A stretch of 64,000 nt of DNA from Selaginella moellendorffii (GCF_000143415.4 NW_003314319.1:524365-588364), one strand, 5' to 3'; shown: positions 1 through 64,000, counted from the first letter of the stretch. Notes: a model not told the origin generated them from the letters alone. A program made the numbers and translations.

Positions 1-90
1 TACAGGTCTACTAGTGCTTTCTTCTTATGGTCCTCCAAATTCCAGCCTATCAACTAAGGGACTTTTTCTGTCTTCCCATAAATTTTATAA

Positions 91-508
<418 letters not shown>

Positions 509-941
509 CTACTTGCCTAGGTAATATAATAATTTTATATATATATATATATAATTATTTGATAGGGAAATTATATTAATAATGTGTAAATCTTTATTTT
601 GAAATTTTTTTCAGTCTGTAATATTAAAGTCTTTTTTGGTATCATTTTTTTTAGAGATCAAAAATTTTATCAAAATATAGATAATCTAGAAAAAAAACTT
701 TCAGCTCAAATTAGTAGAAAATTTATGTTATAAGAATAAATAACAAAATTTATTAATTTTAATTAAAAAACCCATACTAAGAATTAAATCATTAAAATAG
801 CAATCATTTACATAATATTTAATATGAAGTAAAATTAATTTTATTAAAAATTATTTACTTATATATCAATAATAAAATAAATAATATACATATAAATAAA
901 AATGAAAATTCATAAAGTTATTGCTTCAGCTAGTTACATAT

Positions 942-2130
942 TCAAGCAGCTTGAGATGCAGGTGGAGTGAAATAGATTGTAGGTGGGGACAATGAAAATG
1001 GTGCTTTTGGTTTGGGCCATACAAGCTGTGAAGATTCTGTCAAGAAAAAGCATGTAGTAAAACTGAAAGAAAAAATAAGGATATCTGCATCAAATATCAT
1101 GTCATCCAGAGGTTGATCATACAGCTCCAGAACGTCCTTGAGCTTGGGAGCATCTTCGGCCAAAATAACTGCGAGGAATTTTAGCCAGAGTCAGGGAAAC
1201 TACTACTTACTTCCACTTATAACTCCGGCATCATCGGGGAGAAGCTCTTCGGCAGCTGTCCGGACAGAATCGAGTGAAACCAATCTTTGTTCCTGAGCAA
1301 ACCAAAAAAAATCAATCCACAAAGAAAAAGCATCGGAAAAATAGAAAAGGAGCGTACCTCGTCCATTTCCGATAGCTGCCTTCCCCATTTCAGCATATTA
1401 ACATTCAGCTCGGAGACCTGGAGAGAAACGCCAACGTCTCTCACGAATCCGATGGTTTGCCACAACATACCGCTGTAAGTAGGCTGTTTTTCGGATGAGG
1501 ATCGTAAGGTCCCATGTTTGACGAGTTTATAAACCCCGTCATCCAGCTCGTGAAAGAACGGTATGGCACCTGGACAGTTCTAAAAGAGAAAAACCATAAG
1601 TTTCTACAGAAGGATAGCTAGAACTTGAGCCTCACATCTTCCGTGAAGGAGAGAAGGCAAACTGAATCGAGGTGCCGGGTGTCAGCATGCAAATTCTTGA
1701 GAAGTTGCATCAAGATCACGGTCTCGGCCTGTGGATCAAAGATCTGAATCGAGAAAGAAAAAGAAAAATCTCTACCTCGACCAAATGTAGGCAACAGGTC
1801 GGATAGATTAGAAGAAAGCCAGAGACTTTGTCGAGTTTGCCAGCGATCTTGTGGAGCATTTCCTGGTGATAATCTGCGAAAGAAAGGAGATATATTTGGA
1901 GTGAAAAGAATCTATTCGACTACTTGTCATTCGCTCCTTGTCCGTCTCCTTGACCGCTCTCCCAGCGTACATCATCCGGCTGATCACAAGCTTCTTGACC
2001 TGATTGATCCAAGATTTCCCAGTGGATTCGATCGATTTATAGATGCGATTACCTTGGCATTGAGAGGATTCTCTTCGAGCCGCTGGTCTAGCAAGCTCAC
2101 GCGCGTCATATGCATCACGTAGTCGTCCAT
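942..2130 (-). CDS. TEX47: TEX47/MOT7/DYBLUP-like BLUF-fold axonemal (dynein tether-associated) protein, ~250 aa, ~9 exons
   Basis: Manual splicing gives MDDYVMHMTRVSLLDQRLEENPLNAK|VKKLVISRMMYAGR...|YHQEMLHKIAGKLDKVSGFLLIYPTCCLHLVE|AETVILMQLL...LLSFTED|VPYRSFTSWM...|VSELNVNMLKWG...|...ELLPDD...|APKLKDVLELYDQPLDDMIFDAE|LVWPKP. This matches recalled TEX47 motifs (TGLLLIYPTSILHILE, IPMRLFMQW, MYNKPIHVTLDSEVVWP) in the same order and at similar length. Confidence 0.8.
1028..1084 (-). other. U12-type (minor spliceosome) AT-AC intron, 57 nt
   Basis: 5' site ATATCCTT, branch-point-like TTTCTTGAC 11 nt from the 3' end, terminal AC. Removing it restores the family motif DAELVWP. Confidence 0.85.
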
Positions 2131-2333
2131 GGCGACGGCCTTCAACAATCCTGGAGGGTTCTTGAGCCCCACTCCCTACAGTTGTAACGACAACCAAATC
2201 CAACGGTCTAGATTCAAACAAAAACCGCGAAGGTGATTGTATAAGGTTTGAATTAAATTAAAAGCGAGAGTAACACGTTATTCTTCTACTACTTATCGGT
2301 GTTACTGTGTTCTTCACTGCGAGATCCATCTTT

Positions 2334-2774
2334 TCAGAAAAATCCGCTCCTCTGGTCTGCAAGGAAGAAATCGTTTAGACGCCAAAGTTTCGCACAAAGA
2401 TCAAGGAGAAAAAAAAGAGAACTTGCTTAACTGTAGTGGTGGACCTCATCACCATCGCTGTCGCCAACGAAGAATTCGTCGTCCTCATCGAGCTCGTCCT
2501 GCCGGCGGCGATGCTCGTCGCGGCAGCGGTCGAGGATCTCCTCGTCAATCCGGGCTCTCCTGCCGCGAGAGCTGCTGCGGCACTTGCGACGGTATTCGTC
2601 GGCCATGCTGCAGCACTCCTGCGGGAGAGGAGTGATGCTCTCGCATTTCTGAAGCTGCTGTGCCAGCTCCCGGCACCGCCTCGACGCCGGGGACTGCCTC
2701 CTCGCGTCCGCCACCGCGACGAGCACCAGCAGCAGCAGCGCTGCCACGCCCAAAAGCTTCGCACTGCCGGCCAT
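2334..2774 (-). CDS. Secreted Arg/Glu-rich Cys-rich small protein, prolamin superfamily/2S-albumin-like
   Basis: Signal peptide MAGSAKLLGVAALLLLVLVAVADA, then C-x9-C-x9-CC-x9-C...C and an acidic tail. It stops at 2427 if unspliced, or at 2334 (…HYNQRSGFF) if a short intron ending at 2357 is removed. Probable GC-AG 5'UTR intron ending at 2779. Confidence 0.7.
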
Positions 2775-2879
2775 TCTCCTAAAGAGAAAAACAAAAACCT
2801 CTCGGCTTGGTGAGGAAGAACAGACGAGAACTTGGAGACTTGCCTGCCTGGTGAGGAGAGCTGCGGAACGAGGACGACG

Positions 2880-2930
2880 TTTTATAGTTGATCAACCGGC
2901 AGTTGCATGGGACTTGCATGCATGCAAGTC
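2880..2930 (-). promoter_or_regulatory. TATA box (TATAAAA) plus a 20-bp perfect palindrome containing the RY element CATGCATG
   Basis: gacttgcatgcatgcaagtc at 2911-2930. The minus-strand TATAAAA at ~2886-2880 lies ~110 bp upstream of the ATG at 2774. Confidence 0.55.
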
Positions 2931-5900
2931 GCAGTCCCACCTTGCCATCTGTTTCCAGCAGTACGTAGCCTTGGCAACGACATTGCTCGGAGAGGTGTAG
3001 ACTTTCCAGTTGCAGCGTCTTGTAGGACGGAGGCCGCGGTGGCAGCAGCAGCGATGTCCCCGACGGCACCAACTAGAATTTGAGGAGAGACTACAGCGGC
3101 AATGCCACCGCGACTCCTGAGAGCTCCAGGTGAAATAAAACCTGCTGATGAGAGTCCCCTGAGTTGCGGTGTTTGGTCTAGCCAAGTCACTCGAGCTCTC
3201 CCTGCTGGCGTCTTTTTCAAGGCGGAAAGAACAGGCGGCCTGGCAGCTTCTTCGTGTGGCTTGCCAGCGGCTGTACCCCCAAATTGTTGCTTTTGCGGCT
3301 CTGGTTGTACAGCTGCTGCAGCTTTAGCGCGCGCTTTAGCGGCCTCGTGCTTCTGCATATCATAGATGAGCTCCTTCAAAAGCTGCTTGTCCGCCACCAA
3401 CATTTCCTCGATTTCGTTCTTAAAATCTTTGAGCATTGAGCGCATACAGTCCATCAGTGCACCCAGGAGTGGACTGCTGCTTTTTTCAAGTAGACTGCAC
3501 AGGACACAAACATGTAATAAGAAGGAATCCCTTGAATAGCCTAGCTTACCGCTTCAGCTCTATAAAGATAGGAATCGCATTTTGAACGAGATTTCTTTTG
3601 GCAAGCTGGGTAACAACCTTGCCCTTCACAGCAGCAAAAGTAGCAGCATTCTCCTCTTCGTCAGCTTGTTCTGCCACATTAGAGGATGCTTTGTTACCTC
3701 CGAGCCTCATTTCTTTTAATGCTAATATTTTCAGGGTATCCTGTAAACGATGAGAAGCACCTTAGTGTAAGGAAACTGCTTGCGCACTAACGTACCTCAA
3801 CAACGCATTTTCCAGAAACTGTAGAGATGTCAATCACACCATCAGCGGCACCAGCTAAAACTTCTGCACATAGCTTTGCCGAGGTCGCAAGAAGATGCTC
3901 GGGACTCATTTGCTTTAATAGCGTTGTATAGATGTACATTCTCTTTGAAACCACAGCTTGAGTGCTTCCTCTGTAAGCAGACCGAACATGAGAAAGGTAT
4001 AAAAGAATATTGTGATTACCTGAGAGAGAAAAGATCGCGCTCGCTTTCTGAGGACTGAAGAGCACTACTACCGCTAGACTGTCCTTGGTAATCGTTAAGA
4101 ACAAAAATAGCCTCAACGAAGCTGTTGTATGCCAGCAATGGGGCCTTCGCTGCAAACCATCACAGAAATCAAAATAAAGATAGCAACAAACGGATCTTAC
4201 TTTTGAGAATGTTTCCGAACAGGAAGTCAGCAATTTGACATATTTTGGGAGACTCGTCAACTAACGCAAGAAGAAATCTATGAAACAGCAATCCCCTCCA
4301 TTTGACGTAGTCCCGCTGTTAGCGTAGCATGGTTAAAGGTGATAACTCAGATAACACACAAACCTGAAGTAATCTAGCCAGAAGTACAAACGTTTGCCTT
4401 CGAACAACCTCGCAGCTATCCCGCAAAGACTTTGTTAGTTTCGGAATGTAGCTGCACACCATGCGTTGGCAAACATTAGAAACAATATAGTGTTTACCTT
4501 TCTATAAGTGCTGTATAACGAACACAAAAATCAGTCAAGGTCACCATGATGTTGTTGCGTGTAGCAGCCGATGAAGTACGGTCGAGCTCCTGAAAAACTT
4601 GCTTTGATTAATACCATATCAAGTCTATAAGCCCCCCCCCCTACCTGGACAAAAAGAGGTATGAGACGCTTCGCTAGCTTATCGTCTGCGAGGCAAAGTT
4701 TTCCCAGTGTGAGCCACGTTTGTGTGCTTACAGCAGGATCGCGCAGCAGATTCCCGTCAGTGCTCTCTCCAACGAGTTCTTGCAGAAGCAATGTGATGCT
4801 GCCAGTGTTCCCCGCCGGGCAGACAAGTGCTATAGCTCCAACTGTAAATACGGCAGTTACGATCTGAGAAGAAGGTTCCACCCGTCTCGACTTCCGAGTG
4901 CTTCTTCCGCCAGCAGGCCTTCTTCTGATGCTTATAGGTGTCTGAAAGTTCATATTTTCGCGGTCGAGAGAGACGTAGGCTCTTACGATTGCTTCGGCCT
5001 TCTCAAGCAGCTGCCTTGCCCATTCGGTAACAAGTTCCTCACCTTCATCTTCCGAAGCAGCCTTCCGACGGCAGAGGGTGGTGAGAGCGTTTACGTGTGC
5101 TCCCACTTCCACCGGATGCATATTGAAATCTTCCAAGTGCTTCAAGAGTTCGTCGGCAAGATCCGTAGCCGCGTCTGCTGGAAGCTCGGTGGCGACATTT
5201 GCAATCGTCTGAAGAAGATGCACCCGGCTGGCTGCCGAAGCTGCCGACGTTGAATACTGCCAATGCTTCCGGAGAAAATCCCAGCCAACGACCTTCGGAA
5301 GAAACAGTGATAGCTCCGAGAGTAGAAACCATGCTCCCTGGGCTACAGCTTCAACCCGTCTGCCATCAAAAGACTTCTCCTTCCGTCCCAGATCCTCTGA
5401 TGCAGTAATAATGCTTTGCAACGCCATGACGATACTCGGCCTTAGACCTTTGGTCTTCCCAAGGCGCGCGCAGGCTCGCTTGACGAAAGGTGCAGCATCG
5501 TTCTTTTCGGCAAGGCCACTTAGGAAATGTACCACCCCTGGCGGCACCGACTTCTCTGGTTCGTCTGATTTATCCAGTAGAACGGCTAGTAACCGGTCAT
5601 CCGAGAGCTTCATAACCGATACGGATGATATAGGATCTAGAACCAGCTCCTTGAAGAGTCCGACAGCTTCTTCTTGAATACTTGATTCGTTATCCATAAC
5701 AAGGGGTAAGGCAGACTCCAGCCATTCTTTCACCACCGGCTTGATTTTAGAAAACTTTCGCGTGACCTGCATGTACACACGTAAGAAAACCGCCAAAGAG
5801 AATCGTGAGAGTGAATTACCTCGGCCAACGCACCGAGACCAGCTTTCCGAATGCTTAGCATGGAATCAGAACAAGAAATGCCCATAGCCTGTAACATCTG

Positions 5901-7460
5901 CTCATCAGGAGTCTTTCCCATGACAATCGCTGCCTTGGTCAGGAGAAGAAGGGCTCCCTTTCTTACAGCCGCCTTCTCGTCACAGCATCTTTTACTAATC
6001 AGTGACCCCAAGTCCCCCTTGTGTGCACCTGGACTGAGGAAGGCTGGAGTCGTTTGAGTACGTGTTCCTGGGACGGTGAACAAGTTCTCGCCACCCATGG
6101 CGTGGAACGGCGTATCCCATGAACTTTTCCCATCATCTGAGAGACGGTTCCCAGTCGAAGATCCTAGCCCCGCCAAAAGCTCTTGCAGGTAACTCCGTTG
6201 TCTTACGTGCACCGAAAGATCTTCGATGACATGAGCCAAAGTTACCAACGCTCGTGCTCGGATTGTAGGAGCTTTGTCCGAGCACCGTTGCAGTGTTGCT
6301 TCCAAGCATGCGATTCCCCATCTTGAGCCGTCAGAGCTACTACCACCATTTGCGTCGCCAGCTGCACGCTCGACTTCGGCTGCGTCAACTCCCAGAGGAT
6401 CAGGCAGCTGAAAAAAGAGTGAGCCGCAGAGGTCCAGAGCCAGCAGCCTGTAGCGAGGCTTGCTTCGAGAGAGCTTGGTGACGAACTTTCCAAACTCCTG
6501 CTGCTCCGTAGCGGTTAGATGTTTAACGAAGTGCATGACTGTTTCCACCGCTTGCATCCTGGCATCGGTTTTCTCGGGAGCCTTGAAACATAAATACCTG
6601 GTCAGAGCAACCACTGCAGCTCGGCTATCTCCACACTCCTCCCCCAGCATGGAGTTTGCAACATGCTCAATGGCTGCTGATCGTATCATCAACTTTTGCT
6701 GAGAAGTTCCTCCGGCACGCGTAAGGAGAAGACTCGGCGTCAGAAGCTTCAAAACCAGAATCGCTGTCTCGGGTACGTCCCCATGCTTCGGCTGGAGCAG
6801 ATCTTCCAGCATCGCAAACGTAGTGTGGATCACAGCAGCGCCTGTCACTGCGTGGGGCAGCTCCACGAGAAACTCTACAAGGCTTTTCAGAGCTCCTTGG
6901 TGATCTCTCAAACTTATCACCCGCAAAGCCGCTCGCAGACGAGAGAGCACTGGACCAACTTCTAGCGCACCACTTCGATCATCCTGTGAAGCACCTTCTT
7001 CGTTGCCCTCTTCCACATTTCGTGCTCTCTTCCCTTTCTTCTGGATCTTCTTCCGGCCGCTGCCGGACTCCTCTGGAGCTCCACTGGGCTTGAAAGAGTT
7101 GTGTAGGCAGCGGAGAAGAACTTGAAACGCGAGCGAGCTAAAGACGCTGTATAAGGGGCAGTCCGGAGTGAGAAGAAGACCCAAGTAGACAAATGCCGCC
7201 TCCACGCCAATCCTGCCCGGCGTCTCCATAGTGCCCACAAACCGATCCACTAGCGCGCCCAGCGGCACTTGCCGAGCCGAGAGCTCCTCCCACAAGCTTC
7301 CATGGCTGCTGCCCCTGTCCCCAAACACCGCCGCGAGCCTCTGGACGGCCTCCGCGGACAAACACGCCCTACCGCTGCCGTCGCTGTTGCTGCTCGTGTC
7401 CCGCGCCGCCGATTCCAGCAAAGAAGACGCCTCGCAGCTCGAATCCTCTCCATCTTCCAT
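2882..7460 (-). CDS. CAP-D3: Condensin II complex subunit D3 (HEAT repeats), multi-exon
   Basis: ORFs 5730-7460, 4531-5796 and 2882-3454 plus small exons. Motifs DEKAAVRKGALLLL, LGKLCLADDKLAKRLIPLFVQ, RNNIMVTLTDFCVRYTAL, LRDSCEVVRRQTFVLL, LKDFKNEIEEMLVADKQL. Confidence 0.9.
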
Positions 7461-7513
7461 CTTGATCCAACCCTACCTCGCTAGCTCCTCACACCCTACA
7501 ATTTCAAATTTGC

Positions 7514-7521
7514 GCGGGAAA
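7514..7521 (-). promoter_or_regulatory. Canonical E2F site TTTCCCGC upstream of CAP-D3
   Basis: GCGGGAAA on + strand, ~55 bp upstream of the CAP-D3 ATG, next to TTTGAAAT. This fits a cell-cycle gene. Confidence 0.6.
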
Positions 7522-7608
7522 GCACAGACAAAGTGGATAAGGCCACGTCAGCGTAGGCAGTCAGGGGATCGAACCCACGACCGATACATAGGAGAAGAAC
7601 CAAGCCAA

Positions 7609-7677
7609 GAATATCCCAGGGTTAGGATATGCCAAGGTTCCTCTTTGGATGCATCGGCGTTCGAAGGGAGCATATGC
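7609..7677. promoter_or_regulatory. Cluster of three P1BS (GNATATNC) elements
   Basis: GAATATCC at 7609, GGATATGC at 7625 and GCATATGC at 7670. Confidence 0.65.
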
Positions 7678-8088
7678 CCGAGGTTTTTTCATAGATTCTT
7701 CCAAAGGAGCGCCAAATCTCTGCTAGCGCCCGGGGGCGGCCCCCGGCGTCCAGATCGCCTCTAGGGTTTATTGTTCCAGGTCTGCGACGAATCGGGCGTC
7801 CTTTTGGCCACGGGACGGCGTCGTCGCTGCCCGCGCGGCCGCATTCTCCCCTCAGGTATGTCGCCTCGGCTCCTAGATCGCGCCTAGCGCTTCCTGATCG
7901 GCCGAAATCTAGCCCGGATTCCACAGCTCCCTGTCCGCCTGACCTAAGTCCCTGCCTGCCAATTTCCCTTGTTTCTTAGTGTCCTAGGACGAACGAACGA
8001 CGAAGCACTTAATTTTATTTTTTTTTCTAACTATGACTTTCTTTTCCTTGTTTTTTTTTTTCTTCTTTTTGATTCCTCCCAGGGTCCC

Positions 8089-9420
8089 ATGTACCAGGTG
8101 AAGAAGCTTTCAACAAGTGTAATGCAGCAACCAAGGACCCAAGCTCCACAGACTACCATGGCTACTACTCCCCCGCCGCCGCCACTCCCTCTTCCTCCGC
8201 CACAGGCTCCTCCGCTAGGAAGTCCCGGCGGCGGCGGTGTTGGTGGTGGAGCAAATGGACCCAGCAGCCCCGCCTCCGCTGGTGGCGCTGGGAATTCCGT
8301 CAAGCAGCGTCTTCGCTGGACATCCGAGTTACATGATCGCTTTGTGGAAGCTGTGACGCAGCTGGGTGGTCCAGACAGTAAGTTTTCTTCTCTTTTTTTT
8401 TTCTTCTTTTTCTTTTCTGCTCTTTTTTTTGCATTTTTACTTCTCGTTTTTCCGTGGAATATTACTCATGGCACGCCAACGGTTTTTTTTATGGATTTCC
8501 CATTTTAGGGGCCACCCCGAAAGGAGTGCTGAGGATCATGGGAGTGCACGGGCTGACCATTTATCACGTCAAGAGTCACTTGCAGGTGCGCGAGTGTGCT
8601 CGTGTTTTGCTCCTCTTTTCCTTCATATGGTCTGACTGGAATCTTTGTGTTGCTGTCGCAGAAGTATCGCCTTGCGAAATTTATTCCAGATTCTTCCGGT
8701 GATGGTACGTTATTTGATGCGTGTTTTTATCTTGAGCCTTGGCAACTTATTCTCGTCAATGCAGGCGATGGCGACAAGAAGCTGGATGTGGTACCATGTC
8801 TGGATCCCTCGTCGTAAGTAGTTTTCCATTGTTTGCTCTGGGAGGTATTTATCATCTAAATGTCTGTGCAGAGGCATACAACTCACAGAGGCTTTACGAA
8901 TGCAGATGGAAGTTCAGAAACGGCTACACGAGCAACTCGAGGTAGATGAAAAGCAAAAAATCCGCAAGTTTTTTTTTATGCATGGAGATACTGAAATCTG
9001 GTTCTTTGCCAGGTCCAACGGCAGCTGCAGCTGAGAATCGAAGCCCAGTCCACGTACCTAGCCAAGATCATAGAAGAGCAGCAGAAAATGCGGGGGATGC
9101 TAAAAGGACAACAACCCGGCGTGCAGCAGGACGAAGGCGAGCCAACACTGACAATCGATGGAGTGCCAGAGCTCGGAGGAGCTAAGGAAGATATGGTTGT
9201 TCTGCAAAGTCAATCCGCAGCAGAAACTGACAAAGGCGGCCAGCCGCCCGCGAAGAAACTAAAGCGCGTCGAGTCCGAAGGTCTCAAGCCAGAGGACAAC
9301 GTTGGCGACGAGCCCGGTGCCAACGTCTTGTTAACTTCGGACTCTCTCCCGGACGAGGGCCCGGTTCACGGGCTACAGACATATCCCGATCCCTGCGACT
9401 CATTTCTGAAGGAGAGCTGA
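8089..9420 (+). CDS. MYB-CC (PHR1-like/PHL) transcription factor
   Basis: KQRLRWTSELHDRFVEAVTQLGGPD|RATPKGVLRIMGVHGLTIYHVKSHLQ|KYRL, and coiled coil EALRMQMEVQKRLHEQLE|VQRQLQLRIEAQ. Confidence 0.93.
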
Positions 9421-11608
9421 AGGAGGAGCGACGACACTGTGTCCGCAAAGAAAGCTCGCAGGAGATACTGACTGGGCAACGAGAGTTCCCAAAACAACAC
9501 TAAGGTGACGCTGCAACAATGGCTTCCTGTGTACTTTTAGACGAAGACGAGGAAGGAGACGAAGCAGAAGGAAAGGTGGTGTGGCTGTGTGGCAAGCAAT
9601 ACCTTTTTTGGTGATGGCCTATCGTTTGGTACCTCGGGAGGTACAGCATTTCTTTTTTCTTTTTAATTCGAAGCTTGGGCTGTGCAGCTGCTGTAGCATT
9701 CTTTTATTGTGTATGATTCCAAGGGTGTGCTGGGCTCTCCGCTTTCGTAGTCTGCTCGATAGAGTGATCCGTCGGCCTCGAGCAACAGTAGTGGCAGAGC
9801 AATTGTTGGGGTCAGAAGTGGCTGCTGCGATCAAGATGGGAAAACAGAAAAAGAGGAGAAAAATATAGGGACCTGGAGGGGGAACAGGAAAGCAGGAGGA
9901 GAATTTAAAGTGTAGGGGGTTGTGTACAGGAGGCTAGGGTCACTCGCAGGAACAGAGAAGCCGAGGACAAAATGAAAATCGAGGAAGCAAACGAATAATC
10001 GGTGTCCGTTGCCAAGCTGCAGCAGCTCTCAGAAAGATTTCTTCGTATCAAATCTGCGGGGGATTAAGACTTAAATGCCCAAATGTCTGGTGATGTGGTT
10101 GCTGTCGCCAACACCAACAAGAAAAGAGAAGCGAAGAAGAAGCTCAACACCAACTTCGAGCTCCGTTATAGAAAATTCCACTTCCAAGGGAAGAACGAGG
10201 GAGGAAAATCCATAGCCTGGGTGGGAATGTTTATAGTCAACGGGATCAGTGCAGTGGCCGCGTGCTAATAATCAGGTGGTTTTGCTCTAAGCGAGCGCCA
10301 GAAGTCGAAGATGGCGATTGGGAGTGTGGCTGTCGGTTGGCTTTCTCGAGCTTTTTTTTATCCTGGCTTCTTCGCTAAACAGTGGTGAATCTTCCAGAGG
10401 TGGGAAAAACAACGAGCAGCGTCTTGTCACGGCATCGCGAACGACTGTGAATGATTGAGCGCGACACTGTTTTTGTTGCAAAGCGCCTCCGCGAACAAGA
10501 CACACTGCGAGAGAGAGCCAAGCGAAACTTAACTCTAGAAAAAAGCTAAGCTTTTGGGATCCATCGCCGAGAAGAACACGGATTTGGAGCGGGATTAATT
10601 AGTGGGGTTCGATCGACATTCCCAAACAAATCCAGGCTCTAAGCCAGCCACGTACTATCCACACTAACTTGGGAAACCATTGTTTTCTACTTTTTGCCAT
10701 CGAATAATCAAAGCCACCTACAACGTGGTCCACTTCAACTCACCTTAAAACAATGCAGTGCAATGGCCCAAACAAAGTACTTTGACCACGGCCCTCATGT
10801 TCCGTACGCCACCACCGGAAGGAAACCGACTTTTCATTGCCAAAAGAGCGTCATGTCAATCAACTGGACGTGAGCCAGCCATGAAAACTCTAGGTACACA
10901 CTTCCACACTTCCCTGGTAGCTACAGTACACGAATTCTACAAAAATACAGGGATGTTTTTTTCTTCTCCTTTTTCATTTACCGTCTTTGTTTCTCTCTTA
11001 CATTTCCGTTCCTTTCTGTACATGTATTTTACTTATTGACGAAAGAAAATTCCTCCGGACAGCCACAGTCTATAGGACTTGGATGTTTTCAAGCTTAGGC
11101 CTTACGTCCTCCTGACTGACGATCACTCCCAATCTCCGTACGTAGAAAAGAAAAACCATTTCCATTGCGCAAGTGGCGAGCAAGTTAAACATTCTTGGCC
11201 CCTCTCTCCTCTCCGCCAATCGATCGGCTCGACACGTTTGAAACCTTTTTAAGCTCGCTCAAGTCTAGACCGGACCGAGCTTTCGGCGGTATCAAAACTT
11301 TTCAGGGAGAGGCTCCTCCATGATATCGCCTTTACTCGCTTCTCGGTTCTGTCAACTTATCTCTCTTGCGTTGCGTGTGATCATACGCAACCACGATTGT
11401 ATACAACAATCGATCGGCGCAGCCTATAAAAACACGAAGCTCGCCGGACGGACGCCTGTTGCTCTCAGCGCGTACGAGCTCGTGGGGCCTGGAACGAAGC
11501 TTGAAACCAGTCCGGCATTCTATATATACTGACTATAGCCTGCCGTGGTGGCCAAAACCAAAAAAATTGACACGACAACAGTGTACGGTTGAAAAAAAAA
11601 AAAGAAGA

Positions 11609-11640
<32 letters not shown>

Positions 11641-12218
11641 CTGCAGCACAAAGAAATTTCCCCAAACCTCTCGCTGCTGTCTTTTTACCACTTTGAAAAG
11701 TTTTCCAGCACGGCCCAGGCTATAGCGGAGCTGCAAAATCGATCAATAATTCACGCGAGAGGTTTGCTTCACGCTTAGCCGACTTACTACTTCCAAAGGC
11801 TATCCGTCGAGAGCTATATAGGACTGCTGGCTGGCTGGACCGACACACCACTGCTCAGCGATCTCTTCCCTTCCAATCCAGTTGTTGCAACTTTTATCTG
11901 TCTGTGATCTATCCCTCCCACCATGGATCATAAGTGATCAGTCGGGACCGATTTTTCATCGCCGAGCACTGATGAGCATGCTGCTCCTGCTGCCACTGCC
12001 GACCCTCTGATTGATACAATGAGAGTACTCTGGTTGATGCCCAGAGTACTTTCAGCGCTACTGTCGAGGAGCGACACCCGAAAGAAAAAAAACTTGTGAA
12101 CCATCACCACCATGCACCAACAACAGCCTCTTTCTTGCTTTCGGATCCGCGAGCTGTGCCTTTGTAAAGTCACCGCACTAAGTCCGAGCTCGAGGCAGTA
12201 AAAAGTGAGTAGAGAGTT

Positions 12219-13825
12219 TTAGCCGGCACCAATTGCCATGGTCAAGTCGAGGTTGGGAGGCCTCCTGTTGCTCGTGTGCTCCAGCTTGAACGTCGGCTTC
12301 GCCATGGATGATCTCTGTGCACTGGCTTGGTTCCAGTGGCGAGTCGACGCAGTCGGACTGGGACTCGGTCTCTCTGGGAATTGCTGATGACGAGAGAAGC
12401 TGCTGGTCGCAGTGCTGCTGCTATTGGGGAGAGAGAGTGAGAGCGTGCTGTCGACGAGCTTGTCGTCGTCCTCGAGCAGCCCCGGCAGACTGATCCGGAA
12501 GTCGAGCACATTGCTTCCAAGCTTGAGCTCTGCGCCGTGAATTTCTCGCGTTGGCTCCGAAAGTGTGCCGCTCTGGAGATTACACATTCTCAGTACTCAA
12601 GCGGCCAAAAGGATATAAACACACTCACTAGCAGCAGCTGTCGGGTTTCCCGCTTGTCGTCGCTTCTGCTGCTAGAGCTACGGTTTATGTCCAAAAAGTC
12701 GAAATTCTCGTACCCGGCAGCAGCATGGCCGCCGTTTCTGACCTCGGACGCTTGCGACACGGTGTCTTTCGGACATTCTCGCGTGCAACTTCTCTTTCTT
12801 CTCCGAAATCCGCCAGCGAGCTCCGGAGCTTGGAGTGCATCGTCCGCGACATGGAACTCGCGTCCCTGCCACTCCCGGAAGCAGCACAATCCAGATCCAT
12901 GATCGCTCACATCTCCTGGCCATGCTATGCACGGGCCGCTCGAAGTGTCACATCTGCTAGTCGCACACAAACTTATTATCATTTCTCGAAGCTTCTTGAG
13001 AACAAAACCATGGACGGATGGAGTTACCTTATGCTCGGGCTGTATCGATTCGTAGACGCGAGTACCGCACCTTGGACCGTTGGCTCTGGATGTAAATGGC
13101 TGTTGTTGTAAAGCGATGAACGCTCGCTTTGGTCGTGATCCGGGAGCACGAACTCGCCTGGAAACCTTGCCGCTCGCGGAGACTGCGAGTCGGATATGCT
13201 CTCTCCATCGGTTTGAGTGTTAACTGCACAGCACGAAGCGTGCAACTATAATGTTATATCATGGATCGAGATAGAACACTGGGATATCATTGGCAGATTA
13301 TAGCCAAACCATACCATTGAAGTTCTCATCGCTTTTCATGCTTCTATACATCTGCAGCAACACCCAGCCGATGAGTACATAGGCAAGGATTTCGCAAAAA
13401 CCATCGACCAACCTGGAGATGGCTCTTGACATGGGCGATGGTGAGGCCTTTGACATCCATGAGCTGAAGAACAAGCTTGGGTGTGGCTCCTGCGATCCAG
13501 AAAAACGAAGTTAGAACACTGAAAAACTGCAGGAGCTCTCGTGACAATGGAAATGAGACTCGGCCATCAAGCGGAAACAAGCATTCTCGGAAATCCTCGA
13601 AAAGGAAACAAGAGAAAGTTTCCAGGAGGAAATTCTTGTTTAAGAAAGATCTCTTTTTTCTCCGCGTGATATCGTGAGTTTTCTCTTCTTGAGATGGAAC
13701 TTACTCTCTTGCCCTCCAAGCCGCTCCACCGCGCTCACAAAGCTGTGGTGAAGATCCGGCGTCCATCTCAGCCGTGGCAATTTTGACCGGACATACTGCC
13801 GTACCGCGCCTCCAGTCCGAGCCAT
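12219..13825 (-). CDS. GARP G2-like (SHAQKYF-class) MYB transcription factor with C-terminal EAR-like motifs
   Basis: VRQYVRSKLPRLRWTPDLHHSFVSAVERLGGQE|ATPKLVLQLMDVKGLTIAHVKSHLQ|MYRSMKSDE, and C-terminal LSLSL and LDLTMAIG. The middle exons are uncertain. Confidence 0.88.
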
Positions 13826-15777
13826 AGCTAATAAGATCCGGCCAAGAAAGAAGCCGACCCCGCCGAGAAGGCCGATCGATGCGGCGATCGGCGGCCGAAA
13901 TATCCTCCTGGGAGCTCGAATCGGGCAGCCTGCTGCTCGCTCAGTCACCGCCGACGGCTTGATCGAGCCGAGCAGGCCAAATTCCCATCTCCCGATGCCG
14001 CTCCAAGAACAAATCGCCACAGCCGCGCCTAGAGATCGCTCTCAATGGTCGCAGCGGCAGCGCGCCCAGCAGCAGCAGCTCCGGCGAAGCGACTGACACC
14101 GAAATCTCGCACGAACCACTTGCGCCGGGGGCACTGCTCTGGCGGGGAGGATCTGCATGGCGCGATGGATCGGATCAAAGAGCTGGGGAAGCGAGCAAGA
14201 AGAAATCCAGCGGAAGACGAAGACGAAAGCCACAAAGAAGTAGTGGGAAAAAGAAGCGGAATAAAAAAGAAAGGGAAATGGGGAGACGAGAAAGGGCGGG
14301 AAATGGGCCACGTTGGCCACAAGTACCGCCCTGCGGCCGTACATGGTCCGCGCACCCCTTCTTTAATCCGGAGTTCGTTAAGACAGTACTTATGTCCTAA
14401 AGCCAGCCCTAAAACGGGTATTTTGGTTTGATGCATTTGTCGGTGTACTTGTACTGGTTTATATTCCATTTCCGTGTATGCGGTATGGATGCGTACTGCG
14501 TAACCCCTGTTGTTGCCTGCGTACCAAAGTGAAGGAAGGAAAGAAGAAACCCTCTTCGTGAGATTCGTTGGTTTTGTTTTTGGGAGCCCCACAGTAGAAA
14601 CAAGAAGCCTTCCATAGTCAAATGCTGGGCCATGCTGAGATTTAAGATTTCAAGACCACAAGAATGAATGAATCCCCTTTTGCATTTGTATATTGCACTC
14701 GCGCCTGCCACCATCACGTAAAATTTTGTATGTGGGGAGATTTTTGAAACGTCACCCTCCATCAACACCAAACAAAACATGATGCATGGAATGAAGTGAA
14801 TTATGAGGAGCAGAAAGATTATAATTCCCTGTTGCTGCTGTTGTTGTTGCTGTTCACCATATCTTGTTGTTCTTTTGTGTTATTTTAGATCTTTCCGTGC
14901 CCAACTACAAAGCATAAGATTGAATCCAAGACCACAAAGGAGAATTGCCAAACAGACATCCTAAGAAAGGTCCAGAAAAGTGGGTCTTGGCTCAATCTCT
15001 GACTTGAAAAACTTCACAGTACCAATTCCAAGGCGCTTGAATACTTAATGCTTGGGAATTTTATTTGTTTGAGCTACAACGCTTGCATGTTAGCTATGCC
15101 CACACGCCCTTGCAACTTTCGTAGCCATACGTCTGCCACAGAGATGCAAAACAAGAAACGAGAAATAAATAGAATTGTATACAAATACCTTTAGAGAAAT
15201 CTTTTGTAATCGAGTGATGCAAAGCCCCATGTTGGACTTCTTTTGCAACGTTTGTATGTTAGGCCATCTCTGTTTGCGATTTTTAATGTGGCCCCCTCCA
15301 TCCTTTTCCTATGCTCGCTACATGCCCAATCCCAAATAGCGCCCATATTTCTAGTGCAATGTTGTTGGTGGCGGGCACCAATCATCCGAAAAACAGATTC
15401 AATGCTGTGAATTCCCAGCTTTGGCATTCGATCACCACAATATGGGCCCGAATATGCGCGTCGTGAACATTCCCTTGCGAACGGAATTAGGGCTGGGGAC
15501 GGACGCTGACGGCTGCCCGTCTCATCCGCCCTGGTAAGTCATAAATGCAGGGGTGGGGCCTGACGTATTTGACGGGCGCCCCTCTCCAGGTTCGTATGTA
15601 CACGAAGAGGGGCGGATTTGAGAGGACAATGCACTGCATTGGCAAGATCTCTCTTTTGCAGGGGCTACCTCGTACGGCATTTGTGGACCAAAAATTAGAA
15701 TATCAGGGTGATGTCCGAAGAATAATTAGGCACCGACCCAGGCTAACATGGTTGCGGCGAGCGTGGATCGAACACGC

Positions 15778-15808
<31 letters not shown>

Positions 15809-15845
15809 CGGTTGTCAGTTTTGATTAGCACTAATGCCTATTTTG

Positions 15846-16306
15846 TTATCTAAAGCTTTTGAGCACTCTGAGCGATGGAGGAGTGATCGATGGAGTTTTC
15901 GGGACTCTACTCACGGTACTGATGCTTTGCCTTGGTCTCTTGGACTGGCTCTGGCTACCGGGCATCCTTCTCTCGACTGTGATGAGATCCCCTTTCTTGG
16001 CTTCTTGCGTGATCTCCGGTAGAAACTTTGTGCCCTGGAAAATGGAAGAATATCAGCACGAAACATCGCGAGAACCCAAATGGGATCACTCACCAGAGCC
16101 TGGGACGCGCCGCCCTCCCGCGCATTGATCACCATGGCGGTGATGTCTTGCAGCGGCCTCCTGGGGAAGTACCAATCCGGCAATGGGCTTCTCCTTTTCC
16201 TGCTCAAGAACACCTCCTCTGCCTCCATCCCTAATCTGGGCTCCGGATCCTCGTTCTCCAGGATCTGTGCGCTGCTCGCGAGATCGATTGCGCTGCTGCT
16301 GGCCAT
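15846..16306 (-). CDS. UVI4/OSD1 (POLYCHOME/GIGAS)-like APC/C inhibitor, 2 exons
   Basis: SPLPDWYFPRRPLQDIT resembles the family D-box motif LPSWYPRTPLRDIT. After a GT-AG intron (~16037-16093) the frame ends SLRVLKSFR*, resembling the RTLMSMR tail. Confidence 0.7.
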
Positions 16307-16912
16307 TGCTCGCAGAGCGACCCCGAGCTGGGATCGCGATGGACAATGCGGGCACGCCAAGAGCAGCGGAGCGAGCGAGCGCGATGGGATCTAGAGACCC
16401 TAAGAGGTTTTGGAGGGCAATTTAAACGCGGCGAGCCGCGAGGGAGGGAAGCGCTCATTCTTTGCGAGGGATTTTCAGTTTCAAGCGGATTTGCGGAAGA
16501 GAGGGAAAATACAAAAACGATGGATGGGGAATCCTGGCTGCTGATTCCCTACTGCATTACTGTCCTTGTCCCCCTTTCAAATGGGAGTATTCTTTTTCCA
16601 AATCAGGGAGGGAAAGTTTGACCTAATATCGTTACCTTGGTTTTGAAAATTTTGCAAGAGAAATATTGAAACGTTCAAAGTTTTAACTGCCAATTCCAGA
16701 ATGACCAGGCGATGGGCGGCCGAGATGCGACGATGCCCTTAGGAATGTCCAGCTGAAGTGCCTCACAAAAAGGGAATGGGAATCGTCCACATACCTCTTC
16801 GCGGTTAAAAGCCCCGGCATTTGTCCTTCCTTCCATCCTCGTGTGATCTGATCCATCCCATTGGAAAGTTCTCTCTCGATCGGTCATCTGATCGATCGCT
16901 GATCGGGGAGCC

Positions 16913-17410
16913 ATGGGATTTTCTCGCTGCCCATCGTTAGCGATTGCAATGGCGCTCGCAGTGCTCGCAGTGGGCACGAATTGTGCGACTGCGCAGCACA
17001 TCCAGGCCTTTCTGGAGGCCCACAACCAGGAGCGGATGCAAATGGGCGTGCCGGCGCTCCACTGGGACGACGAAGTGGCGGCCTACTCGCTGTGGTGGAC
17101 GAACCACCAAAAGGATTACGAGAGCTGCGCGATGAGGCACTCGGACGGTCCCTACGGCGAGAATCTCTTCTGGGGCAGCCCGGGGAAGGAATGGTCGCCG
17201 CATGATGCTGTCAAATCTTGGGTTGATGAGAAGCAGCACTTCAATTACGAGGGGAACAGCTGCGCCCAGATGTGTGGCCACTACACGCAGCTTGTCTGGA
17301 GGGACTCGACGAAATTGGGATGTGCCACCGCGACTTGCCCCAATGGTGACACTCTCATCTCCTGCAATTACGACCCGCCCGGGAATTACATCGGCCAGCG
17401 CCCCTTCTGA
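16913..17410 (+). CDS. PR1: Pathogenesis-related protein 1 (CAP/SCP domain), secreted
   Basis: Signal peptide, FLEAHN, HSDGPYGENL, CGHYTQLVW, CNYDPPGNYIGQRPF. Confidence 0.96.
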   Translation: MGFSRCPSLAIAMALAVLAVGTNCATAQHIQAFLEAHNQERMQMGVPALHWDDEVAAYSLWWTNHQKDYESCAMRHSDGPYGENLFWGSPGKEWSPHDAVKSWVDEKQHFNYEGNSCAQMCGHYTQLVWRDSTKLGCATATCPNGDTLISCNYDPPGNYIGQRPF

Positions 17411-18149
17411 TCCGAACCCCATGGAGCTCTGTTTTAGGTTTATGCGCAAAACCGCGCCAATAATTTGAAACATCATTTAAATATCAGAAAGAAATACGAG
17501 AATCGAAAAAGACTGGTAAATTTTGGTGATGGATGGGCCATGCCAGAAAACCACTACGTAGACTGGTGCGTCCTCGCAATAACAATGCAGTAAGCTTTTA
17601 GTTCCACTTCTTTCAAAAAAGCCCAATAACTTCTCACTCGCAGCTCCTGCCATGCAAAAATTTCTTCACGACTAGTTACGCAAAACCAAATGTTTATTGG
17701 TTCTCAGCGTGAATGCATTCTTGCCGAGAGGCTATGAATTCTTTCTGGATATCGTTCTGGATGATCTCGAGTAAATTGAGAGCGAGGAAAACGAGAACGA
17801 TGGCAGGTCTATATTGAACGAGATAGAACTCAAAAGGATCCCGGGCATAGTTCCCAAAGCTGACCCGCTGCTGCTCTTCCTAAAAACCAGGACGAGAAAG
17901 AACTCGAAAGGAGCTTTCCAAATGCTGCCGCAGGGCTATCTAATCGAGATGTAAGTGCATTGGTAGAGTTCGATCAAGTGGAGGGAGTCCACGCTGAGGC
18001 TACGTGCTTCTAAGGAGATTAATCGAATGTTTTTTTTTTCCATTGAATCTAGAAACATACAATGCAACCTGAAAGAATGCCTCTTCTCTCATGTTCAAAA
18101 CTTTTTCAAGAGTGTTCCTGCTGAACTTCTAACTCTATATAGGAATCCA

Positions 18150-18510
18150 GTTGGAGCTTGACATGCTAGGGAAGAACGTCTCTTGTTCCCGGGACGAGCA
18201 TGGCGAGCCGGCATCGCGGCGCTGCTCAAGAAGGAGTAATCCGGCTGGAGCCCCTGACTACTGCCTACAACCGCGGTCCCGTGTCCATTACTCGCGTGCC
18301 GCGCAGCTGCTGTGCGCCATCGTGATGTCCATTTTGGCGATCTTCCGAGCATTTCCACCGGCGCCCTGTCCTTAAGGCCTCTAGCACGAGCAAGAAACGC
18401 GAGCAAGCGTTCGAGTTCTTCGTCGTTCCAGCCATCAATCCAAAGGCCGCGCTGGATCCGAGATAAGACTTTTGTGTTCTTGCCTCCAGATCGATCGACC
18501 ATCCATTCCA
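18150..18510 (-). pseudogene. Degenerate PLS-class PPR fragment (tentative)
   Basis: ASNGHG...QGLQPDYSFLS...ARHA resembles the PPR consensus AQNGHG..EGVQPDxISFLSVLSACSHAG. The match is interrupted. Confidence 0.3.
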
Positions 18511-18819
18511 TCCATGCACAGGCTACGGTGACTATATCAACTTCTTGTGCGCGGTTCCATTCTCAAGCAAAACCTCTCTAGCAGTTAACTTCTCTGCTAT
18601 GGTGGATTTCATATAGATCCACGCCCGAAAATTCGATTCTTGTACCGGCGCATAAGCCGCGTCGTTGCGCTGCCATGCCCACAGGCTAAGATTTCATTGC
18701 TTTCTACGTGAACGTCTGTCTTTTGGCGCTGGCAGATCTTCGAGGAGAGAGAACATTCCCTTGGTAAAAGAGAAATTTTAACTTTACCAGCCACATTGTT
18801 TCATTCCTTTTGCCTGGCG

Positions 18820-20235
18820 ATGGCGGCGGTGCTTGTGGGATCCAGCGTTAGGGTTCCCAGCGCGGCATTGCTAGGTCACGCTCCGGGCGTGGTGGAGCGC
18901 GGCGCCGCGGCGCGCGAGGAGCGCCTCAAGCAATGGCTGCGAGGTATGACGAAGCACCGGCAGCTGGATTTCGACACCATGGGATTCGGCCGTGGCAGGG
19001 ATGGATTTGGGATGATCGCGTCGGGAGCGATCGACAAGGGCAGTGTTCTTGCCGAGGTCCCGCTGCAAGCATTCCTCTCCGAGAAGACGGCCGAGCGATG
19101 CCGCCTCGTCGGACCGATGCTGCGCAAGAATGACTTCCGGCCATGGCTGACAATGTGCGCGCATTTGCTCGTGGAGAGATCCCGCGGCAAGGAGAGCTTC
19201 TGGCATCCATACATCGCCGCGCTTCCGTCCGTGGACGAGCTCTCGATCAGCCACCCGCTGCTGTGGCCCGCCGAGACGATCCAGGAGCTGCTCCAGGGAT
19301 CTCCGATGCTCGATACGATCGCCACCCGACTAAAGCTTTGCCAGGAAGATCACGAAGCGCTGCTCACGGCCGGGATCGAGAAGTTCCTCCCGGGTGGTGA
19401 AACTCTCAGCGAAGGTGACGTGAGATGGGCCTCGGCCGTTCTTCTCAGCCGCGCCTTCTCGCTGGAGCTCGACGTGGACGACGATTTCGACACGCTGTGC
19501 CTCGTCCCCTGGGCCGACATGCTCAACCATTGCAGCTCCGCCGGAGAGGAGTCGTGCCTCATCTTCGACCAGGACACCAAGACGGCGAGCCTGGAAGCTC
19601 ACAAGTCCTACTCGAAAGGTGACGAGGTGTTTGATTCCTATGGACCCGCACTCACCGGCTCGCAGCTCTTCCTCGACTATGGCTTCGTAGACGACGAGAA
19701 TGAGAACTATGCGGTGGATCTGCCGGCGCAAGTCCTGGGCCCTGTGAGGAGCAGCGCCAACGCGGCTCTGCTCGAGGCGCTGGGACTTCCCGCCGGAGGC
19801 ACGCTTGTTTCCATCGTTCCGGAAGGGGTCGACGAGAGTGTTCTCGCGTGGACGAGGGCGGCCATTGCGAGCCCCCGGGAGCTCTCCGCCGCCGGGTGGA
19901 AGTCCGATGGGAAGTATCAAAAGGCGATTATGTACTTCTCGGAGCCGATCAACCGGGACAACGAGTGCGAGGTGCTGAGGCGATTGATAGCGGCGTGCGA
20001 AAATCTGTGGAGCAAGTATCCCACCAATCTCGAGCACGACTTGCGCGAGTTAACTGGTGGTGAAAGCGACATGCGGACGACAACATGGGCCAGGAAACAG
20101 GCTGCGCTGCGAGCCATTGTCTGCGAGAAGAAAGCGCTCACAGCTGGGAAAACAGTTCTTTGCGGTTTTCTAGAGAAGCTGCGAGCTGGAGCGGCTTTGG
20201 AATCGCTATATGAAGTTGACCGGGAGGAAGGTTAG
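18820..20235 (+). CDS. SET-domain protein lysine methyltransferase (Rubisco LSMT-like), probable plastid transit peptide, intronless
   Basis: GFGMIA, SFWHPYIAALP, SRAF, LVPWADMLNH, SYG...LFLDYGFV and a Rubisco-substrate-binding-like C-terminal domain. Confidence 0.92.
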   Translation: MAAVLVGSSVRVPSAALLGHAPGVVERGAAAREERLKQWLRGMTKHRQLDFDTMGFGRGRDGFGMIASGAIDKGSVLAEVPLQAFLSEKTAERCRLVGPMLRKNDFRPWLTMCAHLLVERSRGKESFWHPYIAALPSVDELSISHPLLWPAETIQELLQGSPMLDTIATRLKLCQEDHEALLTAGIEKFLPGGETLSEGDVRWASAVLLSRAFSLELDVDDDFDTLCLVPWADMLNHCSSAGEESCLIFDQDTKTASLEAHKSYSKGDEVFDSYGPALTGSQLFLDYGFVDDENENYAVDLPAQVLGPVRSSANAALLEALGLPAGGTLVSIVPEGVDESVLAWTRAAIASPRELSAAGWKSDGKYQKAIMYFSEPINRDNECEVLRRLIAACENLWSKYPTNLEHDLRELTGGESDMRTTTWARKQAALRAIVCEKKALTAGKTVLCGFLEKLRAGAALESLYEVDREEG

Positions 20236-21468
20236 CTAAAGTCCACGTCTTATAGCGTGGAGGACAGATTCCTGGGCGGAAAAAATAACACTCCGGAGCT
20301 CGAAGAGTCCAGGAGGAAAAGCAAGCAACTAGGCTGGATGGAAATCGTGCCGTGTCGTTTCGTGGCCAGTGAGAAGATCCGTAAGGTACTATACGAAGAC
20401 TAGCCGCAAGTATGCACAACTTCCAGGAAAGTTTGAAGTTCGACTGTTTGTGGCAACGAAAGATCGATCTGGAACAAGCGGCAAGAATCGAGGTATGCAA
20501 TTGCCTTGCCTTTCATTTTATCTACATGTAAACTCTGTTCTAGATGCCGCTGTTCATAACTGTGGAGATTTTGGAAAGAGGTATGTACGTCGTTTTAACT
20601 TTTCTCGGCTGGAAACACTCCTTTTCATCGCGCAGGCAGACATTATTGATTGAGGCTGGAAGGGTGGAAATCCGTGCACAAACCACCTCGATGTTGCTGG
20701 AGTGGTGCAAAGGTCGGCTATCTTATAGGTAGCCACTATTGACTGGACGAAGCTAGTGTTCTTCGTGGCTATGGCGGTCGAGCGAGAGTACCGGTAGACG
20801 TGGGGGGAGAGAATTTCGTTCGTTGTCAACTTTGAGGTGAGGGAAAATCGTTTCTTCTCTTCGTTGTATTGATTAAATGCTCCTTTTTTTTTGTGTGGTG
20901 GTGGTGGAAACAAGCATGTCCAGTTGTGCGGCATCATCATCAATCGATTGAATAACACGCTGGTTGTGTGGAATTTAGACTAAGTAAATTGGAGGATCGA
21001 TCGATCGATCTTGAGAAGGGGACGAGCAGCTATGGAACCAAACGATTTCTATGGAGTTTTGTGAGGCAAGGAGAATTTTCTCGGCCAGCACATACAAGAC
21101 AAGACCATGGAACCACTCACAAAGAAAAGACGAATCAAAGTGAGATCAAACCATAACAACTATATAGTAACAAAAATCACGCACACAAAACCATGGCTAC
21201 TACCACCTAAAGGAGAAAAAGAGGAAAGGAAAAAAAATATACAATATAAGAAAAAAAAAAGGCCCAGAGTATAAAATGCGGGCATAGGGCGCTCCACAAT
21301 TCCCTTCTTTCGGAGCCTGCCTCCTCTTTGGAGGAGCAGCGCTTTCAATCAATCCCCCTCCAATCAATCAATCCCCCCCCTTTTGCTAGTTTTTTCTCTC
21401 CTCTCCTCCCATTCTTCCTCCTCCATCGCCTCGATTCTCCTCATTTCTTCCCCAGATTTCTCTTCAAG

Positions 21469-22988
21469 ATGGACGCCATGTCTGGACACTACATGCAGTT
21501 CTCGCCATCGGCAATCGCCGCCGCTGCCGCCGCCGCCGCGAGCTCGTCGCCGCATCGAGGAGGCGGCGTGGGAGGCGGCGGATCTCTCCGCGACCGCCCT
21601 TCCAGCTCGCAGTCGCCAGTGTCGGAGCACGAGAAGTAGGTACTTCGACTCGTGTGGGATTTCCTTGGATTTGGATGGGATTCGTGTGGTCGGAGTGTGG
21701 ATTTTGGATGTTTTCTCTTGTTCTTCGTGTTCTTGGTTGGGTGATTTTAGCAAAGACTCATTCTTATCGCGTGTTTTTATAGGTACTTCGCGGAGCTTCT
21801 CGAGGAGCAGCGTAAGCTGGGACCTTTCTCGCAAGTTCTTCCGATTTGCAGCCGGCTTCTCAACGAGGGTAAGTGATCTTTGGCTCACATTTTCTTCGAG
21901 ATTTAGATCTGAGAGCTCGTGAGGCACACAGATGGATGGTTTTGTTTTTTTCCTTCCTTCCTGGACATTTCTTTTTCTTCTTTCTTCCTTTTCGCAATGC
22001 AAGGTTAATTAGTGTGGCGATGAGCTTGCAAGCTATAGCTAAGTGTGCATGGATAGTATTTGACTTCGCAAGCTTTATAAACTAAAAGTCTTGGGTGGCT
22101 CTTGTCTTCTTTTTTAACGCAGAGATACTGCGGATCACGGAATTCGCTAGGAGATGGCCTCAGATCGAGCAGGAATTGGATCGAGGGAGCCCTCTGTCGT
22201 CAATGTCCAACGGTGGCGGATGGTCGGACGTAAGTACGTGCAAACTCGGAGGCTTTCTCATGATCATGTGTTCGGATCTCCAGAGGCTGGGATTCGTCCA
22301 AACGCCGTCTTCTTCGAGTGTGTGGCATGGGAGTCCTGAATCGTCCGCTGGACCGACCTTGAAGAAGACCATCCGGATTGAAGTTCCAGTGGACAAGTAT
22401 CCAAACGTAAGCTCGGTCGGAAGCTTTTCTGGATGACGACCTCTTTGCTTTTTCTTCCAGTTTAACTTTGTTGGTCGGATTCTGGGGCCCCGAGGCAACT
22501 CTTTGAAGCGCGTGGAGTCGATGACGCGATGTCGTGTGTACATACGGGGGCGGGGCTCGATCAAAGACGTTGCGAAGGTGAGTGAGAGAAGTTTCCCTCC
22601 GCCAGGGGCCCGTGCTGAGCAACCTTTTGCAACGCAGGAGGAAAAGATGCGTGACAAGCAAGGCTACGAGCATCTCAACGAGCCTCTTCACTTGCTCGTG
22701 GAGGCCGAATTGCCTGCAAATGTGATAGACTTCTACCTGACCAAGGCCAAGGAGATATTGGAGGATCTCTTGAGACCAGTGGTAGGACTTTCCTCTGTTT
22801 GCTACTGTTCATACTCTTTCTTACATGTTTCCTTACAGGATGAAACCGTTGACCTCGTGAAGAAGGCGCAGTTGCGTGAACTCGCCCTCCTCAATGGCAC
22901 CTTGAGGGAGGAGAGCCCTTCACACATGAGTGGGAGCGTGTCACCATTCAGTAACGCGGGACTAAAGAGGGCAAAGACTCGCAAGTAG
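21469..22988 (+). CDS. KH/STAR (Quaking-like, SPIN1-like) RNA-binding protein
   Basis: [11 protein letters not shown]|[51 protein letters not shown], and C-terminal KRAKTRK. Confidence 0.94.
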
Positions 22989-24031
22989 AAGGAGCCACGG
23001 TGGTTCTGGATGGACGGGAACAAGACACACAGGCGAGCCTCATAACAAAACAGCAACAGCAACACAGCAGCAGCAGCAGCAGCAGCCGAAACCTCTCTCG
23101 ATTTTTTACTCTACGCGCAAGAGAGTGCTCCAAACACGCAAGCAACTAGAGCTGGTGAGCAATCAGTCCGTTTGCCTGGAGTTTTCCCTCGGTTTTCTAT
23201 CTTCTTTTTTTCTCTCTCTTTTTCTTCTTTTCGTCTTTCTACGCTTGCATCTTTCTAAAGTTTTGGGGGTTCTCCTGGGTCGGTCTGTGGTTCCTTTGGT
23301 GTCCCACTAATCCTGTGAGTGTTTCTATAGCCGAGCATCTAGTTTTGTAGCGGTCGTCTACGTATTAGTGATAATACAACAATTTTGTCTTACCAGTCGG
23401 TCGGTCGTCATAGCGGAGTGAGGGAGTTCCGAGTGATCTCTCCTTTAAAAGCAGTCTTCTCTGTATAGAAGCTAAGCTTATTCATTGTGTGAATACTGGT
23501 TGAGAGTTTTGTATGTATGTTAAGAGTGGTGTTGTGTTGTGTGGATGTGTGGTGTGTGTTTGGTTCCTTCATTGTGATTATCTCTTTCCTTCTGGGACGA
23601 TGAACAAGATGATGTTGCTGCTGCCAATTATCTTTCCATCGTTTTTCGTTTTCGTTCATTTTTTCTCTAACATCTTTCTGAGCTAACCATGTCTGGATTT
23701 TTGGAGAGGCTAACTCATGATCCTTCCTCCGCTGCCGCTAAAGCTAACCTTGACGTGAGACGAGGTAACTTCTCTTCTAACAGCTGACTCGGGTGTTTGC
23801 CTGACGAGTTTTCGATTCATCCATTTCAATCGACTGACTCGTGATTATGTTTGTCCCAGATCACGGCAAGAACACAACCAAGATCTGGATCACTGCAAGA
23901 TCTCCCGGAATCAGTACGAAGCGCTTCAGGTTGTGAATTTTCGCGGCACTATATTTTAAACGGGTATATTCGCTCTACAGCGCGCGGAACTTTTTAAAAG
24001 TGAATATTCCTTTCGAATATAACACTTTATA

Positions 24032-24921
24032 TCATGCGTCACGTTTTGAACACAGCCTCCAGCAAAGGCTCGAGGCGATGGCCACGGCCACGACACTGCC
24101 CACGAAGTTCCTGGAGCACAGCATCTCTTTCCAGCTGAGAGGCGCGGTCGTGATCTTCTCCACGAACTCCTGGATCTGCTGCTGGGTGAGCTCCAAAGAT
24201 CCCGAGTTGTCGATCACAATGTCGGCCTTCTCGCGCTTCCAGTCGAGAGATCTCTGGGAGTTGATCCGGTTGCGCGCCTGTTCTTGGGAGAGGCCGTCGC
24301 GGGCGATCAATCTCTCCTCTTCCGTGTCGGCGTCCACCCACACTACCACCACGGGGCTCGTGTAGCGATCCATGCCGGTCTCGAAGAGCAAAGGGACGTC
24401 CAATACCAGCACGGGTGTCCCAGCGATCCAATGCTTGAGGACATCCCAGAGCATAGTTCGAGCAATAACCGGACCCAAGGCTCTGGAAGAAAAAGATTTT
24501 CGAGGCTTAGGAGAAAGAATGATGTTCCTGGCGTGATCTCGAAATATTTTACCTGTCGAGGAGCTTGCGCTGGGCGGGATCCGCGAACACGATGTTGCCG
24601 AGCTTCTCGCGATCGACATTGCCGTCGGGGAGGAGGATGCCCTTGCCGAAAATCTTCAAAACCCTTTTGTAACCGGGCGTGTTCTTGCGCAAGGCGGCCT
24701 GCCAGTCAAGATCAGAGTGGCGGATCGGAGAAAAGGAATGCGCATTTTCGTGTCTGGCGAAGAAATCGCCAAGAATTTCGTCGGGAAGCAGCAAGAAGAG
24801 GGACACTTACGCGTGCGATCTTGTCAGCGTCGACGACAGGCAAGCCGCTGCCATCTCGCAGCTCCTTCGAGACGGTGCTCTTCCCTGACGCGATCCCGCC
24901 AGTCAATCCCACCACTCTCAT
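24032..24921 (-). CDS. COAE: Dephospho-CoA kinase
   Basis: MRVVGLTGGIASGKSTVS P-loop, VVDADKIAR, DREKLGNIVF, VLDVPLLFE, ADIVIDNSG. Three exons. Confidence 0.95.
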
Positions 24922-25012
24922 CGCAAGAGCCCTAAAATAGGTGTCCTGTTATTAGGGTTCTAAAGGCGACCTTTTCCTTCTTTTAAGCGATATCTCTTAC
25001 ATGAAACACGAA

Positions 25013-25085
25013 TCCGTTGTAGTCTAGTCGGTCAGGATACTCGGCTCTCACCCGAGAGACCCGGGTTCAATTCCCGGCAACGGAA
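25013..25085 (+). tRNA. trnE-CUC: tRNA-Glu (anticodon CTC)
   Basis: Acceptor stem TCCGTTG/CAACGGA, anticodon arm CTCGG-CTCTCAC-CCGAG, T-loop GGTTCAATTCC and a downstream T-run terminator. Confidence 0.96.
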
Positions 25086-25160
25086 CTTCTCGCATTATTT
25101 TTACCTCATGTAGAATTTTTTATTTCGAATTTTAGGGTTTAAGCGATCACAGTATGCCCC

Positions 25161-28100
25161 ATGGCTGCTGCTGGGGGCAGCTGGGCGCCATGGGGGAGCG
25201 GTCTCCCCGGTCGATTGCACGATTTCGTGAAGACTGTGCTCCTCCAGCAGCTAGTTTCGCCCGGCGCAGCGGTAGCGTCTCATTCTCACTTGCCTCACTC
25301 TAAGGTTTGCTCAATCGCGATGCACAGGTGTGTGATCTTCTGTGCGGTAGAGGGACGGACACGGCGAAATTTGGAGCGGCGGGCATTGGTAGCTACGTGG
25401 GGCTCGGTATGTGTTTGTGCCTCTCCAGAGGTGTTTTTCATCTTAAATTCTGGCCAGATTTGTCCGCGTCGGCTCTCCAGGATGCTGAAGAGGAGTGGAG
25501 AACTCTCGGCAAGCCGTACACTGCGAGCTTCTGCCAGCTTGATCCTTTTCTCGTACGCTCTTGACATTCTTCTCAGGCTTAGCAAAATCAAATCTTGCAG
25601 GGAGACCTTGAATCGAAGCTGCAGGATAAGGAGCTGCCATTTGATACCATCTGTTGTTTGGGACATTTGCAGGTGTTCGTATATTTCTTTTAAGACTGGA
25701 GTTCTATCTCTGTTTCTCTTTTTTTTTCTTAGGACTCGTTCTCGAGCGAAGAGAAAGTAAAGCAGCTGCTGGAAAACGTTGTTAGCTTACTAAAGTTTGG
25801 CGGCATTTTCTTTGGAATCACTGCTGATGCTTCAACACTCTGGTTAGTTTCTCAAAGCACGATTTGTGGCAGTTTACCTTTTCTTGTATCAGGTCGAAGT
25901 ATCAAAAAGCTGTTGAATCGGCATTGAAGACAGGAACTTTACGTCCTGGCAGCACAATTCCCCGTGTCAAAGCCGAACTTTACACCATCACTTTTGACGA
26001 TGATCGGTTTGTAATTCCCTGGCTATATTCTCGGTGTATAACCCGTTGGTGTTTGTGCAGATTTAATATATTTGGGACAAGGTATCAGCTGCGTTTTGCT
26101 GATGATGGGCTTGCCCCTCAGAGCCAACTCCTCGTCCATTTCCCTAGCCTTATCAGGTAATGATAATTTCCTCTCTACTGTTAGTTCACTGTCGTGGCGA
26201 CTTTAATAGATTGGCTAAGGAAGCTGGGCTGGAATTTATCGAGATCCAAAATCTGGACGAGTTCTTTGAAGATTATCGGTATACACAAAGTCCTGTAATA
26301 TTTTCTTAGTTTGATGTTTTGGTTTTCTCTTGATAGGCATCTCTTTGCCGACGCATTTACAAGTAACTGCTCGAGCTTTTTAGATCCGAAAGGAAAGCTC
26401 ATGGCACCAATTCGCGATGTTCTTAGTACGTGAGCCGTTTTTCACTTTTCATGTTCTAATGACTTTGTTCAGGTTTGTATACTACGTTCATATTCAGAAA
26501 AGCGGAATCCTATTCCCCAGGTCGACCAGCTCTTCAGCCTACTTATGACCTGAAGGAGTCGATATCTACGCTAACAACGGAAGTGATCAAAGTTGCTGAG
26601 CAGAAGCCGGAATTGCGATCGTTTTCTCGTAGATCGCATAAAAATTCAGATGGCGAGACAAAGAAAAAGTCGATTTTCCGTAAAGACACGGAAGACAAAA
26701 GTAAGATTGAAGCCGTGGAGGAAGTTAAAGCTGAAGTAGTCAAGGAATTACGAACTTACGAACGTGCTCAACGTGACTCCAGAAGAAGAGGTTCCGAGAG
26801 TAGAGCCCAGGTTCAAGAAGCTGATTCCAGAAAGCAAGTAGCAGAAAGTCAGGGGGAATCAGCACAAGAGGACGAAGGAGGCGTTCGCAAAAGCGGCATG
26901 GACTCTACGAAGTGTCCGGACGTGGAAAACGATTCCTCGAGGTCTACGAAGCGTTCTGAGATGGAAGACGAATCCTGGAGGCCTACAAGGCGTGCAGACT
27001 TGGAAGAAGATTTCCGAAGATCTGCTAAAGGTGACGATGACTCCAGGAAGTCTGCGAAGCGAGCGGAGACGAGTGACGATTCTCGGAGGTCTACCAAACG
27101 TTCAGATAAGGATGACGATTTCAGGAGGTCGACAAAGACGGATGACGATTTCAGGAGGCCTGCAAAACGTCTGGAAATGGAGGAAGATTCTAGGAGAGTT
27201 TCCAAGCGGCTAGAGGCGGACGATGACTCCCGGCGGAGTTCGAGACGTCCAGAGGATTCCAGGAGATCTTCGACAAAGCGTTCAGACGTAGATGACGATG
27301 TTGGGAGGCCGTCAACAAGGCGTTCAGAGGCGGACGATGATTTTCGGAGGTCTGCAAGGCGACCAGAGATGGATGACGACTGCAAAAAGTCTGCAAAGCG
27401 GCCAGAGGTGGATGACGACTCCAGAAAGTCTACAAGGCGAGGAGAGATGGATGACGACTCAAGAAAGTCTACGAAGCACGAAGATGATGCCAGGAGGTCC
27501 ACTACAAGACGTCCAGAGGCGGAAGATGATTCTAGGAGGTCTACTACAAGACGTCTGGAGGTGGACGATGATTCCAGAAGGTCTACTACAAGACGTCCCG
27601 AGGTGGAAGATGATTCCAGGAGGACTACAAGACGTCCCGAGGGGGAAGATGATTCCAGGAGATCCACTACAAGACGTCCCGAGGCGGATGATGATTCCAG
27701 GAGGTCTACCACAAAGCGTCCAGAGGCGGATGATGATTCCAGGAGGTCTGCTACAAAGCGTCCAGAGGCGGATGACGATTCCTGGAGATCTACTACAAAG
27801 CTTCCAGAGGCAGAAGATGATTCCAGGAGGTCTACCTCAAAGCGTCCAGAACCGGAAGATGATCCTCGGCGGACGGAGGAGGACTCGAGGCGGTCGACTG
27901 GAAAGCGTCCAGAGACGGATGACGATTCCAGGCGGCCAGCAAAGCCTCGAGAGGCGGACGACAGGCCTACAACGCCGGCAGAGGTGCTTCCAGAGGTGGA
28001 CGATGAGTCCAGGAGGAAACACCACGAGGCCGACGTTCTTCCACCATCAAGAACGTCAACTCCGCCACCTCCGCCGCCACCACCGCCGCCGCCAGAGACC

Positions 28101-28499
28101 GAGGCAGCGGCAGCAGTAGCATCAACTTCGACGACTTCCACTCCGACTTGTTTGGAAGCGGCGGCCGAAGTAGCAGCGCCGGAGCCAAACGGAGAGGAAG
28201 CTCCGCCGCCGTCAAAAGCTCCACCCGTTTACGAATACAAGAGGAGGAACCAGCATCGCTGGGTGAACAAGGCTTACATCCAGCCGCAAGCACCACAGCC
28301 GCCTCCACCGCCGCCGCCGCAAGCATTTCCAAGCCCAGGTTCCGAGATGGAGCTTCGAGCCGAGATGGAAGCTTACCAGCGGAGGCTCAACGTTCCAAGT
28401 ATCTTGGGACCAGGACCAGCAGTTCCACTCATGATCCATGCTTTCAGGAGAGGAGACGCGAGTAGAAACTACATGAAAGACCGCAGCTTTCACAGGTAA
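25161..28499 (+). CDS. mRNA cap guanine-N7 methyltransferase 2-like protein with a long charged repeat insertion
   Basis: RLHDFVKT, VCDLLCGRGTD, YVGL|DLS, FFGITADAST, YQLRFADD...QLLVHFPSLIR, LYTTFIFRK and a distal ILGPGP motif, as in the plant cap MTase 2 family. Confidence 0.85.
26925..28010 (+). repeat. Coding tandem repeat with a ~42-nt/14-aa unit (PEADDDSRRSTTKR), >20 degenerate copies
   Basis: Seen in ORF 26475-28499. The most homogeneous copies are at ~27480-27870. Confidence 0.92.
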
Positions 28500-28689
28500 A
28501 ATAGTCTTCTCTCTGTTTCTCTCGTAGTGCTTGCTCCAAGTTGGTTTTTTATAAGCGAGGCTTGTCGAAAGCTTGGAACAGGATGAACAGGAAAAAGCAT
28601 AGCTCGAATGATATAAGATGGTTTCCCGAGAAACAGTCTTTTGTAAAGAGATTCTACAAGTAACTCATGTACTTGACTTCGATCTTCTC

Positions 28690-30032
28690 TCAGTCTGTCT
28701 TCTGCTGCATTCCAGGGGGATACAAGACTCTCTCGACGCTCGGGAAGCTGTCCATGATGACTTTGGTGACTGGCTTCCCTGGCTGTAGCTCCTTGACGAA
28801 GAAGAGGCTAATGAAAGTCTCCAAGAGCTGGGGAACGAAGACGCGAAACAGCGGTGAGACCTTGTACCAGGCCGGCACCACCACGTAGCGCTCGCCTCTG
28901 GTGGCCGCGGACACGATCTGCTTCGCGCAGTACTGCGTTGAAGCTACTGGAGAAGGGCCGACGAGAGTCTGCGAAGTGAAAGCTCGTGAGCGAACTCCAG
29001 AACTGTCGATACAGAGGATGGTTTCTAAAACTTACGTCGCGTATGTCAACGTTCATGTATTGCTTCCCCTCGGCTGACATGAACTTGCCCATTGTCATCT
29101 CGCTGTGGATGTAGCCAGGCATGGCAATCGTCATTCCTCCTATATCTGATCGCTCCTCAGTCCTCAGGGTATCGAAGAAGTTCACCACGGCTGCTTTGGA
29201 GGCCTGGAAAATCCGTGTTTGAGACGAGCAACGAAATATAATATCTAGAACCGCTTACGTTGTACATTGACATCCTCGGGATGGGAAGCCAGGACGCAGT
29301 CGAGGCCGTGACGACAATCTTTCCTCGGCTCTTGCGGAGATGAGGCAAAGCGAAGTATGTAGTATAGACGCAACCCATGAAATTCACATCCTGCTCCACA
29401 GTTCACAGAAAGATAATGGCTCAGAAAAAGGAAGAAAATAAAAAAGAAAATGCTGGACTTTACCATGATCTCTCCAAACTTTTCGCTTCCTCGAAGAAGA
29501 AGCTGTTCGCAATACCATGATTGCAGACAAGGTGATCAACTGTGTATCACAAAGATAAACTCGTTAGCAATAATCAAAGAAAAAATTTACTTGTCAGGCT
29601 TACTTTTTCCCAAGGTGTTGATCGTCACATCCACAACCTTCTTACATTCTTCCTCCCTAGAAACGTCGGCGACGACCACCAGAGTATCAGTAGCACGCTC
29701 GGATCGAACGCGCTCCTGGACGTTCTTGAGTTGATTCTCTCGCCTCCCAATAAGCACCACCTTGGCTCCTCGCTTGCCATACTCGTAGGCCATGTACTAT
29801 CCACATCGAGAAAGAGTTGGATCAAGCAATCTCTAGAGAAAAAAGCAAGAAAAGACCATCGTACCTCTCCAATCCCGGAAGAAGGCCCAGTGATGACGGC
29901 GACCTTGCCGCGGACATTTTCCGCGAGCGCGTAGCTGAAAACCCATCGCCAGAAGCTCAGGCACGCGACCGCAGGCCAGGTTAACAGCAGGAAGACGAGG
30001 CCAAGCGGCGGCACCACAAGATTAAGCAGCAT
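28690..30032 (-). CDS. HSD1: 11-beta-hydroxysteroid dehydrogenase-like SDR (steroleosin)
   Basis: N-terminal hydrophobic anchor LNLVVPP...TWP, VAVITGPSSGIGE, DVNFMGCVYTTYFALPHLRKSRGKI, catalytic YNASK, PGYIHSEMTMGKF. The exact start is uncertain. Confidence 0.9.
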
Positions 30033-30314
30033 TTGTATCTCTCCAATCGCTCCCGCCAAAGTCCCCGAGCTCGCAAAGAACCCTCAGTTATGCTGTGCCT
30101 CCTCTACGATTACATGGCCTCCACATGTTCACTCTCAAAGTAAACCTAAAAAACGGACTTTACCATTTTACTACTAACCCGGTAAAGGTCACTCTCTAAC
30201 CCTGTAGTGTTGTCTTGTCAAAAAGCAAAAGAACCGCGCAGTAACGAATCGAATCTAATAATCACATATTCCGGCCAGCCACGTGGTCCAAAAAGAGGAA
30301 AAGGGAGCCAGACG

Positions 30315-30440
30315 GCATATGCTGCCCGCCGGAAGGTTCTCCCGCCATTGCCGGGCGACGTCAGCGCAGATTCCCCAGACGGCGTGCAAACGGAATATTC
30401 TCTAAGCGGAATATCTTAGCTTTGCGGGGCAAAATATTCG
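30315..30440. promoter_or_regulatory. P1BS elements and near-matches upstream of the second MYB-CC gene
   Basis: GCATATGC at 30315 and GAATATTC at 30393, plus one-mismatch GAATATCT and AAATATTC nearby. Confidence 0.55.
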
Positions 30441-30653
30441 CACTGCGAGCCAGTCCGCAGCACGGCAGGGCGCCCTTCCGGTGCGCATTCTCTCGCACCA
30501 ACAGGGGCGCGAGGAGGGGCGCCACGATCCCTTAGGGTAGGCTCTGGAGCGCCGGCGATGGGGCGTGATTCCTAGCCGGGCGGCGTTAGCAGTGTGGTTG
30601 TAGCGCCGCGGGGGAGGAGATCGATCGATCGGCGAGCCCTAGGGGCGGCAGCG

Positions 30654-31893
30654 ATGTACCAGATGAAGAAATATCCCAGCCCGCAGCTGATTCCTCACAG
30701 GGGAGGAGCGATGCCGGCGCAAAGCGAGCCGCTCTACATCGCCAGCGGCGGCGATTCGGTGGTGTCGTCGATCGAGCCCAAGCCTCGGCTGCGCTGGACG
30801 CCCGAGCTCCACGAGCGCTTCGTGGAGGCCGTCACGCAGCTCGGTGGTGCTGACAGTAAGGATCTAGCTCTCCAAAAAAAATTTGGCTCTTCTTCCTAGG
30901 AGCTCGCCTCAAAGTAAGGTTTTTCTTTCGCTGTTTGCTCGCAGAGGCTACGCCCAAGTCCGTGATGAGAGTGATGGGCGTCAAGGGATTGACACTGTAT
31001 CATCTTAAGAGCCATCTCCAGGTGAGGACGGTACTTTTGGTCAGAGCTCTCAAAATCAAGGGAGAACTTTATAGGCCTAGCTTTTTCTTCTTCAAGTCTT
31101 CTTAAGTTTTGGCTGCCAATCTGCGCAGAAGTACAGGCTTGGGATGCAAATGCACAAGGAGAACAATGGCGATGGAAAGAAAGAAGGTGAATTTAAAGGC
31201 ACAGCTACAAAAGATTTATTTTCTTTCCTTGCCTGGAAACTTCTAACCATAATCTAATCAACAGGAGGTGCTAAAGCACAGACCACTGGCTCACAAAACT
31301 CTATGAACTCCAACTTATCAGAGTAAAAATACCAGCTTTGAAGTATCTCTTTCGGACTCTTAACGTTTTTTCCTCGTATCCAGTGGCTACGAGATCAACC
31401 GGGCTCTCTCGATGCAAATGGAAGTGCAACGAAAACTCCACGAGCAACTAGAGGTATGTGTTTTCTCCTCGTGGAGGAAGGCAAGCCATCACTTGAACTC
31501 TAGAAGACTTCAAACACCTTTGCGCAGGTCCAGAAGCATTTGCAGCTACGAATCGAAGCGCAGAGCAAGTACCTGCAAAACATCCTCGAAAAGGCTCGCG
31601 ACGCATTCGTGGGACACATTCCAACCTCGGCGGAGCTGGAGGCGGCGCACGCCGAGCTGACCGAGCTGGCCAAAGGAACTCTCGAGGGGTTTGAGTTCAC
31701 AGTGCCTCCATTGCCGGAGCTCCCTTCGCCTTCGTCTGAGACGAAGGCAGCTAATCAAACTCCAGCAGCACCAACGGGGAAGAAATCGACCACATCAAAT
31801 CTAACACTCAACCAGCAGCAGCAGCAGCAGCAGCAGCGGGATGGCCAAGAACTAGACAGCGATCAAGCTGCGGAGATCGACATAACGACATAG
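30654..31893 (+). CDS. MYB-CC (PHR1-like/PHL) transcription factor
   Basis: KPRLRWTPELHERFVEAVTQLGGAD|KATPKSVMRVMGVKGLTLYHLKSHLQ|KYRL, and MQMEVQRKLHEQLE|VQKHLQLRIEAQSKYLQNIL. Confidence 0.93.
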
Positions 31894-32209
31894 TTCTCTC
31901 ACAGCGGTGGTAATGTTTCAATACTCTTCTGACAGCCATTGCTAACAGCAGCTCAAAAGACCAAGAAGGAACAAGAAGTGAGAGAGAGGCACTGTACAAA
32001 ATGTTTGAATGGTTTTTGGGTGGGAGGCGCCGATGTAAAGGACCTCGCTGTAAAATCGATGTAACTGGCAGGGAGATCTAACGCTAGGAAAGACAGTTCT
32101 TCCAATATATATAAAGATGGTTTATTGGACGAGATTTGCGCCAGCGGCTTCATAGCGTTGTAGAACAGTGCACGATCGATTCATGCCCGCATTTTGCCTT
32201 GATTTGTTT

Positions 32210-33000
32210 CAATTCTAGACTACAATGAGAAGTATGGCATTTGAAGACGTGAGTCGGTTCTTTGCAAATTGCCTTCCTCATTCTTTCCATTCCTTGCTAA
32301 AGACGCTGTGTTAAAACCCGCCGTGGACTGGAAGCTTGCCGCAAGGAGAATATCAAGCATGTCATCTTCACTTCACCATGCTTTACGATCCAAAGCAGCC
32401 TCGAGAACAAAGAATCGAGAGCTGTACTGCCGAGACAATCAGGTAAACGCGTTTTTGTATTATCGATGAGATCATTTCGAACTTTCTTGCAGCACTGGTG
32501 CTTGCTGAAACAATCTCGTTGGCGACGAGTTTGGGATACGTGCTGTTGTGATCTGCCCTGCTGGTGTGCTCAGCTTAATCCTCCAAGCGACAGTAAACAT
32601 CCGCGTTGGAATCGTGTCAAGTTTGATGGATTGAGAAGCGTTTGGCTTTCATGCCGGCTCTCAAACCAGCTTTCCCAACATGCATTATAGAATCGTGGAT
32701 GTACGAGACGTTGCCGAAGCACACATTGCTGGCTACGAAGATCCCGACGCCTGTGGCCGCTACTGCTGCGTTGCGTACGCTAAGCTTTGCAAGGAAATTA
32801 TTGAGTTCCCAGAGTATCCATACCAGACAAGTAAGCCATTCTTCTCGGTCGCTTTCGATAAAAAAAACATGTTTCTTCTCTAGGATTGCCCTTCGACAAG
32901 ATCTCAAACAAGAAAATCCTGTCCCTTGTGAGCGAGTTCGGTTTTTACGAGAAGATGCTGGTGGACATGGCTGCCAGCCTACAGGAGAGAGGTTTACTAT
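32210..33000 (+). pseudogene. CCR-like reductase pseudogene (copy 1, many deletions and frameshifts)
   Basis: Fragments colinear with the intact copies ([31 protein letters not shown]). No intact N-terminus. Confidence 0.85.
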
Positions 33001-33165
33001 CAAATATCAACAACTACTAGGGAGCTAAACGCTTGGAATTTTGTCAAGCTAAGCCGTTTTTGTCCGAACTCTCATGACCGTCTAATGTGACTTTTTCTCT
33101 TCAGATAATACTGAAAAACAATATGTTCTTTGAAATAGTAGTACTATAGGGGCCATTTTGCGATT

Positions 33166-34388
33166 ATGGAGGGAGGGAAGAGGGCTTGCGTGATTGGCGC
33201 CGGCGGCTTCATCGCGTCGTGGATCGTCACCAAGCTGCTGGATCGAGGCTACAAAGTTCATGGCACCGTTCGAGATCCTGGTGAGCGATGTATTGGTCGG
33301 TTCTTGGCTTTTGATTCCTTTGGATTCCAGATGACAATGAGAAGTATGGACATTTGAAGAAGCTCCCTGGAGCCAGGGAGAGATTATCGCTGTTTAGAGC
33401 TGATGTTCTCGACTATGACTCGCTTGTGCCCGCTGTTCGTGGCTGCGATGTTGTCTTCCACACCGCTTGTCCAGTTGCTCTAAAGTTTGAGGATCCAGAC
33501 GTGAGTTTTTCTTCTTTCCTGGGGATTTTTCGTTCTTATCGATCATACTGCTGTCTTTGATAGGCTGTGTTAAAACCCGCTATGGATGGCACTCGAAATG
33601 TAATGGAAGCTTGCCACAAGGGGAATATCAAGCATGTTGTGTTCACCTCCTCTGGAGCTGCCATACTTTTCGATCCAAACCGTCCGCCGGATCAAATCAT
33701 CGATGAGAGCTGCTGGTCTGACCCTGAATTCTGCCGAAAGAGCAAGGTAAAAGGAAGAGATAACGATTCTTTCCTAAACTGGTCACTATTTTTCTTCCAG
33801 AACTGGTACATGCTTGCTAAAACCGAGTCCGAGAAGCTCGTTTGCAAACTTGGGGACGAGTTTGGGATCCATGTTGTTGTCATCTGTCCAGTTTTCGTAC
33901 TAGGCCCCATCTTGCAATCCAAGATCAACACCAGCGCTGCACTCGTGGCAAATCTGATGAATGGTACAATTTTTTCTTCTTTTTTCTTTTAAGCTTTGTT
34001 CAGGCTCGAAAAGTAGCTACCCCAACACATACTATTCACTCGTTGACGTGCGAGATGTTGCCGAGGCGCACATTGCCGGCTACGAGGATCCCAACGCCTC
34101 TGGCCGCTACTACTGTATTGCGTGCTCCAAGCTTTGCAAGGAAATGATTGAGACTCTCAAGGAGAAGTTCCCCCAGTACCAATACCCCCACAAGTAGGCC
34201 GTCCTTGCGTGATCAAAAACACTTTTTTTTTCTTTCTATTTTGCAGGTGTGAAGGTGAGATCACTGAAGGTAACTCATTCGAGAAGATCTCGAACAAGAA
34301 GATCCTGTCCCTCGTCAAGGAGTTCATCCCCTACGAGAAGACGCTGGTGGACACGGTCACTAGCCTGCAAGAGAAAGGCTTGCTCTAA
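33166..34388 (+). CDS. Cinnamoyl-CoA reductase-like/DFR-like SDR (copy 2)
   Basis: [24 protein letters not shown], catalytic NWYMLAK, VDVRDVA. Six exons with GT-AG introns. Confidence 0.9.
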
Positions 34389-34529
34389 CACAATGGTCGA
34401 AATGCTGGAATAAAAGACAATGTTTTGAGGTAAAGGATCCAGTACTCTAAACTTTCTTCCAGCTTCTCTAAGCTACCGGATGCACTGGTCTTCGCGGAGA
34501 TCCACCCTCGCTCCAGTGGCGGCATGAGA

Positions 34530-37500
34530 ATCAGGTTCCATACCAAATTGATCACTCCTTTGGAAAGAAAGGATAACCACACATATAACGATAGTAATAA
34601 ATGGAAAAATTCAGTTAAAAACACTACTGCTATCTTTTCGTTTGTTCTGTTAATAGGCAGCTATGTCATATAACAGTTATACAAGAAGTCTAAGCATCCA
34701 TGCAATCACCATGTCTAAAACCCTTCTATAATTCTACCGTACTACATCCAAACCCGGGATTTAACTTCTTGTACTCGTGCTTCACCACTGTATCCAGATA
34801 CCACGCATCTAGAACACGGTAAACAGGCATTGCAGGCTCTTTTCATAAGCTTAGTGTGGCTTTTGATCATCCTTCTATGGTTTGCGTCATTTGCTGAACT
34901 TTGATCTCTTTTTGCATCTATGGCAATGGTGGATGGTGATGACGATGGTGATGATCACCACCTCACGAGCTTGCACGATGGTGTTGACGGCAATCATCGT
35001 GAAGGGAGCCTCCTATGCCAACTTCTTCGGCTTGATCCTCATGGGTGGACAACGGTTTGTATTAGTGATTTATAAGTAAGAAAATTATATTTGGTTTGCC
35101 ATAAAGAAAATAATAAATGAAAAAAAAAAATTAGTTTCATGTGAAATAGAAGACAAATAGTCGTAATAAGAAAAACATAAGAAAGCCAGAGTATTATTGG
35201 CTAAGTGCTAAAGTAATGAGATTTATTGGCTCAAGGTGATTATAATGCTCATTATAATCATAGCTTCCTATTCATGTTGGTTGGATACCTGGCTTTTGCA
35301 TGCAAGACAAGATGGTTGATTATCATCATGATTGTTGCAAGTTCATCTTCAGTTCAGGGGGAGCTACAGATTTTCAAACCTGGCAACATCAACTTGGCTA
35401 CATGAATTACAGTAGTTGCAACGAGATAAGTGGTTGATAGCTTGGCCATCACACCTTCTTCAATGCCATTAAGTGAGCCTTACATTTTAAGAAAGCAATA
35501 TCATTGAGCTTTTAATTCTAGAGGGAGTGTTCTTGCACAAAATCCTCTCCAATCGGTTCACTCGGATTTTTGTGGCCTTTCTAAGTGATGGCATAAGAGG
35601 AGGTACACAAAAAGCTGGTTTTTTATGTATAACTAGTTTCAAAACAATATGGGAAAAATTTATATGCCATTTTTATGGGTTTGGGAATGGTTTTTTAATT
35701 GGGTTACGCTCTACCATGATAGAAGTGGTTTCACACATAGGGTTTGCTAGTTTCTAGTATGACTCATGTGTTATTTAGCAATCAATTTAGGAGTTGTTTT
35801 GGTGTGGTTTCTAGGAATATTTTGGGAATAAAAGTATGTATAGTTTTCTATATAATTCACCAAGATATAGTTTTGACTGTTTATGTGACTAATGGAAAAA
35901 GTAGTTTTTGGATTAATGTTTTGGCCACCTAATTTTTAGCTTAATTTACATATGTTTCTGCATATAGATTTTATATATTTGAATATAGACTGGTTTACAA
36001 TATATTTTGCAATAGATATGATTTTAGATATATTTTCCTAGTTACTATTACAATAGTGTAGTCCTAAATATTTGTGGACTAAGTCTCTTCAAAAATAATT
36101 GCTTGTCAAATTTCATAACCCATTCACTAGGCTTCCTCAATTATAAATTTATGAACATTTGGCAATTGATAGATATGCTCCTTGCTCTTATAATATTTCT
36201 TTGTGTTAACAAGATAAAGCTTCAATCCAAATACTATAGTTTTTATGTTGAGTTTAAAATTTTCTATAGGTAACTTTTTAGTTTAAGTGAAGAAATGAAG
36301 GTATTTACATTGATTTAATATGATATTCCTTTAGTGATAGTTGATTTTTTTTACACATTCTCCTCTTAAACTCTATTATTTTTTTCTTTCTCTTCATATG
36401 CAACAATAATAGTCTCTTTTAACAAATTTCAGTGATGTTAAGTGAACTGAAATATGTGGCAACTACCACCTATTTGAGTGCCAACTTTCCTCCCATCACT
36501 TGTTCTTCTAATTTTTTTCTGAAAGCATCAAGAGGCATTTGAAGTATACAATTTGTGCTTCAGTTAGGTAAGAGGCAATAGTCATATTGTTGATAAAGAT
36601 CCCAGTGCACCATAGAAAGTAATTGTATGTCTTTAGTTTTCTTTGCCATTTTATTGAGAGCCATTCTACAGGCTTGTTCTGGGAGTGTTCTTTCTTTCTT
36701 AATAGCATTAAACCATTTTAAAATTTTTGATAATTAAGAATTTAGCTATATCATTTGAAAAACCTAATCCAAAGCTTGTCCTCAACAGAGAGAATTTAAA
36801 AAGGCATTTAATCACATCCTGCCACGATAACTTTATGTGGATAATAATTATTACTATATACTGCAAACTAAGTCTTAAAACTTATTTCTTATGCCCAAAA
36901 GGGATTAATTGTTCAACTGCTCAATTCATCATACCTAAGAAAGTCATCATATTGAGAAGATCATATAAAGAACTTAACAGAATCATAAAACTTTCATTAT
37001 AACCTTAACTGTGCATTTCTCATAAGTGGATATTAAGCAAAGATTTTGTTTGAATCCTATTTGCATATATTAGGCAATTAAAATAGGCATAAAAAACAGT
37101 AAATACAAATGAAATACTTGAAATATTGGATTTGTTGCTTCTCTATGGAACTTTTATTTTCCATTATCAAACTACATTAAATTTAAAGAAGAAATATGTG
37201 CATAAACTTGAAAAGTAACAACACCTTGCAATAACATCCTTATAAGGACTTATCCAAGATTTGAAAATTGCAAAAGTTTGGTGATTTATTTTTGTTAAAA
37301 TTAGGTCATATAGAAAATTAAGGAGATATTAATAACAAAGACAGTGTTACTATTAATAGCCTTGATGATGGTATGCTATTGCATATTGTTTCTCATATCT
37401 TATGTACACTTATTTCTATAATTTAAATTTTATTTTATTATAATATTTTTAATTAATTTTAAGTATATAAAGTACAAAAGCTTTTTATTCATACTATAAC

Positions 37501-37561
37501 AGCATTATCTTGATTATAAAGTTTGATATGACTACAAAAAATGTTTAAATAAAGTTTCTTT

Positions 37562-37623
<62 letters not shown>

Positions 37624-39760
37624 ACACATATATATCCCTTAATCACTGGAAAATAGTTAGAAGGAGTCATTTACAGCCAAATCTTCTTTATGTGCTATGC
37701 AATGTACTAGTACAATATAAGGAACAATGTAATGATTGCTTCAAAATCATAACTTCTTTTTAGTAGAGATGTATAGCCTCTTCGTGCAAAAACAATTTTC
37801 TTTCTAAAATCAATGTAATAAAAGCATTTCATTCCCTCATTTAGATGAATTATTAATAGTGTCCTTTTTAGGCCTCTCACTCTTATAATTGTTCATTGTC
37901 AGTATTGTGAGAATTTAATCAAACCTAAAATAAGAGTTTAGCCCTATGTTTAGCTTCATTGTTAATTATGATTGTCTACAGTTTAACCTTTTTTTTGTCC
38001 CTCAGGGATGTAGAAACAATACCTAGAATATCCAAGTATATTTTAAGATATTCTTCAATCTAAACTTTCTCTAATTCGCTTAAAACCAGTGTTTGATAGT
38101 AATTTTCTTAATATAAATCATTTTTAAAGTCCATATTTATACTTAATAGTACTTAATTTTGTTATTGATAATTACATCATTATAAATCATCCTTGGAACA
38201 TAAAAACAATATCAACTGCAATAAAAATATAATTATTCCACTTGCAATTCAAAATATTTCAAGTGCTATAATCACTAAAATGTATCTATCAAACTCCCTT
38301 TGGATTTAGGAGTCAAAAACAATTAAATTTTCCTTTTCCCCTACTTTGTTGCATCCTTAGAAATATAGCTCAATCCGTACCTTGGAAATAAATATATAAA
38401 ACACCATTATAATACCAAGTATATGAGAAAATTGACAACTTTTGTAGTGGGGAAGGTTGTTGCAATTCTTAAAGAGTTTTTCTACCCTTGTGCCCTTATT
38501 TTCTAGAGTGTATTTTGTAGTGATTGTCCACAATAAGGTCTAAATCTTAAATGTTTGTTCATAGGATTTAAACTCAAGATCTATCATATGTGGGTATATA
38601 GGATTAACATAGATAAAATTTTGAGATTAGATTAAAGTTGGAAAAGATTAGTTTTTAGAGATTATAAAATAAAATTCATTTTTTAAATTTTATTTAGTAT
38701 TTTATCAAATGTTTTATCATCTTCCCTTTTTCTGATGAGCTCATGAGAGTAAAACCCAAAAAAGTGGTTACAATTATTGAGATAGTCACAGCTATGCTGC
38801 TCAAAGAGTTAACTTATTTTTTAAAATAACTAATATTCAAAAATAAAAATATAATAATATGTTATACATTCCCAATTCAGCAACACTTGGCTTTCTTATG
38901 TATTTTAAATAGTATATATTATTATAAGATATAGGCAAACTTGAATAATTTTGCATTAGAAAAATTTGCAAGAATATGATAGAAATTAATACTACAATAA
39001 AAAGGTTTGAAATTATTTTGTTTACTAAAGAGAATGTTTGAATTCTCATATTATTTGACCTAAAACTATTTCTTGTTCATTTCTTAAGCTTGTCAATTTT
39101 ACCTTATGCAATTCTATAAGGACTTTGAAGAAGAGTTCAAGAAATCACTATCTTATTGCCACATGGATGGCCCAAGAGCTTTTGGATTGCCTCTAACACC
39201 AAGAACAACAGCCCTACTAAAAAAATGTGATAAAATTTTGTAATGAACTTCCATAGTATGTTGGCTCACATATCACTCCATCATCTATACCATTATCTAT
39301 ACCATTAGCACAATCATGACTATATTTTTAGAGAGAGTGTTCTCACCTATTTGACTAAAACTTGATCTACTAGTTTTAAATGTCCAAAAAAGAAAAAAAA
39401 CTCCCTTAGCACATGAATGATAGTGACCAGAAAGGAGTGTCTATCTTCCTAGGGATTTTGTGGATCCAGAATTGGTGTTTATATAATGTATAAAGAAACT
39501 AGAATATACTTAGTGTTTATAATTTTATAAACACAATATTTTAATCTAAATGACTATAGCTTTTTATAGGTAGGTTAAAAGGAAAACATTCTTAGTTTGT
39601 TTCGGAAACCACTTAAACCAATTCCACTCTATGAAAAAATATTTACTCCTTCCTTCCAAAGATCCATCGCCATCCAAGACGTGAATCCATGCCCGAAGAA
39701 GAGATAGAGAATAGAGGCATAAGTTCTCATTGATAATATAAATTGTAAGGTGCAAGTTTT
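34530..39760. mobile_element. ~5-kb AT-rich, CpG-depleted insertion, probably a decayed transposon relic
   Basis: Sharp compositional shift, very few CpG, no long ORFs and an internal (TA)n tract. It is absent from the other array repeat units. The family cannot be identified by eye. Confidence 0.4.
37565..37620. repeat. (TA)n microsatellite
   Basis: Seen directly. Confidence 0.95.
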
Positions 39761-39986
39761 CCGTTCTAAACTCCTTGCTGAAGATCCTTGATCGATCAAT
39801 TCACCTGTGTAGAGCTCGCCACCACAGCCGCCACCACAAAATTCTTCATCATCTTGGATCAAATTGCTCTTCTTTTTCCACGTTCTATGATTTTCGCTGT
39901 GGGAATCGTCCATGTCGGTGGCTGCCATGCCTATGAAAAGCAAACACTTCTCGAAGTGAAGGTACTGTAGGGGTTTTTTTGCGAGT

Positions 39987-41264
39987 ATGGAGAGAGCTTG
40001 CGTGATTGGCGCTGGTGGCTTCATTGCGTCGTGGATTGTTGCCAAGCTGCTGGATCGAGGCTACACAGTGCATGGCACCGTTCGAGATCCAGGTGAGCGA
40101 TGGATTGATCGATTCTTGGCCGCATTTTGACTTTTGATTCCTTTTGATTCTTTTTGATTCTAGACGACGATGAGAAGTATGGGCATTTGAAGAAGCTCCC
40201 GGGCGCCAGCGAGAGATTATCACTGTTTAGAGCTGATGTTCTCGACTATGACTCGCTTGTGCCCGCTGTTCGTGGCTGCCATGTTGTCTTCCACACCGCT
40301 TGTCCCGTTGCCCATAAGTTTGAGGATCCAGACGTGAGTTTTTCTTTTCTCTTGGAGATTTTTTCCTTTTCATCTGGTACTGCTGACAGGCTGTGTTAAA
40401 ACCCGCCGTGGATGGCACTCGAAATGTGATGGAAGCTTGCCACAAGGAGAATATCAAGCGTGTTGTGTTCACCTCCTCTGGAGCTGCCATGATTTTCGAT
40501 CCAAATCGCTCTCGAGATCAAATCATCGATGAGAGCTGCTGGTCTGATCCTGAAGCCTGCCGAAAGCACCAGGTAAAGGAAGAGAAAACGCTAGATTCTT
40601 TTCAAAAACTTCTATCACGATTTTTCTTCCAGCAATGGTACAGGCTTGCTAAAACCGAGTCGGAGAAGCTCGTTAGCAAACTTGGCGACGAGTTTGGGAT
40701 CCGTGTTGTTGTCATCTGCCCTGTTGTTGTGCTTGGCCCCATCTTGCAATCCAAGATCAACGCCAGCGTTGGACTCGTGGCAACTCTGATGAATGGTATG
40801 TCAACGTACAATTTTTCTTCATTTTTCTTAATATAAAGAAGGAAACTTTGTTCTTGCGCAGGCTCGAAAACCAGCTACCCGAACATATACTTTGCACTAG
40901 TGGACGTGCGAGATGTTGCCGAGGCACACATTGCGGGCTACGAGGATCCCAACGCCTCTGGCCGCTACTTCTGCATTGCATGCTCCAAGCTTTGCAAGGA
41001 GATGATCGAGACTCTCAAGGAGAACTTCCCACAGTACTCGTACCCAGAAAAGTAAGCCATTCCTTCTGGTTCTTGTATAATCAAAAACATATCTTCTTTT
41101 TATTTTGTAGGTGTGAAACTGAAGCAGATTTATTCGAGAAGTTCTTGAATTTATTTGAGAAGTTCTCGAACAAAAAGATCCTGTCCCTCATCAAGGAGTT
41201 CATCCCCTACGAGAAGATGCTGGTGGACACGGTCGCTAGCCTGCAAGAGAAAGGCTTGCTCTAA
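39987..41264 (+). CDS. CCR-like/DFR-like SDR (copy 3)
   Basis: Same exon structure, QWYRLAK. The last exon has a small in-frame duplication ([14 protein letters not shown]). Confidence 0.88.
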
Positions 41265-41304
41265 ATGCCGTGCTCAAAACTCCTACAAGCACTGGTACTC
41301 TCGC

Positions 41305-41820
41305 TACTTACAGATCCGTCAAACACTTCCAGGATTCAAAAGTGCATATCGAGGCGGCTCTTCGTTTGCAAAATACGTTTTTCCACCCTGAATTTTTCAT
41401 TAGCAGCAAAGTTTCTTCCAGCTTCTCTAAGCTGCCGGTGCCGGATGCACTGGTCTTTCTCCGCGGAGATCCACCCTCTGTTTGGATCGCTCCACTGGCG
41501 TGGTGTTCCGTGCAAGAAAACCGTGAGGCCGGAGTCCCGGAGCTTGGCAACCTTTGCGATCTCTTCCAAGATACTGTGTCGTCCGCCGCACTCGTTCCTC
41601 CCGACGTCGATGTAGTGGAACTGCTCGATGCTGTCGAGGAACTCTTTGCTGATACGAGGAATCGAGGCAAGGCCAAGCTCTCCCTCCTTTTCTTTCTTCA
41701 CTGCGGCAGATTGTAGCACGCCTTCTGATCCCGGCTGTGTAAGTGCGCTAGCTCCGCCATCAACTGGTTTAAAACCGCACCAACCTTTGCTAAAATCCAT
41801 GACGATCGTCCTGTGTTATC
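41305..41820 (-). pseudogene. Duplicated 3' exon fragment of the C2orf69/UPF0565 gene
   Basis: Near-identical to 46361-46880 (FHYIDVG, HGTPRQWSD, ISAEKD) but frameshifted. Confidence 0.85.
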
Positions 41821-42235
41821 ATCGCAATGGCAACCACTCCTGGATCTAAATCATTGGCACGAGTGAGACTGAGTGAGGATATGGCGATCGCTCTCCAGAT
41901 TGGCAAGATGGCCCGAGAGGAATCTAAACCGATGCCAGCAACTGTTTCCGGAATTGCCAAGGCGCAGCAATGACAAATGTATGCAACACTTCAAAACCAA
42001 TGCATCAAGACATTTTCTAGGGAGAATTCAAAAGCAAGATAGGGCCATCCCCGGTGTCTTGTTTGAATATTTGGTGATGGTGGCCAAAAGAGCTTTTCTG
42101 TAGTTCGAGCTTGCTCCTCAAAAGAGAGAAGCTTTGAACCAAACCTTCCCTACAGATCTCCTTTCGATCTCCTCTTGGTAGTGCACCCACCTTAAATCGA
42201 GACGGTGATCATGCTCCAACAAATGGCCTGCTACC

Positions 42236-42420
42236 ATGTTTTCTTCCTCTGGGGAACCCGCATTCGTATGATCCTCGCGGTCTTCCAGCGCACGCGATGG
42301 TCAGCGCTCTAAGAGACGTCGCCTCTTGGGTAAAATACTCGAAGAATTCGTGTTTCTTCTTTTCTTTCTAGGTGAACGGGCAGCTTGAGCATTCCAAAGG
42401 CTACTTCTAGTCTGGAAAAA
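42236..42420 (+). pseudogene. Inverted fragment of the C2orf69/UPF0565 gene (exon1/intron/exon2 junction)
   Basis: cccgcattcgtatgatcctcgcggtct...taggtgaacgggcagcttgagc is the reverse complement of ~46920-47080. Confidence 0.8.
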
Positions 42421-42571
42421 AACTTTTGCCCACACGCTCAAAGTTTTCTTCATGTTTCCGCACGAATTCCGCTTGATCCAAATCAACGACGTATAATGTG
42501 ACTTTTTCTCTTCAGACGAAACGAAAAAGACAAGCACAATATACAAATGAGAGTTAACTGTAGGGCTGCTT

Positions 42572-42671
42572 NNNNNNNNNNNNNNNNNNNNNNNNNNNNN
42601 NNNNNNNNNNNNNNNNNNNNNNNNNNNNNNNNNNNNNNNNNNNNNNNNNNNNNNNNNNNNNNNNNNNNNNN
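42572..42671. other. Assembly gap (100 N)
   Basis: Seen directly. It covers the A of the copy-4 start codon. Confidence 0.99.
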
Positions 42672-43896
42672 TGGAGGGAGGGAGGAGAGCTTGCGTGATA
42701 GGCGCCGGCGGCTTCATCGCGTCATGGATCGTCGCCAAGCTGCTGGATCGAGGCTACAAAGTTCATGGCACCGTTCGAGATCCAGGTGAGTAATGTATTC
42801 ATTATCGATACTTGGCCACATTTTGGCTGGATTCTAGACGACGATGAGAAGAATGGGCATTTGAAGAAGCTCCCTGGCGCCGGATTATCGCTGTTTAGAG
42901 CTGATGTTCTCGACTATGAGTCGCTTGTGCCCGCCGTTCGTGGTTGCGATGTTGTCTTCCACACCGCTTGTCCCGTAGCTCCAAACTTTGAGGATCCAGA
43001 CGTAAGTTCTGGAGATTTTCTTCTTCTCATCGATCGTACTACTAACAGGCTGTGTTAAAACCTGCCGTGGATGGCACTCGAAATGTAATGGAAGCTTGCC
43101 ACAAGGAGAATATCAAGCGTGTTGTGTTCACCTCCTCTGTAGCTGCCATGGTATATGATCCAAATCGACCTCGAGATCAGATAATCGATGAGTGCTGCTG
43201 GTCTGATCCTGAGTCCTGCCGAAAGAACCAGGTAAAGGAAGAGAAAACGCTTAAAAACTTCTAACTATTTCTGTTCCAGAAATGGTACATACTTGCTAAA
43301 ACCGAGTCGGAGAAGCTTGTTGCCAAACTTGGCGACGATTTTGGAATTCGTGTTGTTGCGATCTGCCCTGTTCTGGTTCTAGGCCCTATCTTGCAATCCA
43401 AGATCAACTCTAGCGTTGGAATCCTGGCAAATCTGATGAATGGTATGTAACACCAGCTTGTTCTTTTTCTTTTTCTTTTTCTTTTAAGGAAGCTTTGTTC
43501 TTGCGCAGGCTCGAAAACTAGCTACCCCAACTCATACTATCCTCTCGCGGACGTGCGAGATGTTGCCGAGGCGCACATTGCCGGATACGAGGATCCCGAC
43601 GCCTCTGCCCGCTACTACTGTGTTGCGTACTCGAAGCATTGCAAGGAGATGATCGAGACACTCAAGGAAGACTTCCCACAATACTCGTACCCAGACAGGT
43701 AAGCCATTCCTATGGTTCTTATATGATTAAGAGATTTTTCTTTCTATTCTGCAGGTGTGAAGGTGAGACCACTCAAGGCCATCCATTCGAGAAGATCTCG
43801 AACAAGAAGATCCTGTCCCTCATCAAGGAGTTCATCCCCTACGAGAAGGTGCTGGTGGACACGGTCGTTAGCCTGCAAGAGAAAGGCTTGCTCTGA
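42671..43896 (+). CDS. CCR-like/DFR-like SDR (copy 4)
   Basis: Same structure, KWYILAK, and a short in-frame deletion (LPGAGLSL). The start codon abuts the gap. Confidence 0.82.
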
Positions 43897-43919
43897 ACGC
43901 TCGCTCAAAAGTCCTACAA

Positions 43920-44380
43920 ACTTACAGATCCGAACTGAGAGATCAAACGCTTCCAGGATTAAAAAGCGCATGTCGATTCATCTGTTTTCCGCATCTCTAA
44001 GCTCCCGGATGCACCGGTGGCCTCTGTTTGGATCGCTCCACTTGCGTGGTGTTATGAAAACCGAGTCCCGGAGAAGCTGTCGTGAGCGCCGCACTCATTC
44101 ATCCCGATGTTGAACATAGCGGAACTGCTCGATGCTGTCGAGGACGAGGAATCGACACAAGCTATTTGCTGCACCGGATCTCAGAGAAAGAAAAGGGATA
44201 GAGCTTGATGATTTTGCCTCGATTCCTCGGACCATTAAAGAATTCCTCGAGCAACTGATGGCAGCTGGGGATCAACAACGATATGGGAGAACAACGACAT
44301 GGCGCTAAACCACACCATGACGATCGTCCTGTGCTTTCCCAGGCTAGAAGTAGTGCCTGATTCCATCGCTTCCTCCTGAG
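43920..44380 (-). pseudogene. Heavily deleted fragment of the C2orf69/UPF0565 3' exon
   Basis: Patchy identity to 46361-46920. Confidence 0.7.
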
Positions 44381-44559
44381 ATGTGCCTGGGACGGAACGC
44401 GACTATTCCAAGATGTGAATAATCACAAAAGAAGACATTGACAGATTACAACAGTTGTTCATCACAAATATGTGTGCTTGGCCCGTCTCTCTGGAGTCGT
44501 TTGTCATGGCATCTTACATCGCCAACGATTCAGAAAAGATACCGGGAATAGGCATATGC

Positions 44560-44800
44560 CATCGCGTTCCGCCATCTTTCTTTGGATTTATTTACATTAA
44601 ATCTCTTGATATATTGGTTTTGCTACGCATTTGCCACATGTTTCCGTTAGCAAGTTTTAGGACGCGTCTTGGCATCTCTGGAAGCACTTGCTGGCATCGG
44701 TTTAGATTCCCTCTTTTGGCAAATTTAGTGTTTTCGGGGCCACTTCCCAGCCCAGCGCTAGCTTGGAGAGTAATTGCCATTATTCAGGAGATCATCTGCA
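44560..44800 (-). pseudogene. Degenerate PPR-like fragment, with an inverted paralog at ~41880-42020
   Basis: KRGNLNRCQQVLPEMPRR resembles the PPR consensus KCGSLDRARQVFDEMPRR. gaatctaaaccgatgccagca is shared with ~41920 in the opposite orientation. Confidence 0.4.
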
Positions 44801-45074
44801 AAATACTCTCTCATCAGCCCCTGCCAGATTGACATCCTGGCGACCACCTCGATGATACTTTTGCCCACTTAACGTTTTCGCGTAAATTCTATGGTGGTGG
44901 CAGTGCCAATGCAGCGATTGAAACGTCCTCTTGAGGAGCACAGTGGAACGTGTGCTGTTCCCAGAAGTTGGCATCGACGTCTACTGTGACTTTTTCTCTT
45001 CAGACAAAAGGCAAAGGACGAGGCCGGGTGAAATATACGAAACAAATGAGGACTGTAGTGCTTTGCGAGCGACT

Positions 45075-46334
45075 ATGGAGGGAGGGAAGAGAGCTTGCGT
45101 GATAGGCGCCGGTGGCTTCATTGCGTCGTGGATTGTCGCCAAGCTGCTGGATCGAGGCTACAAAGTTCATGGCACCGTTCGGGATCCAGGTGAGCGATGG
45201 ATTGATTGATAATTCCTGGCTTTTGATTCCTTTGGATTTGTAGACGATGATGAGAAGTATGGGCATTTGAAGAAGCTCCCGGGCGCCAGCGAGAGATTAT
45301 CGCTGTTTAGAGCTGATGTTCTCGACTATGACTCGCTTGTGCCCGCTGTTCGTGGCTGCGATGTTGTCTTCCACACCGCCTGTCCCGTTGCTCATAAGTT
45401 TGAGGATCCAGACGTGAGTTTTTCTTCTTTCTTGGGAGATTTTTTCGTTGTCATCGATCATACTGCTGTCAATAGGCTGTGCTAAAACCTGCCATGGACG
45501 GCACTCGAAATGTGATGGAAGCTTGCCACAAGGAGAATATCAAGCGCGTTGTGTTCACCTCCTCTGGAGCTGCCATAATTTTTGATCCAAATCGCCCTCA
45601 AGACCAAATCATCGATGAGAGCTGCTGGTCTGATCCTGAAGCCTGCCGAAAGTACGAGGTAAAAGAAGAGGAAACGCTGGATCTTGTTTTCAAAAGCCTC
45701 TAAACTTGTCACGAGTTTTCTTCCAGGAGTGGTACAGGCTTGCTAAAACCGAGTCGGAGAAGCTCGTTAGCAAACTTGGCGACGAGTTTGGGATCCATGT
45801 TGTTGTCATCTGCCCTGTTGTGGTGCTTGGCCCCATCTTGCAATCCAAGATCAACGCCAGCGTTGGACTCGTGGCAATTCTGATGAATGGTATGTCAACG
45901 CCCAGACTTTTCTTCTTTCTTACAAAGAAGGAAACTCTGTTCTTGCGCAGGCTCGAAAACCAGCTACCCGAACACATACTTTGGACTAGTGGACGTGCGA
46001 GATGTTGCCGAGGCACACATTGCCGGCTACGAGGATCCCAACGCCTCTGGCCGCTACATCTGTATTGCATGCTCCAAGCTTTGCAAGGAGATGATCGAGA
46101 CTCTCAAGGAGAACTTCCCACAGTACTCCTACCCAGACAAGTAAGCCATTCCTTCTCGTTCTTCCATGATCAAGAACATATTTTTCTTGCAGGTGTGAAG
46201 GTGAGACCACTCAAGGCAATTCATTCGAGAAGATGTCGAACAAGAAGATCCTGTCCCTCATCAAGGAGTTCATCCCCTACGAGAAGATGCTGGTGGACAC
46301 GGTTGCTAGCCTGCAAGAGAAAGGCTTGCTCTAA
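45075..46334 (+). CDS. CCR-like/DFR-like SDR (copy 5)
   Basis: Intact six-exon model, EWYRLAK. Confidence 0.9.
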
Positions 46335-46360
46335 ACGCAATGCTCCAAACTCCTCGCTAC

Positions 46361-47447
46361 TTACAGATCCGGAACGGAGAGATCAAACGCTTCCAGGATT
46401 GAAAAGTGCATGTCGAGACTGGGCTCTTCGTCTGCAAAGTACGTTTTTTCTTCCACCCTGAGCTTTCCATTAGCAGCAAACTTTCTTCCAGCTTCTCTAA
46501 GCTGTCGGATGCACTGGTCTTTCTCCGCGGAGATCCACCCTCTGTTTGAATCGCTCCATTGGCGTGGTGTTCCGTGCATGAAAACCGTGAGGCCGGAGTC
46601 CCGGAGCTTCGCAACCTTTGCGATCTCTTCCAAGACACTGTCGTCCGTGGTGTAAGCGCCGCACTCGTTCATCCCGACGTCGATGTAGTGGAACTGCTCG
46701 ATGCTGTCCAGGAACTCTTCGCTGGTACGAGGAATCGATGCAAACTCGCCAAGCTCCACCTCTTTTTCTTTCTCCGAGCGCGTCTTGTGATCCGGGCCGT
46801 GTAAGTGCGCTAGCTCCGCCATGAGCTGGTTTAAAACCACACCACCTTTGCTAAAACCCATGACGATCGTCCTGTGCTTTCCCAGGCAAGAAGTAGCGCG
46901 TGATTCCATTCGCTTCCTCCCTTTGGAAAGCTCAAGCTGCCCGTTCACCTACAAAACCAACGAATTCTCTCAAAGTTCTTCGAGTGTATCTTACCTGAGA
47001 GGCGACGTCTTTGAGAACGCTGATCGTCGTCGCGGCCGCTGGGAGACCGCGAGGATCATACGAATGCGGGCTCCCCCATGGATTGAGGTGAGGAAGAAAA
47101 CAATCGTAGCAGGCCATGGAATTCCACGCGAATCGGGGCGCCTCCACGACCCAGACATCCGCCCGGGGCCCTAGCTTGCGCGCGATCACGGGGCCGACGT
47201 TCCTGATCTTGGAGAGGCACTCCACTGTGGGGCTGAGGCAGCAATCAATGTGCTTGACGCGATCCCCCATGAAGAGGATCGCATTGAGGCGCTGGGAATC
47301 GCGGCAGGGGCCATCGGTGCCGAGAGCTAGATCGGAGAAGACGGAGGGGACGATCGACCCAGCGCGTGCGCTCACCACTGTGGAAACCCTCTTCTCCGAG
47401 GCCATGAGGCCAAGAAATAGAGGCGGCCTAAAGCGAGAATATGCCAT
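46361..47447 (-). CDS. UPF0565/C2orf69 homolog (alpha/beta hydrolase-like), possible mitochondrial transit peptide
   Basis: TIVMGFSKGGVVLNQL, FHYIDVG, HGTPRQW...WISAEKD, PSLDMHF. Two exons. Confidence 0.85.
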
Positions 47448-47519
47448 GGATCTTTAGTAGGGTTTTAAGCGAGACGAGGGAGAGAGAGAGAGGAAGGAGA
47501 GAAAGCTAGGGCTCGCAGA

Positions 47520-50500
47520 ATGGGACTGCGCGAGACGCTCCAAGAGGCGCTCCAGGCCCTGTATCATCACCCCGATCCGGAGGTTCATTCCAACGCGAAT
47601 CGATGGCTCGACGATTTCCAGCACGGAATGGATGCGTGGGGGGTAATATCGATTTGCCGGAGTGTTTTTGCAATGTGGATGTGTTCTTCCTTCCCTGCAG
47701 CTCTCGGATAGTTTGCTACATGATCCAAGCAGCAGCCTGGAGGTGTCGTATTTCTGTGCTCAAACGCTTCGAACGAAGGTTACTTTGATTGCATTCTCGA
47801 GGGCTTTGATCTTAACCGTGGATTTTTCAGATCGAACGTGACTTTGAGGATCTTCCATCCGGAGCTCCTGCGTCTTTGCGATCGTCGCTCATGGTATCTG
47901 TGAAATAAAATCTCTCTCCCATTTTCTGTTTTCTTTTTTCGTGTAGAATCTGCTTGTAAAATTTAATCAAGGTCCACCGCTTGTGAGAACACAGGTATGG
48001 ACTTTTGTTCCTTTTTTTCCCATTCTAACCTCTCACTTCAGCTGTGTTTGGCGATGGCTGCCTTGGCCATACACATGCCTTCGGAAGAATGGGGTGGAGT
48101 TGGAGTGGTGAAGTGGTTGGGACTTGAGCTCGGCTCTAATCCCAACGCCGCTCTGAGCTTGTTGGAGCTGCTAGCTGTGTTACCTCAAGTCTGTCACGCC
48201 ACTTGCGCATTCAGCCGTTTCAGCTAGTCACAACTTTCATCTTGCAGGAAGCTTACGGTACCAAAGTCACTGCCCGGCCGGAAAGAAGACGCCAATTCCA
48301 GAAGGAATTAGCGATGTCTGTACAAGACGCCTTTGCGTTGCTCGGTTCGTGCTTAAGAAGCTCTGACGGACTCCGAGAACAGGTTGGGTAACATAGGCTG
48401 TCATTTTGTTATAACGAGTTTGTTTATATGCGCAGGTTTTAGAAGCATTGGCTGCTTGGCTTCGACTTAGCAACGGGTATGGATGTATAAATGATGAGAT
48501 GCCTTTCAAGTTAATGTTTTCATACAGGATTCCTGCGAATGTGCTAGCATTGCACCCTCTTGTTCAAACAGCGCTTTCTTCTCTGCAGTCTGAACAAAAC
48601 TTTGTTGCTGCAGTTGATGGTAAAGGCTTTTATTAAATCAGCTGGGCCTTACTTTGTCAAAGTTGCAGCCGTTTCTGAGCTAATACGCTACACGATAACT
48701 GGATGTCCGGAAGATGTGGCTGTTCATATGCCTTTGGTGCAAATACTGGTCCCCTGCGTTATGGGCCTGCGTCCTCGGTTTGCAGTTGCATTGAAGGTGA
48801 TTAGTCCTGGCTTTTTTGTTCTATTTTAATGATTTTTTTAAACGCAGTCTGCTGTGTCTGAGAAGCAAGCTAAAGAAAATGGTGGCGCTACAGCTATAGA
48901 CGAAACCGATGAGGTAGCATTGTGGTGAGAATACTGCATTGCTAACATTAAGTTTTAGGACGACGAGACTGTCAAAGGAATAGCGTATTTGTTTGCAGAA
49001 ATGGGAGAAGCTTATGTTGGACTTATAGCAAGTGGTAAAAGGAATATCTTAAGCATACCTTTACTTATTAGCTGATTACCAGGTACAAATGAAGCTATAA
49101 TGATAGTGGAAGCCTTAGTTGAGGTTACATCGCATCCGGATTATCCTATTTCTTCAATGACGTTTAATTTCTGGCATCGACTTAGTCGAGCTTTAACAAA
49201 AAGGTTTGTTGCGTTTATGTATCGTAAACCGACTAAATTAATAATCACAGAGAGAACTATAGTGCCTTCGGCAGCGAGGCAGCTGGCGAAGCAGAAAGGG
49301 AACGTCGCCTCGCTATTTTTCGTCCTTACTACAGACTACTGGTGTCTTTGGTAATGGCTCTTTTATTTTTTACATTTGTATTAGAAGCATATTTTGCAGG
49401 TTAGTTCCCATGTCGCTTATCCACCCGATTTTAAGTCATGGCGAAGAGGCGAAGATGCGGATTTTCGTGAAACTCGAGCAGGTAATTTTTATAAAAAAAA
49501 ATTTTCTGGAGTTACTTCTAGCAATCCTGATTACTTTTCTCATCAGACGTTGCACACATGTTGATAGACGTCACTGTTGTCCTTGGTGGTCAAGAAACTC
49601 TTGGACTTCTAGCAGAACCTTTAACAAAAGTCAGTATTCCGGCAGACAAGAACGAATGGAATTGGCGACCTACAGAAGCTTTACTATACTGCATCCGCGC
49701 AATAGCGAAGACTGTATCTCTTTGGGAATCAACTCTAATGCCAACGGTGGGTTTAAATGAGTTCGGATGAGGTCTGAGGCTAATCACATGTACAGGTTAT
49801 GACTCTGTTACCTCAACTGCCAACAATACCGGAGGTGCTTTACACATGTAAGACAAGTTCCCTCGAAATCTTTTTCACTTGATTTTGATTATAATTTGTG
49901 AGAATGCAGCATGTTTGACTGTTGGAGCTTTTGCGGACTGGCTAGGAGCGTTTCAAAGTTCTAAAACTCTTCTTCCAACGTTGCTTGAAATGCTTATAGG
50001 CGCCCTTTGTGTTGGTGAGAGTCCGGCAGCAGCAGCCGCACTGGCCTTGAAACATGTTTGCGATGGTACTGATGTTACTTACAGTTCAATGCCTCTAAAA
50101 TGACTTAATTGCAGCTTGCAGGACGCAGTTGACTGGATCGATAGAATCTCTTCTTGCTGTTTTTCGTCAGGTAATGTCTGGAGAAGACAAAAAGAAATTT
50201 CTTCTGGATTCTGAAGGTGAATTGCAACTGGTGGAAGGTCTCAGGTAATCGTCAGTGTTGTCCGTGTTGTCCTATACACTCTGCTTATCCTTGATTATCT
50301 CAGTATGGTTGTGAGCGCCTTGCCTCCGGAGCAGCTGTTTCAGGCCTTGCAGCATCTTTGCTATCCAGTAATCACGCCACTTCAGGTATGTCGGGCAAGG
50401 CACTAATTATATTTTTCTTAATTGTTATTCGCAGCAACTCATTTTGATTTCTCAAGCGGGTACGGACACAACCTCAAGTCAATACACCATACTCATCGAT

Positions 50501-64000: not shown

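What the first reader, a model, noticed from the sequence alone, without database searches (positions are those of the whole stretch)
942..2130. BLUF-fold dynein-tether protein (DYBLUP/MOT7/TEX47-like) hidden in tiny exons of a land plant
Seen: a ~9-exon, ~250-aa gene that the ORF track fragments, with RMMYAGR, SGFLLIYPTCCLHLVE and EDVPYRSFTSW lining up with the BLUF signature (RLxYxS..TGxLL....FxQxLEG..RxFxxW). The BLUF Tyr is kept, but the catalytic Gln position is His. Established (from recall): DYBLUP/MOT7 associates with the f/I1 inner-arm dynein tether and modulates blue-light responses of cilia. Inference: the flagellated sperm of this plant may retain a BLUF-fold axonemal component, a fold outside the standard land-plant photoreceptor set.
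Basis: partly seen in the sequence, partly recalled or inferred. Interest (0 to 1): 0.8.

Follow-up and report, generated by a model that had tools for sequence, protein, structure and literature searches.

The report
Second spikemoss sperm dynein-tether gene (TEX47/MOT7)
This is a real, intact and apparently unannotated nine-exon gene of the spikemoss Selaginella moellendorffii for a second copy of the TEX47/MOT7 protein. That protein is a BLUF-fold part of the tether that holds a flagellar inner-arm dynein, so it is an expected sperm-flagellum component and not a convincing new plant light sensor.

Summary
On the minus strand, 2130-942, lies a 9-exon, 251-codon gene. Seven introns are GT-AG (42-66 nt) and one is a 57-nt AT-AC (U12-type) intron. 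All three quoted motifs are present.

Exon 3 alone passes Pfam TEX47 (PF24787) and hits Chlamydomonas MOT7 (8glv_D9) and bovine TEX47. Land-plant orthologues align collinearly to every exon.

The window is Selaginella moellendorffii. Its gene is a second paralogue ("B"), 64% identical to the annotated SELMODRAFT_406029 ("A"). Synonymous sites are saturated, dN is 0.24, and all 13 plant-invariant residues are kept. No protein like B turned up in the protein collection.

The AT-AC intron sits at the same place in Marchantia, Diphasiastrum and Ceratopteris. It is lost in paralogue A and read through in several public gene models.

The BLUF fold is supported: the model of paralogue A matches MOT7, TEX47, then AppA, PixD and PAC. 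The photoactive Gln is His across the family (Cys or Val in liverworts), and published MOT7 binds flavin only weakly, so light sensing is unsupported.

No spliced RNA was seen, but sampling was thin.

The scan found this family before on other DNA of this genome (s1-402807, s1-421117). Those notes fit paralogue A.

The joined protein was not sent to any search or fold tool.

The parts
2053..2130 (-). Exon 1 (ATG 2130-2128), 26 codons
   Evidence: GT donor at 2052. 62% identical to the start of Selaginella paralogue A and 55% to Diphasiastrum.
1924..1999 (-). Exon 2. Holds RMMYAGR; the Tyr codon at 1969-1967 matches the conserved BLUF strand-1 Tyr. An alternative in-frame acceptor 6 nt downstream (AAG|AAG) would remove 2 residues and match the spacing in paralogue A.
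   Evidence: The Tyr column is invariant in 9 plant orthologues.
1776..1873 (-). Exon 3. Holds SGFLLIYPTCCLHLVE; the His codon at 1787-1785 sits at the BLUF Gln position.
   Evidence: This exon alone scores 27.4 bits on Pfam PF24787 TEX47 (cut-off 25, E 3e-6). It hits 8glv_D9 and 9fqr_H0 in PDB. It finds 6 plant orthologues among 1.84 billion representatives.
1636..1728 (-). Exon 4 (helix 2 and strand 4 of the BLUF core)
   Evidence: Collinear tblastn hits of P0002, P0004 and P0008.
1471..1569 (-). Exon 5. Holds VPYRSFTSWM; Trp codon 1545-1543, Met codon 1542-1540.
   Evidence: The R, F and W columns are invariant in plants.
1358..1417 (-). Exon 6 (NMLKWGRQLSEMD, the most conserved C-terminal helix)
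   Evidence: 79-81% identical to Selaginella A and Marchantia.
1211..1292 (-). Exon 7
1085..1168 (-). Exon 8
1028..1084 (-). Intron 8, U12-type AT-AC, 57 nt. The 5' end is ATATCCTT. The branch-like site TTCTTGAC lies 11-12 nt before the terminal AC.
   Evidence: There is no GT donor here. Orthologues lack these 19 codons. ATATCCTT occurs only twice in the 64 kb on both strands. An AT-AC intron sits at the same codon in Marchantia, Diphasiastrum and Ceratopteris. No RNA junction is available.
942..1027 (-). Exon 9 (LVWPKP motif, 18-residue tail, stop TGA 944-942)
   Evidence: The VWP motif aligns with the C-terminal ends of MOT7 and TEX47.

Best explanation
The locus is a functional protein-coding gene of Selaginella moellendorffii. 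It encodes a second, anciently duplicated paralogue ('B') of the TEX47/MOT7 (DYBLUP) family: an N-terminal BLUF-fold domain followed by a helical C-terminal half that ends in a VWP motif. By homology (inferred, not shown here), the protein is made during spermatogenesis. It would sit at the centre of the FAP43/FAP44 tether/tether-head complex of the biflagellate sperm axoneme, touching the beta motor of the two-headed inner-arm dynein f/I1 and so helping to restrain or tune that dynein. The BLUF domain most likely acts as a structural or ligand/redox-responsive module and not as a classical blue-light switch. The gene keeps the ancestral exon structure, including a conserved AT-AC U12 intron, which is probably why gene callers missed it.
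For: Shown here:
- The ORF is intact across 9 exons with consensus splice signals.
- Exon 3 passes Pfam TEX47 and hits MOT7 (8glv_D9) and TEX47 (9fqr_H0).
- Every exon aligns collinearly with orthologues from Selaginella A, Diphasiastrum, Ceratopteris and Marchantia.
- A profile of those plant orthologues matches MOT7 over its full length at E 2e-30 and bovine TEX47 at E 9e-21.
- All 13 invariant columns and 59 of 69 columns conserved at 80% or more in plants are kept.
- Against paralogue A, dN is 0.24 while synonymous sites are saturated (pS 0.78), and the B branch is no longer than the A branch.
- The AF2 model of paralogue A has beta-alpha-beta-beta-alpha-beta topology. Its Foldseek ranking is MOT7, a Leishmania axoneme chain, TEX47, then AppA, PixD, PAC and BlrB.
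- Named relatives come only from plants with swimming sperm.

From the literature:
- MOT7 sits at the centre of the tether/tether-head stellate (PMC10266980).
- TEX47 is a sperm-specific tether subunit that touches the f-beta linker (PMC11779644).
- All flagellate land plants keep the I1 heavy chains DHC1 and DHC10, and IC138 and IC140 are reported in all land plants surveyed except Ginkgo, conifers and angiosperms (PMC9237703).
Against: No transcript evidence was found. Two low-depth contigs over the gene are unspliced, and two raw RNA-seq runs gave no reads. However, only about 12% of each run was read, and the expressed neighbour reached a depth of only about 2. The gene seems absent from the public protein sets. 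Localisation, partners and timing of expression are all inferred from distant organisms. At 57 nt, intron 8 is short for a U12 intron, and it is in frame, so a 270-aa form with the intron retained cannot be excluded. The fold was tested on the paralogue, not on this protein itself.
Confidence: 0.8

Rival explanations
1. It is a genuine flavin-based blue-light (BLUF) photoreceptor that lets spikemoss sperm adjust I1 dynein activity to light, as proposed for Chlamydomonas DYBLUP/MOT7.
For: The BLUF fold is real for the family, and the strand-1 Tyr and strand-5 Trp are kept. The Chlamydomonas mot7 mutant shows altered acclimation to strong blue light (PMC7909887).
Against: The photoactive Gln is His here, in MOT7 and in TEX47. 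It is Cys in Marchantia and Val in Calypogeia, so the position is not conserved even within plants. The Met that follows the Trp in BLUF (WxM) is displaced (WM). The authors of PMC7909887 found only weak FAD/FMN binding by MOT7 and say flavins are 'unlikely to be an intrinsic ligand'. [quoted passage not shown] Only one of six plant orthologues passes the Pfam BLUF cut-off.
Confidence: 0.07
2. It is a silent or recently dead duplicate, with paralogue A doing the job and this copy an unexpressed relic.
For: No spliced RNA was found. No annotated protein was found. A second, annotated paralogue exists in the same genome.
Against: There is no stop or frameshift in 756 nt, and all eight introns keep their splice signals, including the rare AT-AC set. 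All family-invariant residues are retained. dN is far below the saturated dS against A, and the branch shows no acceleration. An old pseudogene would not look like this; only a very recent silencing fits.
Confidence: 0.1
3. The 57-nt segment 1084-1028 is not an intron but a translated in-frame insertion, giving a 270-aa protein with a 19-residue hydrophobic insert.
For: The length is a multiple of three with no stop inside. It is short for a U12 intron. There is no RNA junction.
Against: An exact ATATCCTT lies at the boundary, a TCCTTRAY-like branch site sits at the right distance, and the segment ends in AC. An AT-AC intron is present at the identical codon in three other plant lineages, and no orthologue has residues there. 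The segment is 28% GC against 49% for the CDS.
Confidence: 0.08

Closest known systems
Chlamydomonas reinhardtii MOT7 / DYBLUP (PDB 8glv chain D9, 238 aa)
   Same: Same family. The plant profile matches it end to end (E 2e-30). It is the best structural match of the paralogue model. It shares the GFLL.YP..-H-.-E core and the C-terminal VWP motif, and it also has His at the BLUF Gln position.
   Different: Sequence identity is only about 25-30%. The role in the tether and the blue-light acclimation phenotype are shown for the alga, not for any land plant.
Mammalian TEX47 (C7orf62; PDB 9fqr chain H0)
   Same: Same Pfam family, PF24787. It is a sperm-specific tether/tether-head subunit and has the same two-part architecture (PMC11779644).
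   Different: It is an animal protein and more divergent (profile E 9e-21).
Selaginella moellendorffii SELMODRAFT_406029 / 428126 (paralogue A, two haplotypes)
   Same: Same genome and same family, 64% identical, with the same first seven intron positions.
   Different: It lies at a different locus with different neighbours. It has lost the AT-AC intron, so it has 8 exons. Its public 436-aa model runs past the natural stop. The window gene keeps the ancestral 9-exon structure and was not found among annotated proteins.
Bacterial and euglenid BLUF photoreceptors (AppA, PixD/Slr1694, BlrB, bPAC/OaPAC; Pfam PF04940)
   Same: Same ferredoxin-like BLUF fold. For AppA 1yrx the rmsd is 2.9 A over 102 columns against the paralogue model. 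The Tyr and Trp are conserved.
   Different: The photoactive Gln is replaced by His and the Met is displaced. Sequence similarity is below threshold (E 0.2-0.7). There is an extra helical C-terminal half. No photocycle has been shown for any TEX47/MOT7 member.
Leishmania LAX28-type homologues (9y6s chain 7M is the structural hit)
   Same: It is an axonemal 96-nm-repeat protein and the second-best structural match. LAX28 is described as a DYBLUP homologue needed for I1 and tether assembly (bioRxiv 10.1101/782888; PMC7909887).
   Different: It is reported to lack a recognisable BLUF sequence signature. I did not verify that 9y6s_7M is LAX28.

Membership tests
TEX47/MOT7 (DYBLUP) family, Pfam PF24787 | Score above the Pfam gathering cut-off | tested here: met
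   Exon 3 alone scores 27.4 bits against a cut-off of 25, E 3e-6. The other exons are too short to score. The joined protein was not scanned.
TEX47/MOT7 (DYBLUP) family, Pfam PF24787 | Full-length collinear similarity to established members (BLUF-like N-half, helical C-half, terminal VWP motif) | tested here: met
   All 9 exons align in order with plant members that score 55-93 bits on PF24787. The plant profile matches MOT7 residues 14-233 and TEX47 residues 23-249. LVWPKP is present in exon 9.
TEX47/MOT7 (DYBLUP) family, Pfam PF24787 | Occurs in organisms with motile cilia that have I1/f dynein | tested here: met
   The window is S. moellendorffii. Named relatives are found only in liverworts, Sphagnum, lycophytes and ferns. 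PMC9237703 reports I1 heavy chains in all flagellate land plants. The absence from seed plants rests on searches of limited sensitivity.
TEX47/MOT7 (DYBLUP) family, Pfam PF24787 | Subunit of the FAP43/FAP44 tether/tether-head complex in the axoneme | not testable with these tools
   Known only for Chlamydomonas and mammals (PMC10266980, PMC11779644).
BLUF domain (PF04940) photoreceptors | beta-alpha-beta-beta-alpha-beta-beta ferredoxin-like fold | tested here: met
   Tested on the 64%-identical paralogue A, not on the window protein. The AF2 core has pLDDT of about 80-89. Foldseek hits AppA, PixD, BlrB and PACs at E 2e-5 to 3e-4.
BLUF domain (PF04940) photoreceptors | Pfam BLUF score above cut-off | tested here: inconclusive
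   The window's exons give no BLUF hit when scanned singly. Of the plant orthologues, only Ceratopteris passes (29.1 against 25); the others score 13-23 bits or do not hit.
BLUF domain (PF04940) photoreceptors | Conserved electron-donor Tyr on strand 1 | tested here: met
   The Tyr of RMMYAGR (codon 1969-1967) is invariant in plants. The Pfam BLUF match of the Ceratopteris orthologue starts at profile position 3 and covers this strand. The exact column equivalence is from my recollection of the profile.
BLUF domain (PF04940) photoreceptors | Photoactive Gln on strand 3 | tested here: not met
   It is His (codon 1787-1785), aligned opposite OaPAC Gln48. MOT7 and TEX47 also have His; Marchantia has Cys and Calypogeia has Val.
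BLUF domain (PF04940) photoreceptors | Trp-x-Met on strand 5 | tested here: inconclusive
   The Trp is kept. The Met follows directly (WM) instead of two positions on, and Thr occupies the Met column of OaPAC.
BLUF domain (PF04940) photoreceptors | Flavin binding and a light-induced spectral shift | not testable with these tools
   PMC7909887 reports only weak binding of FAD/FMN by MOT7.
U12-type AT-AC intron (intron 8) | 5' site ATATCCTT, branch site TCCTTRAY 10-15 nt from the 3' end, terminal AC | tested here: met
   ATATCCTT is exact. TTCTTGAC has one mismatch and lies 11-12 nt before the terminal AC. The motif occurs twice in the window.
U12-type AT-AC intron (intron 8) | Conserved position in orthologues | tested here: met
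   An AT-AC intron interrupts the same codon in Marchantia L002, Diphasiastrum L003 and Ceratopteris L004.
U12-type AT-AC intron (intron 8) | Spliced junction seen in RNA | tested here: inconclusive
   No reads cover it.

The most novel reading that the evidence does not exclude
Spikemoss sperm carry two anciently diverged TEX47/MOT7 tether subunits. One or both would use the BLUF pocket (with His instead of Gln) to sense a flavin-derived or redox ligand, or even light. That would give land-plant sperm a dynein-level steering input independent of the known photoreceptors, perhaps with the two paralogues assigned to the two unequal flagella.
Probability: 0.06. Interest if true: 0.8.

Novelty: new member of a known kind. 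Interest (0 to 1): 0.35.

Why it matters
It adds a part to the little-known parts list of land-plant sperm flagella. It shows that the I1-dynein tether module (TEX47/MOT7) was retained from algae through bryophytes, lycophytes and ferns, a distribution that the paper defining DYBLUP did not report. In practice it flags a gene that the public protein sets searched here appear to lack. It also gives a reason: a conserved AT-AC U12 intron that several published plant gene models read through or skip. Finally, it tempers the idea of a 'new plant photoreceptor', because the residue needed for BLUF photochemistry is missing across the family.

Tried and rejected
- Exons 1, 2 and 4-8 gave nothing meaningful against Pfam when scanned singly, and exons 2, 4, 5 and 8 gave nothing meaningful against PDB. 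They are too short.
- The ESM Atlas feature search with exon 3 gave no usable hit.
- RNA evidence: only unspliced low-depth contigs in X1 and X2, and no reads in X3 and X4. This neither supports nor refutes the model.
- My first model had 8 exons and 270 aa. I rejected it after finding the AT-AC intron.
- I listed GT-AG alternatives inside the last exon. None fits the orthologues.
- Searches of our findings by sequence came back blank.
- Literature searches for the gene identifiers found nothing.
- I could not reach the allelic copy on the other haplotype, because no exact annotated neighbour lies within 10 kb.
- Tools received single exons by reference or database orthologues only. Exons were joined only inside scripts, for the frame check, identity, dN/dS, tree and conservation count.

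Full report
**What is in the sequence**

Reading the minus strand from 2130 down to 942 gives a series of short open segments bounded by GT and AG. These segments join into one frame. My first model had 8 exons and 270 codons.

The last 'exon' contained a T-rich, intron-like stretch with no GT donor. That stretch starts with ATATCCTT, the exact 5' consensus of U12-type AT-AC introns. It also has TTCTTGAC (consensus TCCTTRAY) 11-12 nt before a terminal AC. Removing these 57 nt (1084-1028) keeps the frame.

The final model has 9 exons, 756 nt and 251 aa. Introns 1-7 are 42-66 nt long with GT..AG ends. The introns are 28-51% GC, against 49% for the CDS.

Key codons are Tyr at 1969-1967, His at 1787-1785 and Trp at 1545-1543.

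**Identity**

- Exon 3 (32 aa) alone scores 27.4 bits on Pfam PF24787 'TEX47', above the cut-off of 25 (E 3e-6).
- Its best PDB matches are 8glv chain D9 and bovine TEX47, 9fqr_H0. 8glv_D9 is the 238-aa 'inner-arm dynein f/I1 light chain' of the Chlamydomonas 96-nm repeat, which I take to be MOT7 (the entry does not use that name).
- The other exons are too short to score alone.
- The same exon, run against 1.84 billion cluster representatives, returned seven proteins at E<=1e-3. Six are PF24787 proteins.
- The source records name five of the six: Selaginella moellendorffii, Diphasiastrum complanatum, Ceratopteris richardii, Adiantum nelumboides and Marchantia polymorpha. The sixth is an unnamed metagenome protein.
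- A profile of these orthologues found further members in Adiantum capillus-veneris, Calypogeia fissa and two Sphagnum species. It found no seed-plant protein.
- In tblastn, the orthologues hit the window only at 990-2130 on the minus strand. The hits are in order, cover every exon, and have alignment gaps exactly at the predicted introns, including the 19-codon gap at intron 8. Summed E-values run from 1e-23 to 5e-50.
- The plant profile matches MOT7 over residues 14-233 (E 2e-30) and TEX47 over residues 23-249 (E 9e-21).

**Which genome, and which copy**

A 416-aa ORF elsewhere in the window (52385-53632) is present letter for letter in the collection. Its 90% cluster mates are named S-adenosylmethionine decarboxylase of Selaginella moellendorffii. 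The window is therefore from that species.

The annotated Selaginella TEX47-family protein is not this gene. That protein is SELMODRAFT_406029, with a haplotype twin, SELMODRAFT_428126. Three observations separate the two genes:

- It lies on another scaffold, among different neighbours: peroxidase, aldo-keto reductase and glutaredoxin.
- It is only 64% identical to the window's protein.
- It has 8 exons, because the AT-AC intron is precisely absent there.

I call the annotated gene paralogue A and the window's gene paralogue B. In a maximum-likelihood tree, A and B are sisters with moderate support (80/88). They lie inside the vascular-plant group, beside Diphasiastrum, and their branches are about equally long. 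The duplication therefore looks old and lineage-specific.

Between A and B the proportion of synonymous differences is 0.78, which is saturated, while dN is 0.24. B keeps all 13 columns that are invariant in nine plant orthologues. It also keeps 59 of the 69 columns conserved at 80% or more, and the changes are mostly conservative. This is the signature of a gene under long-term constraint, not of a relic.

No protein like B, of 138-439 aa, appeared in the profile search of the collection. B therefore seems to be unannotated. I could not do the exact look-up of the joined protein.

**The AT-AC intron**

An AT-AC intron splits the same codon in three other lineages:

- Marchantia: G|ATATCCTC ... 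TTCTTAAC ... AC|
- Diphasiastrum: G|ATATCCTT ... ATCCTAAAC ... AC|
- Ceratopteris: G|ATATCCTT ... TTCCTTGAT ... AC|

Intron lengths there are about 155-240 nt. Several public models (both Adiantum species, Calypogeia and a metagenome protein) instead run on as '..D/N-I-L..'. That is the translation of GATATCCTT, so these models read into this intron.

ATATCCTT occurs only twice in the 64 kb window, counting both strands. One copy falling exactly on the alignment gap is therefore not chance.

The intron looks ancestral to land plants. It is kept in Selaginella B and lost cleanly in A. Because it is 57 nt long and in frame, a form with the intron retained cannot be excluded without RNA.

**Fold and the photoreceptor question**

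I could not fold the window's own joined protein, so I folded paralogue A (residues 1-232) with a 9-row plant alignment.

- Mean pLDDT is 67, and the core from residue 30 to 115 is at about 80-89.
- The topology is strand-helix-strand-strand-helix-strand, followed by four helices.
- Foldseek ranks MOT7 first (E 1e-11, TM 0.66). A chain of the Leishmania 96-nm repeat and bovine TEX47 follow.
- After those come only genuine BLUF proteins: AppA, PixD/Slr1694, TePixD, BlrB, BlrP1, bPAC and OaPAC, at E 2e-5 to 3e-4.

At the sequence level, one orthologue (Ceratopteris) passes the Pfam BLUF cut-off (29.1 against 25). The others fall below it.

So the BLUF fold is real. The chemistry, however, is not that of a BLUF sensor:

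- In the profile alignment to OaPAC, the family's His lies opposite the photoactive Gln48.
- MOT7 and TEX47 have the same His. Marchantia has Cys and Calypogeia has Val at this position.
- The Met two residues after the Trp is displaced.
- The paper that named DYBLUP reports only weak FAD/FMN binding by MOT7. It says flavins are unlikely to be the intrinsic ligand and finds it hard to tie the protein to light responses outside the alga (PMC7909887).

**Likely role**

The following comes from the literature:

- MOT7 fills the centre of the FAP43/FAP44 tether/tether-head stellate that anchors inner-arm dynein f/I1 (PMC10266980).
- TEX47 is the sperm-specific subunit of the same complex and touches the linker of the f-beta motor (PMC11779644).
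- All land plants with swimming sperm keep the two I1 heavy chains, and IC138 and IC140 are reported in all land plants surveyed except Ginkgo, conifers and angiosperms. Outer arms are gone (PMC9237703).

The inference is that paralogue B, like A, is a tether subunit of the Selaginella sperm axoneme. Nothing here shows when it is expressed, where it localises or what it binds.

**RNA**

No listed run is on record as holding the locus as RNA. I laid four runs on 850-2450.

- Two small contig sets each gave one low-depth contig over the gene: 1613-1848 and 1365-1605, both at depth 2.3. Both run straight through introns, so they are genomic DNA or unprocessed RNA.
- Two raw RNA-seq runs gave no read on the gene. 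Only about 12% of each run was read, and the expressed neighbour reached a depth of only about 2.

The test is uninformative. It is compatible with sperm-restricted expression.

**Relation to earlier notes of this scan**

Two notes on other pieces of this genome describe a BLUF-fold MOT7/TEX47 gene of 1124 and 1126 letters (s1-402807 and s1-421117). A follow-up on the first called it an intact 8-exon gene and an expected flagellar part. That length and exon number fit paralogue A: ATG to natural stop is 1126 nt in L001.

So the scan has seen this family before on other DNA, and my verdict on function agrees. What is added here is the distinct second paralogue and the AT-AC intron.

**Novelty and score**

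The family, its fold and its place in the axoneme are known. Land-plant members already sit in public databases under automatic names, though the DYBLUP paper did not list them. What is new:

- an apparently unannotated second Selaginella copy;
- an old duplication with both copies constrained;
- a conserved U12 intron that misleads annotation.

I rate it a new member of a known kind, of modest interest.

**Left out**

Exons were joined only inside scripts, for the frame check, identity, dN/dS, tree and conservation counts.

Noticed in passing
L001:10001-11816 (S. moellendorffii GL377569.1, SELMODRAFT_406029): The public 436-aa model of paralogue A looks over-extended. The reading frame reaches a natural stop right after the family's C-terminal VWP motif (...LVWPKPQLPYKLH*), giving about 236 aa. 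The model splices past that stop into about 200 unrelated residues.
   Followed up: partly
P0012, P0013, P0015, P0020 (Adiantum, Calypogeia, metagenome models); L002-L004: Several public gene models of this family read into the conserved AT-AC intron. Their tails start D/N-I-L, the translation of GATATCCTT, and so have wrong C-termini. The Marchantia, Diphasiastrum (237 aa) and Ceratopteris models splice it correctly.
   Followed up: partly
window:2251-2774 (minus strand): The upstream neighbour is a single-ORF gene (2774-2427) for a 115-aa signal-peptide-like, Cys- and Arg-rich acidic-tailed protein with no Pfam match. It is expressed (contig depth 24-51) and has an intron in its 3' UTR at about 2355-2431. 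Its transcript ends only about 120 nt before the ATG of the TEX47-like gene. This exact protein is not in the collection.
   Followed up: partly
window:2882-7460 (minus strand): Long multi-exon gene with HEAT repeats and a weak Cnd1 (condensin subunit 1 / CAP-D-like) signal (24.8 bits, just under the cut-off).
   Followed up: no
window:60-560: About 500 nt of (ACATATAT)n and (AT)n microsatellite at about 13% GC, directly downstream of the gene's stop. The window also contains a run of 100 N somewhere.
   Followed up: no
one search hit list: No Physcomitrium patens protein appeared among the family hits, although Sphagnum, liverworts, lycophytes and ferns did. This could be a loss, a missed annotation (the AT-AC intron again) or limited search sensitivity.
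   Followed up: no
P0007 (200 aa, source unknown): This protein is made of three near-identical repeats, each carrying the SGFLLIYP..HMLE core of TEX47. It looks like a tandem-repeat or assembly artefact of a TEX47-like exon.
   Followed up: no
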